64,000 bases of DNA, taken from the IMG/VR virus record IMGVR_UViG_3300027804_002057; one strand, written 5' to 3'. How positions within the stretch are numbered: position 1 is the stretch's first letter; each line of letters starts with the position of its first letter. Made by a program: the position numbers and the translations under genes. The notes beneath the pieces are model-generated. The model was not told the DNA's origin, ran no database searches, and was given only the letters and a program-made list of their open reading frames with translations. Below are positions 1-64,000 of the stretch, in pieces. This DNA is from a virus.

Positions 1-110
1 TCCATCCACCAAGAGGATTTACCATAAGAACTATATGATTTACTTTTTTTAGATTTACCACTAGCGATGTGGTCTTTTGTACCTGTCTTAAAATCTGTGT
101 ACCAACTCAT
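1..110 (-). CDS. Hypothetical protein, N-terminal part only (runs off left edge)
   Basis: ATG at 110, open frame MSWYTDFKTGTKDHIASGKSKKSKSYSSYGKSSWWM to the window edge; 30 nt downstream of a Bacteroidota-type promoter. Confidence 0.6.
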   Translation of the reverse strand, partial: MSWYTDFKTGTKDHIASGKSKKSKSYSSYGKSSWWM

Positions 111-139
111 ATAAAGGGGTTTTAATTAACGATTGAATA

Positions 140-171
140 CAAATATACGAATAATACCCGATATAAACAAG
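140..171 (-). promoter_or_regulatory. Bacteroidota primary-sigma promoter (-33/-7)
   Basis: Minus strand CTTG-N20-TATATTTG, matching TTTG/TAnnTTTG consensus. Confidence 0.75.
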
Positions 172-190
172 CTTTTTTTAAAATATTTTT

Positions 191-267
191 TAAGGCACTG
201 AAAATCAACCAGTTATAACAGGTTGATAATCAATTAGTTATGTAAGTGGTTGAAAATTAATCAGTTA
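191..267. repeat. Three tandem 25-bp imperfect palindromes TAAnnnnnTGAnnATCAAnnAGTTA (putative operator array)
   Basis: Copies at 191-215, 216-240, 243-267; a fourth copy at 60533-60557. Confidence 0.7.
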
Positions 268-1006
268 TACGTGGGTCCGAATATCCCAATTTTTTGATTA
301 TATCTGATTCTGTAAGTATTTTACTAAGTTCTTTTGGTATATCAACTTCCCCATTCATATTTTGGAAAGGTTGATTGATTTGCCATGTTCTAATAACACC
401 CTGCCCATCATCATAGGTTGGAATTGAATTTATAGAATCATAATTTATTCCAGGTATATGTGTATAGGTTTTTGTTTTCGTTTTGAATATATCATCGGAA
501 AATTCAAGACCTAATTTAGTCATCATTTTTTTTATGATTTCACCATCATTATCAAAAAAATCTTCATATCTTATACAATACACATTTGGATAATTATTTT
601 CAACACCATCTAAAAATATTTTAGCTGCTTCTTCATATTCACCAAAACTCATATGATAATTAAATGTTGAATTAGGACCGTCTGTTGTTAGTGGATTATA
701 TCCTGCTTTAATTACAGAATTAAATACATTCCAAGGATTTCTTATAACAAATATTAAAATATAATCGCCATATTCTTTTTTAGCAGTGGTTATATATTTT
801 AATCCATTTGCTCTAATTTCAACCGGTATAACCGGTGATTTTGCCAAAACAAATTCTTTATCTCCAGATTGTAAAATATCCGTATTAGAAATACTGAAAT
901 ATTCTTTTGGCATTTCATACAAGTTTTTACATTCACCTAATTTAGCTTTTAAAATAGATGTACCGGTATGAGGAAATCCCGTAATTAAAATTTTCTTTTT
1001 ATTCAA
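257..1006 (-). CDS. Sulfotransferase family protein
   Basis: N-terminal PAPS-binding loop ITGFPHTGTS, VIRNPWNVFNS and IRYEDF motifs; TTG start. Confidence 0.75.
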   Translation of the reverse strand: MNKKKILITGFPHTGTSILKAKLGECKNLYEMPKEYFSISNTDILQSGDKEFVLAKSPVIPVEIRANGLKYITTAKKEYGDYILIFVIRNPWNVFNSVIKAGYNPLTTDGPNSTFNYHMSFGEYEEAAKIFLDGVENNYPNVYCIRYEDFFDNDGEIIKKMMTKLGLEFSDDIFKTKTKTYTHIPGINYDSINSIPTYDDGQGVIRTWQINQPFQNMNGEVDIPKELSKILTESDIIKKLGYSDPRITD

Positions 1007-1011
1007 AACAA

Positions 1012-1179
1012 TTATTTAAAATCTTCTGTATCTTCATCCCATTCATCTAAAGGAAATGATGATTCCATTTCTTCGTATAAAAATGTTAGTTCTTTTTGTG
1101 CATTCTCTACCATTTTCCAATCTTCAAATGAGATAGCATCTTCTAACATTTCAATAATGTCTTTAAGTTTGTTTTCCAT
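1012..1179 (-). CDS. Small acidic hypothetical protein
   Basis: ORF fills gap; start uncertain (1179, 1185 or 1203). Confidence 0.65.
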   Translation of the reverse strand: MENKLKDIIEMLEDAISFEDWKMVENAQKELTFLYEEMESSFPLDEWDEDTEDFK

Positions 1180-1223
1180 ATTCATAATGCTACGATTTTT
1201 CATTTAAATATAATGTTAATTAA

Positions 1224-2039
1224 TTAAACGATAAAATCATCTTTTATTGATTCTTTTTTAAACGAACCATGTGATATTGGAATAAATTCAGTTTCATCAC
1301 TCCATCTAATAGCTTCATGTGGGCTTGAAATAAATTTATTATAAATTTCATTTGGAGAATCTTTCCAAACCCTAGTAATCATCATATAGTTTTCAAAGAA
1401 TCGTATTGGTATATGCACTTTACTAAAATGAACAGATAGAAAATGTTCTGGTGGAAATGCATAATGGCCATCTTTCAAATATTCCATCATTTGTAAATAA
1501 ATAAAAGAATAATAATCCATTATTTTTGGTATTCCATATGCAAAACAATCATTAATACCATCTGAATTTGGTAATGATGGGACCATCATCCAACCCATAG
1601 GTACATTTAAATTTTTATTTTTTTCTATTTTAAACTTATCATCTAAAACAATATCGGTTCTTGCTCTTATAACAATATCGTAATCAATACCCAATTGTTT
1701 ACTTAGTATATTACATCTCCAAACTTTATAATACATTGGTAGTTGCCCAAATGCTTTAGATGCTTTTCTTAAATGTTCCAATATTAATTTTGGAGATTCA
1801 ATATGCATAGAAGCTATATCTTGGGTAGTTTCTTTGAATATTTTGTAGTTTTCTATTTCGTATTTTTTAGGTGTATATATCTTTAAAAAATTATTTAAGG
1901 TATCTCCGTTTTCTTCATTTTCAGTATCCCAAAATGAAGCATAGACATCTATATCGTATTCTTTAATTAAATCGGTCCAAAAGTTTTTTGTTTCATTAAT
2001 ATCTCTTATATTTCCAGAAAAACATAAAGCTATTTTCAT
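1224..2039 (-). CDS. Putative glycosyltransferase-like protein (KIALCFSG / YDIVIRARTD family)
   Basis: Motifs typical of an uncharacterised GT-A-like family common in viral glycan loci. Confidence 0.6.
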   Translation of the reverse strand: MKIALCFSGNIRDINETKNFWTDLIKEYDIDVYASFWDTENEENGDTLNNFLKIYTPKKYEIENYKIFKETTQDIASMHIESPKLILEHLRKASKAFGQLPMYYKVWRCNILSKQLGIDYDIVIRARTDIVLDDKFKIEKNKNLNVPMGWMMVPSLPNSDGINDCFAYGIPKIMDYYSFIYLQMMEYLKDGHYAFPPEHFLSVHFSKVHIPIRFFENYMMITRVWKDSPNEIYNKFISSPHEAIRWSDETEFIPISHGSFKKESIKDDFIV

Positions 2040-2494
2040 CGTTTACCTTCTTTATAATCTTTTATATAATCTGAACAGATTCCACCGCATTTAGAAATAT
2101 CATCTTTATTTATTTCGGGCATAACTGCTATACTTTTCTTAATTGGTTGTTTACCAGGATAAGCCCAAACATAATTAAAAGATGTTAAAGTCATAGCATC
2201 ATTTTCGTGCCAAAACCAATTGATGTTAGCTGCTTCATAATCATTCTCTACCAAATATTCAACCGCTTGCTTATTCTTACAATGAATCCATAATTTATGG
2301 CTTCGATTATCCATCCATTCAAAATCTATTTCATATTGAGGACCATCATGTCCCAACCACCATTTACCATCAATATACCAAACATCAATTTCAACATCAA
2401 ATCCTAATTGAATAGTATCATCAATATATTCTGGTTTATTTTCTGAATCTTCGATACGACCATTTATATTTCCTCTATGTGATATGTATATCAT
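2036..2494 (-). CDS. PLC-like / glycerophosphodiester phosphodiesterase-like protein
   Basis: ISHRGN, FDVEIDVW, LGHD and WIHCKN motifs. Confidence 0.75.
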   Translation of the reverse strand: MIYISHRGNINGRIEDSENKPEYIDDTIQLGFDVEIDVWYIDGKWWLGHDGPQYEIDFEWMDNRSHKLWIHCKNKQAVEYLVENDYEAANINWFWHENDAMTLTSFNYVWAYPGKQPIKKSIAVMPEINKDDISKCGGICSDYIKDYKEGKR

Positions 2495-3256
2495 TTAATC
2501 TAATTTATAAGGGTCATCACTAAATATTCTATCTATGTTAGATATACTAAAGTTTTTTTCAGGTACAAAGTTATCTTTAAATTCTATCTTAAAAAGATTT
2601 GCTTTTACTTTGTATGGTTTTAATAATTGTATATCTAAAATATTAAAATGTTTTTTCATCAATTCTCTACCATCAACTTTTTCAAAATCTTCTGATTCTT
2701 TTGCTTCTAAATATGATTTTGTTAATCTTTCTTCTGGTGCATGTGTGTGGATGTATCTTGTAAATACGCCATCAATCTTCCATTTAGAAACATTTAACCT
2801 ACCGTTATCCCAATTATATTTTGATTTTTCAAAAAGTAATTTCAAATTTTCAGTTGTACCAGCTATAATATGGTCACTCATGTGATATTCACAATATTGC
2901 CATGCTCTAAAGAAAACCGATGAACAATGTAACTTATCAGGTTCATTTATGATTGCATGGTAAATATTTTCTGGATATGACCAATATTCATCGCCTCTCA
3001 TTTTAATAACATACTTTGTTTTCACCAAATCTAATGCGTTCAAAGTTGATATTAATTGATAATTGATATTTTGGTCACCACTTTCCATCGGAAGCGGTGC
3101 CATTACTAATTTAAAATTTTTTGGAATATTTGAAAAATCAATAGAACATTCTGACCATGTTGAAATAACAACCGGGCAGTTTCTATATTTTGCTACATAA
3201 AAATCATAACAATCTTGTTCGATTCTTCCTTGAATAATAATTGTAGTATTCTCCAT
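2495..3256 (-). CDS. WavE-like polysaccharide synthesis protein
   Basis: TIIIQG, ISTW, NINYQLISTLNAL, TKYVIKMRGD, HMSDHIIAG motifs; start moved to 3256 to avoid overlap. Confidence 0.7.
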   Translation of the reverse strand: MENTTIIIQGRIEQDCYDFYVAKYRNCPVVISTWSECSIDFSNIPKNFKLVMAPLPMESGDQNINYQLISTLNALDLVKTKYVIKMRGDEYWSYPENIYHAIINEPDKLHCSSVFFRAWQYCEYHMSDHIIAGTTENLKLLFEKSKYNWDNGRLNVSKWKIDGVFTRYIHTHAPEERLTKSYLEAKESEDFEKVDGRELMKKHFNILDIQLLKPYKVKANLFKIEFKDNFVPEKNFSISNIDRIFSDDPYKLD

Positions 3257-3257
3257 A

Positions 3258-3671
3258 TTACTTTCTCCATCCAATCTTTTCTCCATTTTTTACTCTACGT
3301 TGCCATTCTTCTTCTGAACCTGGAAATCTCCAAGCCCATACTAACCAAAACAACATAAATAATCCTATTCCAATTAGAGCGAATGGTTTGTGTGAAAGTG
3401 TAAATAATAAAATAGTATAACTAATACTCATAGTTATAAGCATTATCCATTTAACCTTTGTTGGATAGATACTTTTTTCTTCCCATCTTATTAAGTGCGG
3501 TGAAAATGTTGGATGTGTGTGTAGCCAATGATTTAATGCTGGTGAGCTTTTAGCGAATGCCCAAGCTGCTAACACTACAAAAGTTGTCATCGGTATACCT
3601 GGCACAATAGCCCCGATGTAAGCACAACCTACAAAAAGTAAGCCAAGTGCTCTCCATAACCATTTATTCAT
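3258..3671 (-). CDS. ybaN: YbaN / DUF454 family inner-membrane protein
   Basis: IGAIVPGIPMTTFVVLAAWAFAKSSP..HWLHTHPTFSP signature, hydrophobic helices. Confidence 0.85.
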   Translation of the reverse strand: MNKWLWRALGLLFVGCAYIGAIVPGIPMTTFVVLAAWAFAKSSPALNHWLHTHPTFSPHLIRWEEKSIYPTKVKWIMLITMSISYTILLFTLSHKPFALIGIGLFMLFWLVWAWRFPGSEEEWQRRVKNGEKIGWRK

Positions 3672-3682
3672 AACTATATAGT

Positions 3683-3847
3683 TTAATCCCAATCTTCCGA
3701 AAAACTCTTTTTACCTCTTTGTGGTTTAGTGTCTTTCTTTTTTGGTTTATTAATTTTCTTTACTTTAACTTTATCTTTTATGTATAATTCTTCTTCATCA
3801 ATCTCATTATACACAAACTTTTTTAGATAAGCCTTTTCGTTTTTCAT
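3683..3847 (-). CDS. Small Lys-rich hypothetical protein (54 aa, absent from ORF track)
   Basis: Manual translation MKNEKAYLKKFVYNEIDEEELYIKDKVKVKKINKPKKKDTKPQRGKKSFSEDWD; fills gap between neighbours. Confidence 0.6.
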   Translation of the reverse strand: MKNEKAYLKKFVYNEIDEEELYIKDKVKVKKINKPKKKDTKPQRGKKSFSEDWD

Positions 3848-3856
3848 AACCCATTT

Positions 3857-3982
3857 TTATCTACCCTGTCCTCTATACTTCTTAGGTGCTTGCGCTTTAG
3901 GACCATATGATTTCTTACCATTAGGATTGCTCTTTCTTTTACCAAAAGATACTTTGTTTGCCGAACCTACTGATTTTGCCAT
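3857..3982 (-). CDS. Small very basic peptide ending KKYRGQGR (41 aa, absent from ORF track)
   Basis: Manual translation MAKSVGSANKVSFGKRKSNPNGKKSYGPKAQAPKKYRGQGR; A-rich context before ATG. Confidence 0.7.
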   Translation of the reverse strand: MAKSVGSANKVSFGKRKSNPNGKKSYGPKAQAPKKYRGQGR

Positions 3983-4017
3983 TTGTTGTTACATTTTGTT
4001 GTAAATTGTAACGTAAC

Positions 4018-4809
4018 CTATTTAAGATGCTTTTTAAGTGTTCTTGCTCCCAATATCCATTTCTTTCCTATTGGGTTTTCAATTGGTTTTCTTAAAAATG
4101 CATCTACTTGCTTTTGTACTGATTTAGTAACTGGTTGATATTCCGTATTATCTACTATGATAAAATTGTTGTGGAATATTCCCTGAAACTTACCCATATT
4201 CTCTTGGCATTTTCTCCAAACGTCTTTTACCAATGATTCCGGTAGGCTTCTACTTCTTTCAGCATTTCTTTTTAGTGCAACTTCCAACGAAGTGTTTACG
4301 AATACCATATAACAATCATAACCAAGCTTTTCAGCTTTGTCTTTTTTGTTTTTGATTTTAAGAACTTCATCGCCTGTTCCATCGATTATCATTCCCAATC
4401 TCCCAGCTTCGTAAAATGCTTGTTGTTTTTGTGTAACGGCTTTAGCTTTGTTACGAATTGAATCACCTTCTTCTCCGGCTATATAAGCCCAGAAGTTAGG
4501 GTCATTCTTTTCTATATCCGCTAAATCTTTTGGATTAATACCATTCTTTTTAAGAGCTTGCTCAAACGCAGTATCCGAATTTAGAATCTTTAATCCACCT
4601 GCGGAAACGGATGCTATATCACCCTTACCTACGCCAAATATTTCATTTGCTACATAGGATTTGCCACTACCCGGTCCACCAGCCAAAAAGATACATTTAA
4701 GAATACCAGGATCATCAACTCCTTCGGTGATTATCTCAGCGAATAGTTTAGTTCTGACTTCCTTAATCTCTTTTTGGATAGTAGATAGTTCGGATATAAG
4801 ATTCTTCAT
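4018..4809 (-). CDS. Zeta-toxin-like / AAA_33 P-loop kinase
   Basis: Walker A GGPGSGKS, LNSD, IIDGTG, ALKRNAERSR lid motif. Confidence 0.75.
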   Translation of the reverse strand: MKNLISELSTIQKEIKEVRTKLFAEIITEGVDDPGILKCIFLAGGPGSGKSYVANEIFGVGKGDIASVSAGGLKILNSDTAFEQALKKNGINPKDLADIEKNDPNFWAYIAGEEGDSIRNKAKAVTQKQQAFYEAGRLGMIIDGTGDEVLKIKNKKDKAEKLGYDCYMVFVNTSLEVALKRNAERSRSLPESLVKDVWRKCQENMGKFQGIFHNNFIIVDNTEYQPVTKSVQKQVDAFLRKPIENPIGKKWILGARTLKKHLK

Positions 4810-4812
4810 TGA

Positions 4813-5055
4813 TTACTTAGTCTTCTTAGCTGCTGGCTTCTTCTTTTCAACAACAACAGTTTTAGCAACTTTCTTAGCTTTATCAGCTACTTTCTTTACT
4901 TTAACTGCAACTTCCTTTACTTCTTCGATTTTTTCTTCGATAACGTCAGGAATGTTATTGTTGTTCTTATCTTCAATCTTGCCAGATTTCATACCAAAGT
5001 ATGCAAATACTCCGCCGATTGCAAGAACAGCCAAAATAATTAAAAATGTTCCCAT
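4813..5055 (-). CDS. Small membrane-anchored Lys-rich protein
   Basis: N-terminal TM helix, DKNNNNIPD motif, basic tail. Confidence 0.7.
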   Translation of the reverse strand: MGTFLIILAVLAIGGVFAYFGMKSGKIEDKNNNNIPDVIEEKIEEVKEVAVKVKKVADKAKKVAKTVVVEKKKPAAKKTK

Positions 5056-5078
5056 GATTTTAGTTTTTAAGGTTTATG

Positions 5079-5087
5079 TATAAATAT
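5079..5087 (-). promoter_or_regulatory. Putative phage late promoter (ATATTTATA)
   Basis: Recurrent motif shortly upstream of unit-leading genes; see finding. Confidence 0.45.
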
Positions 5088-5108
5088 ATAGTTTTTCAGT
5101 AAACAAAC

Positions 5109-5366
5109 TTAATCCTCATCATATAAAGAGTACCTTTTTACAGGTTTTTCAACCTTTACTTCTTCTTTATAGATTACTTCCACAGTCCCTTTACGAGCCG
5201 ATAGAAAGAATTCTGTTTGTCCAGTCTTTTGGAAATGATATTCCAAACCATCAGTTAGTGATTCCAAAATAGTAGAAGGAGAGTCTACCGGCTGCCATCT
5301 ATCACCCGGTGGAACTCTTTTAAGAACTACCTCTTTGGTTTCTTCTATTTTAGTTTCAAATGCCAT
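5109..5366 (-). CDS. Hypothetical protein
   Basis: ORF with TAATG coupling to upstream gene. Confidence 0.7.
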   Translation of the reverse strand: MAFETKIEETKEVVLKRVPPGDRWQPVDSPSTILESLTDGLEYHFQKTGQTEFFLSARKGTVEVIYKEEVKVEKPVKRYSLYDED

Positions 5367-5587
5367 TATGCGATAACTTGTAAGATTTTAGATTCTCTTG
5401 CAGCTGATACCTCATACTCTAAGCTTATACCTGCTGATTCGAATTCTTTAACTACTCTAGCTTCTGCTTCCGTAACGGTCATAGCATCTACTAAATACGA
5501 TTCTCTTACTTTTTTAATTTTTGTACCACCTTTACCGCCATCAACTTCGTGTTGAACGGTCACTGTAACTTCAAAATACTTTGCCAT
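5366..5587 (-). CDS. DUF4494 family protein
   Basis: KKVRESYLVDAMTVTEAEAR signature of this Bacteroidota family. Confidence 0.8.
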   Translation of the reverse strand: MAKYFEVTVTVQHEVDGGKGGTKIKKVRESYLVDAMTVTEAEARVVKEFESAGISLEYEVSAARESKILQVIA

Positions 5588-5613
5588 AATTTATTGTTTT
5601 TATTGTTTAATTA

Positions 5614-5645
5614 CAAATATACGAAATTTTTACGAATCTACCAAA
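5614..5645 (-). promoter_or_regulatory. Bacteroidota primary-sigma promoter (-33/-7)
   Basis: TTTG-N20-TATATTTG, 26 nt upstream of the DUF4494 ATG. Confidence 0.8.
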
Positions 5646-6209
5646 TTAATATTCATATTCTTTTCTAGGACCGGTAAGGTTTCCATTTATTAGGAAAGAA
5701 CAGTTAAAACATAGCATACGGAGATTATCGTATGAATGATTTTTACGATTTGCATCTATAAAATCCAAAACTAATGGAACTCTATGGTCTGTTACCCTTC
5801 TTTCTTCAAATCCACAATTTGAACACTTTTCTTCTACATATCCACTAAGAAGTAATCTCTTTTTTAATTTCCAAACTGGGTAATTGGGGTACTTACCTGC
5901 TAAAATATCATCAAGCGCATGATACCCATGTGTGGTTGTTGCTCCCTTACGAATTCCAATACCAGAAGGATTTTTTAATTCTTCAAAAATACCATATTCT
6001 CTAGCATATTTTTTGTATGTATTATATGATACTCCCAATAATTTAGCTGCTTCAGCTGCTGAACGTGCTTTCTTTTGAATATCCTTTATTTCAGATTCCA
6101 ATAAAGGTCTTGCTCCTAATCCTCTTTTAGTTCTCCTTTGTGGTGCTAATGATAGATTCTTTGTTGGGTCAAAGTTGGAAAACTCTTTAAATTCTTTTTC
6201 TTCTTCCAT
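5646..6209 (-). CDS. HTH plus degenerate HNH zinc-finger protein
   Basis: SAAEAAKLLGVSYNTYKKY HTH; CSNC...LVLDFIDANRKN..DNLRMLCFNCS with both His positions substituted. Confidence 0.7.
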   Translation of the reverse strand: MEEEKEFKEFSNFDPTKNLSLAPQRRTKRGLGARPLLESEIKDIQKKARSAAEAAKLLGVSYNTYKKYAREYGIFEELKNPSGIGIRKGATTTHGYHALDDILAGKYPNYPVWKLKKRLLLSGYVEEKCSNCGFEERRVTDHRVPLVLDFIDANRKNHSYDNLRMLCFNCSFLINGNLTGPRKEYEY

Positions 6210-6251
6210 AACTATTTTGATAGACTATTTATATTTCTTTATATAAGTATA

Positions 6252-6467
6252 TCAATTTTCTTTTTTAAGGCCGAATTTTATCCACTTATACCAAATTCTT
6301 TCATGTATGTAGTATTGAATAGGCTTGTAAACGAGTTCTGCTACCCCAAATGCGGCACCTACTTTAATTGAACCACTTACCCACCACATTATACAAAACC
6401 CGATTAAAGTGGATATAATACGATATGAAATGGTCTTAGCTATGTGTCTCTTGCGTTGTACTATCAT
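6252..6467 (-). CDS. DUF2061 family membrane protein
   Basis: RHIAKTISYRIIST ... YYIHERIW signature. Confidence 0.8.
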   Translation of the reverse strand: MIVQRKRHIAKTISYRIISTLIGFCIMWWVSGSIKVGAAFGVAELVYKPIQYYIHERIWYKWIKFGLKKEN

Positions 6468-6843
6468 TACTATTTATATTGTAAGCAATTATATCTCCAT
6501 TTGAATCAATGTATCCTTTTCTAATACCAGTTCCACTTATAGCTTCTATTTCAGTTGGTGGTTGGTGATATATCACATCATACCCAACACCTCTACCATA
6601 GTTTACACTTTCAATATCTGGAATGATTGATAAAAGAATTTTGTCTGAATTATCTATAAAGAAAGGTTCTTTTGATAAGTCCAATAATACTTGATGTGCT
6701 GTTTTTGGATTTTGTTCATCTTGCTGAACATCTCTAATTGCTACCCAACAATTTTTTCCTTTTTCTAATTGTTGATTAATTAACCATTCATGTCCTTTGT
6801 GCCATGTTTGCCATCTTCCAATGAACATTGCGTACTTTTTCAT
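6436..6843 (-). CDS. HIGH-superfamily nucleotidyltransferase (cytidyltransferase-like)
   Basis: FIGRWQTWHKGH (HxGH) and ISGTGIR motifs. Confidence 0.8.
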   Translation of the reverse strand: MKKYAMFIGRWQTWHKGHEWLINQQLEKGKNCWVAIRDVQQDEQNPKTAHQVLLDLSKEPFFIDNSDKILLSIIPDIESVNYGRGVGYDVIYHQPPTEIEAISGTGIRKGYIDSNGDIIAYNINSNDSTTQETHS

Positions 6844-6850
6844 AATGTAT

Positions 6851-7123
6851 TTATTTTATTTGATTATATCTTTCTTTATTTTGTTTATTTGACCATTCCA
6901 TTTCAACCGCTGTCCATTTACCTTTTGGACAAGCTCCTATTTTTGGTGAATATACTTTTGCTTTTAATGCACATCCACATTCTCCACAATGAATAATAGG
7001 TGATGTTCTTTTTGAATCACAACTATCACATATTTCCATTCTTTTTCCAGCTAATTCGGATTGTGCATCATTTGGATTAAATGCAATCCCCCACGCTTTA
7101 AATATTTCTACTACTTTATTCAT
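6851..7123 (-). CDS. Small six-cysteine domain protein (DUF6171-like)
   Basis: RMEICDSC...CGECGCALKAK...CPKGKW. Confidence 0.7.
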   Translation of the reverse strand: MNKVVEIFKAWGIAFNPNDAQSELAGKRMEICDSCDSKRTSPIIHCGECGCALKAKVYSPKIGACPKGKWTAVEMEWSNKQNKERYNQIK

Positions 7124-7590
7124 ATTTTATCATTTTCTCTTAAAAAATGAACCAACTTTGTAAATGATTGAACTGGATTGTCCGATGTTGTATCCATATC
7201 AAAGAAATTTATTTCTGGAATCTCATATCCCTCTACTTTAAATTGCTCTCTTTGTCTTTTACGATTTGTATGAACATATATTTCAACAATATTACCGCCA
7301 CATTCAGTTTTAAATTCTTCTCTTAATTCTCTATATGGTGATACTAAAGATACAACCACATCACATCCTTTTGCGTTTAAGAAAAAAGAAAGTAATTGTG
7401 CGTTTTTTATATTTTGAATCCTACCTGCTTCTGAATAATCTTTGTTGAGTGTGAGTTCTCTCAAATCATCCCCGTCAATATGAAATACATCCTTTCTCCA
7501 ATTTCTTTTTTCCGTTTGGAGAAGGTCTTTAAGTTTTGTAGCTTGAATAGTTTTACCTGCTCCAGGTTGGCCAGTGAACCAATATATCAT
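7120..7590 (-). CDS. cysC: Adenylylsulfate (APS) kinase
   Basis: WFTGQPGAGKT, IDGDDLR, DYSEAGRIQN, VSLVSPYRELR motifs. Confidence 0.88.
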   Translation of the reverse strand: MIYWFTGQPGAGKTIQATKLKDLLQTEKRNWRKDVFHIDGDDLRELTLNKDYSEAGRIQNIKNAQLLSFFLNAKGCDVVVSLVSPYRELREEFKTECGGNIVEIYVHTNRKRQREQFKVEGYEIPEINFFDMDTTSDNPVQSFTKLVHFLRENDKI

Positions 7591-7613
7591 AACTTTTCTA
7601 TTTTAAATAAGTA

Positions 7614-9200
7614 TTAATTTATAAATTTTTTAGCGTATCTTTCAAAATACTGAATGTTTATTTTATCCATATTATTGTTAAACCAATTATAGTATTTTTC
7701 ATATACTTTATTTATTTCTTCATCGGATAATTTTTCCAAAGGTCTTTTAGCAAAATCTACCGATTGATTTTTGTGTTGTTCAAAATTATCAGGCGAATTT
7801 ATATTACCACTTTGTTTATGACCTGCAACTTCTGCTGGGTCACTCCAATTAAAACAATACGATGGTACATAATTTTTATTATGTTCATCTAATTGCGCTT
7901 CATCTCTTAATTTTGTGTACCAACTCAATCCTTCATATCCAGTAATATCTGAACGGAATCCTATTTCTCTGATTCTATTCATCTTTATAATAACACTTGC
8001 TTCTAATGTATTCATAACAAGCATAGTATTACTTTGAGTTGAAAAGAAACTCATTTCAGGTTTCCAAGCATCTCTACGATTTTCTCTAATACCATCAACT
8101 GCCTGTTCTAAATGCCAAGGTAAATAAATGTCATCATCATCTGCCAACATAAAGTAATCTCCAGTTGCATGAGTTACAGCATCTCTACATATCTGTCCTC
8201 TATTTTCATAAGGCTCTCCGGTTTGATAATCCTTTGAATTATTTACGATTATAATAGAAGGGTCATCAAATCCTAAAGTGTATGGATGTTCTTCATCCGT
8301 ATTGAAGATAACTAATTCTTTATTTTCATATGTTTGTGCATGATATTGAGCTACTATTCTTTCTACACAAGTAAATCTACCATAGGTTGTACATACAAAA
8401 CTAACCTTACCATCTTTTAGATATTCTTTATATTTTTGAATACCATCATATATGTTTACATTAGGTTGCCATCCACCCATAAATTTATCAGGAGAACTAT
8501 ATGTATTAAATTGATAACCCGTTGGTATATCACTTTCTTCTAAATAGGAGTATGGAATACCCAATGTATCAAATATAGTTTCAAATTCAACACTTTGTCC
8601 TGTTGCTACTTCGTACCATTTTCCTTTTAAAGAATCATAATAATCTAATGCATAAAAATTGGCACGAACTACATCATCTATGTAAACAAAATCTCTTTTT
8701 GGTTTGCCTGGAAATAACTTAACTTCATCTTTATTTATATTCTGATAAATCATAGATGCCATATTACCCTTATGTTCTTCACCAGGTCCATATACATTAA
8801 AATATCTTAATGCAATTCCACCTTTAGCTACAACATAATCTTCACCTAATAACTTACTCCAACCATATAAATTAGAAGGTTTATTATAATCAACACCATA
8901 AACAGCTGCAGATGATGAATAAACTAATTTTTTATTATTCAACACACACCAATCCATCAACCATTTAGTTGAAAGATAATTTCTTTCTAACATAAAATCA
9001 ACATCGGTATTCAATGTATCCGAGCAAGCACCTACATGAAGTATTGCATCTGGATTTATATTATCCAAAAATCTTTCTAAGTATTCTTTTGGATTTGGTT
9101 CGTTAAAATATTCGACATCCAATTTAATATAATGATGTCCTAATTTATTCAATATATTTTTACCAATAAATCCTTTGTATCCCGTAACTAATACTACCAT
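7614..9200 (-). CDS. Fusion: ADP-heptose 6-epimerase-like SDR (HldD/RfaD-like) plus GT2 glycosyltransferase
   Basis: TGYKGFIG, HVGACSDT, YSSSAAVYG, YGWSK, LRYFNVYGPGEEHKGNMAS, then VSFVCTTYGR and ADDDDIYLP GT-A motifs. Confidence 0.8.
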   Translation of the reverse strand: MVVLVTGYKGFIGKNILNKLGHHYIKLDVEYFNEPNPKEYLERFLDNINPDAILHVGACSDTLNTDVDFMLERNYLSTKWLMDWCVLNNKKLVYSSSAAVYGVDYNKPSNLYGWSKLLGEDYVVAKGGIALRYFNVYGPGEEHKGNMASMIYQNINKDEVKLFPGKPKRDFVYIDDVVRANFYALDYYDSLKGKWYEVATGQSVEFETIFDTLGIPYSYLEESDIPTGYQFNTYSSPDKFMGGWQPNVNIYDGIQKYKEYLKDGKVSFVCTTYGRFTCVERIVAQYHAQTYENKELVIFNTDEEHPYTLGFDDPSIIIVNNSKDYQTGEPYENRGQICRDAVTHATGDYFMLADDDDIYLPWHLEQAVDGIRENRRDAWKPEMSFFSTQSNTMLVMNTLEASVIIKMNRIREIGFRSDITGYEGLSWYTKLRDEAQLDEHNKNYVPSYCFNWSDPAEVAGHKQSGNINSPDNFEQHKNQSVDFAKRPLEKLSDEEINKVYEKYYNWFNNNMDKINIQYFERYAKKFIN

Positions 9201-9994
9201 ATACCGCCATTTACAAATTCTTTAAGATATGGTGTAGAATTTGTGTTTATTTCATTATCTTCAATAAACTTTTCAATTCTAACTCTACCATATATTTGCT
9301 GCATAGCCATACCACCTTCCAATAAAAATCCATCTTCAGAAGTATTGGTATAATTTATTTTATTTTCTCCAACCGTTCTTTCTAAAAATCTTGCAAATCG
9401 TTGTTCAAATATACCACTCGTATCATCACACCAATCACTCCATCCTTCCTTACCTATATGTCCAACTAATGCGTCAGGTCTACATCCAAATATTCTAGTA
9501 GAACGTTCATATCCACCTATGTTAGCTCTATGCCAAGTCATAACATCTTTATCTGCTAATTCATTTGGTAGTTCTGACAAAACATCTTTAACTAATATTG
9601 ATGTTCCCGTAAGTTTTAAACAATAATTTTGTTTATCAATATTTCTATCACCCATAATTGCAGCTTGCATTAATCCCAACGCAACAGAAGTTGCTTCACC
9701 TCTTTGTTTTCCTAGTCTTGGATTAAAATGTATAACTTTAAATTGTTCAATTTGCGGAAACCATTTATGAGCATCATATAATAAATTCACATCTGAACAA
9801 TAGTTGTTTGGTTTCACCACATTATATGGGTCTTCAGATTGATGCATATTAACTGCTGCCTCAGTATCCATATTTGGTGTAGAACTATCTACTATAATAA
9901 CACTAAATCTATCTTTTATTATTTGTGCGTTTAATGATAAAGATAATAATGTTTGTTTTATTCTATTACAAGATGTTAATAAAAGTATATTCAT
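9194..9994 (-). CDS. Hypothetical protein, possible GT-A fold
   Basis: LLLTSCNR, VIIVDSS, LKLTGT; lies within glycan operon. Confidence 0.55.
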   Translation of the reverse strand: MNILLLTSCNRIKQTLLSLSLNAQIIKDRFSVIIVDSSTPNMDTEAAVNMHQSEDPYNVVKPNNYCSDVNLLYDAHKWFPQIEQFKVIHFNPRLGKQRGEATSVALGLMQAAIMGDRNIDKQNYCLKLTGTSILVKDVLSELPNELADKDVMTWHRANIGGYERSTRIFGCRPDALVGHIGKEGWSDWCDDTSGIFEQRFARFLERTVGENKINYTNTSEDGFLLEGGMAMQQIYGRVRIEKFIEDNEINTNSTPYLKEFVNGGIW

Positions 9995-9995
9995 T

Positions 9996-10679
9996 TTAAT
10001 CAATTAATCCTTTTGCAAATTTTTCTTTATTGGTATGTTCCCAACTATATAACGCATGATGTTTTAAAACTTCATTTTGAAAAGTGTTATAATCACCATA
10101 TTCTATATTATGTTTATCCAAATGTCCTCTTACTACACTATGGTAATGCCAAATTTCATTACTAAATTCGTTTTCCAATCCCAAATATCTTTTAGCTTCA
10201 ATTCCTGTCCATCCTGGCGAATATGGTGCGTTGCAATAACCATATTCAATTGGCATACTATCAATCATATGTTTAACCATTGGATGTTCTTTTTGAAAAG
10301 CAAATACGTTATTTGTTAATGTATAATCACAATGTTGCCAACCAACTCCCCAATGTCCAAAAACAATACCATCTCTATTTTCTAAGTTAAGAGAATCCAA
10401 GCTTTGTTTGAATTCCCAATCAATATCTAAGTACCAACCACCATGCTCATAAACAACTAACCATCGTATCATATCTGCACAAAATACATAATCTTTTCTT
10501 TCGTACATCGTATCATACATTTGTTGTAATCTTTCTGGTATTTGTGGTAAATTATCATCGGTCCACAAATTGTATTTGTAATCGGGATGTTTATCTCTAA
10601 TTTCTTCCGATATTCTTTTTTCTCTACTTGGTATAGGGTACTTACCAACCCAAACCTGATTTATAACTTTATCTATCAT
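9996..10679 (-). CDS. GT32 (OCH1-like, DxD) glycosyltransferase
   Basis: IDKVINQVWVG, HPDYKYNLWTD, ADMIRWLVVYEHGGWYLDID. Confidence 0.85.
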   Translation of the reverse strand: MIDKVINQVWVGKYPIPSREKRISEEIRDKHPDYKYNLWTDDNLPQIPERLQQMYDTMYERKDYVFCADMIRWLVVYEHGGWYLDIDWEFKQSLDSLNLENRDGIVFGHWGVGWQHCDYTLTNNVFAFQKEHPMVKHMIDSMPIEYGYCNAPYSPGWTGIEAKRYLGLENEFSNEIWHYHSVVRGHLDKHNIEYGDYNTFQNEVLKHHALYSWEHTNKEKFAKGLID

Positions 10680-11263
10680 AGCTTTGTTATTTCAAAAATT
10701 AAATCATCATATCTACCTTTTACATCTCTACTATCAAATATTTTTGTAGATACGTTAAAATTATTATCTTTTATTAGTTTTTCAAACTTTTCAAATCTAT
10801 CATATTCCTGCACATCTTCTATAATAATTTTACCACCCGGTTTTATTTTAGGTAACCAATATTGAATACAATACATTTGCGATTCAAATGTATGTGGGCC
10901 ATCATCTATCAAATAATCAATAGAATTATCTTCAAATAAATCAACAGTGCTTTGTTGATAAGCATCTTGGAAAATACTTGTTGCTCCCTTAATTTCAAAT
11001 GGTTTTTTATGATTGTAATGATATGGATATTTTTCTATTGCTGTGATTTCTGCTTTACGAAGCCACTCTCTCCACAATACCATAGAATATCCATCACCAA
11101 TCCCAATCTCAACCAAATTTATTTCCGCATCTCTATTTGTAAATTCATTGGTATAATAAGAATTTATGTAATCATGTGTTGTACCTTTATCGGTAATATT
11201 AAACCCACTATATTTTTGAGTATAATAATTCCAAAATTCACTAAGTGTTTTTAAATCTTCCAT
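10676..11263 (-). CDS. Class I SAM-dependent methyltransferase (sugar O-methyltransferase-like)
   Basis: TDKGTTHDY, LVEIGI, IDDGPH, KPGGKIIIEDV. Confidence 0.85.
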   Translation of the reverse strand: MEDLKTLSEFWNYYTQKYSGFNITDKGTTHDYINSYYTNEFTNRDAEINLVEIGIGDGYSMVLWREWLRKAEITAIEKYPYHYNHKKPFEIKGATSIFQDAYQQSTVDLFEDNSIDYLIDDGPHTFESQMYCIQYWLPKIKPGGKIIIEDVQEYDRFEKFEKLIKDNNFNVSTKIFDSRDVKGRYDDLIFEITKL

Positions 11264-11850
11264 TATTTTTCTTTAAATTTAATTAATTGAGAACCTCTAA
11301 ATGTAGGTATATAAAGTGCCCACTCAATTCTATGTGAATAATCTCTCATAAATTGAGATACGGAATTTCTTACGTCTGTGTGATAATCATAGTCATCCAA
11401 AATAACGTAACGTGAATTTTCCATTGCCATTTTTAAATCGTGAATTTTACAATTATAATCGTGACAACCATCAATTGATACTAAATCAAAAAATTGTGGA
11501 AGTTCGGTTTGTTCTTGTGAATCTAAATGTTGAATTTCCCATTTACAATTTCCGTTATAGTATTCACCTATATTGTTTCTTGCTATTTCGTTATTACCAT
11601 AAGTTTCCAAATCCCAACCCAATGCATATTCTAAATTTTCAGAACCTAACATTGTTGGTAAAAATGAAAAACCAAAACGTACACCTATTTCCATAAATGT
11701 TTTTGGTTTGATTGTTTTTGCTATGGCATAGTACCATTCAAAGCAGTTACCACTCCATACATAATCGTAAGAGTCATACTTAGTAAAAAATTCAGATGGT
11801 ATTACATCGTGAATTGATTCGGGTTTGTTTTTAAATAATTCTTCTATCAT
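11263..11850 (-). CDS. Methyltransf_24 family methyltransferase
   Basis: MEIGVRFGFS, DLVSIDGCHDY, ILDDY; start at 11850 (ATGA overlap). Confidence 0.85.
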   Translation of the reverse strand: MIEELFKNKPESIHDVIPSEFFTKYDSYDYVWSGNCFEWYYAIAKTIKPKTFMEIGVRFGFSFLPTMLGSENLEYALGWDLETYGNNEIARNNIGEYYNGNCKWEIQHLDSQEQTELPQFFDLVSIDGCHDYNCKIHDLKMAMENSRYVILDDYDYHTDVRNSVSQFMRDYSHRIEWALYIPTFRGSQLIKFKEK

Positions 11851-13031
11851 AATAAAACTGATTTTTTTGCTGTTTTTTGTATTTCGTTCCAATAATGCCA
11901 ACTGGCAGTATTTTCTTTTATATTTAAATTTTCTAAATATGGTAATTTATCCATATATTGTGCTTTATAGAATTGTCCATTTTCACCGGTGGTTATTCCT
12001 GCATTATGCATTATATTATATTTGTTATAATCATCTTCATTTGATGTTGCCCAACTAAATTGAAGATTATCATGACAAATTGTTTGGTATCCCATTTTCC
12101 ACCCATTCCATAATACAGCCCACATATCAGCGCACCATATTTGTAATTCGTGATGTGTTGGGTCTTCTTGCTTTTTCTTTGTATTTAATTCAGATACATC
12201 TTTAAAAAGTATTTCACATTCCTTTTCAACCCTATCCCAAAAATAATGAGATATTCCCTTCATTATATATTGTGCACCAATTGCATTTAATTCATTTGCT
12301 TCAACCAATTTTTTATCAATACCAACTATTTCACACATCAAGTCTAAAACATCTTCACCTTTTGATTTTATGTAATTATGTCCAATATACCAGCGAGTAT
12401 CCGACCCGTACCACTTATCATCATTAATCATATCATTGGTAATCCAATCTTTAATTGGTTTAGTGAATATAATATCACAATCATGATAAAATATTGTTTC
12501 ATCTTTTAGATATGGATGTGCTTTAAAATGTTGTTTAAGTATATTAGGTCTGATTGATGATATGTAATCTTTTGTTACCCTAATATCATCATAAAAAAAG
12601 AATCTTGCTGCGTAATTGTTAGCAAGTTTAGACCAAGCTTCAGGAATTGTACCATCCTCTTTCCAACAAACAATATCAACATTGTTTAAGTTTACACCCA
12701 TTTCTATAAAGTTATTTAGCATAACTTCAACTTGCCATGTGTAATATGGAATTGCAGGTTGCGCCGATACGAATCTTAGATTTTTACTTATTTTGTATTT
12801 TACAAGTTGTTGTTCAACTTCATTCCACCTATCATCGGGACACTGTCCCATTTCGGCAGTAAATACTTTGGATTTTAACATACATCCACATAATGAACAT
12901 ACGTTTCTAACACCATCCATTTCTTTTTTATTAGGACACGAATTACAAACTTCAATTCGTTTAAATGCTAATTCATTTATTTCATCATTTGGGTCATAAT
13001 TAATTCCCCAAGATTTAAAAATTTCTTCCAT
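11847..13031 (-). CDS. Six-Cys domain fused to a putative protein O-glycosyltransferase (GT95 HPAT / GT96 peptidyl-serine galactosyltransferase-like)
   Basis: YYTWQVEVM, YISSIRPNIL, FYHDCDIIFTKP (DxD), GAQYIM, WCADMWA in the same order as GT95/GT96 motifs. Confidence 0.6.
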   Translation of the reverse strand: MEEIFKSWGINYDPNDEINELAFKRIEVCNSCPNKKEMDGVRNVCSLCGCMLKSKVFTAEMGQCPDDRWNEVEQQLVKYKISKNLRFVSAQPAIPYYTWQVEVMLNNFIEMGVNLNNVDIVCWKEDGTIPEAWSKLANNYAARFFFYDDIRVTKDYISSIRPNILKQHFKAHPYLKDETIFYHDCDIIFTKPIKDWITNDMINDDKWYGSDTRWYIGHNYIKSKGEDVLDLMCEIVGIDKKLVEANELNAIGAQYIMKGISHYFWDRVEKECEILFKDVSELNTKKKQEDPTHHELQIWCADMWAVLWNGWKMGYQTICHDNLQFSWATSNEDDYNKYNIMHNAGITTGENGQFYKAQYMDKLPYLENLNIKENTASWHYWNEIQKTAKKSVLL

Positions 13032-13078
13032 TTTATTTATAACCTTTATTTAGTATAACTATAAAATTTTATAATTTT

Positions 13079-13726
13079 TTAACAAGATGTACAAGGTGAA
13101 CCAGACCCAGCAAATTGAGGTACATATTCCTGATTTAATGATGTCATCGGTGATATATCTCCTAAGAATTCTAAATTACTAAAGTTCTCACCAATTTGTC
13201 CAGCCAATACATTAACAGTACCACAAGTCTGTCCATTGTTTATTATTACATATCCTTCGAATACAGAAGATAAATCACCTGTCCATCTGAAAGGTACTGA
13301 TATTTGAGTATCTACTGCAATACTTGAGTATGCAAATACATCAACATATCCACTTCCGTCTGCTCCACCAGCACATAAATTTATATTAACCTGAGTCAGA
13401 GGTGCCGCAGTAGTTGTTGATGTAGATGTTGTAGTTGGTGCTGCGGTTGTAGTTGTTGTAGTTGTAGATGTTGTAGTTGTAGATGTTGTAGTTGTTGTTC
13501 CACCTGCACATGGTATAGTTTGTGTTATTGCGTTTGTACAAGTTCCGGTTGATGTTACTGTAACTTGTGTTGCCGCATCATCCACACTCACACTCTTACC
13601 AGCAGTTAATTCAGTTTTAGTTGCGGTTGATGGAGTTACACTTCCCACATTTGCTGTGAGATTAAAATTTGGTCCTAAATCAGCCCCTAAACCAGCTCCT
13701 AATGTTAATGTTATATTTCTTGCCAT
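13079..13726 (-). CDS. Thr-rich mucin-like probable virion protein
   Basis: Poly-Thr/Ser linker ending AAP between Cys-containing modules; N-domain paralogous to 13761..15410; no signal peptide. Confidence 0.75.
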   Translation of the reverse strand: MARNITLTLGAGLGADLGPNFNLTANVGSVTPSTATKTELTAGKSVSVDDAATQVTVTSTGTCTNAITQTIPCAGGTTTTTSTTTTSTTTTTTTAAPTTTSTSTTTAAPLTQVNINLCAGGADGSGYVDVFAYSSIAVDTQISVPFRWTGDLSSVFEGYVIINNGQTCGTVNVLAGQIGENFSNLEFLGDISPMTSLNQEYVPQFAGSGSPCTSC

Positions 13727-13760
13727 TTTATTTTTATTAATCTATAATTTCAAGTTAGGG

Positions 13761-15410
13761 TTAAGATGTATAAGTTGTTACTACACCTGAACTATTAATG
13801 AATGCAGCATAATTTGTACCTGCTCCATTTAATTGTACACGATACCATAAATCACCACCATTAAATGTAGTACTTAATCCCGAATCAGTATAGAATGTAG
13901 TTACATTCCCTATCATAGCATTACTATTTGAATATCTAGTTGGGCCTCCTGAAAACGATGCCAAAGCTGCTGCAGATGTACTATATCCTGTGCCACTTCC
14001 GTGGAATACCCACGAATAAGCAGCAGATGTTGTTGTAGTTGTTGTTGCCGAATCACACACAATTGTTAATCCATCATAAGTACATTGTGCTGCTGCCGCT
14101 GTGGTTGTTGATGTACTAGTCGATGTAGATGTACTTGTAGTTGTTGGTGCACCAGTTGTTGTTGATGTAGTTGTAGTTGTTGTTGTTTCATTTGGTGCCA
14201 ACGTTGTAGTAGTTGTAGTTGTTGGTGCACCAGTTGTTGTTGATGTAGTTGATGTTGATGTAGTTGATGTTGAAGTACTTGTAGAAGTAGACGTTGTTGG
14301 TGGCAACGTTGTACTCGTAGAAGTAGATGTTGAAGTAGTAGATGTTGAAGTAGATGTTGATGTAGTTGATGTAGATGTAGAAGTACTTGTTGAAGTTGTT
14401 GTACCAGGACAAGCAGTTTCTAAACTCAATGTACCATCGGTAGTTATTAAACATATACCAACACCTTTATTAACTGTTGTACAACCATTTAATTCGTCAA
14501 ATTGTTGTGAACAAACATTTTCAGTTGCACCAGCTGCAATAGTTAATAATGTAACAACTCCATCACAATCTCTAAATTGAATATTAACCGCACTTGCGCC
14601 ACCATTTGTAACATCATATTCAAAACAAGTTGGTGATACATACCAATAATTAGTACCATCCGAATACCACCCAGCAGGCGCCAATGTAGTTAATGAACCA
14701 TTTGTGTATATAACAGTTCCATCTCCCAACAATGAACCATTTTCTGCATAATAAGTTGTTGCAGATTGGTAACAAGCATCACCGCCACTAATTGTACTAT
14801 ATCTTAAACTAAATGTAGCCGGAGCCTGTGTTGTTGTAGTAGTTGATGTTGGTCCAGCGGTAGTAGTTGATGTGGATGTAGAAGTTGATGTAGTTGTAGT
14901 TGGTGCTCCGGTTGTTGTAGTTGTTGATGTTGTTGCACAAGAACCATTTGAAGATATAACACCCAATACACCAGTAACTCTAAACCAATTCGTACCATCT
15001 GAATAAAATCCAAGATTAACCGGTGTAGTTAATTGTTGGTCATAATATAAAGCCACACCGTTTGCCAAAACAGCGCCATTTGCCGCATAAACTATTCTCG
15101 GGTCTATTGTTCTATTTGTACAAGATATAAATGGATTAGCCGCATCATACCCTATCGTAAATTGAGCAGGTGCTGCGGTAGTTGTTGTAGTTGTTTGGCC
15201 CGATATATTGATATTAATTGATGTTGTACATGCGCCAGTTGATGTAACCGTAACTTGAGTTGCGGATGCATCGACATCAACTAATTTACCAGCCAGCAAT
15301 TCACTTCTTGTTGCGGTGCTAGGTGTAACACTCCCCACATCTGCTGTGAGATTGAAATTAGGCCCTAAATCAGCCCCTAATCCAGAATTAAGTGTTATAG
15401 TTACATACAT
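13761..15410 (-). CDS. Thr-rich mucin-like probable virion protein
   Basis: Four Thr/Ser tracts (longest about 100 aa) separating repeated YSDGTN modules. Confidence 0.75.
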   Translation of the reverse strand: MYVTITLNSGLGADLGPNFNLTADVGSVTPSTATRSELLAGKLVDVDASATQVTVTSTGACTTSININISGQTTTTTTAAPAQFTIGYDAANPFISCTNRTIDPRIVYAANGAVLANGVALYYDQQLTTPVNLGFYSDGTNWFRVTGVLGVISSNGSCATTSTTTTTGAPTTTTSTSTSTSTTTAGPTSTTTTTQAPATFSLRYSTISGGDACYQSATTYYAENGSLLGDGTVIYTNGSLTTLAPAGWYSDGTNYWYVSPTCFEYDVTNGGASAVNIQFRDCDGVVTLLTIAAGATENVCSQQFDELNGCTTVNKGVGICLITTDGTLSLETACPGTTTSTSTSTSTSTTSTSTSTSTTSTSTSTSTTLPPTTSTSTSTSTSTTSTSTTSTTTGAPTTTTTTTLAPNETTTTTTTSTTTGAPTTTSTSTSTSTSTTTAAAAQCTYDGLTIVCDSATTTTTTSAAYSWVFHGSGTGYSTSAAALASFSGGPTRYSNSNAMIGNVTTFYTDSGLSTTFNGGDLWYRVQLNGAGTNYAAFINSSGVVTTYTS

Positions 15411-15439
15411 CTTTTATATATATCTTTTCTTTTCATTTT

Positions 15440-17665
15440 TTATATTGAACATGCTAGCCCACAACTATTAAATGATTGTTCATACATTATCAAACCAGGT
15501 CCTGTTGATGGAGTTGTAGATGTTAATTGATATGCATATCCATCAGGAGTAGGTGTTGAATACCATTTGTTAATAACTGGAGTAAATGTGTCCGGAAACG
15601 CTATTTCAGTAGCCTCAACAAAAGCTCCACAATTTGGTGCATCACATACATATTTGTCCGCAGGATAAGCTATATAATTAATACCAGCAGTAGTTGTAGT
15701 TGTAGTAGTTGGTGCTGCAGTTGTAGTTGTTGTGGTAGTTCCACAAGTTTGTACAAAATCATAAATTATATAATGATAGAATCCACCACCATCGTCTGTT
15801 AATCTAATAACATCATTGCCGATTCTATAATGATTTTGACTTAAAGAATATGGTGCGCCGGAAATTACACCAGGCCCACAACCGCTATCAAAGTATAATT
15901 CACTACCAGCTATCAATGGACTATCATATGAATAAACTGTGAAATTATTTGTAGCCGTACATGCATCATTAGGGTCAGTAAATCCTATCACAATTGGTAA
16001 TCCATCATCATAATCATAGTACATTGTATATGAATATGGTGGTAATGGTCCACAAGTTGTAGTTGTAGTGGTTGTTGTACCAGCTATTGTTGTTGTACTT
16101 GTTGTAGTTGGTGCAGCCGTTGTAGTAGATGTTGAAGTAGAGGTTGAAGTACTTGTAGTTGATGTAGTAGTTGTTGTTGCAGGTACTTCACCAACAAATG
16201 TCCAGTTAGAACCACTTACAATATAAGTTTTACCAGAATTAAATGTTACACCAGACGTGAAATCAACAGCCCCTTCATTCTTTCTATATAAATTAGTTTG
16301 ATTTACAATTAATATACCATCTTCAAATACTTTCAATGTTGCACTTGCTGTTGTGAAACTACCCCATAAATGCGAAGCCAATCCATCTTTTGTTTTTAAT
16401 GTAATATCAGATGAAATATTAGCAGGAACATATTGTGTATATGAACCACCATCAAAATAGTATGTAGAACCAGCCACTATCATATCCATATCTAAGTAAG
16501 GTGGATTTCCGCCATCATACTCATCTAATTGAACAGTTATTAATAATGGTGCTGCGGTAGTAGTTGATGTAGAAGTACTAGTAGTAGATGTAGAAGTACT
16601 TGTAGTCGATGTTGATGTACTTGTAGTTGATGTAGTTGTTGTTGATAAATTACAAGCAGAAATACAAGTTGGATATGAAGTTTCATCACAATCAACCGAT
16701 GTACCAGCAGTTGTTAATCCTATTGGTTTATAACTATATCCATCAGGTGTAGTTGGTCTATACCATCTATTAACATTTGCGTAGAATGTTGAACTAAATC
16801 TAATCTTAACAGTACCAGGTATCAAACTACAATCAGTACAATCGTATCTTCTTGCTGAATAGTAGTTGTAAGGAGATGCTGTTGTAGTAGATGTTGATGT
16901 TGAAGTACTTGTTGATGTTGAAGTACTTGTTGATGTTGATGTAGTTGTAGTTGATGTAGGTGCAGCCGTTGTAGTACTTGTTGTTGAAGTAGTTGTTGAA
17001 GTACTTGTAGTTGATGTACCATATACAATAACAACACTACCACCATTGTAAGTACATATTGGTGCTGCGGTTGTTGTTGTTGTAGTTGATGTTGATGTAG
17101 ATGTAGTAGTTGATGTAGATGTAGTAGTTGATGTTGCATTACAACTAACCGCCACATTATTTATTTGATAATTTCCAGCACTATCTCTTAATATAACAAA
17201 ATAAGTACCATTTGATAAACTCGTAAACTGATATGATGTTGCTCCTAATAATTCAGTTTGTGCGGCTGAAAATGCTTGTCCAGATGTTGTACCAATACCA
17301 ACACTATAATATGTACCATTTCCACCGGTAAATGAACCAATTGTAATTCTACCAGTTCCATTCAATCCAGTACCCGTACAATCCGATGATATTGAAAAAT
17401 TTACACCAGCTAATGTAGTTGTAGTTGTGGTTGGTAATGCCGTATATGAACATAAACAAGATGGATATGGATAGCAAGTTCCTACAATTTGTATAGTTGC
17501 TGCAGATGATGCTGACACAGTGTTTTCTATCGCAGCAAAATCTATTGAACGATTCTTATTATAGATTAAATGTCTTGGACTACCAAATCCTTCACATTCT
17601 GTCCATTCCACATAAGAATCAGTCTTTTCAGGAACCGATACTCTATAAATGTAAACATCTGCCAT
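15440..17665 (-). CDS. Thr-rich mucin-like probable virion protein
   Basis: Six Thr/Ser tracts separating Cys-rich modules; duplicated WY..TPDGYxY module. Confidence 0.75.
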   Translation of the reverse strand: MADVYIYRVSVPEKTDSYVEWTECEGFGSPRHLIYNKNRSIDFAAIENTVSASSAATIQIVGTCYPYPSCLCSYTALPTTTTTTLAGVNFSISSDCTGTGLNGTGRITIGSFTGGNGTYYSVGIGTTSGQAFSAAQTELLGATSYQFTSLSNGTYFVILRDSAGNYQINNVAVSCNATSTTTSTSTTTSTSTSTTTTTTAAPICTYNGGSVVIVYGTSTTSTSTTTSTTSTTTAAPTSTTTTSTSTSTSTSTSTSTSTSTTTASPYNYYSARRYDCTDCSLIPGTVKIRFSSTFYANVNRWYRPTTPDGYSYKPIGLTTAGTSVDCDETSYPTCISACNLSTTTTSTTSTSTSTTSTSTSTTSTSTSTTTAAPLLITVQLDEYDGGNPPYLDMDMIVAGSTYYFDGGSYTQYVPANISSDITLKTKDGLASHLWGSFTTASATLKVFEDGILIVNQTNLYRKNEGAVDFTSGVTFNSGKTYIVSGSNWTFVGEVPATTTTTSTTSTSTSTSTSTTTAAPTTTSTTTIAGTTTTTTTTCGPLPPYSYTMYYDYDDGLPIVIGFTDPNDACTATNNFTVYSYDSPLIAGSELYFDSGCGPGVISGAPYSLSQNHYRIGNDVIRLTDDGGGFYHYIIYDFVQTCGTTTTTTTAAPTTTTTTTAGINYIAYPADKYVCDAPNCGAFVEATEIAFPDTFTPVINKWYSTPTPDGYAYQLTSTTPSTGPGLIMYEQSFNSCGLACSI

Positions 17666-17706
17666 TAATTATCCAGTATTTGTTAGATACTAATAAGTAT
17701 ATATTA

Positions 17707-19620
17707 TCAAGGTTTCGGTTCTATGGTATCATCTGAAACGAAATAGCTGGATATTGCATTAATTATGATTTTAGACCCTCTTTCCGATGTAGGATATGTT
17801 CTAGAATTTATATACTTTCGTTTACCAGCGTTCACAAAAGTAGATGCATTTGTATTAGAATTACAGTCCACCCAATAAACATATCCACCTTTTGTAGCCG
17901 TTATCATATATTCCGAACATACTACTGGTGCTTTTGTTGTTGTGGTTGTTGTTGGTCCTAATGTTGTTGTGGATGTAGATGTTGACGTAGATGTTGATGT
18001 AGTTGATGTTGATGTAGTTGTCAATGCGGGCGCAGCCGTTGTTGTTGTAGTTGTTGAAGTTGATGTGGTTGTAGTAGATGTTGAAGTTGATGTGGTTGTA
18101 GTTGTTATACCAATCAAATCATAATCAGCGTATAAAAAAGCCTGTGTACCACCTTGTAAACTTCTTGTATCAGACCAATCATTACTAAGTCCAGTTGTGT
18201 ATATTGTTGCCGTAGCTTTTGCTAATAATGATGCTTTAACTTGTGCAGGTGTCCAAGTTGGATTTTGTTGTAAAACCAATGCAGCAACTCCAGCTACTTG
18301 CGGAGATGCCATTGATGTACCACTTATATTAACTTGTCTATAAGATGCATTATTATAATAATTTTGTGCTGAGAATCTAGTTGTAGTTGAACACGCACTC
18401 ATTATATTTGTACCAGGTGCCCATATATCAACACCAGGTCCAGTTTCAGATGAAGTTGATTTTTGGTCTAAAGTTGAACTAAATGGAACTCTATCAACAT
18501 TACCAACAGTTAATGCATCATCATCATGTGGTGATGAACCTCTATGAATATATTTTGTACCAGTATCAGTAGATATTGTATTATTATAATCAGTACCACC
18601 AATCTTGTCTATTTTAAAAGAACGATTACCAGCTGCCACACAAACAACAACACCAGCATCTAATAATTCCTGAACATCAACATCTACGGAATCAATTCTG
18701 GTATTACAAATGTAATTATATCCATATGCAGCCCCACTTATATTTCTGATTCCATATGTACTTTGTCTATATGCCGCATTTCCAGTTGTGTTTGTGTCTG
18801 TATAATTTGTTCCTCTATATGTTACAGAAGATACTGTATTATAAAAACTCAAATATCCCCAACTCATATTAACTACCGTTGGTCTACTTCCTGCTTTTGA
18901 TGCATGCCAATTTTTAATAACATCAAATGCATATGTTACTGAAATACCAGTACCGCTATCACCACTCCCTTCTAATCCATTAACTTTTACAGAATATATT
19001 CTTGCTTCTTTTGCCCAACCATATGTTTTACCGCAAGCTATACCAGCACAATGTGTACCATGTCCATCGTAATCTCTATAATGATTTGCGTTTTGTGTGA
19101 AAGCACCACCACTATAAGAACCCCAATCTATTTGTTGAACTCTATTATTACCTAAAGCATCTTGAAATTCAGGATGGTCAACTTGAATACCACTATCTTG
19201 AATTACAACATCTACCCCATTACCATCTAAAGTATAATCATAAGTTGATGTAGTAGTTGTACCAGTACCATAAACGTTTGTTGGATTTGATGCTCTTATC
19301 AATCCCCAGTTAAGATACGAACCAGCCGATGTAGTTACTTTTGTAAAATCGCCCGTTTGCGTTGCTGCATGGGCCATTATAATATCATCTCTATGCTCCG
19401 GTGGAATTTCTACACAATAAACTCTTTCATCATTTCTAAGAGTTTCTGCTTCTTCATCTGTGAGCAAATACCAACATTGACGAAGTGATGCCGGTCTTTC
19501 GTTTGTAAATTCTATTCTACGATTTGGAATATAAAGTAAACCATCGGTTTCGGATTCCATATCATTCCAAAACCCATCGTAGTCAACTCCGGCTTTTAAC
19601 GCAACATTATATTGTTTCAT
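17707..19620 (-). CDS. Subtilisin-family (S8) serine protease with Thr-rich C-terminal stalk
   Basis: Catalytic triad motifs VVIQDSG, DGHGTHCAG, SGTSMASP; oxyanion AAGN; Thr tract near C-terminus. Confidence 0.9.
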   Translation of the reverse strand: MKQYNVALKAGVDYDGFWNDMESETDGLLYIPNRRIEFTNERPASLRQCWYLLTDEEAETLRNDERVYCVEIPPEHRDDIIMAHAATQTGDFTKVTTSAGSYLNWGLIRASNPTNVYGTGTTTTSTYDYTLDGNGVDVVIQDSGIQVDHPEFQDALGNNRVQQIDWGSYSGGAFTQNANHYRDYDGHGTHCAGIACGKTYGWAKEARIYSVKVNGLEGSGDSGTGISVTYAFDVIKNWHASKAGSRPTVVNMSWGYLSFYNTVSSVTYRGTNYTDTNTTGNAAYRQSTYGIRNISGAAYGYNYICNTRIDSVDVDVQELLDAGVVVCVAAGNRSFKIDKIGGTDYNNTISTDTGTKYIHRGSSPHDDDALTVGNVDRVPFSSTLDQKSTSSETGPGVDIWAPGTNIMSACSTTTRFSAQNYYNNASYRQVNISGTSMASPQVAGVAALVLQQNPTWTPAQVKASLLAKATATIYTTGLSNDWSDTRSLQGGTQAFLYADYDLIGITTTTTSTSTSTTTTSTSTTTTTTAAPALTTTSTSTTSTSTSTSTSTTTLGPTTTTTTKAPVVCSEYMITATKGGYVYWVDCNSNTNASTFVNAGKRKYINSRTYPTSERGSKIIINAISSYFVSDDTIEPKP

Positions 19621-19624
19621 CTAA

Positions 19625-19870
19625 TTATGATTCGCTTACTAAAGAAGCTTGATATGCTGCTATCACTTCTTCTGTCCAAACTGCATTTGCGATAGCTTGA
19701 ACTTTTGGGTCTTCGTTTACAATACTATCACCAGGTGAAAGTACATGTCTATGAAATGTTCTTGCAATTTCTTTACCATCTTTTTCTATGATTGTTGCAG
19801 TACGAACTTGAATATGATTTGATTGTACAAGTTCTACTAAGTCTACGATTTGTTTTTCTATTAATGCCAT
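19625..19870 (-). CDS. Small tail-fibre-associated protein
   Basis: IQVRTATIIEKDG..IARTFHRHV...VQAIANAVWT family usually found directly after phage fibre genes. Confidence 0.65.
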   Translation of the reverse strand: MALIEKQIVDLVELVQSNHIQVRTATIIEKDGKEIARTFHRHVLSPGDSIVNEDPKVQAIANAVWTEEVIAAYQASLVSES

Positions 19871-19880
19871 TTTATATTAT

Positions 19881-22800
19881 TTATGCTGTTTGATAAGTCA
19901 TTGAAAAGTGAATATTTGCAGAAGTGTCGATTGGAACGGAAGTAGCTGCTCCCCCACCAACAGGGTACTGAGTCACAGACGCTTCAGTTGAACTTGGTGT
20001 AATAGCCATTGTTGCTAAATTATTTGCAGTTAAGCTAAGGTTTTCTATCCAACCAAATGTTCCAGAAGCACGATAATTAGTTGTACTTATTGAAGTGAAT
20101 GGGAAATTAGCCAACAACATGTCTCCCGTTCCAGTGTGACCACTCCAATTAAGCCAAACATTGATTGTGACAAGATTTCCAATCTTTGTATAAGTTCCTT
20201 GTTGAACAGTGTATGTACCAGTTCCTGCGGTAGTTGAACCTTTTATTGTTGGTGTAAATGTTCCTTCTTCGTAATCATTTAATAATTCGGAAGTCATTGT
20301 ACCAGCACTATTTGATGTTGCCGAAAAGTCTATACCTTTGCCAGACGTACCGATTACTAAGTTACCAGTTGATACAGTTAGATTTCCAGTGGTTGCAGCT
20401 ATTCTTAATCTTTCAGTATCAGAACCAACTTTAACATATAAATCACCACCCACCGCGTCAGTACCAGTTCCAACCGATATTGATGCGAATCTATGAGTTG
20501 ATGAATTACCATAGCAAATAGTAGCTTCCTCACTATTACCACCTATAATACTAATTCCACTATTTCTACCAAATAGATATAATCCACTTTGATTTGAATA
20601 ATATGATTGTGCAGTTGTTGATGGTACAGATGCTATATCGTTATTGTATGATTTACGAATAGTTAAAGAACCAGTTAAAAAACTTGCAACCGGAGCGGTA
20701 GTATTTACACCAATGTTACCATCACCATTGATAGCAAATCGTATTGGTACACCATATGTATTTCCAGCAGTTACAGATACATCAGTTGCTTGATATCTCA
20801 ATAAAGCACCATCCATCGTAAGCATTCCCATTCCGTTTGCAGAAGTATAATTTGCTACTACAGTTCCAGCTGAGCCATATTTTGCATTTGAGCCAATATA
20901 AATGTCCGATGCGTTTCTATACATAATAGAACCACCACCAAAATTTAAATAATTATATGATGCTAATAGACTTGTTTGTGGATTGAAGTTAAAAGTAGTT
21001 TCTGTATTTACAAATGTTTGTGTACCATAGAATGTATTTGCCGATGCCGTTTCAGCGAACTTATAATAGTTTGTTATTTGTTGTGAAGATGATACAATTG
21101 CTGCTCCTTTTAAAGATGCCGTATATGCTTCAATACCACCCATCTCAGCTTTGATTGATGCGGTTTCAGCGTACAATTGATAAAGTTGTGCATCAGTTGC
21201 GTATGTCGAATCTAATGCTGCCGTAAATGCCATCAAACCATTTGTAATTCCTATTAAAGAACCCGTAGTTAATTCTAATGATTGCGTTGCCTGATATAAT
21301 TGGTATAATTGTGCATCAGTTGCGTATGTTGAATCTAATGCTGCTGTAAATGCCATCAAACCATTCGTAATTCCAATCAATGAACCAGTAGATGTATATA
21401 GATTAGAGTTTAATGCGAATACATCATAGTTTTGAACCTGCGTTGATGAAGATACAATTGCTGCTGCTTTTAAAGATGCAGTATAAGATTCTATTCCAGC
21501 TACTTCCGCTTTTATAGAACCTGTACCATTATATAAGTTAGAGTTTAATGCGAATAAATCATAGTTTTGAACTTGCGTTGAAGATGATACTATTGCTTGT
21601 CCTTTTAAAGATGCAGTGTATGCTTCAATACTATTTAATTCGATTCTAGCCGAAGATGTGAATATTGCATTTCCTAAATTTACAGCTAATTGAGAAGATG
21701 TGAATGCAGATACACCAACTATACTATTATTTGTTGATGAAGTGAATTGTGATATTACAAAGTTTCTACTATCTTGAGAACCAGTAAATATGTTCAATGA
21801 AGATGTAGTTTGGTACACTCTTACCAACTCACTACTTACACCAGAAGAAAGTCCAGCTATACTATTAGCAGTTGAACTACTATAATTTGTAAATGTAGTT
21901 GAGTTAGAACTACTAAATGTTGTATTATAGCTTGAATTTGAGCTACTATAATTTGTAAATGTAGTTGAGTTAGAACTACTAAATGTTGTATTATAGCTTG
22001 AATTTGAACTACTAAAGTTTGTAAACAATGTAGAGTTAGAGCTACTAAAGTTTGTAAATAATGTTGAATTCGAGCTACTTAGATTTGTATTGTAGCTTGA
22101 ATTTGAACTACTAAAGTTTGTAAACAATGTAGAGTTAGAACTACTCAAATTTGTGTTATAGCTTGAATTAGAACTACTTAATGCAGTTACATAAGTTGCA
22201 TTAGAACTACTAAATGTAGTGTTGTAAGTTGAGTTAGAACTACTTAATGCAGTTATGTACGTTGCATTAGAACTACTAAATGTTGTATTGTAGCTTGAAT
22301 TAGAACTACTAAAGTTTGTGAATAAAGTAGAATTAGAACTACTGAAATTTGTAAATAATGTAGAATTAGAACTACTAAAGTTTGTGTATAAAGTAGAATT
22401 TGAACTACTGAAGCTTGTTATAGCACTTGAGTTAGAACTACTAAAATCTGTAAATACTGCTGAATTTGAACTACTATAATATGTGTAATCTTCACCATTT
22501 ATAGTATGAGAACCTGTGAAGTATATAGAGCCTGTAAATTCGTGTAAATCATCAAAAGAGTTTCCGAATTTTGTAGAACCACTGGAATATATTATAGAAG
22601 ATGTTTCATATTGAGTATGTAATGTTCCTTTTACACTAACATTACCACCAATTTCCAAATTACCAGCCACCTCAATTCCGTTTCCACGAACAGTAACTGC
22701 ACCCTTTAAAGATGATGTATATGTTTGAACGCCAGCAACAGTTGCTCTGACTTCTCTAATAAAGTTATCTTTTAGATTATCCGCTGTAATTTGGTTAGTA

Positions 22801-22907
22801 GTACCATATAAAACCACAGGAATAACTGTAGTATTAGCTGGTGCCGTACCTACCGAAGCCGTTACATCCGTTATAAAAGGTAATTCGGTTATCTTCTTAT
22901 CTGCCAT
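19881..22907 (-). CDS. Long tail-fibre-like protein with Ser-rich 11-residue repeats
   Basis: MADKKITELP start, SSGSTKFG..DDLHEFTGS, GNIGVNTTAP, C-terminal GKGIDFSAT...LNDYEEGTFTP...YTKIGNLV fibre-tip domain. Confidence 0.8.
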   Translation of the reverse strand: MADKKITELPFITDVTASVGTAPANTTVIPVVLYGTTNQITADNLKDNFIREVRATVAGVQTYTSSLKGAVTVRGNGIEVAGNLEIGGNVSVKGTLHTQYETSSIIYSSGSTKFGNSFDDLHEFTGSIYFTGSHTINGEDYTYYSSSNSAVFTDFSSSNSSAITSFSSSNSTLYTNFSSSNSTLFTNFSSSNSTLFTNFSSSNSSYNTTFSSSNATYITALSSSNSTYNTTFSSSNATYVTALSSSNSSYNTNLSSSNSTLFTNFSSSNSSYNTNLSSSNSTLFTNFSSSNSTLFTNFSSSNSSYNTTFSSSNSTTFTNYSSSNSSYNTTFSSSNSTTFTNYSSSTANSIAGLSSGVSSELVRVYQTTSSLNIFTGSQDSRNFVISQFTSSTNNSIVGVSAFTSSQLAVNLGNAIFTSSARIELNSIEAYTASLKGQAIVSSSTQVQNYDLFALNSNLYNGTGSIKAEVAGIESYTASLKAAAIVSSSTQVQNYDVFALNSNLYTSTGSLIGITNGLMAFTAALDSTYATDAQLYQLYQATQSLELTTGSLIGITNGLMAFTAALDSTYATDAQLYQLYAETASIKAEMGGIEAYTASLKGAAIVSSSQQITNYYKFAETASANTFYGTQTFVNTETTFNFNPQTSLLASYNYLNFGGGSIMYRNASDIYIGSNAKYGSAGTVVANYTSANGMGMLTMDGALLRYQATDVSVTAGNTYGVPIRFAINGDGNIGVNTTAPVASFLTGSLTIRKSYNNDIASVPSTTAQSYYSNQSGLYLFGRNSGISIIGGNSEEATICYGNSSTHRFASISVGTGTDAVGGDLYVKVGSDTERLRIAATTGNLTVSTGNLVIGTSGKGIDFSATSNSAGTMTSELLNDYEEGTFTPTIKGSTTAGTGTYTVQQGTYTKIGNLVTINVWLNWSGHTGTGDMLLANFPFTSISTTNYRASGTFGWIENLSLTANNLATMAITPSSTEASVTQYPVGGGAATSVPIDTSANIHFSMTYQTA
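21171..21390 (-). repeat. Intragenic duplication, 123-nt period (TGSLIGITNGLMAFTAALDSTYATDAQLYQLY x2)
   Basis: Identical 32-aa peptide with synonymous nucleotide differences. Confidence 0.85.
21855..22481 (-). repeat. About 18-19 tandem 33-nt units encoding x[FLY]SSSN[SA][ST]xxT
   Basis: Directly visible in translation and as recurring gaactacta on plus strand. Confidence 0.9.
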
Positions 22908-22945
22908 TTTTCAATATTATTTTCGTAAAGTTAGTATTTAACTCA

Positions 22946-22954
22946 TATAAATAT
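22946..22954 (-). promoter_or_regulatory. Putative phage late promoter (ATATTTATA)
   Basis: About 40 nt upstream of tail-fibre ATG. Confidence 0.5.
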
Positions 22955-22971
22955 TGAAAAATATAATAAAA

Positions 22972-23244
22972 CTACTCCCCAGAAAATCCTCTTTTCTTTT
23001 TCTTAGTACTCAACGCAGATGTGGGTAGAGTTCCTTCGGCTATCTTATCTAATATAACCTCTCTTTGATTTTTACGAATAGCCTTTTGTTTTTGTTCCCT
23101 TTTTTCGGTTGTGGGTTTTGTATATTCTTTTCGGTCTCTCAATTCCATAATGTGACCGGATTTGATTACCTTTCTTTTGAATTCTTTTAGAGCCTTATTT
23201 ATGTCCTGCTTTGTACAGTCCACTATAACGATTGATACTCCCAT
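22972..23244 (-). CDS. rpsU: Ribosomal protein bS21
   Basis: DINKALKEFKRKVIKSGHIMELRDRKEYTKPTTEKR matches bS21 pattern. Confidence 0.85.
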   Translation of the reverse strand: MGVSIVIVDCTKQDINKALKEFKRKVIKSGHIMELRDRKEYTKPTTEKREQKQKAIRKNQREVILDKIAEGTLPTSALSTKKKKRGFSGE

Positions 23245-23245
23245 A

Positions 23246-23944
23246 TTATTTTTTTATCATTTTTTCAGCAGCCTTAAATACTTTGGAATCTTTATCGTAT
23301 TGTAAAGCTGATTTTAATTTAATATCTCTACCAGTGTCTGGATTTTTAATAGTTTTTGTTAAATCTGCTTTTGGAAGCATTGATATTAATTTTGTTGATT
23401 GGGATTCCATTTCTTCTTTTGGTTTTACTTGTTGAATCTTTTGTTTTACGTTTGGATAGTTTTTTAATCTTTTTCTAACCGCTTCCACATTTTTTGGAGA
23501 GTCATCTATAAAATAAACATCATCAAAACCAGCCTTTACCTTATCCTCAATCCAATCAGCTTTCTTTTCAGGGTTAGCATCACCTAATGCAACTACAGTA
23601 ACACCTCTTATACCCAAATCTTTTATAAATTTAGATACAGGCTTTTCTGCTGAACGAGCGGTTAGAATAAATACTTCTCTACTACCACCACTATTAACCA
23701 TTCTTCTTAATAATTCAACATATCCTTTAATTAACTTAGGTTCTGTTACCTTTTGGAAATCAGTATAATCAAACACATCACCTGGTCTTTCTTTGTAAAC
23801 GGCATATTGACCAGGACTTAATTTAGATTTTTTACCATCTTTATCAGTTACATATATGAATGAATTTGTTTTGACAAGTGTATCATCAAAATCAAATACT
23901 CTTAATTTTTTATCTTCCGTAAAAAGGGTTCTTGCTATTGGCAT
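23246..23944 (-). CDS. HAD-superfamily phosphatase
   Basis: VFDFDDTL, ILTAR, K and FIDDS motifs; C-terminal IKNPDTGRDIK extension. Confidence 0.8.
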   Translation of the reverse strand: MPIARTLFTEDKKLRVFDFDDTLVKTNSFIYVTDKDGKKSKLSPGQYAVYKERPGDVFDYTDFQKVTEPKLIKGYVELLRRMVNSGGSREVFILTARSAEKPVSKFIKDLGIRGVTVVALGDANPEKKADWIEDKVKAGFDDVYFIDDSPKNVEAVRKRLKNYPNVKQKIQQVKPKEEMESQSTKLISMLPKADLTKTIKNPDTGRDIKLKSALQYDKDSKVFKAAEKMIKK

Positions 23945-24258
23945 TATCCGTTCAATTGTCTTTTAGCTTTTGGAACTGCTTTTTCCAATTTATCGTTCTC
24001 TTTAGTAAGATACTCTACCTTTACGGTTAATTCGGCAACTTTTGCTGTCATTTCTATAATCATCTTACGCATTTCATCTTTTTCTTTTGATGATGCTACT
24101 AAAAGGGCTTCTAATTTAGAAATTCTATCTCTACAATCGTGTCTGATAAATTCCTCATCTCTTTCCTTTCTCATTGATTTTTTCTCATAGAAACGGAAAG
24201 CTGCTGCACTACCTAATACTGTACATGCAGTTATCAATACTGAATATATGTTATCCAT
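23944..24258 (-). CDS. Membrane-anchored coiled-coil protein (possibly holin-like)
   Basis: N-terminal hydrophobic helix followed by heptad coiled coil. Confidence 0.55.
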   Translation of the reverse strand: MDNIYSVLITACTVLGSAAAFRFYEKKSMRKERDEEFIRHDCRDRISKLEALLVASSKEKDEMRKMIIEMTAKVAELTVKVEYLTKENDKLEKAVPKAKRQLNG

Positions 24259-24259
24259 A

Positions 24260-24592
24260 TTAAATTTCTTTTTGTGGTTCTTCTTCAGTTTGAGGTAACG
24301 CTGCTGCTACGTGTTCAACACCTTTTTTATCAACGTATTCTAATTTCAATTTAAAGTGGTCCATAACATCCCATATTTCATCATATCCATAATCACCCAG
24401 CTCATCTAATATTTGATTTCTAGTTGCATGTGGTTTACGAAGTAGATATAAAGATAATGCTTTTTTAGCATTCGAACTACCTTTATCGTAGAATTTCATT
24501 ATTTCTTTTACATGAACATCATTTTTAGACATTTCATTAATGAATTCTTCCCTTATTACAGAACGTATTATTTCCTTAAGTTGTTTTTCCAT
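24260..24592 (-). CDS. Hypothetical protein, possible internal head protein
   Basis: N-terminal LKEIIRSVIREEFINE leader; follows late-type motif. Confidence 0.6.
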   Translation of the reverse strand: MEKQLKEIIRSVIREEFINEMSKNDVHVKEIMKFYDKGSSNAKKALSLYLLRKPHATRNQILDELGDYGYDEIWDVMDHFKLKLEYVDKKGVEHVAAALPQTEEEPQKEI

Positions 24593-24611
24593 TTTTACCT
24601 AAAATTATAGA

Positions 24612-24620
24612 TATAAATAT
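24612..24620 (-). promoter_or_regulatory. Putative phage late promoter (ATATTTATA)
   Basis: About 20 nt upstream of 24592 ATG; heads unit containing rpsU. Confidence 0.5.
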
Positions 24621-24625
24621 ACTTT

Positions 24626-25522
24626 TTAGGAATTAGGGATATTTTTTTCAATTAGTTTCTTTGCAAATGCTACTATTAATTCTTGACCTTTTGCAGATGC
24701 AGAATCATAAAATTCTTTTTTCTTATCAATTGATTTTATTTTATCAGAAAATGATGGAGTTCTATTTTGATAATCTTCTGTTATATATACCCCATCCATA
24801 ACAAATTGTTTAATATCATACCCCAATTTAATGGCAACTTTACCAGCTTCCATTCCGTAAGTATCCTCAGGACCATATCCGCCAAATTCTTCAGGTATTC
24901 CTACAAAATTCCAAAACGATTTAGAATATAAAGTATGCATCCCACATCCAAATTTAAGTGTTGGTATTTGTTTTGCATTTACTCTTTCTATTATTTGAGA
25001 ATCTGCATTATTCATAGCATCTTTTGTTGTTGCATATCCATATTCTTTATCCATATAATCGGAATGACAAAGTATATTCCAACTAGCATCCCACCACTTA
25101 GGTAATGATGGTGAAACTATGTACATACCATCTAATTGATAAGATACATTTAATTGGTATTTTAACATATGTTCGTGGAATAGAATATCAGTATCACAAA
25201 ATATAAATTGGTCATAGTTTAACTTAATCACTTCTCTTTTTTGTTGAGTAGTTCCCCAACAAGACGTGTCCAATATTACTTCATTTATATTTTTTATACC
25301 ATTAAATAATAAAGCAAAACGAGATACAAAATAGTCTTGTTTATATTCACTATTGTTCCAATCAGTTAATTCTGGATTTAGATTTAAAGTTACTTTTAAA
25401 GTCACATCATCATTTTCATCTAAATAGGATAATGCCTTATGCATGTTTACCATAAGTCTACTAAACATTTCCAATTCAGATGGCATTACATGTATGCAAA
25501 TAAGTGTTTTTTTCTTTGTCAT
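24626..25522 (-). CDS. GT-A fold glycosyltransferase
   Basis: FIFCDTDI (DxD) and FGGYGPEDT motifs. Confidence 0.7.
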   Translation of the reverse strand: MTKKKTLICIHVMPSELEMFSRLMVNMHKALSYLDENDDVTLKVTLNLNPELTDWNNSEYKQDYFVSRFALLFNGIKNINEVILDTSCWGTTQQKREVIKLNYDQFIFCDTDILFHEHMLKYQLNVSYQLDGMYIVSPSLPKWWDASWNILCHSDYMDKEYGYATTKDAMNNADSQIIERVNAKQIPTLKFGCGMHTLYSKSFWNFVGIPEEFGGYGPEDTYGMEAGKVAIKLGYDIKQFVMDGVYITEDYQNRTPSFSDKIKSIDKKKEFYDSASAKGQELIVAFAKKLIEKNIPNS

Positions 25523-26748
25523 TAAAATACGTTTTTAAAGAATGGTGGGACCATATCGGCTGCTTGTAAACTAAATATATGTATTTGAAATATATCCCAT
25601 TCAAAACTACCCAAACTATCAGTTTGTTGAACTATGAATGGAATGTTTTTTATAAATGTTTGAAAATGCTGCGGTGTTATTTTAGAACCATCAAAAAGAA
25701 TTTGAACATCTCCTTTCATTTCTTCACCAATTGAATGTACTTTACCAATTATATCAAACATAGATTCATTTTGTTCATTGCCAACATAATCTGCGTAATT
25801 ACAATCAACGTATATATGGTCACACCAAGGTTCTAAAGCTGCTAACAATTGTGGATGGCAATTATGTACCACAAATGTAGTATCATATCGGTTTGGTACA
25901 ATTGGCATCATCAATTCATCATGCAATACATCAGTATGCCATTTTCTCCACCACTCTTTGAATTTATTTTGTCTTAATAAAGTGTATTCTACTGAATCTT
26001 TAGGTTTGTACCATTTGGTCCCATCCGGTAAATCAATAACTCTTTCAATTTCAATACCATCTTTGAATCTACTACCTCTACAAGTCATATGATATACAAA
26101 TGCATCTCTACTTTGTATTAACTTATATTCTTGCAAATGGAATCTATTGAATATATCGGAATCTTCTAACTCCATTGGTGCGAATAATTTGTCATGTCCA
26201 CCAATTGCTACAAAATCTTCTTTATATAACATCCAAGGTGCAAAAATACCATTTGTAACTTTACCTTCATTTACATATTCCTTTTCATAAACAAATTTAT
26301 TAAATTCAGCTTGCTTAAATGATTCAGGCTCCATACCAAAATCCTCAACATATTTTTCAGGACCTGGTGGATGTAATGGTGGTTCAATACGAGTAGCTGA
26401 AACTACACTTAGTGGTGCTAAATGTTTCAACATGTTCTGAACATAATTTTGAGTTACAATCATATCCGAATGTAAAATTGTAACTATTGGGGTTTCTGCT
26501 AACTGAATACCTCTATCGTATAAAACAGTATGTCCAACCCTATCAGGTCCTTCGTTTCTATATGTTTTAATATATGGTTTGTTAAGAGAGCTCACCCATT
26601 CCCATGTACCATCATTTGAAGCATCATCTAATATTACTATTTGATGATAATCATTGTAGTTATCTTCTATACTATGAATAGCTTGCTTCAAATATTTTAA
26701 GTTATTACGGCAAGGTATTATAAATGTAACCGATTGATAATGTGCCAT
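25522..26748 (-). CDS. GT2 glycosyltransferase
   Basis: FIIPCRNN, ILDDASNDGT, LHSDM, IGGHD...EDSD. Confidence 0.88.
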   Translation of the reverse strand: MAHYQSVTFIIPCRNNLKYLKQAIHSIEDNYNDYHQIVILDDASNDGTWEWVSSLNKPYIKTYRNEGPDRVGHTVLYDRGIQLAETPIVTILHSDMIVTQNYVQNMLKHLAPLSVVSATRIEPPLHPPGPEKYVEDFGMEPESFKQAEFNKFVYEKEYVNEGKVTNGIFAPWMLYKEDFVAIGGHDKLFAPMELEDSDIFNRFHLQEYKLIQSRDAFVYHMTCRGSRFKDGIEIERVIDLPDGTKWYKPKDSVEYTLLRQNKFKEWWRKWHTDVLHDELMMPIVPNRYDTTFVVHNCHPQLLAALEPWCDHIYVDCNYADYVGNEQNESMFDIIGKVHSIGEEMKGDVQILFDGSKITPQHFQTFIKNIPFIVQQTDSLGSFEWDIFQIHIFSLQAADMVPPFFKNVF

Positions 26749-28112
26749 TATTTATTATAATTTTCTAAGTAATATTTTAAATCTTCAGGTGTTCCCAATC
26801 CCCACATCTTATCAATATTGAATGTTTTAATTTTCTTCCCATCACCAATTGCTTCATTGAAAGTTGGACAAGTATAAAACTCATTGTTAGTTCTGATATT
26901 CTTACTAATCATTTGCTCTGCATATTTTACATAATCAGAACCTTTAGCCCAATAGTAAACACCAACAGTTGCTATATCTGAAATTGGGTTTTTCTCTGCT
27001 ACTTCGATAACATATCCATATTCATCCACTTTAGCGAATGACCATTTTGGATGTGTTGCTTTAAATGTAACAATTCCACCATCTACTTTTTGTTCAATCA
27101 TTTTGTACATAAATTCATTAGAATCCCATTCTACAAATTGGTCAGAGTTTGCCATCAATAACGGAGAATCATTATCAATGTATTCTTTTGCCAATAGAGT
27201 TGTACAAGCTGCTCCTTCAGTCAAACCATCTACTTCCACAATTTTACAATTGGGAGTGATTAGATTTAATAAAGTATCTAAGTTGTATTTCTCTCTATGT
27301 TCTTTTTGTACTACATAAATAAATGTAGCATCTATGTTTAGGTTATCAACAACTACTTGAATCATTGGTTTTCCTTCCACATCGATTAGTGGTTTTGGAA
27401 ATGTATAACCTGCTTGTTGGAATCTACTTCCAGCTCCAGCCATTGGGATAAGTACATTCATCTTACCACCTTGCCATTTTGGTATGCTCATAGTTTTAGT
27501 TTCCTCTAATTTACGAATAATTTTTGATATTACCAAATCTTTTGGAGAATCTACTCTCAAAACATTTGCTCTACTTCTACTTGCGGCTAGTAATCCATGT
27601 GGAGAATCTTCTACAATAAGAGTTTCTTCTGGCAATACACCCATCATACTCATTGTTTTCCAATACATCTCAGGATGTGGTTTAGAATTCTTTACATCCT
27701 CATTAGAAAGGATTAAGTCCATATACTCAATTATACCTATCTTTGCTAACATAACCAACACAGACCTTCTAATTGAGTTTGAAGCAACTGCTAATTTATA
27801 TCCCCTATCTCTTAGTTCTTTAAACAACTCAATCTTTTGCAAATCAGGTTGTAATTGTGAAATAGCTTCAATAGTTAAGTGTTGCTTTCTATACCAAATA
27901 TCATCATAGAACTCCGGATGCAATCCTTTGTTCTTAGTAAGTAATTCAAGCTTTTGAGTTGTCTTTAATCCATCGTAGGTAGATAGATGCTCAGCTTCAG
28001 TAATTATATATTTCTCATCAATTTCTTTTAATGCTTGATTTAATGTATCGTAATGTATTTGCTTTGCTTCTATCAATACACCATCTAAATCAAAGATAAT
28101 CAATTTTATCAT
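26748..28112 (-). CDS. Fusion: HAD phosphatase plus sugar nucleotidyltransferase
   Basis: IFDLDGVL, KPHPE, VEDS; then LIPMAGAGSRF...PKPLIDV, ANSDQ, LGTPEDL. Confidence 0.88.
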   Translation of the reverse strand: MIKLIIFDLDGVLIEAKQIHYDTLNQALKEIDEKYIITEAEHLSTYDGLKTTQKLELLTKNKGLHPEFYDDIWYRKQHLTIEAISQLQPDLQKIELFKELRDRGYKLAVASNSIRRSVLVMLAKIGIIEYMDLILSNEDVKNSKPHPEMYWKTMSMMGVLPEETLIVEDSPHGLLAASRSRANVLRVDSPKDLVISKIIRKLEETKTMSIPKWQGGKMNVLIPMAGAGSRFQQAGYTFPKPLIDVEGKPMIQVVVDNLNIDATFIYVVQKEHREKYNLDTLLNLITPNCKIVEVDGLTEGAACTTLLAKEYIDNDSPLLMANSDQFVEWDSNEFMYKMIEQKVDGGIVTFKATHPKWSFAKVDEYGYVIEVAEKNPISDIATVGVYYWAKGSDYVKYAEQMISKNIRTNNEFYTCPTFNEAIGDGKKIKTFNIDKMWGLGTPEDLKYYLENYNK

Positions 28113-28867
28113 GGAAGTGCTTTTAGATGTTTACCAACTTTTGTTACTCCTTTATGTTGAACTGCAATTGTTGCACATTCGTTACCATAAAGTATCGCAC
28201 TTTCAATATCATTTGTTCTACAATATTGTATTGCTAATGCTGAAATAAATGTATCCCCTGCTCCACTATTATCTCTTACTTCTACTTCCTGAACTCTATA
28301 CTCTTTATCCATATATTTACAACCCTTACCACTCATAGTTACAATTAACTTATCGTAGAATTCTTTAAAGTATTGTCCAGCTGCGATATTGTTTTCATAC
28401 TCATGCTCATTTATTTTAATGAACCTAGCACCTAACATCTTTTCATTAACAATCTTTTTAGTATCAATGAAAACAGTGTCATGCTTTGAACAAATGTATT
28501 CAATATCCTCATACTCTAAGAATCCTTTATTGTAATCTGATATGATAATTGCACAATAATCTGAATATGGTATATGTTCCAATCCTTCTACTCTTTGTGA
28601 TTTAGCAGAATCCGAATCTACTCTAATGATTTGATGATTTGTTTTTTCTTCAACATATCTAGTCTTAGTAATAACTTCCGAATTAGTAACTAAATCAACT
28701 TCAACACCCAATGATTCTATGTTTTCATAAACATTAGCTGCCATACCACCTGTTTCAGTCTTTCTTTGTGGAATGAATACAGGTACAGGAGCTTCAGGGC
28801 AAAGTCTATTTGCTTTACCATAAATGAATACATCTTTACAACCATCTCCTATAACTAATATTTTCAT
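28109..28867 (-). CDS. PfkB-family sugar kinase, HldE/RfaE kinase-domain-like
   Basis: RLCPEAPVPV, GGMAANV, ISDYNKG, DNSGAGDTF. Confidence 0.85.
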   Translation of the reverse strand: MKILVIGDGCKDVFIYGKANRLCPEAPVPVFIPQRKTETGGMAANVYENIESLGVEVDLVTNSEVITKTRYVEEKTNHQIIRVDSDSAKSQRVEGLEHIPYSDYCAIIISDYNKGFLEYEDIEYICSKHDTVFIDTKKIVNEKMLGARFIKINEHEYENNIAAGQYFKEFYDKLIVTMSGKGCKYMDKEYRVQEVEVRDNSGAGDTFISALAIQYCRTNDIESAILYGNECATIAVQHKGVTKVGKHLKALP

Positions 28868-28879
28868 AACTTTTTAATT

Positions 28880-29284
28880 TTACCAACTAATTTCCCAATC
28901 TTTAAAATCTGCTGCTAAGCAATCAATTTTATAATCCTTTCTACCACCCATAACTTCCTGAATCTTATTCTTAGCTACATTACGGATACCATTCAATCCA
29001 TGTGTTAATTCTAAGTTGTTACCATCTTTGATTCCCTTACGATAGTTTGATTCGTTGTGCCAAATGTGTAAGTTCATTTGAGATAATACCACAATTGCTC
29101 TGATTGTTTCTGCTGTAATTGGTTCTTTTGTTTCATTTAAATACAATTGTATATCATGCACAATTGCTTTAATTTCTTCAGAATATTCTGCTTTGTGTTC
29201 AGCGATAAACACTTCTTTTAATTGAACGATACTCAAGCGGTCAATTAATTCACTTAACGTAGGTAGATACTTTCTTTCTTCCAT
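28880..29284 (-). CDS. Helical hypothetical protein of glycan loci
   Basis: SELIDRLSIVQLK...NLHIWHNE...LNGIRNVAKNKI. Confidence 0.65.
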   Translation of the reverse strand: MEERKYLPTLSELIDRLSIVQLKEVFIAEHKAEYSEEIKAIVHDIQLYLNETKEPITAETIRAIVVLSQMNLHIWHNESNYRKGIKDGNNLELTHGLNGIRNVAKNKIQEVMGGRKDYKIDCLAADFKDWEISW

Positions 29285-29285
29285 A

Positions 29286-30224
29286 TTATAAATTTGTAAA
29301 GTTTTGATTGTTTTTATTTACTACTAATTTGTATGCTTCTATTAGTTGTTTGATTCCATAATCCAAATCATAGATTGGTTTCCAACCTAATGATTCTAAT
29401 TTCTCATTTGATACGATATAATTTCTCTTATCAAAATCTTCTTTGAAATCATCTTGCTTAATTACCAAAGATGGAATGTGTGATTTAATCTTCTCTGCTA
29501 ATTCCAATTTAGATAAGTTAGCAGTTGATAACCCCACATTAAATGCCTGCCCTTTACATTTATCATAATTCTCAATAATGAATTGGAATGTACGAGCTAT
29601 ATCCTGAACGTGGATGTAGTTTCTTTTAAAGTGTGCTTCGAACAATACTAAGTATCCATCTACTACACTCTTATATGTAAAGTCATTTACCAAAAGGTCA
29701 GTTCTCATACGAGGTGATACACCAAATACAGTTGCTAATCTTAATGATACGCCATTTCCTTTTGCTAGCATTGCGTTTTCAGCATCACACTTAGTTGTTG
29801 CGTATAATGATAAAGGTTTGAATGGAGATTCTTCTGTAATGATTGAATCCGATGACCCGTATTGTGAATTAGTATTAGGTAAGATTAACTTTTGGTCATC
29901 TCTTAATACTTCTAATACATCAGCCACTTGCTGATAATTCACAGCCACCGTTAATTCTGGATTAGCTTTACATGCAGGCATACCTACAATCGCTGCTAAT
30001 GGAATTATTACGTTGTGTTCACTAACTAACTTTTGTAACAATTCTTTATTTCTAACATCACCCAATTCAAATTTGAAACCATCTCTTTTGAATAGATGTA
30101 AGAGTGATAATTGGTCATACATTAAGTTGTCCAATACCGTAACTTCATAATTGTTATTTAATAAGTGTTCTGCCAATGTAGAACCTAAATAACCTGCTCC
30201 GCCTGTGATTAAAACTTTATTCAT
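29286..30224 (-). CDS. NAD-dependent nucleotide-sugar epimerase/dehydratase
   Basis: ITGGAGYLGS, LAAIVG, YATTK, LRLATVFGVSPRMR. Confidence 0.88.
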   Translation of the reverse strand: MNKVLITGGAGYLGSTLAEHLLNNNYEVTVLDNLMYDQLSLLHLFKRDGFKFELGDVRNKELLQKLVSEHNVIIPLAAIVGMPACKANPELTVAVNYQQVADVLEVLRDDQKLILPNTNSQYGSSDSIITEESPFKPLSLYATTKCDAENAMLAKGNGVSLRLATVFGVSPRMRTDLLVNDFTYKSVVDGYLVLFEAHFKRNYIHVQDIARTFQFIIENYDKCKGQAFNVGLSTANLSKLELAEKIKSHIPSLVIKQDDFKEDFDKRNYIVSNEKLESLGWKPIYDLDYGIKQLIEAYKLVVNKNNQNFTNL

Positions 30225-31197
30225 TTTCTATTCTATTTTTTATGTTGTTATATACATTTGTCATTCCATCTTTTAAAGATGTTTGTGCTTCCCATCCTAA
30301 TTCTTCTTTTACTTTAGATACATCACACCATTGTCCCCAAATAACTGTTTTCTTATTAGTATCCCACTCAACCTCTATATCCTTTCCACTAATCTCAACA
30401 GCTGTTTTTGCTATATCTTCAATAGTACATCTTTCTCCTTTACCCACATTATAAGGTCCAACTAATTGTTTGGTATCCATTGCTTCAATCATTTTTTCAA
30501 TACAATCTAAAGCATCATCAATATAACAATAAGAACGAGTCTCTTTACCAGTTCCCCAAACTTTAAATGGAACTTCAGGATATTTGATTGCTCTATGTGA
30601 AAATACAGGAATTACTGAGCCAGTTTCTAATCCATAATCTTGATTTGGTCCATAGATACCAATGAATCTTGCTATTGCTGCTTTTAACCAATCGTTTTCA
30701 ACAATTGCTGCTTCAATTGATTTTTCACCAATCAACTTTGCCCAACCATATGTTAGTTCGGGATTTGCTGGGTAAGCATCTGATTCTTTAATCATTGGTG
30801 AATCTGCTACCATTTGTAATTCTTTTGGATAAATGTGTGCAGATGATGCGTAAAAGTATGTATCTATTTTATGTTCTAATACTGCTTTTAAAACATTTGC
30901 ATCCATTTCCATATTTGTTTTCATAACATCATATGGTTTATCCAAATATACACCAATACCACCAACCTTAGAAGCCAAATGAATTACAATATCTTTATCT
31001 TCAAAGAATTGTTGCATTACTTCGTAATTTGTCAAGTCACATACAATCAATTTTAATGATTTAACATTTTCAACAAATTCTACTTTACCTCTTTCTAAAT
31101 TATCCATAGCGGTTACTTCATGTCCTCTTTCAATTAATTTTTTAACCAAATGTGAACCAATAAATCCCGCTCCGCCTGTAACTAATATTCGTTTCAT
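30217..31197 (-). CDS. NAD-dependent epimerase, GDP-mannose 3,5-epimerase-like
   Basis: TGGAGFIGSH, HLASKVGG, ASSAHIYP, YGWAK, VWGTGKETRSY. Confidence 0.8.
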   Translation of the reverse strand: MKRILVTGGAGFIGSHLVKKLIERGHEVTAMDNLERGKVEFVENVKSLKLIVCDLTNYEVMQQFFEDKDIVIHLASKVGGIGVYLDKPYDVMKTNMEMDANVLKAVLEHKIDTYFYASSAHIYPKELQMVADSPMIKESDAYPANPELTYGWAKLIGEKSIEAAIVENDWLKAAIARFIGIYGPNQDYGLETGSVIPVFSHRAIKYPEVPFKVWGTGKETRSYCYIDDALDCIEKMIEAMDTKQLVGPYNVGKGERCTIEDIAKTAVEISGKDIEVEWDTNKKTVIWGQWCDVSKVKEELGWEAQTSLKDGMTNVYNNIKNRIENE

Positions 31198-31982
31198 TAT
31201 ATCCAATTTAATCCGTTTTGAAATTCAATACAATCATTAGTAATATTATTATCAATAATATATGGTATTAATTCAGTATTAACGTATCCTACGTCAGTAC
31301 CACTATTAAAAAATTGTTTAAAGTTATTTTCTGTCATAAAACTATCAAATTCAGATAAGCATTCTGATTGGGATTTTTCACCTTCATATGCAGAATGAGC
31401 GTAATATTCTGAAAATACAAAACATACTTTATTTAAAAACTTACCACAACTTTTAACAACATTTAAATCATTTGATTGCGTATCTGTTTTTAAAAATTCA
31501 ATTACCGGTATTTGTTCAAACGGAAAGTTTTCTAAAATAGTTTCTAATGATACAACATCAACATCAACTTCAAATTCAGTTTTTGCTCCATTTAATCTTT
31601 CATCAATTGGTTTATGTAATGAAGAACATCCAGTGTTTGTTATATCAGTACAATAAAATGTTTTCTTACATATTTCAGAAACATTATCAATTGCAACTTC
31701 CATTCCCTTAAAATAATTACCCTTTTCAACGTAGTTACACAATGTATCACCATTTCCAATTCTAACTATATTTTCATTTGCTACAATTTGAATTTCACCA
31801 GTAACAATAAATTTTCCATCCATTACTCTTTCATAGTTTACAGGATTTGGTTCAACACCAATTACTGCTATATCATCATATTTGTTTAACCAAAATGCTG
31901 CATTTGGGCCGGTTGATGACATCCCTACATCTATTCTTGCCCTTTTTATATTTTTAGGAATGCTATAATTTAAATCTATCAT
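31197..31982 (-). CDS. FkbM-like methyltransferase
   Basis: IDVG, GVEPNP, GCSSL, FLKTDTQSNDLNV. Confidence 0.75.
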   Translation of the reverse strand: MIDLNYSIPKNIKRARIDVGMSSTGPNAAFWLNKYDDIAVIGVEPNPVNYERVMDGKFIVTGEIQIVANENIVRIGNGDTLCNYVEKGNYFKGMEVAIDNVSEICKKTFYCTDITNTGCSSLHKPIDERLNGAKTEFEVDVDVVSLETILENFPFEQIPVIEFLKTDTQSNDLNVVKSCGKFLNKVCFVFSEYYAHSAYEGEKSQSECLSEFDSFMTENNFKQFFNSGTDVGYVNTELIPYIIDNNITNDCIEFQNGLNWI

Positions 31983-32929
31983 TACTTTCTAATATTATTT
32001 TTATTTTCTTTAAACCACTCAATTGTAGTTTTCAAACCATCTACTAATTTTGTATCAGGAACATATCCATATGCTTCTTTAAATTTATTCATATCATAGA
32101 ATCTTCTTGGTTGTCCATCTGGTCTATCGGAATTCCAAACAATTTCACCATCGTACCCAACTAAATTAGAAATAGTTTCTACCAATTCTTTAACAGTTGT
32201 TTCAACACCAGTTCCTAAATTGAAAGGGCCTGATTCTTTACATTCAACCGAATCTATAATTGCTTTAACTGCATCATCAACATAAAGAAATTCTCTAGTA
32301 GCCTTTCCAGTTCCCCAAACTTCAACTTTAGGTAAATTGTTATCCTTTGCTTCAATAAATTTTCTAATTAATGCAGGTACAACATGCGATGCTTCTAAAT
32401 TAAAATTATCTTCAGGTCCATATAAATTTGCTGGAAGTAATATTGTAGAATCAAATCCATATTGCTCTCTATATGCCCAACTTTGAATAATTAAATTTTT
32501 CTTAGCCAATGAGTATCCATATGAATTTTCATCAGGCAATCCTTGCCAAAATCCTTCTTCAGTAAATGGTACAGGCAAATGTTTTGGATAACCACATCCT
32601 GCTGCCAATGATACTACTTTTTCTGCACCATTTTCATACGCAGTATGCATTACAAATATACCCATTGTAATATTATCATAAAAGAATTCTGCTGGTTTTG
32701 CTTTGTTGATTGCTACTCCACCAACTTTACCTGCTAAGTGAAATACAATTTGTGGTGAATGTAATTCAAAATAAGTTTTAACATCCAATTGCTTTGTTAA
32801 ATTTAATTCTTCTGATGATGGTGTTAATAGATTATCAGCACCCATTCCTTTCAAAACTCTAACCAATGCTTTACCAACAAATCCATTAGCTCCTGTTATT
32901 AATATTTTTTTATTTATCCAGCTTTTCAT
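31982..32929 (-). CDS. fcl: GDP-L-fucose synthase family (Fcl/WcaG) paralogue 1
   Basis: HLAGKVGG, YSLAK, PANLYGPEDNF, SHVVPALIRKF, VWGTGKATREFLYVDD. Confidence 0.85.
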   Translation of the reverse strand: MKSWINKKILITGANGFVGKALVRVLKGMGADNLLTPSSEELNLTKQLDVKTYFELHSPQIVFHLAGKVGGVAINKAKPAEFFYDNITMGIFVMHTAYENGAEKVVSLAAGCGYPKHLPVPFTEEGFWQGLPDENSYGYSLAKKNLIIQSWAYREQYGFDSTILLPANLYGPEDNFNLEASHVVPALIRKFIEAKDNNLPKVEVWGTGKATREFLYVDDAVKAIIDSVECKESGPFNLGTGVETTVKELVETISNLVGYDGEIVWNSDRPDGQPRRFYDMNKFKEAYGYVPDTKLVDGLKTTIEWFKENKNNIRK

Positions 32930-32940
32930 ATTTTTTTAAA

Positions 32941-33501
32941 TTATTTTTTTATAGTCCACCAAGAAGCCTTTGCTCCATCATGACAAGTATCGGAATAATC
33001 AATTCCTTCAACTCCAGTTACATTAAGTTCTAAACCATTACTTTCTACAAACTCATTTACAGAATTAACTACACCAGGCCAATCTCCACTATGATAATCA
33101 TGTCCAGAAATAATACCACCTATTTTTAATTTTGGATACCAACCTTCTATATCTGCTTTTACAGATTCATAATCATGCAAACCATCTATGTAAACAAAGT
33201 CTAAACTATTGTCTTCAAACATTTCAGCTGCTGATGGTGAGTATCCCTTTACCATTTCAGCTCTATCACCATATGCGTTAAATAAACTTTTACAAGTATT
33301 ATATGCTTCTTCTGCACCATGCTCTAATTCAACATTCTTTTCCCAAGGGTCTACTGCAAATAACTTTTCAACATTTGAGTTATCCAAAATATATTTACTA
33401 AAATAACCTTCTCTAACACCAACTTCTACAACAACTTTAGCGTTGATTGTGTTTAGATATTTAGCTAATTCTTTTCTATTTTTTAATTCTACCTTTTCCA
33501 T
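32941..33501 (-). CDS. Methyltransf_24 family methyltransferase
   Basis: VEVGVREG, VDPW, DFVYIDGLHDYESV, GGIISGHDY. Confidence 0.88.
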   Translation of the reverse strand: MEKVELKNRKELAKYLNTINAKVVVEVGVREGYFSKYILDNSNVEKLFAVDPWEKNVELEHGAEEAYNTCKSLFNAYGDRAEMVKGYSPSAAEMFEDNSLDFVYIDGLHDYESVKADIEGWYPKLKIGGIISGHDYHSGDWPGVVNSVNEFVESNGLELNVTGVEGIDYSDTCHDGAKASWWTIKK

Positions 33502-33502
33502 A

Positions 33503-34453
33503 TTATTTAATTAAATGTTTATTTTGATTATACCAATCAATTGTTTTTTTAAGGTTATTTTCTAAAGTATCTGGTACTATACTTTCCATCCAGCCAAATT
33601 TTTCTTTTGCTAAATCTATTTTTAATACTTTGTGCTTAACACCAACAAATCTATTGGTATTATAAAATATATTTCCATCATAACCTACCAAAGTTTTTAT
33701 TGTTTCAGCTAAATCTCTAATAGTAGTTGTTGAACCAGTTCCAATGTTTATAATTTCACCATCATAATCAATAACTGCTAACAATGCTTTAATCTGGTCT
33801 TCAACATAAATCAATTCTCTAGTTTGAGTACCATCTCCCCATACTTCAACTTCTGGTAAATTGTTATCTTTTGCTTCAACAAATTTTCTAATTAATGCTG
33901 ATACAACGTGCGCTTTTTCTCTATCAAATGAATCATGCGGTCCATACAATGTAGCAAAAACTACGGTAGTTCCTTTTAAACCATATTGCTCTTTATATGC
34001 TTTGATACCAGTTGTCATAACTTTCTTTGTTAATCCATAAATGTCAACTGATTCATGCATAGGGCCATCCCAATAATCAGTTTCACTTAATTCTTGTATA
34101 TCACCAGGGTATGAACAAGAACTACCAATACCAATTAATTTTGCTTGTGGTTGATATTTGTGCCAACAAGCAAATGTGTTTGTATGAATTTTACAATTAA
34201 TATCAAATTGTTCCGCTTTGTGTTTTAATGGCCAATCACCAGCACCCTGTAATACAGCTGCATGTATGATGTAATCATATTCTTTGTTAAAATCGGTGAA
34301 TGCTCTTTCTGCTTCAGATACTATTGATAAATCGTAGTTAGACCCAAAAAAGTCTGCTTCACCACCATTATCAATAACATATTTTACGAAATTCTTTCCT
34401 AAGAATCCAGTTCCACCCGTTACTAAAAACTTTTTACCTTTTACTATTTCCAT
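33503..34453 (-). CDS. GDP-L-fucose synthase family paralogue 2
   Basis: GSSCSYP, YGLTK, LYGPHDSF, AHVVSALIRKF, VWGDGTQTRE. Confidence 0.8.
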   Translation of the reverse strand: MEIVKGKKFLVTGGTGFLGKNFVKYVIDNGGEADFFGSNYDLSIVSEAERAFTDFNKEYDYIIHAAVLQGAGDWPLKHKAEQFDINCKIHTNTFACWHKYQPQAKLIGIGSSCSYPGDIQELSETDYWDGPMHESVDIYGLTKKVMTTGIKAYKEQYGLKGTTVVFATLYGPHDSFDREKAHVVSALIRKFVEAKDNNLPEVEVWGDGTQTRELIYVEDQIKALLAVIDYDGEIINIGTGSTTTIRDLAETIKTLVGYDGNIFYNTNRFVGVKHKVLKIDLAKEKFGWMESIVPDTLENNLKKTIDWYNQNKHLIK

Positions 34454-35385
34454 TTTTTATTGTTTTTTATATGTTCGTATAATTTTTTTGAAGTATAATT
34501 TAAACTTTTATTATAAGCGTTTTCAATTATGTGCTCATAATCTTTATAATTGTTAAGAATATCTTTTATCAATCCTTCCAATTCACTATTTTCATTGAAG
34601 TAAATGAAATCTTCATTTGGTGTATAATAATCTTCTATTATATTCCAATGGTCTCTTTTACACAAAATTAAACTTCTACTAAAAGCAGATTCATGTACTC
34701 TTTGCTTAAATTGAGGAACTCTACCATGCTCATCCATATATTGAAAAGCTGGATTTTCTTCCCATCTTTCATGCATTTTTACAATCTCTCTTTGGTCTGG
34801 TCTAAAGTGTAATAAATTATAGCATACAGATATTTTTGTTTTTGCAACAATATCTAATTTTTCTTTAAATGGTACATTATAATCAGTTGGTGTGTAAATA
34901 CCATTATACATTTGCTGAGAAACGAATCTATAATTAAATTTACTTATTTGCTGAATACACTCCGCATGGTCTATACCATGTATTCCACCAAAATAACAAA
35001 CATCATATATTTTTTCTTGTCTCTCAGGAATAATATCATCTCCAAATGGATAGAATATAGCTTCATGCCTTTCATCTCCAAAACAATCATTTAACCATTT
35101 TGCTGTATATGGACAAATAGTATATACTTTTGTGAAATATAATATTTGCTCAAATGCGTTTTGACCTGCTGGGTCAGCTGGAAATACGAATTCACAAGGT
35201 TGCCAAAGATTTAAAAGTTTTCTACTTTCAAATTGTTGATATTGTTTTTGTAAATCAAAATTTAATGTACAATTAATACCATACATCAAAACATCGTTAT
35301 CACTTTGTTCTGAATGTCTTTCTATTTTTAAATAATCATTTACTCCATCCGGCGTATCACCACCCATGTCTTTTACTACTAGCAT
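34444..35385 (-). CDS. GT-B glycosyltransferase (CgeB/YkvP-like)
   Basis: YDVCYFGG, KISVCYN, KQRVHESA, YYTPNEDFIYF C-terminal domain. Confidence 0.7.
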   Translation of the reverse strand: MLVVKDMGGDTPDGVNDYLKIERHSEQSDNDVLMYGINCTLNFDLQKQYQQFESRKLLNLWQPCEFVFPADPAGQNAFEQILYFTKVYTICPYTAKWLNDCFGDERHEAIFYPFGDDIIPERQEKIYDVCYFGGIHGIDHAECIQQISKFNYRFVSQQMYNGIYTPTDYNVPFKEKLDIVAKTKISVCYNLLHFRPDQREIVKMHERWEENPAFQYMDEHGRVPQFKQRVHESAFSRSLILCKRDHWNIIEDYYTPNEDFIYFNENSELEGLIKDILNNYKDYEHIIENAYNKSLNYTSKKLYEHIKNNKKWK

Positions 35386-36236
35386 AAAATATAATTTTTT
35401 GGATAAAATTTTTCTCTTTTTAAATCAGTATGGTCAGGGTGATACCACTCCGGAGCCACAACTATTTTATTTGGATTTTGATTTACATATGCCGCCCACC
35501 ATCCAAAGCTACTAGCGTGAGATAATATGTTATGGTCACAACTCATTATTCTACAATAATCATCAATTTGTTCTTGTCCTTCTGAAAACAAAAATCCATC
35601 TTCACCAAAAAATTGTTTACACCATTCTACATCAACACTATTATCCTCATTAAATCTCTGTCCACCTGTGAATACTAAAAACTTTACATTCTTACCTTCA
35701 AACACTTTCTTAGCTTTTTTAAAATATGTTTCATACATACCACCCGGCTCAAATGCTTGAATCAATCCAGTTTGTCCGTTTGTCATATTATCACCTCTCC
35801 TAACATGCACACTTACAATTTCACATTGATGCTTTTCTTTTAAGAAATCAATGTAATTCATTGCCTTATCCAAATATTCATTTTTTGGAGTAAGTTCTTT
35901 TTTAATTTGGTCTTCGATGTGTTCAAAATAAAATATACTTTGATAATAACCATCTATTGTTGTATTATCAGGTAGATTAAAAAAGTTTGGGTCATATTTT
36001 TGCCAAGATGGTTCTTCGTACATATGTTGTAGATTGTTAGCATCTTCTTGGGTTAAATAATCACATTCAATATTAAATCTATCTAACAAACAATTTTGAC
36101 CATGCCAACTCATTGTTTGAGGATTTGGTATTTTCATTTTATAACCATTTTTAGTAGCTAATCCTTTTAGTGCAGCGTACTGAAATAGTTGATTACCCAA
36201 TCTTCCGTTTTCTCCTAATCTATGAAACGTTACCAT
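35379..36236 (-). CDS. GT11 alpha-1,2-fucosyltransferase-like
   Basis: GRLGNQLFQYA, GYYQS, SVHVRRGD, CDHNI..SSFGWWAAY. Confidence 0.92.
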   Translation of the reverse strand: MVTFHRLGENGRLGNQLFQYAALKGLATKNGYKMKIPNPQTMSWHGQNCLLDRFNIECDYLTQEDANNLQHMYEEPSWQKYDPNFFNLPDNTTIDGYYQSIFYFEHIEDQIKKELTPKNEYLDKAMNYIDFLKEKHQCEIVSVHVRRGDNMTNGQTGLIQAFEPGGMYETYFKKAKKVFEGKNVKFLVFTGGQRFNEDNSVDVEWCKQFFGEDGFLFSEGQEQIDDYCRIMSCDHNILSHASSFGWWAAYVNQNPNKIVVAPEWYHPDHTDLKREKFYPKNYILC

Positions 36237-36238
36237 TA

Positions 36239-36877
36239 CTATAATCCTTTTAATTTAAAGTATCCAGAATGAACATCATGTGTGTTTGAAATCCAATCTA
36301 TTAATTCTTTTTTCTTATCATCGCTGAAGTGGAATTCTCCAACTATGTAATTTATTTTAGATAAATCTTTTCCTAATAAAAATTCATATTCAGAGCCTTC
36401 TACATCAACTTTTAATAAGTTTATGTTTCCATATTGTTCTATTATTGATTCGATAGATATTGTTCTTACCAAATCAATTGTATTATTTTTATCCCAACCC
36501 TCACCTTGAGGTCCTTTATATTCGATACACCCAACGTTTCCAGAATTACCAAAATGTTGTAAATTTTTAGTATCCCAAGGTTCATATGCAAACACATTAA
36601 TAAATTCATCTGCTTTTGACCAAACTGCTAATTTATTAACTTCTACTTCAGCTACTAAATCTTTTGTATTTTTAATACATTCTTCTACGTTTTCTTGAAA
36701 TACATCAAAGCAAACATATTTATCAAATCTATTTTTATGATTCATTTCAAAATCCCCAATATTACAACCAGCATCCACACATAAGCCACCTTTACATTCA
36801 TCAGGAACATTATACTTTGCTTCATTCATTATAAATGATTTCCAAGCATCTTTATTTTCTATACTAATATTTTTCAT
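36239..36877 (-). CDS. FkbM-like methyltransferase
   Basis: VDAGCNIG, LLKVDVEGSEY, IVGEFH. Confidence 0.85.
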   Translation of the reverse strand: MKNISIENKDAWKSFIMNEAKYNVPDECKGGLCVDAGCNIGDFEMNHKNRFDKYVCFDVFQENVEECIKNTKDLVAEVEVNKLAVWSKADEFINVFAYEPWDTKNLQHFGNSGNVGCIEYKGPQGEGWDKNNTIDLVRTISIESIIEQYGNINLLKVDVEGSEYEFLLGKDLSKINYIVGEFHFSDDKKKELIDWISNTHDVHSGYFKLKGL

Positions 36878-37509
36878 TATTCAATAACTTTATTATTTTT
36901 GAAAACAGTGAATTCGGTTAAATCTCTATAACCATTTAGTTCACCTTGGTCTGAATTATGATATGGTAGATTTTGCATTACTGCCAATCCATGTGCTGCT
37001 TGTTGTGGAGTCATATACATATTCCATCCTAAGAACTCAATATCATCATCCTTATAATACTTCTCACTTCTACCTTCATAACGAGCTCTCTTAAACCACT
37101 CAGCTGCTTTAGGGTCATCGGTAAGAATCATACCACCTTTCCAAATTGGTAATATCTTTTTAATATGGAATGATAATCCCATAAACTGACCAGGCATATA
37201 CATATCTTTTGTGAATCTCTTAGCCGCATCCCAAATTGGATATGGTTTTAATTGATATGCACCTACCCAATGATTTGTTTCAGGTCTCTTATCAAAGATA
37301 ACTTCACCACCAGCGTGTATAATTGATTGTGGTACTGAAAGGTACGTTTTAGATGGAATGGTTACCTCTTTAACTTCTAAGTACTTACAAATAAGGAATA
37401 GTGCATTTGTACAACTATCAATAGAAATAGCGTATGGTGCTCCAGTGTACTCAGCTACTTCTTCCTCAAACATCTTTACGATTTTGTATGGATTGTGTAA
37501 TTTTATCAT
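36877..37509 (-). CDS. Compact DegT/DnrJ/EryC1/StrS PLP-dependent sugar aminotransferase
   Basis: FEEEVAEYTGAPYAISIDSCTNAL, WDAA, LSFHIKK...GGMILTDD; about 210 aa. Confidence 0.8.
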   Translation of the reverse strand: MIKLHNPYKIVKMFEEEVAEYTGAPYAISIDSCTNALFLICKYLEVKEVTIPSKTYLSVPQSIIHAGGEVIFDKRPETNHWVGAYQLKPYPIWDAAKRFTKDMYMPGQFMGLSFHIKKILPIWKGGMILTDDPKAAEWFKRARYEGRSEKYYKDDDIEFLGWNMYMTPQQAAHGLAVMQNLPYHNSDQGELNGYRDLTEFTVFKNNKVIE

Positions 37510-37514
37510 AGTTT

Positions 37515-37733
37515 TTAATTTTCTTCTTCGTTTATTATTTCTATGCAAAGGATATTTTTATCATTAACCATTACCAATCTACCATCTTTTGTTTCAAATT
37601 TAGTAAACTGACCTTGCTTAATTGAATGCGTATCCACCTCATTAAAAGTACGTTTCTCTCCACCAACAAAATGTAGGATTTGAGAAACATATCTTCCTTT
37701 TTTTATTATAGAACTTTTTAAATTAGTTTTCAT
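37515..37733 (-). CDS. Hypothetical protein
   Basis: ORF with TAATG coupling. Confidence 0.65.
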   Translation of the reverse strand: MKTNLKSSIIKKGRYVSQILHFVGGEKRTFNEVDTHSIKQGQFTKFETKDGRLVMVNDKNILCIEIINEEEN

Positions 37734-39430
37734 TACTTTTCAATAACAATATTATTCATAACCAAATAATCAATACCAGATTTATAAAAACAATCAATAG
37801 CATCTGATGGCGATTCTACCAATGGCATTCCATTAATATTAAATGATGTATTTAATACAATTGCATATCCAGAAAGTTTTTCAAATTCGGAAATTAATTT
37901 ATGGTATTTTGGATTTGTTTTTTTAGAAACAGATTGTATTCTTCCAGTACCGTCAAAATGAACAACACCAGGAAGTTTATCTTTATATTCATCTTTAAAC
38001 ATAAACACCTTTTCCATAAAATAAGAATGCTGACCTTTTGGTATGTGGAAATATATGTTTTCTTTTTCTTCTAATACAGAAGGTGCAAATGGTCTAAACC
38101 CTTCTCTATATTTTATAGATGAATTTACTTTATCTTTAACATCATCAAATGTTGGGTCAGCTAAAATACTTCTATTACCCAATGCTCTTTGTCCAAATTC
38201 ACTTTTACCTTGAAACCATGCAATAATATTTTTTTCTCTTAATTTTTTAGCTGCAAATACTTCTACATCATCAACAATTGTAAATTTAATTTTTCTCTTT
38301 TTAAGTTCTGAAATTATATCGTTATCAGAAAACTCAAATCCATAATAGTTATGTTGTAATTTTGGTAAAATTGTTTTTTGGTTTTTATCAAATACCAATC
38401 CATATAAAGCAGAACCTATTGAAATTCCACTGTCATCAGGACTTCCGCCTATATGTATATTTTCATATTGTGTTTTTTCTAAAATCTTTCCGTTTAAAAC
38501 AGAATTCATAAAAAATCCACCAGCCACAATAATATTTTTAGATTGTGTTTTTGATTGTATATTATTTAATATTTCAATACTAACATCTTCTGCAACCTTT
38601 TGTACAGCAGCTACTAAGTCATAATGATATTCAGTAAGTTCTTCTAATTTACTTATAGGATTTCCAAACTCTTTTATAAATTTTGGAGAAAAGTAATTCT
38701 GAGTAAAAAACATATAGTGTTCAAAATAACTTAAATCCAATTCAAAATTCAAATCATCAAGTTTAATTAAATTCCTTACCTTATCATAATATTTGTTTGG
38801 GTTTCCTAAAGATGCCAATGCCATAACTTTCCACTCATCTCCGTTTGGATGGAATCCCAAAAATTCAGTAAATGTTGAATAAAAACTACCAAGAGAATGT
38901 GGTGTTCTCAAATTTGATATAGCTTCTATTTTAGAATAATCAATTGTTCCAATCAACCCAGTTGTATTTTCACCAAAGCCATCTGCTACAAAATAATCTG
39001 AACTTTCAAACCCAGAAGTAAAAAATGAATTTGAAAGATGTGCATGGTGGTGGTTTACAAAATGAACTTTTATGTTTGAATTTATTGTTTTAATTTCCTG
39101 TTCTATTTGTAACGAGTTATACTCAGACATTGATGCTAATTCGTTAAGAGCTAGATATGCCATCTTACCTCTATCTTTTAATGCATCACTTATAGTATTA
39201 TCTGAACGATACATATATGTTGCAGGATTCCAACCAACATATACATCTGTTATATCTTCAAAAGATACTCCTGCTATTTTGCAACAATATTTTATAGATT
39301 GTTTAGGAAAGTTTTTATCTCTCTTTAATCTACTTAATCTTTCTTCTGTAATTGCTGCTTTAATTTCTCCATCAATAATCAAGCATGCCGAAGAATGAAA
39401 TCCACTTATATTAATTCCTAATATTACCAT
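37733..39430 (-). CDS. O-carbamoyltransferase (NodU/CmcH/TobZ family)
   Basis: EERLSRLK, HHHAH, ADGFGE, EWKVMALAS, EFGQRALGNRSILADP, FRPFAP, LNTSFN. Confidence 0.92.
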   Translation of the reverse strand: MVILGINISGFHSSACLIIDGEIKAAITEERLSRLKRDKNFPKQSIKYCCKIAGVSFEDITDVYVGWNPATYMYRSDNTISDALKDRGKMAYLALNELASMSEYNSLQIEQEIKTINSNIKVHFVNHHHAHLSNSFFTSGFESSDYFVADGFGENTTGLIGTIDYSKIEAISNLRTPHSLGSFYSTFTEFLGFHPNGDEWKVMALASLGNPNKYYDKVRNLIKLDDLNFELDLSYFEHYMFFTQNYFSPKFIKEFGNPISKLEELTEYHYDLVAAVQKVAEDVSIEILNNIQSKTQSKNIIVAGGFFMNSVLNGKILEKTQYENIHIGGSPDDSGISIGSALYGLVFDKNQKTILPKLQHNYYGFEFSDNDIISELKKRKIKFTIVDDVEVFAAKKLREKNIIAWFQGKSEFGQRALGNRSILADPTFDDVKDKVNSSIKYREGFRPFAPSVLEEKENIYFHIPKGQHSYFMEKVFMFKDEYKDKLPGVVHFDGTGRIQSVSKKTNPKYHKLISEFEKLSGYAIVLNTSFNINGMPLVESPSDAIDCFYKSGIDYLVMNNIVIEK

Positions 39431-40197
39431 ATACAAATTTTTTGAATGTCCTGTCCACCTCTATATCCCCAAAATGCCTGAAGGTATCCTCTATGCGTTG
39501 GCATGTTCATCATCGGAGTAAGACACGTTCCAATATCAATATAGGAATTATCGGGAAAATCTCTGAATAATTCATATACTGCCAAATTGGTGAATGTAGA
39601 AGCTGAGAATAAGAACACATGATTTTTGATGTTGTTCTCTCTAATCCATTGTTTAATTTCTTCAATTTTATCATAATCATTTATAAATGCGTTATAACCC
39701 ACTCTAAAGTCTTTTACAACAAATGGGAGTTTAGATATATCTGCATCTTTATGTCCAACAAATACACAATCTTTACTATAAAGAATTGGAAGTGTATGTG
39801 TCACAAATAAAGGATAATTGCCATTAACCCAAAGATTTGCCCATGTCAAGCTATCATCATCCCCACCATGCAAATCTAATTGAAATTTAAATGCATCATC
39901 ACCAACACAACATTTACAACTAATACCTTTATAGTAATTTGATTGTTTATGTTGATATGCTTCGATTAATTTATTTCTAAATTCTATGTGTTCCAATGGA
40001 TTATAATGTTTAAAATCTGGCGCTTGATATACACCAGGACTTTTTGTTTCACCAACTTGAATTACATCTGCACTTAATTTTAATTCTTTATTTTCTAAAA
40101 TTGATAGTTCACCATCAGAATAGCGAGCAAAACCAAAATGTTTGTTATTTCTAATCATTTCGGTAAATTTAATAAAATCTTGTCTAAAGTTCTTCAT
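39424..40197 (-). CDS. GT-D fold (DUF1792-like) glycosyltransferase
   Basis: FARYSDGE and YIDIGT motifs. Confidence 0.65.
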   Translation of the reverse strand: MKNFRQDFIKFTEMIRNNKHFGFARYSDGELSILENKELKLSADVIQVGETKSPGVYQAPDFKHYNPLEHIEFRNKLIEAYQHKQSNYYKGISCKCCVGDDAFKFQLDLHGGDDDSLTWANLWVNGNYPLFVTHTLPILYSKDCVFVGHKDADISKLPFVVKDFRVGYNAFINDYDKIEEIKQWIRENNIKNHVFLFSASTFTNLAVYELFRDFPDNSYIDIGTCLTPMMNMPTHRGYLQAFWGYRGGQDIQKICIW

Positions 40198-41191
40198 CTA
40201 ATATTTTTTTAATCTTTTCGGCTGCTCTACCATCTCCATATGGACAAGGTCTACAAATATACGAATTATATTCCAATTTAACAAATAATTCTTTTAAATC
40301 TTTTGGAGAATCACATAAATAAAGATGTCCAGTCCCAATACCTTCCGGTCTTTCGGTTGTTTTTCTACAAACAATAACTTTTTTATTAAAGAATGAACCT
40401 TCTTCTTGCAATCCACCACTATCGGTAATTACTAATTTACAATCTTTAAGAATGGTTATTGTTTCATCATGTGTTAATGGTTCTACTACATTTATATTTG
40501 TAAGTAAATTCTTATGTTTCTGAACATTTGGGTTAGGGTGAAGTGGGAGTACAAACTTTAAATTAGGATACATTTTAGCTAAGTTGTTTATTTCAACAAA
40601 CCATTCATCCATCCAATGATGATTTTCTCTACGGTGCATTGTAACTAAGATAGTATCACCATAACTACCCTTATCATACTTCATAAGATTATCCAATACA
40701 GTATTTCCAACTATGTGAATATCTCCTTTTACTCTTTCAGCATCTAAGTTCTCAGCGGAAAGTTGTGTTGGCGCAAAGTTAATGTCTGCCAAGCGAGCTA
40801 TCATTTGTCTGTAACCTTCCTCTGGATAAGGATTTTCTAAATCGTAACTACGGAGTCCCGCTTCTAAATAGTAAACCTTTATTCCTCTATGAAACGCTGC
40901 TAGCGCACAAGCAAACGCAGAAGCTGTATCACCCTGCACCAACACACCGCTGAAGTTGTAATTTGGAAAATATTCCATACAACCAATCATAATAGAATCC
41001 AATCTAGTATGACGAAAAGTTTCTTCTATACTAACTCTAAAATCAACTCTTATATCTTTAAGTAAATCCTCATGCTGACCTGTGAATAAGAGTTTATAAT
41101 CTTTCTTATTCATAATATCAATCAATGGTTTTACTTTTAACCATTCTGGTCTAGTACCAAAACATATTAATATTGGGTCTTTCTTATTCAT
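40184..41191 (-). CDS. wecB: UDP-N-acetylglucosamine 2-epimerase (non-hydrolysing)
   Basis: FGTRPE, TGQH, VQGDT, EAGLRS, PYPEE, HRREN, TDSGGLQEE. Confidence 0.93.
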   Translation of the reverse strand: MNKKDPILICFGTRPEWLKVKPLIDIMNKKDYKLLFTGQHEDLLKDIRVDFRVSIEETFRHTRLDSIMIGCMEYFPNYNFSGVLVQGDTASAFACALAAFHRGIKVYYLEAGLRSYDLENPYPEEGYRQMIARLADINFAPTQLSAENLDAERVKGDIHIVGNTVLDNLMKYDKGSYGDTILVTMHRRENHHWMDEWFVEINNLAKMYPNLKFVLPLHPNPNVQKHKNLLTNINVVEPLTHDETITILKDCKLVITDSGGLQEEGSFFNKKVIVCRKTTERPEGIGTGHLYLCDSPKDLKELFVKLEYNSYICRPCPYGDGRAAEKIKKILDEEL

Positions 41192-41951
41192 TTACTAATT
41201 TCCAACCTTTTAATCTTTGTTCTCTAAAATACTGATTCATTAATTCTTTGAAAGGAACTCCCTCTACACTTTTTTGATTTGATTCCCAAAGTGAAGCAGA
41301 ATCTCCACCATAAGTTCCACCCTTTATACTTCCCCACATTTCGATATCGGAACGAGGATGTGGTGGAACATATGTATTAATTCCAGCATACTTTTGCAGC
41401 ATATAAGAGAAGTGCATATCCTCACCACAAGTATTATACTTTGGGTCTGGTTGTTCTCTCCACATATGAGATAACCACTCTTTTTTGAAGAACCAACTAT
41501 GTCCAACTAAATCAACCTGAACAGTCTTATCGTTATTACCCAAATCAGGCCATCCGAATCTTAAGTAGTGTTCATAGTAAGATGAGTATTGTGGTGGTAA
41601 TGGAACTGGATATAGTAATCCTACCGTACCTAACAAGCCTTCTTTCTCTTTCATTGTGTTCATACAATTCTCTAACCATTTCTTACCGGGAATTGTATCA
41701 TCATCAAAAATACACACATAAGGATTCTTAGCCATAAATGCGAAAGCAAATCGTGCCCATACACCAAAGTTATAGTTACAATATGCACCAGCAATTTCAG
41801 TACCAATATCGTAATTAATCAAATCATTATCACCGGGATTGTTATACCAAAAAAGTATTTCATCCGGTGGTAATGTTTGATTTTTAAGAGCCTCTAATTG
41901 TTCATTAAGATTCTCTGCTCGTTTGTAACCATTTAGTATAACTGTTATCAT
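41184..41951 (-). CDS. GT-A fold glycosyltransferase (GT2-like)
   Basis: VILNGYKR, CIFDDDTIPG, GEDMHFS. Confidence 0.8.
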   Translation of the reverse strand: MITVILNGYKRAENLNEQLEALKNQTLPPDEILFWYNNPGDNDLINYDIGTEIAGAYCNYNFGVWARFAFAFMAKNPYVCIFDDDTIPGKKWLENCMNTMKEKEGLLGTVGLLYPVPLPPQYSSYYEHYLRFGWPDLGNNDKTVQVDLVGHSWFFKKEWLSHMWREQPDPKYNTCGEDMHFSYMLQKYAGINTYVPPHPRSDIEMWGSIKGGTYGGDSASLWESNQKSVEGVPFKELMNQYFREQRLKGWKLVNE

Positions 41952-42949
41952 AATTCTCTTTTTATTCTTTGTAACCAAACTTCTTTTGAAAAACAAGCTT
42001 CATAATTAGCCTTTGCCATTTCCGAACACTCATTGTAAAATTCAACATCATCCTTTAATCGTATTGCTAATTCTCTTGCACTCTCTAAATCATTTACAGC
42101 TACTGATAATGATGGGTGGCAGAGTAATTGAGTATCTACATCTTGGTTTCCAATACAAGGTATTCCAAAATATGCACAATTCAGAGCAAATGTACCAGCT
42201 GCTACTGTTGGCATTAAGTGAACTCCATATTTAAATGTTGATAAATTTTGCATCCATTCATTCCACATCATTCTTGGTAAATGCTTTATTGTACCACCCA
42301 TATCCTCACCATCTCTCATAGCGTGAGATGTTTGTGCCCATATATCACACTCAAAAATATCAGCTATAATAAAACTTTCAAATCCACCATACCATCTTGC
42401 TAAGTTACCGCCAATGATTACTTTATTCTCTTTTATTGGAGTTATATCTTTAACTAATGTATCAATCATTAATGTACCAATTGGTCTAACATCTTTATCC
42501 CAAAAAAGACCTTTATAGTAAGGCACATCAAATTCATTATGAGTAAAAATAGAATCACAACTTTGAAGAAAATTATAAAAATGAATTTGGTCATTTACTG
42601 AATAATCATTCCACCACCAATGAGGTCCTTCTTGTACATAGTGTACTTTTTTGTTTCCTCTTTCTTTTAACTTTTCAACTATTGGTTGTTGTAATAATTC
42701 AGAAACTGGATTTATTCCATTTACCAAAGAGCTACCTTCGGAACTGAGAAATGTTTTGCCTTTTGGAAATATAATAAACACATGGTCATAATTAACCAAA
42801 TTCTTATCGGAAGCAAATAGGTGAATGTTATAATGGTCAGCATCTAAAGCATGCATCCAAGCAAACTCCGTTCTCATATTTGGATGGGTAGCTGGAATTT
42901 TACCAATAAATCCCATTTCAGTTAGAAAAGCTATCTTAGATTGTATCAT
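41948..42949 (-). CDS. GT-B fold glycosyltransferase
   Basis: C-terminal GTFALNCAYFGIPCIG donor-binding region; operon context. Confidence 0.7.
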   Translation of the reverse strand: MIQSKIAFLTEMGFIGKIPATHPNMRTEFAWMHALDADHYNIHLFASDKNLVNYDHVFIIFPKGKTFLSSEGSSLVNGINPVSELLQQPIVEKLKERGNKKVHYVQEGPHWWWNDYSVNDQIHFYNFLQSCDSIFTHNEFDVPYYKGLFWDKDVRPIGTLMIDTLVKDITPIKENKVIIGGNLARWYGGFESFIIADIFECDIWAQTSHAMRDGEDMGGTIKHLPRMMWNEWMQNLSTFKYGVHLMPTVAAGTFALNCAYFGIPCIGNQDVDTQLLCHPSLSVAVNDLESARELAIRLKDDVEFYNECSEMAKANYEACFSKEVWLQRIKREL

Positions 42950-43565
42950 ATAAAGCGTTTTGTTTTTCTTGTCTTTCAATTTGCTTGTGATGATATAAAC
43001 AATAAATTTCTTCTTGAGGAAGAACTGAAAGTGTATTGTATCCTACAATTCTTTCATGCACTTTTCCCTGCCATTCAATTTCCGAAGTTCTTCTATAAAG
43101 ACGTGTTTGATAATCGGGAAAGTTTACCCATCCGTTTTCGTTTACCTTCCATCCCCATTTTTGAATATGAGTATCAGTCAATCCATTTACGGTATTAATT
43201 CTAGGAACAAAGAAAAGGTCTACATCTTTATTATATTCTAAAAAAGTATGTATATTTTCAACTAAATATTCAGATGGCATTTCATCCGCATCTATTTGAA
43301 ATATAAAAATTCCGCTTGCATGATTTTTTAAATTATTTTTATATGAAGCAAAATCCTTATTTAGTGCAAAAGGTATAACCTTTATATTATTGTGCAATTG
43401 ATTAATAATTGCCAAATAATCTTTTACCTGAGAACTAACCGAATCGGTATCATATTGTATTAAAATCTCATCTTCAGATTTTATTCTAGGGTGTAGAAAA
43501 TTTATTAAGTTAGTAATTTCAACAAGTTCATTACAAACTGTTATTGCGTATGTAACATTTATCAT
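42936..43565 (-). CDS. GT2 glycosyltransferase (beta-1,4-glucosyltransferase-like)
   Basis: YAITVCNE, IFQIDADE, FPDYQTRLY, WQGKVHE. Confidence 0.88.
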   Translation of the reverse strand: MINVTYAITVCNELVEITNLINFLHPRIKSEDEILIQYDTDSVSSQVKDYLAIINQLHNNIKVIPFALNKDFASYKNNLKNHASGIFIFQIDADEMPSEYLVENIHTFLEYNKDVDLFFVPRINTVNGLTDTHIQKWGWKVNENGWVNFPDYQTRLYRRTSEIEWQGKVHERIVGYNTLSVLPQEEIYCLYHHKQIERQEKQNALYDTI

Positions 43566-43570
43566 AGGTA

Positions 43571-43602
43571 CAAATATAATACTTTTTTTTTAATTTACCA
43601 AA
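43571..43602 (-). promoter_or_regulatory. Bacteroidota primary-sigma promoter heading the main glycan operon
   Basis: TTTG-N20-TATATTTG ending 5 nt before the ATG. Confidence 0.75.
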
Positions 43603-43656
43603 TATAATTTATGTATATGTATATATAGATATAAATATAAGATTTTAAGTTAAAAC

Positions 43657-43691
43657 AATAAAAAATGGGTAACTTTTTTTAGTTACCCATT
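43657..43691 (-). terminator. Rho-independent terminator after Gly-Thr-Ser repeat gene
   Basis: 11-bp inverted repeat AATGGGTAACT/AGTTACCCATT with 6-nt loop, followed by U-run on minus strand. Confidence 0.8.
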
Positions 43692-43714
43692 AGATTTATT
43701 TTATTTAATTACTA

Positions 43715-46096
43715 TTAGTAAGTTTGAACAGTTACCCAAGTTGAACCATTGTGGAACATTAAATATGCATTACCTGTTGAACCAGATGCGTATAACATAC
43801 CACCTTGCCCAGTTGGTGGATATTGATTAGGAATAAGATGAATTCCAGAATACAAATCAACAGAACCACTAACCGTTAATATTTTTTGAGTTGGTTCAAA
43901 TCTTAAATCAGCTTCAACATATCCACCTGATGTTGCGTTATGATATGTAATAAGCCCATTATCAGTTGTACCATTTAGTACTAGCAATCCGTTTGTACCA
44001 CTAACTCCAGAAGTTCCAGATGTACCACTTGTACCACCACCACCAGTTAATCCAGATGTACCACTACTTCCCGAAGTTCCAGATGACCCGTTTTCACCAG
44101 CCACACCATTACTACCACTTGTACCAGATGTACCATTAGTACCAACGCCGTTTAATCCAGAAGTACCAGAACTACCCGATGAACCATTTGAACCTTCTAA
44201 TCCGCTTGTTCCCGAAGTCCCAGATGAACCTGATGTTCCGGCTCCACCAACAACTCCAGAAGTTCCAGAAGAACCGCTTGTACCGGATGAACCATCATTA
44301 CCAACACCATTAACACCAGAAGTACCACTTGTACCAGAAGTACCACCACCACCAGCAGCTCCGGTATTTTCTACTCTCACACTACCACCACCCAAATCAG
44401 AAATTGAAAAAGCAGAACCACTAAATGCAATAGTTGTTACATTTTGTAAATTAAATGCACCAAATGATGCACCACTATAATTTCTTACAGATAAAGATGC
44501 TCCAAAAGAAGATGTTGGTACTAATCTAGTAATGTTACCAGCACCACCAACCCATGTATATCCACTTGCCAATGATGCGGAGAATGAGCCAGATAATTGA
44601 ACATCGTTTCCTGTACCATATGTATTTGATGTTCCGATTTGAGCAAATATACCACTACCAAATGATGAAGTTGCTACTAATGCAGTCACACCACCAGCAC
44701 CACCAACCCAAGCATATCCACTTGCTAATGAAGCGGTTAATGTACTTGATGCAGAAACACGACCAGTTACTGTCAATAAACTACCATCAAATAATAAGTT
44801 AGTATTTACCGTTGAGTTTGGTACATTAAATGTAACTACTCCATTTAAAGTAAATCCATTTAAAGTTAATGCACCAGCCGTTAAAGAAGATGTTGTAACT
44901 AATCTTGAAACATTACCAGGTCCACCAACCCACATATAACCATTTGCTAAAGATGCGGATAAAGAACCTGTAATTTGTATATCATTTGTTGTTGCGTAGA
45001 ATGAACCAGTTTGTACAAAAATACCACTACCACCACCAGCTCCAAATCCCAATGCGGTAATTTGAGCTGCTCCAGATATAATTGCTGAATTTTTAAGAGA
45101 TGCCGTGTATGCTTCTAATCCATTTATTTCTGCTCTAATAGAACCTGTAAATGTATTTAATGATGCAGTTGTTTGCCATACTCTTGCTAAAGATGCAGTT
45201 GTAATATTAAGAGATGCAGTTGTTTGTTGTAATCTTTGAATCGTTGCATCAGTTGAACCAGTATATGTGTTTAAAGATGCAGTTGTTTGTTGTAATCTTT
45301 GAATTCTTGCATCAGTTGAACCAGTATATGTGTTTAAAGAAGCCGTTGCTTGTTGTAACGTAGCTATTTGAGTTGCAGTTGAACCAGTAAATGCGTTAAG
45401 TAAACTTATATCAGTAACAGAAGTACCAGATGTACCACCACTACCAGCAGTTCCGTTTGTACCAGAAACGCCAGATGTACCGCTTGTACCAGACGTTCCA
45501 GATGAACCACCACTACCAGCAGTAGAATTTGTTCCAGATATTCCAGAAGTACCAGAAGTACCAGATGAACCACCACTACCAGCAGTACCTGTTGTACCAG
45601 ATGTACCCGCTTGCCCAGTTGCTCCAGCTGTATTAATATACCAAGAAGAAATTCCGGTAGTACTACCAACGATAGAAGTTACATTAACAACAAACGAACC
45701 ATTACCACTATTGTAAGATACAACAGTTGCATTTAATACATTATTAGAATCATAAGATATGATTGTTTGTTGGCCAGGTGTCCATTTTAACCCAGTACCT
45801 ATTGTAAAAGTCTTTGAACCTAAAGATACATCATGCGTATCATTTGATGTGGATGCATAACGGTCACCATCTGAACCAGACGTACCCGATGTACCAGATG
45901 TACCACCACTACCAGCAGTACCGGTAGAACCGGTTGCACCTGATGTTCCTGAAGTTCCTGATGTACCAGCCGTACCACCACTACCAGCCGTTCCTGATGT
46001 ACCTGCTAAAATTTGGGCTTGTAAATAATCCAAATTGTCATCCATCTCCTGTGCGCTTAGCGGAGACCCCTTTGATAAACGTTTAACTAATGCCAT
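43715..46096 (-). CDS. Fibre-like probable virion protein with Gly-Thr-Ser triplet repeats
   Basis: KRLSKGSPLSAQEMDDNL N-terminal motif; three (G-T/S-S)n tracts; three SASLAxGYxWVGG repeats. Confidence 0.8.
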   Translation of the reverse strand: MALVKRLSKGSPLSAQEMDDNLDYLQAQILAGTSGTAGSGGTAGTSGTSGTSGATGSTGTAGSGGTSGTSGTSGSDGDRYASTSNDTHDVSLGSKTFTIGTGLKWTPGQQTIISYDSNNVLNATVVSYNSGNGSFVVNVTSIVGSTTGISSWYINTAGATGQAGTSGTTGTAGSGGSSGTSGTSGISGTNSTAGSGGSSGTSGTSGTSGVSGTNGTAGSGGTSGTSVTDISLLNAFTGSTATQIATLQQATASLNTYTGSTDARIQRLQQTTASLNTYTGSTDATIQRLQQTTASLNITTASLARVWQTTASLNTFTGSIRAEINGLEAYTASLKNSAIISGAAQITALGFGAGGGSGIFVQTGSFYATTNDIQITGSLSASLANGYMWVGGPGNVSRLVTTSSLTAGALTLNGFTLNGVVTFNVPNSTVNTNLLFDGSLLTVTGRVSASSTLTASLASGYAWVGGAGGVTALVATSSFGSGIFAQIGTSNTYGTGNDVQLSGSFSASLASGYTWVGGAGNITRLVPTSSFGASLSVRNYSGASFGAFNLQNVTTIAFSGSAFSISDLGGGSVRVENTGAAGGGGTSGTSGTSGVNGVGNDGSSGTSGSSGTSGVVGGAGTSGSSGTSGTSGLEGSNGSSGSSGTSGLNGVGTNGTSGTSGSNGVAGENGSSGTSGSSGTSGLTGGGGTSGTSGTSGVSGTNGLLVLNGTTDNGLITYHNATSGGYVEADLRFEPTQKILTVSGSVDLYSGIHLIPNQYPPTGQGGMLYASGSTGNAYLMFHNGSTWVTVQTY
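45212..45340 (-). repeat. 63-nt tandem duplication (SLNTYTGSTDAxIQRLQQTTA x2)
   Basis: Near-identical direct repeat. Confidence 0.88.
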
Positions 46097-46170
46097 TTTA
46101 TATTATGTTGCGTATTTTGAGATTTATACACAAGTAAATATAATTAAAAGGTAAAAGAAGAAGATTGTAC

Positions 46171-46641
46171 CTATTTAATATATTGAGTTAATACTTCTTT
46201 TTTGAACTTTACCAATTCAATGTTTTTTATGTTTTTGGTAATATAAGTTCTGTAAGTAGGTATATTTTGATTATATATCCTACTTTGGGCCACAAATTGA
46301 TTGAATATTTTACGTCCATCTTTGTTATCAAGAATTAAAATATCTTCCAATCTTTCGGATTCAGTTATTAAATTTTCAGTAATAGCGGGTTTATAAAGTT
46401 TTTTTAACCACCTAAAAAACTCCTTTGGCTTAACTAAACTAATTTTTAAAGCAGATATAACTTTTGTTGGAGATATTCCTATAACAAAAATGTAAGATGT
46501 TTCCACACCTGCTAAACTCTTTGTTTTACCATCTTTGTAAGTATAACTATTAATTTTGTATATGTTTCTAGGTCTTATCAAATTTTTAGAAACACTTTCT
46601 TCATACTCAATTAATGGTATATACTCTTTTGAAAATGGCAT
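46171..46641 (-). CDS. Basic hypothetical protein
   Basis: ORF between GT4 and fibre genes. Confidence 0.65.
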   Translation of the reverse strand: MPFSKEYIPLIEYEESVSKNLIRPRNIYKINSYTYKDGKTKSLAGVETSYIFVIGISPTKVISALKISLVKPKEFFRWLKKLYKPAITENLITESERLEDILILDNKDGRKIFNQFVAQSRIYNQNIPTYRTYITKNIKNIELVKFKKEVLTQYIK

Positions 46642-46642
46642 T

Positions 46643-47935
46643 TTATAGTTTATTTAATTTTGGTATTTGAATCTTAGCTTTGTTAAGCTGCGGAACATTA
46701 AATGGAACAACTTTAGGAGTTGCTTTTACATAAGTATCCATAATTTCAGTAAATCTATCATGCATTTTTTCTAATGTAAAATTTTTCAAAGTATTTTCTT
46801 TTAATCCCTGTGATTTAGAAAGGTAAGTATCATACTTTTTATAAACATCATACATTTTATTAGCTGCAGAACTATAATTTACAGTAAACCATTGTGCTTC
46901 TTTCATAATGAATTGGTCAGCTGCGGATTCATCTACTGCTGTCAAACTACCTTCCAATAAAACTGCATGTTCTGCTGGTAGAAAATCTATTTGCCCACTC
47001 CATCCACTTGCTATAAGTGGTTTACCTGTCAAAGTAAACTCAGCCATTGGTCTACCATATCCCTCACCTTTAGCAAATGAAATCATTGCTTTAACTTTTG
47101 GATGATGGTATAAATTACTCATATCACTTTCTTCCATATCACCATGTATCAAATATACAGATGGAGATTTATCACCAAATGATTTTAATACTTCATCAAT
47201 CTTTCTACGAGTTTCCTCTCTATCAATTACACTAAATCCAGCATGAGATGTTTTTAATAAAAGAGCAGGTTGTTTATCTTTTGGTAGGTATTGAAACACT
47301 GTTGCAAATGTTTTAATTACCATTCCAATATCTTTTCTATCTTGTCCCAATGAACCTTTCAACCAATGTCCAACAGTTAGGAAACAAAAATCTTCTTTTA
47401 CGTTTTCCAAAACATCTTTACCATTTCCATTAGAAAATATTTCAGTATCAACACCTTCAAATAGAACTTCGATTGGTCTTTGTATTTTAAACTCACCTAC
47501 AATCTGCCCAGTTGTTTGGTCCTTTTGTTGATATACAGTTCCGCCTAAATTTTGTTTTGTAAAATTAGATGGTACTAAAATCAAATCCATTTTGTTAGAA
47601 CCATCAATAAAATCTTTAGGTGCAATTGTAGTTTCAACTCCAGCAGTAATACCAATGTTATAATTTCCTTTTGGTTCGAATTCATTTGCTACTGAAATTT
47701 GCATGAATACGTCAGGCTTTTCTCCAATCTCTCCAATAACTCTTTCTAACATCCAACGGCCAAATTCATCTTGGTCACTAACTTGGTTTTGTGGTGTGTT
47801 ACCCCAACGAAGTGGAATAATTTTTATATCGTACTTATCCATTTTACGAAGTGATTTCATCAAATCTCTACAATGGTCACCATAACCACTTCTAGTAAAA
47901 ATAGGTCCTTGAAATACTAATGTTGGTTTGCTCAT
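46643..47935 (-). CDS. GT4-like glycosyltransferase
   Basis: RSGYGDH, RKDI, KGEGYGRPMAE (EX7E), SGWSGQIDF. Confidence 0.85.
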   Translation of the reverse strand: MSKPTLVFQGPIFTRSGYGDHCRDLMKSLRKMDKYDIKIIPLRWGNTPQNQVSDQDEFGRWMLERVIGEIGEKPDVFMQISVANEFEPKGNYNIGITAGVETTIAPKDFIDGSNKMDLILVPSNFTKQNLGGTVYQQKDQTTGQIVGEFKIQRPIEVLFEGVDTEIFSNGNGKDVLENVKEDFCFLTVGHWLKGSLGQDRKDIGMVIKTFATVFQYLPKDKQPALLLKTSHAGFSVIDREETRRKIDEVLKSFGDKSPSVYLIHGDMEESDMSNLYHHPKVKAMISFAKGEGYGRPMAEFTLTGKPLIASGWSGQIDFLPAEHAVLLEGSLTAVDESAADQFIMKEAQWFTVNYSSAANKMYDVYKKYDTYLSKSQGLKENTLKNFTLEKMHDRFTEIMDTYVKATPKVVPFNVPQLNKAKIQIPKLNKL

Positions 47936-47945
47936 ATACTATAAC

Positions 47946-49328
47946 TTATTTAACTTTAAATACCTCAAATCTTTGGCGAGGTTTCCAATTTTCAAATGTA
48001 GATTCAATTCCATCCACTAATGTTTGACACATATTTGTATGTGATAAACCAGCTTCATTAATAAAGAATTCTCTACCAATTAAAGCATTTGCTTTTCTTT
48101 CTTCTTTAGGTGTGTTGTACATTTTTTCGATTGCATCCGCAACATCATGTAAATCAACTCTATCATCCCAAATATAAGGAGTTGGAACTGAACCTGCTAA
48201 TGCCAATGCTCTACTCCAAACAGGAATAGCCCAAGAACCAGGTTTTGCTTTTTCTTCCCACTTTCTCCACTCATGCAGAGAACCAATTTTTATATAATCA
48301 TCCGCAACTAATACATTACCCTCAACTTTAAATCCACATTGGTCTTGCAATCCGCCTGTTACGTTTACGATGATTGGAGTTCCTGCCATTACCGATTCTG
48401 CAGTTGCTAATCCAAATCCTTCGTTGTTAGCGATGTTAATTGTTGCATCTACCATATTGTAGATAAGATTTAACTCTTGTTGAGGTCTTCTCTTTTCAGA
48501 AAATTTAATATTAACATCAGGTGCAATTGCTTCAATAACTGCCGGTAAATCCGTACCATTATCATCCACAGGTTGAGTGTGCATTAATAACAAACACTTA
48601 TCTGCTTTTTCTTTACCAATTCTATCACAAAATAATTTATATGCATAGATTACATCAGATGGTTGCTTTCTTCTAATATTGCGATTTGACCAATAAAGAA
48701 TGAAATCATATTTTTTATCACCAACAACATCTTTGTAAAACTCATCAGATACATCAGCTGGTTTGTATATATCAGTATTAATACCATGTGGTACATAACT
48801 TACTTGCCAATCTGCTTTTGGTTTCCAAGTTGGTTTATCAACTCTAGCACCAATTCTTTTAATAATACCATAAGTTTGGCGAGAGATACAACCAATCCAA
48901 TCACAACTTTCATAGAAGTTACGATTATACATTGGGTCTGGCAAATCATCCCAAATTGCGTAGAATAAAAGAGGAACATTTTGTCTGATTTCATGCTCTA
49001 TATCATACAACCATGTCCAATAGCGAGGGTCAGTAAAGTGTAGGATAGCATCAGGTCTTTCTGAATTAATCAGCTGACGTATTAAATCAGCGTTACCATA
49101 TCCATTCCAAGGTAAAATTTTTACATTTGCATCTTGTATTCCATAGTTTTGTCTGATGTCTTCACTAACATCTAAAATCTTTCCAGCTTCTGGATGGTTG
49201 ATTGCAGCTCCTACTTGAAACCAATCGTATTTATGTACTGTCCCTAATACTAATTCTTTGGACATTGTAGCGATACCACTCGCCATTCTTAAATCATCTG
49301 AAAGTAACAATATTTTTTTCTTTGCCAT
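47946..49328 (-). CDS. GT4-like glycosyltransferase
   Basis: LSDDLRMASG, VPHGIN, NRNIRRKQ, NEGFGLATAE (EX7E), TGGLQDQ. Confidence 0.88.
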   Translation of the reverse strand: MAKKKILLLSDDLRMASGIATMSKELVLGTVHKYDWFQVGAAINHPEAGKILDVSEDIRQNYGIQDANVKILPWNGYGNADLIRQLINSERPDAILHFTDPRYWTWLYDIEHEIRQNVPLLFYAIWDDLPDPMYNRNFYESCDWIGCISRQTYGIIKRIGARVDKPTWKPKADWQVSYVPHGINTDIYKPADVSDEFYKDVVGDKKYDFILYWSNRNIRRKQPSDVIYAYKLFCDRIGKEKADKCLLLMHTQPVDDNGTDLPAVIEAIAPDVNIKFSEKRRPQQELNLIYNMVDATINIANNEGFGLATAESVMAGTPIIVNVTGGLQDQCGFKVEGNVLVADDYIKIGSLHEWRKWEEKAKPGSWAIPVWSRALALAGSVPTPYIWDDRVDLHDVADAIEKMYNTPKEERKANALIGREFFINEAGLSHTNMCQTLVDGIESTFENWKPRQRFEVFKVK

Positions 49329-49336
49329 AACTAATT

Positions 49337-49537
49337 TTAAAATTGTGAACCTGAAATTTGAAGTTTTGCGTATTCATTCATTTCTTTTCTGAAATCCTCA
49401 TCATTAACATATCTTTCGACTGTTCTATTGACTAATTTTTGTAAAGTAACATCCGAATTAAATGATACTTTTTTAAACGATGAATATACATCTTTCAAGA
49501 TTTTCACAGTTGTTAATTTTGTGTTTTCTTGATTCAT
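49337..49537 (-). CDS. Small ribbon-helix-helix-like DNA-binding protein
   Basis: KLTTVKI strand followed by two amphipathic helices. Confidence 0.55.
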   Translation of the reverse strand: MNQENTKLTTVKILKDVYSSFKKVSFNSDVTLQKLVNRTVERYVNDEDFRKEMNEYAKLQISGSQF

Positions 49538-49595
49538 TGTAATATCTATTTTATATATTTGTATATATAAGTATATTACAACAAGAAAAAAGAAT

Positions 49596-49611
49596 AAGTT
49601 TTTAAAAACTT
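49596..49611 (-). terminator. Possible weak terminator or binding site (16-bp perfect palindrome)
   Basis: AAGTTTTTAAAAACTT just after nuclease stop, U-rich downstream on minus strand. Confidence 0.3.
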
Positions 49612-49614
49612 TTT

Positions 49615-50484
49615 TTATTTATCAGCCTTACCATCACAGTGTTTTCCTAAAAATTCACACCATTTACAATTCTTTTTGTTTTGACCGGGTACTTTAGGGA
49701 ATTTAATATCTTTGTAAGTACCATCATCATTAAAGACCGTATTGATGAATTCCATAAATTCATCATGTGCTTTTGTAACAGATGGTGCACCATTCGATGG
49801 GGCGTGTTTTGATATATAAGGAACTGGAAATGCCGAATCTTCGGGCAACTTCCTTCTCATAATCTGATATTCAACTCTAATCTTTTGTAAAGGAATGTTA
49901 AATAATTCAGAATAGTATTTTTTATACAAAAGGATTTGTGCGTTTTTAAACTTATCCGCCTTCTGATATTGATTCCAACCCTGTGTTGATGTTTTAAGGT
50001 CAATAATTATAATTGAATTCTCAGCCATATCTCTAAGAACAATATCTATGAATCCAATAAAGTGAACACCTTCTTTAATTTTAGCGTTCAATGGAATCTC
50101 AATACCAACTAATTCAAATCCTGATTTAGAATAGAACTTATTAAGATTCTTTTTTAACCACTCCAATATTCTTCTACCATCACCATAAAATTCTTCTAAT
50201 TCAATTTGGGTACAAGGTGTACCTTCACTAAGAGCTTCTCTTTCTTTCGTAAAGTTTTCTTTCATCCTATCCAATAATAACTTATCCAAATCAATCTCAT
50301 CAGCTTGCTTTTTGGATACACCATACATTACTGAAAGGTAGTGTTGGATAGTTTCATGCATTGAACTACCAAATATAGTGTGAATGTTACCAGAACTTTC
50401 ACCTAATTTATCTATATAATTTAACTTATATTGTTGCGGGCAGCTACTCCACATTGAGTACTGCGAAAATGATACTTTTGCCAT
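49615..50484 (-). CDS. PD-(D/E)XK nuclease (RecB/Cas4-like)
   Basis: SFSQYSMWSSCP, FGSSMHE, GFIDIV, IIDLKT, QILLY, CKWCEF...C. Confidence 0.88.
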   Translation of the reverse strand: MAKVSFSQYSMWSSCPQQYKLNYIDKLGESSGNIHTIFGSSMHETIQHYLSVMYGVSKKQADEIDLDKLLLDRMKENFTKEREALSEGTPCTQIELEEFYGDGRRILEWLKKNLNKFYSKSGFELVGIEIPLNAKIKEGVHFIGFIDIVLRDMAENSIIIIDLKTSTQGWNQYQKADKFKNAQILLYKKYYSELFNIPLQKIRVEYQIMRRKLPEDSAFPVPYISKHAPSNGAPSVTKAHDEFMEFINTVFNDDGTYKDIKFPKVPGQNKKNCKWCEFLGKHCDGKADK

Positions 50485-50488
50485 AATG

Positions 50489-50520
50489 TAAAGATACGAA
50501 AATTATCCGATATTACCAAT
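50489..50520 (-). promoter_or_regulatory. Bacteroidota-type promoter (-33/-7)
   Basis: ATTG-N20-TATCTTTA ending 4 nt before ATG. Confidence 0.6.
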
Positions 50521-50969
50521 TAAATTTTCAACTTTAATTTAGTAATTTGCTTAGGGTCAGTACCATAAGCTTCCGCAATTTCTTTGATATGAGTTTTACC
50601 TGCGGTTGTTTGGTAAAGTATATGAACATAATCTTCAGCCTCTAACTTAGATACTTCATAGTATTTAGCTATTAACTCAATTACCCAACCTTCGTACTTA
50701 TCTGCCGAAGCTGGTTTCATATATTTTAAAAATGCTCTTGTCTTTGGTATTAATCCAATCAACGCAAGATACATTGCTTTTGGTGGAGCCTCCTGAATGT
50801 AAGGTGATATATCTGCTATCAATTCAATCCAATCCGGCTTCATAGAAAGAAAACGGAGTATCATATAGTTACTCCATGTTTTTTTATCACTTTCATCAAG
50901 CTTATCCCAATACTTTGGGTCTTTATCTTGTGTTATTGCGTTAATATGGTCAAATAAAGTTTTAGCCAT
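50520..50969 (-). CDS. Clamp loader small subunit (T4 gp62-like)
   Basis: LFDHINAI, YMILRFLSM, YYEVSKLEAEDY; near large subunit. Confidence 0.75.
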   Translation of the reverse strand: MAKTLFDHINAITQDKDPKYWDKLDESDKKTWSNYMILRFLSMKPDWIELIADISPYIQEAPPKAMYLALIGLIPKTRAFLKYMKPASADKYEGWVIELIAKYYEVSKLEAEDYVHILYQTTAGKTHIKEIAEAYGTDPKQITKLKLKI

Positions 50970-51273
50970 TTGTATCTAAATCTATTTTTGGTTGAGATGA
51001 CATTTTATCTTTTGCTTCCAATGCTCTTAATTCAAGCGGTTTAAGTGGTTCAAATTCTTCACCACAACTTCCACATATAACTAAATCAAAAGGTATAACC
51101 ATATCCTGTGCTCCACCGAATGATAACTTTGATAATCTTCTTACTTTAACAGTTGGTATGAATTTATCATATCCACATTCACACACCATTGGTACTGATT
51201 GTGATATATCAACTTTTGGATTTGTTCCTCCGGGCATTTGTGGTAATTCACCTTGTCCAATAATGTTTGCCAT
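50962..51273 (-). CDS. Zinc-ribbon hypothetical protein
   Basis: CECG...CGSCG. Confidence 0.7.
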   Translation of the reverse strand: MANIIGQGELPQMPGGTNPKVDISQSVPMVCECGYDKFIPTVKVRRLSKLSFGGAQDMVIPFDLVICGSCGEEFEPLKPLELRALEAKDKMSSQPKIDLDTNG

Positions 51274-51274
51274 A

Positions 51275-52213
51275 TTATATTACGTTTAAAATTTGTATTA
51301 ATGTTGATGCTGCTATAATTTCTTTATCAATTGCTACCGCAGATTTAGCAATACTATCACCTAAGATAAGAATTACACCGGATGTATTATCAGCTGCATA
51401 TTCATCTACTTTATCATAAAGAAGTGTGTACAATTCTGAAAATTCTGATGCTCTACTATCAATAATAGCCTGTCTTAGTTTCATATATTTATTTCTCTTA
51501 TCATCATTTGATTTAAGAATATCCAATACTTTTAACTTATAATCATTTTCTAATAGATTTTGTACATCTACTTTCAACTTACCTTTATGAGAATTCAATT
51601 GGCAAGTGTTGATTACTTTACGAATATCAGGATAACTAGCATCAATGATTGGAACTAAATCTTTTACATCAAACTCCACACCTTCAGCTTTCAAAATTTT
51701 ACTCATTTGAATAGCCACATCTTTTTTAGTTGGTGGGATAATTTGGAAAGATTGACATCTACTTTGAATTGGTTCAATTACTTTCTCCACATAGTTACAA
51801 GTCAAAATGAATCTACAATGTTTACTAAATGTTTCCATTAAGTTTCTTAGGATAGCCTGAGCGTTTTGTGACATGTAATCAAACTCATCCATTATAATAA
51901 TCTTAAATGGCTTGAATCCCATTGATGATGCAAAGTTCTTTACTTTGTTACGAACTGTATCTACGTTGTTTTCATCCGATGCGTTAATAATGATGTAATC
52001 ACAATCTAATGAATTAACAATCAATTTTGCTAATGTGGTTTTACCCGTACCCGCTCTACCATAAAGTAACAGATGCGGTACATCACCACTTTCTAAATAA
52101 GTTTCTACTTTTGATTTTAAGTGCTCATTACCTACATAATCTTCTAACTTATTAGGTCTATATTTTTCAACCCACAATGAGTGGTTGTTTTCTTCTTGCT
52201 GATATTCGAACAT
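51275..52213 (-). CDS. Clamp loader AAA+ subunit (gp44 / RFC small subunit-like)
   Basis: LWVEKYRP, GRAGTGKT, INASD, MDEFD, SRC. Confidence 0.93.
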   Translation of the reverse strand: MFEYQQEENNHSLWVEKYRPNKLEDYVGNEHLKSKVETYLESGDVPHLLLYGRAGTGKTTLAKLIVNSLDCDYIIINASDENNVDTVRNKVKNFASSMGFKPFKIIIMDEFDYMSQNAQAILRNLMETFSKHCRFILTCNYVEKVIEPIQSRCQSFQIIPPTKKDVAIQMSKILKAEGVEFDVKDLVPIIDASYPDIRKVINTCQLNSHKGKLKVDVQNLLENDYKLKVLDILKSNDDKRNKYMKLRQAIIDSRASEFSELYTLLYDKVDEYAADNTSGVILILGDSIAKSAVAIDKEIIAASTLIQILNVI

Positions 52214-52220
52214 AATTTTT

Positions 52221-52655
52221 TTATTTTCCAGTTGAACCGAATCCACCTTCGCCTCTTTCGGTGTTTGTTAATTCATCTACTTCTTTAAATTCAATTGGTG
52301 GATATGGTATAATCATAATTTGAGCAACTCTATCACCAACGATATAGGTATGCCCACCATCAATTTGGGATACACCTTTTTTATTAAATGTTGCCTGTAA
52401 TTCACCTCTATATTTACTATCAACCACACCAACACAATTTGATAATGATAAATCGGTATTTCTTACTGATGAACGAGGGAATACTAATCCTACAAATCCG
52501 TCAGGTATTTCTAATGCAATGCCCAATCCATATGTAATTTGTGTTTTAGTATCTAATATAATTGATGTTGCAACCAAATCCATTCCAGCATCACCTTCTT
52601 TGGCGTATGTTGGAATTACTGCATTAGGCTTCAGTTTCTTTATCTTCACTTCCAT
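52221..52655 (-). CDS. dut: Trimeric dUTPase
   Basis: DAGMDL, PRSS, GVVDSKYRGE, RVAQ, RGEGGFGSTG. Confidence 0.95.
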   Translation of the reverse strand: MEVKIKKLKPNAVIPTYAKEGDAGMDLVATSIILDTKTQITYGLGIALEIPDGFVGLVFPRSSVRNTDLSLSNCVGVVDSKYRGELQATFNKKGVSQIDGGHTYIVGDRVAQIMIIPYPPIEFKEVDELTNTERGEGGFGSTGK

Positions 52656-53004
52656 TTTGTAAATTTTTAATAGCTTCTCTTTGTTTTTCTCTTAGTTCTT
52701 TACCTTCGGATGAAATCTCTCTAGCAAATATTTTAAATATTTTACCAGTCTTTCCATTTTGAAAAGTAATATAAGAATCTTTAACATTGGTAATTGTAAA
52801 AATTACTTTTGGGTCTTCATCTTTATTTAACTCATCATCAGTCCATGCAAATACTTGTGGTTCATCTTCATCAAACTGAAAACACCATTCGCATTCTTCA
52901 TACTTTTCCTGATTCAATGCAATTTGTCCAATTGGTTCTAATTGTTGAGATACTTCCTCAACTTTTACTTCTTCTACTTTTTTTGTTTTTTTAGCCTTTG
53001 CCAT
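52624..53004 (-). CDS. Hypothetical protein
   Basis: Intact ORF within replication operon. Confidence 0.7.
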   Translation of the reverse strand: MAKAKKTKKVEEVKVEEVSQQLEPIGQIALNQEKYEECEWCFQFDEDEPQVFAWTDDELNKDEDPKVIFTITNVKDSYITFQNGKTGKIFKIFAREISSEGKELREKQREAIKNLQNGSEDKETEA

Positions 53005-53016
53005 ATTATTTTGTTT

Positions 53017-54228
53017 TTATCTTCCTACTTCTGATAGGTATTTTGCTTTCATTTCTTCCCAACTAATTCCGATAGCATCTATGTAGAATAAGTGTTCAGG
53101 TTTAATTCTTCCTTCATCATGTAGTTTTGTATATCTACTGATTGCGTGTTTCTTCCACCATTTGTTGATGTATTCAGTACCTTGCTTAAATTTATCTTTA
53201 AGGATTAATTGGTCTTCGGTAATTTTATCACAAAGGAAATCAGTACCATTTTCATACATCATAGCCATATACACACCTCTCTTAAATCCGTGATGATATT
53301 CAGTTGCTTTGATACCACACTCCTTAAAGATTTGTCCTAATATCTTTTGTTTGATACCACTAACAGGTCCGTTAGCTTCATATCCCATATTAGCACCATT
53401 ACGAGCTCTCTCATCTGAAATGTTATCTTTGTACCATTCAGCACGATTTTCTTTTAACCATTGATGCCAAGGGTCATAATACTTATCATCCGGCTTAATA
53501 CTAATTTTACCAGCTGATTCTCCTAATGTTTTAAATAAAGGGATACCATTGTATTGAGAATGGATACCATATAGAGATGTTGTACCTACTGCTATAAGAA
53601 CGTTTTCATATTTTTTCTTCCAATACTCTCTAACTTCAGGCACCGTAGTCATCATAGCTATTAACTTACCACCTAAGAAGTTATATCCTAAAGGTTGAGT
53701 ACATACAATAGTTGAAGCAATAGTTGTGTTGTTTAACTTACCCTTCTGAAACTTATCTTCTTTTGACCAACCAATAAAGTTATCTCTAACACCTAATGCG
53801 GTTACATCGGATGCCAATGAAATTTGTCCTAATAATTTTCCACTTGTCCTATCCTTTACATTAATCTTTACATTACGACCAGGGTTTGCTGTAAAATCCA
53901 TTGTGTGAATCATACGTCTTACTGCTGCCCATTTAGTAGATTCCTTAGGGTCTTCCACAATCTCAACGTAAGGGTCTAACGATTCAATTTCTTTTATCGT
54001 TAGCTCCTTATCATTGATATTTGTTGGTTTCCATTGAGAGTCATAATACGATGCTATTTGGGCTTTAGCCTGAATCATTGACGGTTCTTGCAACTCCACC
54101 CACTTTTTGTATAGTGTTTGTTCTTGCACAGACATCGTCATAAGATAGTCCATATTTTCTTTTAACTTTTGTTTCTCAACATCAAAGTCAAAGATAGGTT
54201 TTTGTGGTTCAGTTTCCCAAAAGCTCAT
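53017..54228 (-). CDS. DUF4338 / Druantia DruA-like protein
   Basis: NPGRN, RDNFIGW, QPLGYNFLGGKLIAM, TTSLYG..SQYN, LGESAG, HGFKRGVY. Confidence 0.75.
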   Translation of the reverse strand: MSFWETEPQKPIFDFDVEKQKLKENMDYLMTMSVQEQTLYKKWVELQEPSMIQAKAQIASYYDSQWKPTNINDKELTIKEIESLDPYVEIVEDPKESTKWAAVRRMIHTMDFTANPGRNVKINVKDRTSGKLLGQISLASDVTALGVRDNFIGWSKEDKFQKGKLNNTTIASTIVCTQPLGYNFLGGKLIAMMTTVPEVREYWKKKYENVLIAVGTTSLYGIHSQYNGIPLFKTLGESAGKISIKPDDKYYDPWHQWLKENRAEWYKDNISDERARNGANMGYEANGPVSGIKQKILGQIFKECGIKATEYHHGFKRGVYMAMMYENGTDFLCDKITEDQLILKDKFKQGTEYINKWWKKHAISRYTKLHDEGRIKPEHLFYIDAIGISWEEMKAKYLSEVGR

Positions 54229-54233
54229 ATTAA

Positions 54234-54929
54234 TTATTTAATTTCTACTAAGTAATAGTTTGATGTGTAATCTCCATCAGTAAATGATACATGTGATAAT
54301 CCTTTAGATGAGATTTTCAATGAAGATGATTTAGAACCTTTGTTAGCGGTTAAGATTGCTTTCAAATATTTTGCTGAGAATGCAATTGGTTCAACATCTT
54401 CTTTTGCTGTTGTTTCCACAGCGATTGAAATTCGATTTGAGTTGATTGAAGAATAACCCAAAATGATTTCAGCTTTTTTATCTTTTACAGTAAATGTAAA
54501 AGTATCTGCATCAGCCAATGCACCTTTTGATTTAATAAACTTATTTACAAAGTCATCATTCAAAGTAACTTCTGCATCAAAAGCAGGTAATGCTTTCAAA
54601 TCAGGTACTGCAGGAATCACCGATGGTGCTGCTAACATATATTGTACCTTAGTTCCTTTATCAGAGAACTTAACTGCTCCAGTTGTTTCTTCAACTGAAA
54701 TTGCTTCATCCAATACACTCAACAATCCTTTTAATTGAGATGTAGTGTAAATACCAAACTCACCATTAGGGAAATCAGTTTCAGCAACTGTAACATCACC
54801 TAACAATGTTTTGTCATCGGAAATCATTCTTACTGATAATTCTTTATCAGAAGATTTAATCATAACGGATTCAATCTCACCACCAAGGTTATAACGATTG
54901 ATAAAACCATCAAATTTGCTTTTGTTCAT
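54234..54929 (-). CDS. DNA polymerase sliding clamp (T4 gp45-like)
   Basis: EFGIYTTSQLKGLLSVL, VQYMLAAPSVI, YYLVE end; 231 aa; directly downstream of PolB. Confidence 0.82.
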   Translation of the reverse strand: MNKSKFDGFINRYNLGGEIESVMIKSSDKELSVRMISDDKTLLGDVTVAETDFPNGEFGIYTTSQLKGLLSVLDEAISVEETTGAVKFSDKGTKVQYMLAAPSVIPAVPDLKALPAFDAEVTLNDDFVNKFIKSKGALADADTFTFTVKDKKAEIILGYSSINSNRISIAVETTAKEDVEPIAFSAKYLKAILTANKGSKSSSLKISSKGLSHVSFTDGDYTSNYYLVEIK

Positions 54930-54964
54930 AATTGAAATTTTATATTTTAAAAGTTTATATTACA

Positions 54965-54996
54965 CAAATATACGAAAAATACTTGAAACTACCAAC
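54965..54996 (-). promoter_or_regulatory. Bacteroidota primary-sigma promoter (-33/-7)
   Basis: GTTG-N20-TATATTTG upstream of clamp gene. Confidence 0.75.
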
Positions 54997-57518
54997 TAAA
55001 ATGAAAAGAATTTTTCAGCAGTTTTAGCGGCAGATAGTACCTCACCCCATCCCAATGCTCCATAAAAGTCCTCTAATTTCTTCAATAACTCTCTTTCAAA
55101 GATTTTATCATAATCAATGTATTGAGTTACCAATTCCATAATTTCAGGTGCATCATTATATCCCTTAAATCCAAGTCCTTCCAATCCATATGGATTTTGT
55201 TTTAGATACACCCATTTAATCTTGTCACCATCTCTCATTGGTTCGTATTTAGATGGGCATTTAAAGTGTACCAACAATTGATTGTGAGCAATTGCTGCTT
55301 TAACGTGAGCCGGAGTACCAGATGCAAATTGGAACATTGCCGTTTGGTCTTTTTTCTTTGGAAGATATTTAGATAATTCTTTTACAGCCGAGTTCTTAGC
55401 AATTGAAGTTACATCCATAGTTACCAATGCTTTTTTGAAAGCCTGTATCTTATCGGTTAGTATTTCTTCATTATCACCTTTTAGAATTTGAATAAGAACC
55501 TCACCCATAAATTTACGGAACTCAGCTGGATATGATGAACGAACTACGTCCAACCCTTTAACATCCAATCTATCCATTGGAATACCATTCTCAGCCACAA
55601 TCCATTGAGCGTATCTTTTCTTAGCAATCCAAATACCACTTCGAGATACGAACTCTTTCTTAATTTGGAATCTATGTTTTTCTTTTGCTACATTGAATAT
55701 TTTTTCAGCCAACACATCATAAAAATTATTTAAGAAGTCTTGCGTTTCACCAGCAATACTATCTACTAATTTGGCAATTTCCGAATCTTCTTTTGTTTTC
55801 CAATCAGGGAATCTATGGTCTAAGATAGGTACTGCTGAAAAGAATACTGAATCCGTATCAATGTAAATGTTGTAATCACCACCTTTAGTTCCTAACTCTT
55901 TGTTGTACTTAATGTTAGCCATATCCGCAGTTGATTTAATTACGGTCTGACCTGTTAGTGTTACAGCCTCAGCGTTATCCACATCATAGAATCGGAATGC
56001 CGGCAAACCTAACACACCATAAAGAGAGTTCAATAAGATTTTTTGTACCAACTGTCTTTTCTTATAGAATGCGTACTTCTCTTTGTCACCAGCTTCACCA
56101 AACTTCTTCTCCAACTTACGGAACTCAACACGCTGATTAAACCATAAATCCAAAATATCAGGGATACAGCCGGGCTTATCGGTTTTATATAGAACACCAT
56201 TTGATGCTACCGAACATTTAGCTTCTTCAAATAGTTTCTTTAAGTTTTCTTTTGTGATTTGTCTATCACCAATTGTGTACATATCCACTTCACCCTTCAT
56301 AAACTTTTGTGCATCCCAATCGTTAATCTTACCAATCTTAGTTTCGGGACTGATGTTTACAGTCATAATGATTGATGGATATAGTGAAGTTAAGTCCAAG
56401 TCATAAATCCAATCGTATTTACCAACAATAGGTGCCTTTACATAAGCTCCAATGAATTTTTCTTCATTGTTCTCTCTAATGGCTTCCATACGTTCTTGTC
56501 TATCCGCAGGTTTGTTTGGTGCTACAATGTTCTTACGTTTAAGGTAAGTAAGCATTGCACCTTCTAAATATTTAGATGAATAAACAAAATCTTCATAAGG
56601 AACATGTCCAGCGTGACATATACCTCTACACAAATCAATGAATTGTAATTTTCTATCTAATGAAACTACCAGGTCAACGTCAATCAAGTTATACTCAATA
56701 AACTTTTCAATATCATCTTTGAATAATTGGTCCAAATTACCTTTGTATTCAATCTTACCTCTACCCAATTCTTTCATAGCGATACTATCCAAACGATAGT
56801 TATCCAATTCTGAATATGTGTATGTACGATATAATTGTAAGTAGTCCAAATAAGATACACCTGCCATAAAGAATCTCTTACGATATGGTGACCAAAAACA
56901 CTCACCAATTGGAGATAATCTATTAGCGTGCTTAGCACCTAATAATCTTTTAATACGATTGTACAAATACGGAGTATCGAAATAATCAATGTTCCAACCA
57001 GTTACAATTGTTGGATTAATCATTTCGTATAAATCTAAATACTTTAGAATCATATCCCTTTCATCTCTAAAAGGAATTACAGTTCTATTACCGGTATTAC
57101 TTTCTTTCATCTTACCGGCTTTATCCATAATCAATACCCAAAAATGGTCAGTAGCTGAATCATGCAAACCTATCGCTGTTAATTCATTCTCTGATTTTTC
57201 AACATCAGGTAATCCACTTTCCATCTCAACCTCAATATCGTATGTAAGTGTAATGTGGCCTTCAGATGGTATATCCGAATCGGTATATGTATCAACTAAT
57301 ACTCTTGTTGTTTCAGGTACATCGGATTCAAATAAATCCGGGTCATCTTTTTTAAATTTGAATATCTTAGTAAGCTTATCACCATAAAGAGAAGTGTATT
57401 CACCTCTATCTGCTTTTTCGTAAGCATATCTACTATAAGGGAAAGTGCGGTATCCCAATTTATCATCCCAAATATGCACTAAATTCTTTTCTCTTTGATA
57501 ATAACAATTCTGATACAT
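54996..57518 (-). CDS. Family B DNA polymerase (T4 gp43-like)
   Basis: YDIE, GWNIDYFD, YNLID exonuclease motifs; DLTSLYPS, KILLNSLYG, YIDTDS, KKRY. Confidence 0.97.
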   Translation of the reverse strand: MYQNCYYQREKNLVHIWDDKLGYRTFPYSRYAYEKADRGEYTSLYGDKLTKIFKFKKDDPDLFESDVPETTRVLVDTYTDSDIPSEGHITLTYDIEVEMESGLPDVEKSENELTAIGLHDSATDHFWVLIMDKAGKMKESNTGNRTVIPFRDERDMILKYLDLYEMINPTIVTGWNIDYFDTPYLYNRIKRLLGAKHANRLSPIGECFWSPYRKRFFMAGVSYLDYLQLYRTYTYSELDNYRLDSIAMKELGRGKIEYKGNLDQLFKDDIEKFIEYNLIDVDLVVSLDRKLQFIDLCRGICHAGHVPYEDFVYSSKYLEGAMLTYLKRKNIVAPNKPADRQERMEAIRENNEEKFIGAYVKAPIVGKYDWIYDLDLTSLYPSIIMTVNISPETKIGKINDWDAQKFMKGEVDMYTIGDRQITKENLKKLFEEAKCSVASNGVLYKTDKPGCIPDILDLWFNQRVEFRKLEKKFGEAGDKEKYAFYKKRQLVQKILLNSLYGVLGLPAFRFYDVDNAEAVTLTGQTVIKSTADMANIKYNKELGTKGGDYNIYIDTDSVFFSAVPILDHRFPDWKTKEDSEIAKLVDSIAGETQDFLNNFYDVLAEKIFNVAKEKHRFQIKKEFVSRSGIWIAKKRYAQWIVAENGIPMDRLDVKGLDVVRSSYPAEFRKFMGEVLIQILKGDNEEILTDKIQAFKKALVTMDVTSIAKNSAVKELSKYLPKKKDQTAMFQFASGTPAHVKAAIAHNQLLVHFKCPSKYEPMRDGDKIKWVYLKQNPYGLEGLGFKGYNDAPEIMELVTQYIDYDKIFERELLKKLEDFYGALGWGEVLSAAKTAEKFFSF

Positions 57519-58664
57519 CTATTCACTTAATTTTTTATGTAATACTGAAAACATTTTTGTATCGTTTTCTGATAATTCGTTTGCTCTTTTTAATGCTGCC
57601 AATTCCCTCTCACTTCTATAAGTATCGTCATCTAATATCTTATCAAGTAATTCAAACAATTCTTTTTGGTTATTAAAAAACATACCATTCGGTTCTATTT
57701 CTCTATAACAATCTGAATTATGAAATATCATTGGAGTTCCATTCATCATACAATCCGTTGCAGACACACTCCATCCATAATTTGTTTGTAATGGTTGTAT
57801 TCCAACTTTACATAATTGTAATTTTTCATAGTATGCTTGCTTTGATGCCTCTTTTGTTGTATCAAACCAAGGTAACTTTTTATCCTTATGTTGATATTGT
57901 GGCACCCATACTTTAAAATCTTGTCTATGTTTTTTGTAAGCTTCCATATAACCAACAAACTTATTATAGTTTTTATATCCAGCCGTTCTATGATTGAATA
58001 CAATTATGTTATGCTTATTTGGATTTGGTTGTGATATAATTTTATCTTTCATCACTCCCAAATTCCAAACACATAGTTTTTCATTCAATTTGTTTAAAAC
58101 ATCATCACTAAACCATTGCTTTGCTTCTTCAATAACTTTGTTCTTTTGGTCTTGTGTATTGATAAAGCAAGTATCCATTTGTAGTACACCCAATATTTCG
58201 TTGGGTAACCAAAGTTCTTTTGCTTTACCAGGTCTATTATCTACACCATTACAATAACTCATCTCCCACCAATGACAATAACCAATTATTTTTGTATCAA
58301 CAGTTTTCTTATATCTACCCACCACATTCCAATCAGGCAGATGCGAATAGATAATATCATAATCTGTATTCTTTAACACACCAACTAATTCTTCTGATGG
58401 GAAACATCTCTGATTCATCATATCGCCAGGTATAGGGACTTCAATTTGCTTAACGTTATCTAACATATTAAGCTTTGCACATACATTACCTTTTGGCATT
58501 ACTACATACCAAAAATATTCACCATAATTCTTTAAGGCATTAACGTGATTGAAAAGGACATCCACAAAGGAGTCCTTTTCAATATTTGAGTAGTTAGTAA
58601 TATTTGGTATCACTAATACTTTTCTTGCCGTATGGTAATTAACAGTTGTTTCCCAAAATGACAT
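57519..58664 (-). CDS. GT-B glycosyltransferase next to PolB (candidate DNA glycosyltransferase)
   Basis: YDIIYSHLPDW, IVFNHR, YGWSVSATDCMMNGTP; sits in replication operon apart from glycan genes. Confidence 0.7.
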   Translation of the reverse strand: MSFWETTVNYHTARKVLVIPNITNYSNIEKDSFVDVLFNHVNALKNYGEYFWYVVMPKGNVCAKLNMLDNVKQIEVPIPGDMMNQRCFPSEELVGVLKNTDYDIIYSHLPDWNVVGRYKKTVDTKIIGYCHWWEMSYCNGVDNRPGKAKELWLPNEILGVLQMDTCFINTQDQKNKVIEEAKQWFSDDVLNKLNEKLCVWNLGVMKDKIISQPNPNKHNIIVFNHRTAGYKNYNKFVGYMEAYKKHRQDFKVWVPQYQHKDKKLPWFDTTKEASKQAYYEKLQLCKVGIQPLQTNYGWSVSATDCMMNGTPMIFHNSDCYREIEPNGMFFNNQKELFELLDKILDDDTYRSERELAALKRANELSENDTKMFSVLHKKLSE

Positions 58665-58674
58665 TTAATTTAAT

Positions 58675-60366
58675 TTATTTGTTAGTGAACAACATACCCG
58701 CCACCATTCTAATTTCATCAGGTGTCAATGCAGTTGTTCTATTATCTACATCTAATATATCTAATAAACTTTGTGTTTTACTATACTTTACAAGTTTACA
58801 TACATACTTAACATCATCAGCATCACATCCTGCTGATTTGTTTCGGTTTACTTCATTTAGTATTAATTGACCATTGTACACTTCAGTAGGTCCACCATAA
58901 GTGTATGCTATAATGTGGTCAGCTCTCCATTCTGATTGTGGATAGTCACTAAGTTTCTTACCGGTCTTTCTACATAATCCATTTTGGATAGTATATAATT
59001 CATCTCTTTGTTGCTGAGAGAATTCTCTTGGATTTTTGTTTGCTTTTGAGAATCCCCAGCTTTCAAAGTCAAAACCATCTAATAGTGGCATCAGAGTAAA
59101 CTCCAAGTCATCTATACGAGCACCACCATTGAATACAGAGCGGTATCCATATTCCTCACCTTTGTTTACTTTCTTAGATGTGGTTTTTTTAACCATCCTA
59201 CCATCAGAATCAATAGATTCATATCTTTGGTGCGGATTATGTTTGAAACTCTTTTTACCAGCAAAGAGTGTAATTCTATCTCTAAGTGTTTCTAAGAATT
59301 TTGCTGAATTGAAGTTCTTATCCAATACTTGCCAATTTTGGTTAATCAATCCTATTTCATATATTAGGCAGAATACCTTTTTAATGTTACCTTTCTTCCA
59401 ATTTTGTTTTGCACCAATTTTACCAGTTCTTACAACTCTATCTGTCATAGATAGAATTATCTCAAGATTTTTAATGAATTGGATACCTTCTTTTATTGTA
59501 AGGAATTCATTAAATTCTTCACTCCTATACATTTCCTCTAACGGACCTGCCGTAGAATCTAAACCGGTACATTCGTTACTTGTAAACCCACCTTGCTTCA
59601 TATACAACATACACAATGAAACAATCTCATCGGTTTCTCTTTTTGTTGTTTTCAACCCAATATGGGCCAACTTTTGGCCTACTTTTTCGGAAAGGAATTT
59701 GAAGGCTTCACTACTATCTACTGCTCCATATTTTCTACATAAGTCTGAAACATATGAATTGATTGCGTTTCTCTTATCCGCTGCACTCATATCGTGCAAA
59801 TCGTTTAGTGTTAGGAATATATCTTCCGCCTCATCATCAGATATATTTGAATGTATTGTTAAATCGAAGTATATACTTGTTTGGTATATTTCTTCCAATT
59901 CAGAATGTTTATCGGTAATTTGTTTCCAGCTCATATCACTCAAGTCATATTCGGTTTCAATTCCAGTTTCAGAATTTACCAATGTGATGATTAAGTTTTT
60001 TGGAGTTCTAATTTTGTTTGTGAAGAACGCCAGAATAGTTCTGGAACGATGCCCACCATCCAATATTTCGTAGAATCCATCTTGAGTTAATCTAAGATGA
60101 ATTTTTTGGAATGGTTTAAGTTTTAATACATCTCCTATAAGATGTTGTTGCCATATTTCACCAGTTCCCCACGCCACATCTACATAGTGGTAAGGTCTTT
60201 GGAATTTTGGAGATGGGTTGATTTTACCCTGATGATAATAATCAAGGAATTTTCTTAGAGTCCAATATTGGTTTTGGATGTTTGAGTGCTTTTCTAAATA
60301 CACTCTTTTGAATTCGTTAATGGTTGCGAATCTGATTGCACCATCAAGTAATGGTTGATTACTCAT
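58675..60366 (-). CDS. DUF262 (ParB-like) plus C-terminal HNH protein, GmrSD/SspE-like nuclease
   Basis: PKFQRPY, ILDGGHRS, FLTLN DUF262 motifs; ADHIIAYTYGGPT..NGQLI...NRNKS HNH. Confidence 0.8.
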   Translation of the reverse strand: MSNQPLLDGAIRFATINEFKRVYLEKHSNIQNQYWTLRKFLDYYHQGKINPSPKFQRPYHYVDVAWGTGEIWQQHLIGDVLKLKPFQKIHLRLTQDGFYEILDGGHRSRTILAFFTNKIRTPKNLIITLVNSETGIETEYDLSDMSWKQITDKHSELEEIYQTSIYFDLTIHSNISDDEAEDIFLTLNDLHDMSAADKRNAINSYVSDLCRKYGAVDSSEAFKFLSEKVGQKLAHIGLKTTKRETDEIVSLCMLYMKQGGFTSNECTGLDSTAGPLEEMYRSEEFNEFLTIKEGIQFIKNLEIILSMTDRVVRTGKIGAKQNWKKGNIKKVFCLIYEIGLINQNWQVLDKNFNSAKFLETLRDRITLFAGKKSFKHNPHQRYESIDSDGRMVKKTTSKKVNKGEEYGYRSVFNGGARIDDLEFTLMPLLDGFDFESWGFSKANKNPREFSQQQRDELYTIQNGLCRKTGKKLSDYPQSEWRADHIIAYTYGGPTEVYNGQLILNEVNRNKSAGCDADDVKYVCKLVKYSKTQSLLDILDVDNRTTALTPDEIRMVAGMLFTNK

Positions 60367-60481
60367 AAATAATTTGGTTTACCTATACACCATTTCAAGG
60401 TTTTAGTTGGTTGCTGCTACCTTTTTGTTTTAATTGTAAAGTATTTGCATCAGCATTACAAATACCTTTTGTTTGTAAATA

Positions 60482-60513
60482 CAAATATACGAAGATTTTT
60501 TGATATGGCCAAA
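60482..60513 (-). promoter_or_regulatory. Bacteroidota primary-sigma promoter (-33/-7)
   Basis: TTTG-N20-TATATTTG; heads DUF262-HNH / GT / PolB unit. Confidence 0.8.
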
Positions 60514-60532
60514 CTTTTTTAGTACTTTTTTC

Positions 60533-60557
60533 TAACTTATTGATTATCAATGAGTTA
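60533..60557. promoter_or_regulatory. 25-bp palindromic operator-like site
   Basis: TAACTTATTGATTATCAATGAGTTA; same motif and same offset from promoter as 191-215. Confidence 0.7.
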
Positions 60558-60561
60558 CATA

Positions 60562-61362
60562 TTACCAAAAATTGGCCGCACCTTCTGGTGCTTCGTATGT
60601 AGTTAGGTGATGTACTATTTCTGTATTAAAAGATGCCGTATCTTTTGGGTAAGGTTTGATTTCATGCTTTAATCGTTTCATCAAATCCTTCTTTTCTTTT
60701 TTATCTTGCGCAAGTATCTGAACATATCTATGCTTTGGTGGTTCTTCCCTTCTCCAAAACTCTTTATATCCTTGCTTACCAATTTCTAATTTCAAATGGT
60801 CTAAGTTACCACTACCCCACATTGAGAATACTGTCCTACTATGAATCCATTGATAAGGGTCTTTGTGTAATGATATACCCCAGTTTGGCATCAATGCAAT
60901 ATCCGTAGATAATCCCTGATAAATCCAATTGGTGGCTTGATAGATTCCACCCAAATGCGATTGTCCATTATCAGCGTATGAAAGTAATACCTTTATATTT
61001 TTATCGTGCTCTTTTAACCATTTGAAAGATTGTCCTAATGCATATGATTCAATATTAGAACCATAACCATCATCACAATATAATCGTGTCAATTCTAAAA
61101 TGTTATCTTTGGTTAAACCTTCACAAATAGAAGTTGATGCTTTTGCTCCAACTGGGAAACCATAGATTAAACAACCTATAAGTTTATCACCATCAAAGGT
61201 ATTTGCATCTTCTGATTTGTAATATATTCCAATTGCATATCTACAAGCTGTCCAAGCATGAGTATAATGTTTCTTTACAATCATATCTTTAGCAATACTC
61301 TTTGCTATTGGTGCTACATACACTTTGGATACATCACAATAATTTTTACCTTCTACTTTCAT
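60562..61362 (-). CDS. Mom-like (GNAT-fold) DNA modification protein, paralogue A
   Basis: KKHY, ILELTRL, LLSYADNGQSHLGGIYQATNWIYQG, KHRYV, PYPK. Confidence 0.8.
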   Translation of the reverse strand: MKVEGKNYCDVSKVYVAPIAKSIAKDMIVKKHYTHAWTACRYAIGIYYKSEDANTFDGDKLIGCLIYGFPVGAKASTSICEGLTKDNILELTRLYCDDGYGSNIESYALGQSFKWLKEHDKNIKVLLSYADNGQSHLGGIYQATNWIYQGLSTDIALMPNWGISLHKDPYQWIHSRTVFSMWGSGNLDHLKLEIGKQGYKEFWRREEPPKHRYVQILAQDKKEKKDLMKRLKHEIKPYPKDTASFNTEIVHHLTTYEAPEGAANFW

Positions 61363-61365
61363 ATT

Positions 61366-61620
61366 TTACCAGTACTTTTTACCATCTTTTTTAGCCTGCT
61401 TAGCTTTCTCTAATACCGATAATGATTTTGCCAACTTAGCTTCCTTTTGTTGTTTCTTCATCATCTTATCATAGCCGGCTGGGAATTTGTTTGTTACTTC
61501 TATCGGCCCATTCGGAAATTTATCTAAATCATATTTCCATGTAGATTCAGTACCATCATCATCTATATAAACATGCTGAAACTTACGTGGTTTTTCCGGT
61601 GGTGTTTTAGATACTGCCAT
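61366..61620 (-). CDS. Hypothetical protein
   Basis: ORF behind its own promoter, between Mom paralogues. Confidence 0.65.
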   Translation of the reverse strand: MAVSKTPPEKPRKFQHVYIDDDGTESTWKYDLDKFPNGPIEVTNKFPAGYDKMMKKQQKEAKLAKSLSVLEKAKQAKKDGKKYW

Positions 61621-61634
61621 AACATAATTTTATA

Positions 61635-61666
61635 CAAATATACGAAATTATTTTGAATCTACCAAA
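61635..61666 (-). promoter_or_regulatory. Bacteroidota primary-sigma promoter (-33/-7)
   Basis: TTTG-N20-TATATTTG overlapping 3' end of upstream gene. Confidence 0.75.
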
Positions 61667-62421
61667 TCTATCGGGTCCATTCTATGAACCTCATCAATAA
61701 TATCTAATTCCACCTTTGGATAGGGGAATACCTCATGTTTAAGCGATTTTAAGAGTGCTTTACGCTCCTTCTTATCTTTTGTAAGGATATACACATATCG
61801 GTGCTTACGGGGTTCTCTTTTAATCCAGAATGGGCTTGTAACCATTGTCTGAATTATCTTTGGGTCATTCGTTCCGTACTTCACATAGGATGTTCGAGAA
61901 TGATGCCATTCATCATCTTCACTCCATTTGAAAGACCAACTATCTGACCATCTGATTTTATTACCTTGATATATCCAATTGGTAGCTTGATATACCGTTC
62001 CTAAGTGCCCAGCGTTTGGGTCTGAATAAGATATAAGTGCTTTGATACGAGGTACATTAGTTCTTAACCATTCGAAAGTTTGTCCAACGAACCAACTTTC
62101 AATGTTACTACCATATCCATCGAATACGAATAATCTTGTCAATTCTAATACACCATCTCTAGGAAGTAATTCGGAAATTGATGCTCCGGCATTTCTACCA
62201 ACCGGGTCACCATAACAGGCTACACCAACTAATTGCTCATTCACTCCACTAAAGAATGAATGCTCATCATCGGAAAGATAAAATAAGCCTATGGCAAAGG
62301 ATACCTTTGTCCATATCCCACTGTAATGGTTATTGACAATAATATCCTTTGCAATATTCTTATTGATTTCTCTTATTGAGAATTTGGATGTATCACAATA
62401 TTGTTTACCTTCTACTTTCAT
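61648..62421 (-). CDS. Mom-like (GNAT-fold) DNA modification protein, paralogue B
   Basis: NNHYSG, VLELTRL, LISYSDPNAGHLGTVYQATNWIYQG, KHRYV, PYPK. Confidence 0.8.
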   Translation of the reverse strand: MKVEGKQYCDTSKFSIREINKNIAKDIIVNNHYSGIWTKVSFAIGLFYLSDDEHSFFSGVNEQLVGVACYGDPVGRNAGASISELLPRDGVLELTRLFVFDGYGSNIESWFVGQTFEWLRTNVPRIKALISYSDPNAGHLGTVYQATNWIYQGNKIRWSDSWSFKWSEDDEWHHSRTSYVKYGTNDPKIIQTMVTSPFWIKREPRKHRYVYILTKDKKERKALLKSLKHEVFPYPKVELDIIDEVHRMDPIDLVDSK

Positions 62422-62621
62422 AGACTACCAGACCAAAATTCGTTTAAATGTGCCCAAGTTTTACGTTGAACAATTTTAATCACATTGGCCGGCGAAACTT
62501 TATTGTTACGGGCAATCACCTTTACATTTCGGTGTCCCATATTCCATAATCTTCTGATGTTTAGAACTTGCTCATCTGTCAGTTTAGCGGCAGGATGAGT
62601 TTGCCCTCTTAAAATAGCCAT
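62418..62621 (-). CDS. Stand-alone HTH protein resembling C-terminal DNA-binding domain of HNH homing endonucleases
   Basis: RGQTHPAAKLTDEQVLNIR...IARNNKVSPANVIKIVQRKTWAH. Confidence 0.7.
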   Translation of the reverse strand: MAILRGQTHPAAKLTDEQVLNIRRLWNMGHRNVKVIARNNKVSPANVIKIVQRKTWAHLNEFWSGSL

Positions 62622-62643
62622 GTAACCTTTATTATTAATTTAT

Positions 62644-62913
62644 TTATTTCAATGCTTCGTTGATAGCATTTGTATATGCTAACTTAGATGATAATCCTTG
62701 AAATCTTTCAACAACCACACCATCTTTTTCAACCACAACTACTGGAATTGAAGTTATTTTGTATTGCTGAGTTTCTTCAGGTGAATTATCAACATTATAT
62801 TCCGTATATGTTATTTTTCCTTCAAACTCTTTTACTATACTTTCCAACACAGGTTTTAGTGCTCTACAAGGACCACACCAATCTGCTCCAAATTTTTTAA
62901 CTACTACGCTCAT
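62644..62913 (-). CDS. trxA: Thioredoxin
   Basis: ADWCGPC active site, SIP cis-Pro motif. Confidence 0.93.
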   Translation of the reverse strand: MSVVVKKFGADWCGPCRALKPVLESIVKEFEGKITYTEYNVDNSPEETQQYKITSIPVVVVEKDGVVVERFQGLSSKLAYTNAINEALK

Positions 62914-63094
62914 CTTTTAAAGATTTAAATTGTTTTTCTAATTTTATGTTTCCAGCTTCATGCTTTGGTTCGTAAGGACAGTGTCTACATCCACTCCCAC
63001 AACAATGCCCACGCTCGATATGGTATTGCGGTGTAAACACTATCTTACTACCTTCAAAGTAATACAGCTCCTCTCTTTGTTTATTTAACTTCAC
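62897..63094 (-). CDS. DUF5522 family Cys-rich protein
   Basis: RGHCCGSGCRHCPY; probable GTG start at 63094. Confidence 0.75.
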   Translation of the reverse strand: MKLNKQREELYYFEGSKIVFTPQYHIERGHCCGSGCRHCPYEPKHEAGNIKLEKQFKSLKDERSS

Positions 63095-64000
63095 AAGCTC
63101 CCCCTGCACATGCCAACTCACCACTTAAGTCAGTTGTATCTTCCAATTCTATAACTTTACTTAAATCAACATCGTGCAATGTCTTCATAAGTTCTTCATA
63201 CTTTTCTTTTGTACAATCTTCAAATGGTGCTTGGATATAACTTCCACCATCGTAAGGTAATACAGAAAGTCCGTTATAGAAATCTTTATTTTCCCACATC
63301 CACTCACCAACTGCTTTCCACTCATGCTCTCTAATAGAAACAGTTGCAGATACGTTGTGTGTATTGTTACCGCTTCTATGACCAGGCTTAATCCACTCAC
63401 CATGTACTCTTTTAACTCTTTCCAATAATTGAATTGGTGATTCGGTTCTAAAAATAGCATCTGCTGGTGCTTTTTGTGGAATACCAATTACTGCGGTATC
63501 ATGTGGTCTGAAATATTCATCCTCTACTAATTCAGGGTGATGTAATGCTAAGTGAGCATAAATGCTTTCATTCTTACCAACTCTCACTCTACGAATATAG
63601 TAATCGTTATGCCAAGCGTGAATACCAGATGATGTACCTAAAGTTAATGAAGTTGTTCCAGCAGGCTTTACAGTTGTACATCTTGCTGACGGGTTAATTC
63701 CGATAATTTCAGCTACTCTTTTGTTTTCTTCTTTCACAACTTTAGCTGCTGCTTTCATATCAGCTTTTAATACTGCACCACTTCCGATACCTGTCATAGA
63801 TACACCAATTAATGCATCTTTTTCAGTTGTTCTTTGCCAAATTGGTCTTAGGTAATGAAAATCAGTATAACCCGCTTGTAATGTTCCGATGAATGATGCT
63901 GCTTTAACTCTAGCTTCTAAATCAGTTTGGTCTGCAATATCACTTACATTTACTTCACATAAGTTACAGAACTGATAAGGTCTTAATGCAATCTCACAAC
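63081..64000 (-). CDS. nrdJ: Class II (adenosylcobalamin) ribonucleotide reductase, C-terminal part (begins beyond right edge)
   Basis: Frame open to window edge: CEIALRPYQFCNL, TTVKPAGTTS, HNVSATV, YIQAPFE, ELACAGGACE. Confidence 0.92.
   Translation of the reverse strand, partial: CEIALRPYQFCNLCEVNVSDIADQTDLEARVKAASFIGTLQAGYTDFHYLRPIWQRTTEKDALIGVSMTGIGSGAVLKADMKAAAKVVKEENKRVAEIIGINPSARCTTVKPAGTTSLTLGTSSGIHAWHNDYYIRRVRVGKNESIYAHLALHHPELVEDEYFRPHDTAVIGIPQKAPADAIFRTESPIQLLERVKRVHGEWIKPGHRSGNNTHNVSATVSIREHEWKAVGEWMWENKDFYNGLSVLPYDGGSYIQAPFEDCTKEKYEELMKTLHDVDLSKVIELEDTTDLSGELACAGGACEVK

What the first reader, a model, noticed from the sequence alone, without database searches (positions are those of the whole stretch)
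54211..58664. Identical N-terminal hexapeptide MSFWET on two unrelated enzymes flanking PolB and the clamp
Seen: the DUF4338 protein starts ATG AGC TTT TGG GAA ACT and the GT-B starts ATG TCA TTT TGG GAA ACA. The peptide is identical but the Ser and Thr codons differ, which points to protein-level selection. Mom-A ends GAANFW, the ORF before it ends GKKYW, the 62418 HTH ends NEFWSGSL and PolB ends AEKFFSF. Established: T4-type gp43, gp33 and gp55 dock on gp45 through short terminal aromatic peptides. Inference: a Phe-Trp terminal tag recruits the modifying enzymes to the sliding clamp or another shared partner.
Basis: partly seen in the sequence, partly recalled or inferred. Interest (0 to 1): 0.78.

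Follow-up and report, generated by a model that had tools for sequence, protein, structure and literature searches.

The report
Clamp-docking tags on phage DNA-modifying enzymes
In this uncultured marine T4-like phage, a glycosyltransferase and a DruA-like acyltransferase flanking the DNA polymerase and sliding-clamp genes each carry a conserved Phe-Trp-acid tag on a floppy N-terminal tail. The tag most likely hooks them onto the phage's sliding clamp so that DNA is modified as it is copied, but binding is untested.

Summary
Both proteins start MSFWET, with different Ser and Thr codons, and no other real gene in the window does.

The exact hexapeptide match is incidental: only 2 of 47 related loci carrying both genes share an identical one. 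The conserved feature is F-W-[D/E] within 1-3 residues of the start Met. It is kept in 119 of 120 GT homologues, in all DruA orthologues of the clade, and in tandem DruA paralogues.

AlphaFold2 leaves both tails disordered. Mom-A carries the mirror form, [F/Y]W at the C-terminus, in 39 of 39 orthologues. PolB always ends FF[S/A/G]F.

In more distant T4-like marine phages, DruA and GT are still a gene pair inside the replication module. There the GT N-tail (for example MLDKFY, MTLAKFF, MNLDQFF) matches the local PolB clamp-binding tail [S/T]L[D/E]xFF. A TAGT DNA glycosyltransferase there ends SLENFF. T4 alpha-GT is known to bind gp45.

Best reading (about 0.55): a PIP-like clamp-docking peptide for replication-coupled DNA modification.

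The scan reached the same reading earlier on related phages (e1-5361891, e1-5361909, e1-5699393).

The parts
58647..58664 (-). N-terminal tag MSFWET of the GT-B glycosyltransferase
   Evidence: FW[D/E] is kept in 119 of 120 database homologues at 60-95% identity and in representatives at 54% and 43% identity. AF2 gives residues 1-3 pLDDT below 50 and residues 1-13 as coil.
57519..58664 (-). GT-B (GT4-like) glycosyltransferase, 381 aa, ending directly before the PolB start
   Evidence: Pfam PF00534 and PF13439 hits below cut-off. AF2 pLDDT 91.8. Foldseek matches MshA, BshA and PimA with E down to 3e-12.
54996..57518 (-). gp43-type family B DNA polymerase; the C-terminal tail ...AEKFFSF is encoded at 54999-55019
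   Evidence: Pfam. 52% identity to Microcystis phage Mel-JY01 PolB, which ends ...KFFNFK. The tail FF[S/A/G]F-COOH is kept in nearly all clade PolB hits, even where the preceding residues differ.
54234..54929 (-). gp45-type sliding clamp, 231 aa: the proposed docking partner
   Evidence: phrog_223 'DNA polymerase processivity factor', E 1.3e-15, full length. No Pfam or PDB sequence hit. 41 distinct orthologue sequences (45-98% identity) in the related loci.
54211..54228 (-). N-terminal tag MSFWET of the DruA-like protein
   Evidence: MxFW[D/E]T is found in all clade orthologues. W4 is an invariant column even against pelagiphage-type proteins at 35% identity. AF2 gives residues 1-9 pLDDT below 50.
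53017..54228 (-). DruA/DUF4338-family protein, 403 aa, with a GNAT / Mom-like core and an about 110-aa N-terminal domain
   Evidence: PF14236 at 66 bits. The best Foldseek hit is phage Mu Mom 8bv8, followed by GNATs, all weak (E about 0.01). DUF4338 is called a GNAT domain in PMC10853773.
60562..61362 (-). Mom-A, 266 aa, with the C-terminal tag ...GAANFW (FW codons at 60565-60570)
   Evidence: PF25680 Mom, 153 bits. 39 of 39 distinct orthologues end [F/Y]W-COOH after a variable Pro/Glu/Ser/Asn-rich linker.
61648..62421 (-). Mom-B paralogue, 257 aa, without the tag; serves as an internal contrast
   Evidence: PF25680, 148 bits. 0 of 30 orthologues end in [F/Y]W.
50520..52246 (-). Clamp-loader genes: gp44-like (51275-52246), a 103-aa ORF, and gp62-like (50520-50969)
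   Evidence: phrog_168 at 3e-79 and phrog_225 at 5e-17. These show a T4-type clamp system.

Best explanation
The shared feature is a short linear docking motif: an aromatic pair F-W followed by an acidic residue, sitting on a flexible tail within 1-3 residues of the N-terminus. Mom-A carries the same pair as its last two residues.

The motif is this clade's version of the T4-type clamp-interaction peptide (T4: LDFLF; cyanophage and pelagiphage PolB: [S/T]L[D/E]xFF; this clade's PolB: FFxF-COOH). It inserts its two aromatic side chains into the hydrophobic pocket of the phage gp45-type clamp.

The trimeric clamp would then carry the GT-B glycosyltransferase, the DruA-like GNAT and Mom-A behind the polymerase, so that newly made DNA is modified during or just after synthesis.

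What is shown: the motif exists, its conservation and specificity, the predicted disorder of the tails, the resemblance to polymerase tails, and the genomic embedding in the replisome module.

What is inferred: physical binding to the clamp, use of the pocket, and co-replicative action.
For: 1. Conservation on variable backgrounds. 119 of 120 GT homologues have M-x(0-1)-[FYW]W and 117 are followed by D/E. More remote GTs read MNNFWD and MNFWE. All DruA orthologues, and both tandem paralogues in L039/L040, keep FWD/E.

2. Specificity. In 80 related loci with 10-kb flanks, only these two families carry the motif. In a 98%-complete 186.6-kb relative, only these two plus one 82-aa membrane protein do.

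3. Both tails are low-confidence coil in otherwise confident AF2 models. W4 of DruA is nevertheless invariant down to 35% identity. That combination is the signature of a linear motif.

4. Mom-A ends [F/Y]W-COOH in 39 of 39 orthologues behind a hypervariable linker. PolB ends FF[S/A/G]F.

5. In distant lineages the gene order gp44-DruA-GT-(TAGT)-PolB recurs, with DruA beside the GT in 50 of 80 loci. The GT N-tails there read MLDKFY, MTLAKFF, MNLDQFF and MDFFEF. PolB there ends [S/T]L[D/E]xFF. The PolB-derived pattern L..F[FYLW] occurs in the first 12 residues of 15 of 37 distinct GT N-termini against 3 of 536 other ORFs. A TAGT DNA glycosyltransferase ends SLENFF, TLEEFYA or HDFF.

6. Pelagiphage DruA has L-E-x-Q-W, in register with PolB L-E-x-F-F.

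7. Precedent. T4 gp43 ends SLDFLFG and gp55 ends SLDFLYEAND. LDFLF is the gp45-interaction motif (PMC6212786). T4 alpha-GT co-purifies with gp45 (PMC13216743).
Against: - No binding or docking test was obtained.
- FW[D/E] at an N-terminus is not identical to the clade's PolB tail (FFxF at a C-terminus), so a different pocket or a different partner is possible.
- The clamp clients in the papers read here use C-terminal or internal-loop motifs, not N-terminal ones.
- The 370-aa DruA type of the distant lineages starts MILSPEDTLYAY and has no obvious motif.
- A GT with MNFWE sits next to a DruA gene in a 34.8-kb contig with a terminase and no recognised clamp nearby (the DNA was not retrievable).
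- The statistics are inflated because the GT sequences are related to each other.
Confidence: 0.55

Rival explanations
1. The FW tag is a docking peptide for a shared partner other than the clamp. Candidates are the polymerase itself, the phage SSB, a scaffold that assembles the modifying enzymes into one complex, or the enzymes binding each other.
For: The same evidence for a linear motif applies. FW[D/E] differs from the PolB tail FFxF. DruA and GT travel as a gene pair even outside a recognisable clamp context, which fits mutual or scaffold binding. From general knowledge, acidic linkers ending in an aromatic residue are also how SSB-type tails dock on their partners.
Against: In other lineages the GT tail copies the local PolB clamp-binding tail in register, and TAGT carries the same tail. 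This points to the polymerase's own partner, the clamp. No candidate alternative partner is conserved next to these genes except replisome proteins.
Confidence: 0.2
2. The FW pair acts within the enzyme or on the substrate. It might be a wedge that stacks into DNA during base flipping, or a lid over the donor site, and it evolved independently in each enzyme.
For: All three enzymes must reach a base in duplex DNA, and aromatic wedges are common in base-flipping enzymes (general knowledge). W4 of DruA is ancestral within its family.
Against: The tails are predicted disordered and detached from the folds. The motif sits at the N-terminus in two enzymes and at the C-terminus behind a hypervariable linker in a third. 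The obligatory neighbouring acidic residue would repel DNA. The distance from Met varies from 1 to 3 residues.
Confidence: 0.12
3. The shared start has no common function. It could be chance, an RNA-level or translation-start signal, or a T4-style capsid-targeting or processing peptide.
For: A scan of about 250,000 windows will meet chance hexapeptide matches. Exact identity is seen in only 2 of 47 related loci. T4 internal proteins do share an N-terminal targeting peptide (general knowledge).
Against: The core is conserved in both families across 43-95% identity, while codons, position 2 and upstream DNA vary. This excludes chance and an RNA signal. Asp is the commonest residue after FW, whereas T4 prohead protease needs Glu. 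The tail is only 5 residues long, and sugar- or acyl-donor-dependent enzymes have no obvious use inside a capsid.
Confidence: 0.06

Closest known systems
T4/RB69 gp45 clamp-interaction peptides (gp43 ...SLDFLFG, gp55 ...SLDFLYEAND, gp33, and the DNA ligase loop LDFLF)
   Same: A short hydrophobic/aromatic peptide with an adjacent acidic residue, on a flexible segment, shared by otherwise unrelated DNA-acting proteins of a phage with a gp43/gp44/gp62/gp45 replisome. The polymerase of this clade also ends in an aromatic tail.
   Different: The core is F-W rather than L-D-F-L-F. In two clients it lies at the extreme N-terminus, whereas the T4 examples are C-terminal or in a loop. The clients are DNA-modifying enzymes. 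Binding is not shown.
T4 alpha-glucosyltransferase-gp45 interaction (Sommer et al. 2004, as cited in PMC13216743, which repeated the pull-down)
   Same: A GT-B DNA glycosyltransferase of a T4-type phage that associates with the sliding clamp, proposed to couple glucosylation to replication.
   Different: The window's GT is not a member of the alpha-GT family: it has no PF11440 hit, only weak GT1/GT4 hits, and its fold is nearest MshA/BshA. The passages of PMC13216743 read here name no clamp-binding motif in alpha-GT. T4 alpha-GT starts MRICIF and has no N-terminal tail.
PIP-box and PIP-like peptides of PCNA clients (general knowledge: N-terminal in DNA ligase I; also present in DNMT1)
   Same: A tool-belt logic in which a DNA-modifying enzyme rides the clamp behind the fork. 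N-terminal placement has precedent.
   Different: No Q-x-x-[LIM]-x-x-[FY][FY] consensus is present. The motif is only three residues plus its context, and the clamp is the phage gp45 type.
Phage Mu Mom and the Druantia DruA (DUF4338) GNAT-like proteins
   Same: The carriers of the tag are Mom-family (PF25680) and DruA-family (PF14236) proteins.
   Different: The proteins lie in a phage replisome operon, not in a Druantia defence island. No ORF longer than 1008 aa, and so none of DruE size, exists in the window. Terminal FW tags are not part of the family definitions.

Membership tests
gp45/PCNA clamp-interacting peptide (PIP-like linear motif) | Lies in a flexible terminal tail or loop, outside the folded domain | tested here: met
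   AF2: GT residues 1-3 have pLDDT below 50 and residues 1-13 are coil. DruA residues 1-9 have pLDDT below 50 and the chain is coil to residue 14. The rest of both models is confident.
gp45/PCNA clamp-interacting peptide (PIP-like linear motif) | Conserved in orthologues while flanking residues vary | tested here: met
gp45/PCNA clamp-interacting peptide (PIP-like linear motif) | Resembles the clamp-binding tail of the cognate polymerase | tested here: inconclusive
   In the window clade the enzymes have x-x-F-W-[D/E] and PolB has E-K-F-F-S-F, so only the di-aromatic core is shared. In distant lineages the homologous GT tail and a TAGT tail match PolB [S/T]L[D/E]xFF in register.
gp45/PCNA clamp-interacting peptide (PIP-like linear motif) | A cognate clamp and clamp loader are encoded by the same genome | tested here: met
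   phrog_223 clamp, phrog_168 and phrog_225 loaders.
gp45/PCNA clamp-interacting peptide (PIP-like linear motif) | Physical binding in the interdomain hydrophobic pocket of the clamp | not testable with these tools
DruA / DUF4338 (PF14236) | Sequence match above Pfam's gathering score | tested here: met
   66.1 bits against a cut-off of 27, covering residues 82-332.
Druantia defence system | DruA accompanied by the large DruE helicase and other Dru genes | tested here: not met
   The largest ORF in the 64-kb window is 1008 aa and lies in the structural region. The neighbours are PolB, the clamp, a dUTPase and clamp loaders.
GT-B fold glycosyltransferase (GT4-like) | Two Rossmann-like domains, with a fold match to solved GT4 enzymes | tested here: met
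   Foldseek matches MshA 3c4q, BshA 6n1x and PimA 2gej, with TM 0.64-0.69 and E down to 3e-12. The Pfam sequence hits alone are below cut-off.
T4 alpha-glucosyltransferase family (PF11440) | Sequence membership | tested here: not met
   No PF11440 hit at E 0.01. tblastn against 50,697 phage records finds nothing.
T4-type capsid-targeting sequence | An N-terminal peptide of about 10 aa ending in [L/I]-x-Glu, cleaved by the prohead protease, on packaged proteins | tested here: not met
   The motif is 4-6 residues long, and the residue after FW is Asp in most DruA and many GT orthologues. Packaging itself was not tested.

The most novel reading that the evidence does not exclude
Marine T4-like phages may use a small 'terminal aromatic code' to load a whole DNA-hypermodification line onto the three pockets of one sliding clamp. 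The line would comprise the GT4-like GT, TAGT, DruA-like GNATs and Mom. In this clade the code has split into an FF type for the polymerase and an FW-carboxylate type for the modifiers. In the FW-carboxylate type, the Asp or Glu after N-terminal FW would mimic the free C-terminal carboxylate of FW-COOH. Polymerase and modifiers could then share or partition the clamp without displacing each other.
Probability: 0.2. Interest if true: 0.75.

Novelty: new variant of a known kind. Interest (0 to 1): 0.6.

Why it matters
If the tags do bind the clamp, these very abundant ocean phages (hundreds of metagenomic relatives) modify their DNA at the replication fork. One clamp would carry several unrelated enzymes.

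That would explain how hypermodification can be complete enough to evade host nucleases. It would give a simple sequence rule, a terminal aromatic pair matching the polymerase tail, for picking out DNA-acting enzymes among unannotated phage genes. It would also extend the single T4 precedent (alpha-GT with gp45) to GNAT, Mom and TAGT enzymes.

The tag also offers a handle for biochemistry on an uncultured phage, since peptides and a recombinant clamp suffice.

Tried and rejected
No result exists, so nothing can be concluded either way.
- tblastn of the GT against cultured-phage records found no match. Context therefore had to come from IMG/VR contigs.
- The contig with the 43%-identical GT (P0245, MNFWE) next to a DruA gene and a terminase has no retrievable DNA. 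Scans of the metagenome and viral collections did not find it. I therefore could not check whether its DruA also starts with FW, or whether that phage has a clamp.
- I looked for a gp55 late sigma factor in the complete relative G001, to read its C-terminus as a second known clamp client. BLAST with the pelagiphage gp55 proteins found nothing.
- Microcystis phage Mel-JY01, the nearest cultured PolB relative, has no MxFW[D/E] gene and no GT, DruA or Mom genes. Only the PolB tail KFFNF is shared.
- The third pattern matches in related genomes are 13-15-aa spurious frames, apart from one 82-aa membrane protein.
- An RNA-level signal was rejected because codons and upstream DNA vary.
- A capsid-targeting peptide was rejected because of the motif's length and the Asp after FW.
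- The clamp gave no PDB sequence hit.
- Whether the gp62 N-terminus contacts the clamp pocket could not be settled from the papers read.
Full report
**Observation.** Two adjacent-operon genes on the minus strand start with the same six residues. The 403-aa ORF 54228..53017 starts ATG AGC TTT TGG GAA ACT. The 381-aa ORF 58664..57519 starts ATG TCA TTT TGG GAA ACA. The degenerate DNA pattern for MSFWET occurs exactly twice in the window, against none in 100 shuffles. No other credible gene in the window begins with an aromatic-Trp-acid motif. Both starts are the first ATG after the upstream stop codon.

**Identity of the genes and the phage.**
- The 403-aa protein is a DruA/DUF4338 family member (PF14236, 66 bits).
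- The 381-aa protein has only sub-threshold GT1/GT4 Pfam hits. Its AF2 model (pLDDT 91.8) is a GT-B fold nearest MshA, BshA and PimA.
- Between them lie a gp43-type PolB and a 231-aa gp45-type clamp (phrog_223). gp44- and gp62-type clamp loaders lie downstream.
- Upstream are two Mom-family genes and a GmrSD-like DUF262-HNH gene.
- PolB is 52% identical to that of Microcystis phage Mel-JY01 and about 33% identical to cyanophage gp43.
- The nearest cultured DruA homologues are in pelagiphages Mosig and HTVC008M.
- Hundreds of metagenomic relatives exist. One IMG/VR relative of 186.6 kb is rated 98% complete.
- The window therefore comes from an abundant, uncultured marine T4-like phage.

**Is the shared start more than chance?** Across 120 database homologues of the GT (60-95% identity), 119 start M-x(0-1)-[FYW]W and 117 follow with Asp or Glu. 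Cluster representatives at 54% and 43% identity start MNNFWD and MNFWE. All DruA orthologues of the clade start M-x-F-W-[D/E]-T. So do both copies of a tandem DruA duplication in L039/L040.

Codon tables over 53 and 41 distinct start regions show free variation at position 2 (S, T, N, K, Q, A, E, I), at positions 6-8 and in the upstream DNA. D and E interchange through GAT, GAC and GAA, while F-W never changes. That is selection on the peptide, not on the RNA.

Exact identity of the two hexapeptides is seen in only 2 of 47 related loci that hold both genes. The distance of FW from the Met varies (MFWD, MSFWD, MNKFWD, MMEFWE). The real shared feature is FW[D/E] close to the N-terminus, and the perfect match in this window is incidental.

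The motif is also specific. In 80 related loci with 10-kb flanks, only these two families carry it. In five long relatives, including the near-complete genome, the pattern finds only these two genes, some 13-15-aa spurious frames and one 82-aa membrane protein. The reversed control pattern finds nothing.

**Nature of the tails.** AF2 places neither tail. GT residues 1-3 score below 50 and residues 1-13 are coil before the first Rossmann strand. DruA residues 1-9 score below 50 and the chain is coil to residue 14. Yet W4 of DruA is an invariant alignment column even against pelagiphage-type proteins of 35% identity. In those proteins it sits in D-P-x-L-E-x-Q-W-[E/D/N]-x-[F/W], 6-25 residues from the start. 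Conserved residues in a disordered tail are the signature of a short linear interaction motif.

**Other termini.** Mom-A ends [F/Y]W-COOH in 39 of 39 distinct orthologues, behind a hypervariable Pro/Glu/Ser/Asn-rich linker. The paralogue Mom-B never does (0 of 30). PolB ends FF[S/A/G]F-COOH in nearly all clade hits, even where the preceding residues are unrelated. Mel-JY01 PolB ends KFFNFK.

**Evidence on the partner.** The comparative evidence, however, points to the clamp.

A profile scan for distant GT relatives (32-37% identity, about 447 aa) returned 80 viral loci. The gene order gp44-DruA-GT-...-PolB recurs among them, and DruA sits beside the GT in 50 of 80. DruA plus GT is therefore an old gene pair, resident in the replication module of T4-like marine phages.

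The GTs in those loci also have an N-terminal tail of 15-18 residues before the first strand. It reads MTLTKFLTEQ, MTLAKFFTDQ, MLDKFYTD, MNLDQFFED, MSLFVEE, MSLYFDDE or MDFFEFG. PolB in the same loci ends [S/T]-L-[D/E]-x-F-F-[A/V/G], as do the pelagiphage polymerases (SLEAFFG, NLEDFF). This is the T4 type of tail. T4 gp43 ends SLDFLFG and gp55 ends SLDFLYEAND, and LDFLF is the crystallographically defined gp45-interaction motif (PMC6212786).

The PolB-derived pattern L..F[FYLW] is present in the first 12 residues of 15 of 37 distinct GT N-termini, against 3 of 536 other ORFs in the same loci. The P value is inflated by relatedness, but the contrast is large.

In the same loci, a TAGT-family DNA glycosyltransferase (PF20691, phrog_842) between the GT and PolB ends SLENFF, TLEEFYA or HDFF. 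The pelagiphage DruA motif L-E-x-Q-W is in register with L-E-x-F-F.

At least four unrelated DNA-modifying enzyme families in these phages thus carry, at one end or the other, a copy of the local polymerase's clamp tail. In the window's clade the polymerase tail has become FFxF, and the enzymes carry FW.

There is also a biochemical precedent. T4 alpha-glucosyltransferase, but not beta-GT, co-purifies with gp45 (PMC13216743, which cites Sommer et al. 2004).

**Proposed mechanism.** The FW pair, with its neighbouring carboxylate, would insert into the hydrophobic pocket of the gp45-type clamp. The carboxylate is the Asp/Glu side chain in the N-terminal version and the chain terminus in Mom-A. 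The clamp would then carry the GT, the DruA-like GNAT and Mom-A behind the polymerase. Its three pockets would allow a tool-belt arrangement. The DruA core resembles Mu Mom and GNATs only weakly (Foldseek E about 0.01), but DUF4338 is treated as a GNAT in PMC10853773. The locus therefore encodes three acyl- or carbamoyl-transferase-like enzymes and one sugar transferase, consistent with a hypermodified base. The motif and its properties are shown; binding and co-replicative action are inferred.

**Caveats and rivals.**
- FW[D/E] is not the same as FFxF, and it is N-terminal. It might use another site or another partner, such as the polymerase, SSB, or a complex of the enzymes themselves. I give this 0.2.
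- The 370-aa DruA type of the distant lineages starts MILSPEDTLYAY, without an evident motif.
- One GT with MNFWE lies beside a DruA gene in a 34.8-kb contig with a terminase and no recognised clamp in view. Its DNA could not be fetched.
- An intramolecular or DNA-wedge role (0.12) fits poorly with the disorder, the variable spacing, the acidic neighbour and the C-terminal version on Mom-A.
- Chance, an RNA signal or capsid targeting (0.06 together) are contradicted.

**Comparison with known systems and novelty.** This works like the T4/RB69 gp45 client peptides and like PIP boxes. As a sequence motif it is a new variant: an FW core, N-terminal placement, and new client families. The GT is not a member of the T4 alpha-GT family. 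The DruA-like protein is not part of a Druantia system.

Earlier follow-ups in this scan, on related phages, reached the same reading, also without a binding test (e1-5361891, e1-5361909, e1-5699393). Those are AI notes, not independent evidence.
- the predicted disorder of both tails
- the whole-genome specificity of the motif
- the DruA-GT pair conservation
- the in-register match of distant GT and TAGT tails to the local PolB tails

**Verdict.** Novelty: new variant of a known kind. Interest 0.6. Confidence in clamp docking about 0.55.

Noticed in passing
L112-L191 (for example L137:7918-16594, L139): DruA-like and GT4-like GT genes form a conserved adjacent pair inside the replication module (gp44-DruA-GT-...-PolB) in 50 of 80 distant T4-like viral contigs. 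In one contig with a terminase the pair is also adjacent (P0245 locus). This looks like an uncharacterised two-enzyme DNA-modification module.
   Followed up: partly
L161:6620-7423, L177:3822-4628, L169:1492-2349: TAGT-family DNA glycosyltransferases (PF20691, phrog_842) between the GT and PolB end in SLENFF, TLEEFYA or HDFF. This is the same tail as the local PolB (SLESFF / SLDSFF).
   Followed up: partly
window 50520-50969 (-); L192:6343-6906 (T4 gene 62): The gp62-like clamp-loader subunit starts MAKTLFDH, and L-F-[D/Q]-H is kept near the N-terminus across the clade behind a basic extension of variable length. T4 gp62 starts MSLFKDD. The gp62 A domain is reported to occupy the canonical clamp pocket (PMC3331839), but whether these N-terminal residues do so was not settled.
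   Followed up: partly
G001 (L097-L106): 39493-39912, 65008-65370, 98824-99273, 103037-103255, 138967-139578: In the near-complete relative, further proteins end in aromatic pairs: a T7-type endonuclease I (...TQSFF), a third Mom-like protein between the clamp and PolB (...HQWFG), and small unknown proteins (...NKFF, ...GDFW, ...TSWW). These are possible further clamp clients, or gp33-like factors.
   Followed up: partly
L124:5324-5542, L116:12093-12314, L171: Small 73-74-aa proteins in distant T4-like contigs end ...SETDFW, ...MTDYWS or ...MTDYWL. They have no family hit.
   Followed up: no
L039 and L040: 11124-13497: Tandem DruA paralogues of 386 and 403 aa. Both start M-x-F-W-D.
   Followed up: partly
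window 58675-60366 (-): A GmrSD-like protein (DUF262 N-domain plus a C-terminal HNH, phrog endonuclease VII) sits between Mom-A and the GT. It has homologues in only 8 of the 80 related loci, so it is an accessory insertion. This is a type IV restriction-like nuclease in a phage that probably hypermodifies its own DNA.
   Followed up: no
window 257-49328: A long one-strand run of sugar-nucleotide and glycosyltransferase genes is interleaved with large structural-looking genes. The first stage noted it separately. I did not examine it here.
   Followed up: no
window 54229-54245 and 58665-58690: Neither tagged gene has a Shine-Dalgarno-like sequence; both leaders are A/T-only (taattaat / aaattaaattaa). 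No gp55 homologue was found in G001 by BLAST with the pelagiphage gp55 proteins. Gene expression signals in this clade may therefore differ from those of T4.
   Followed up: no
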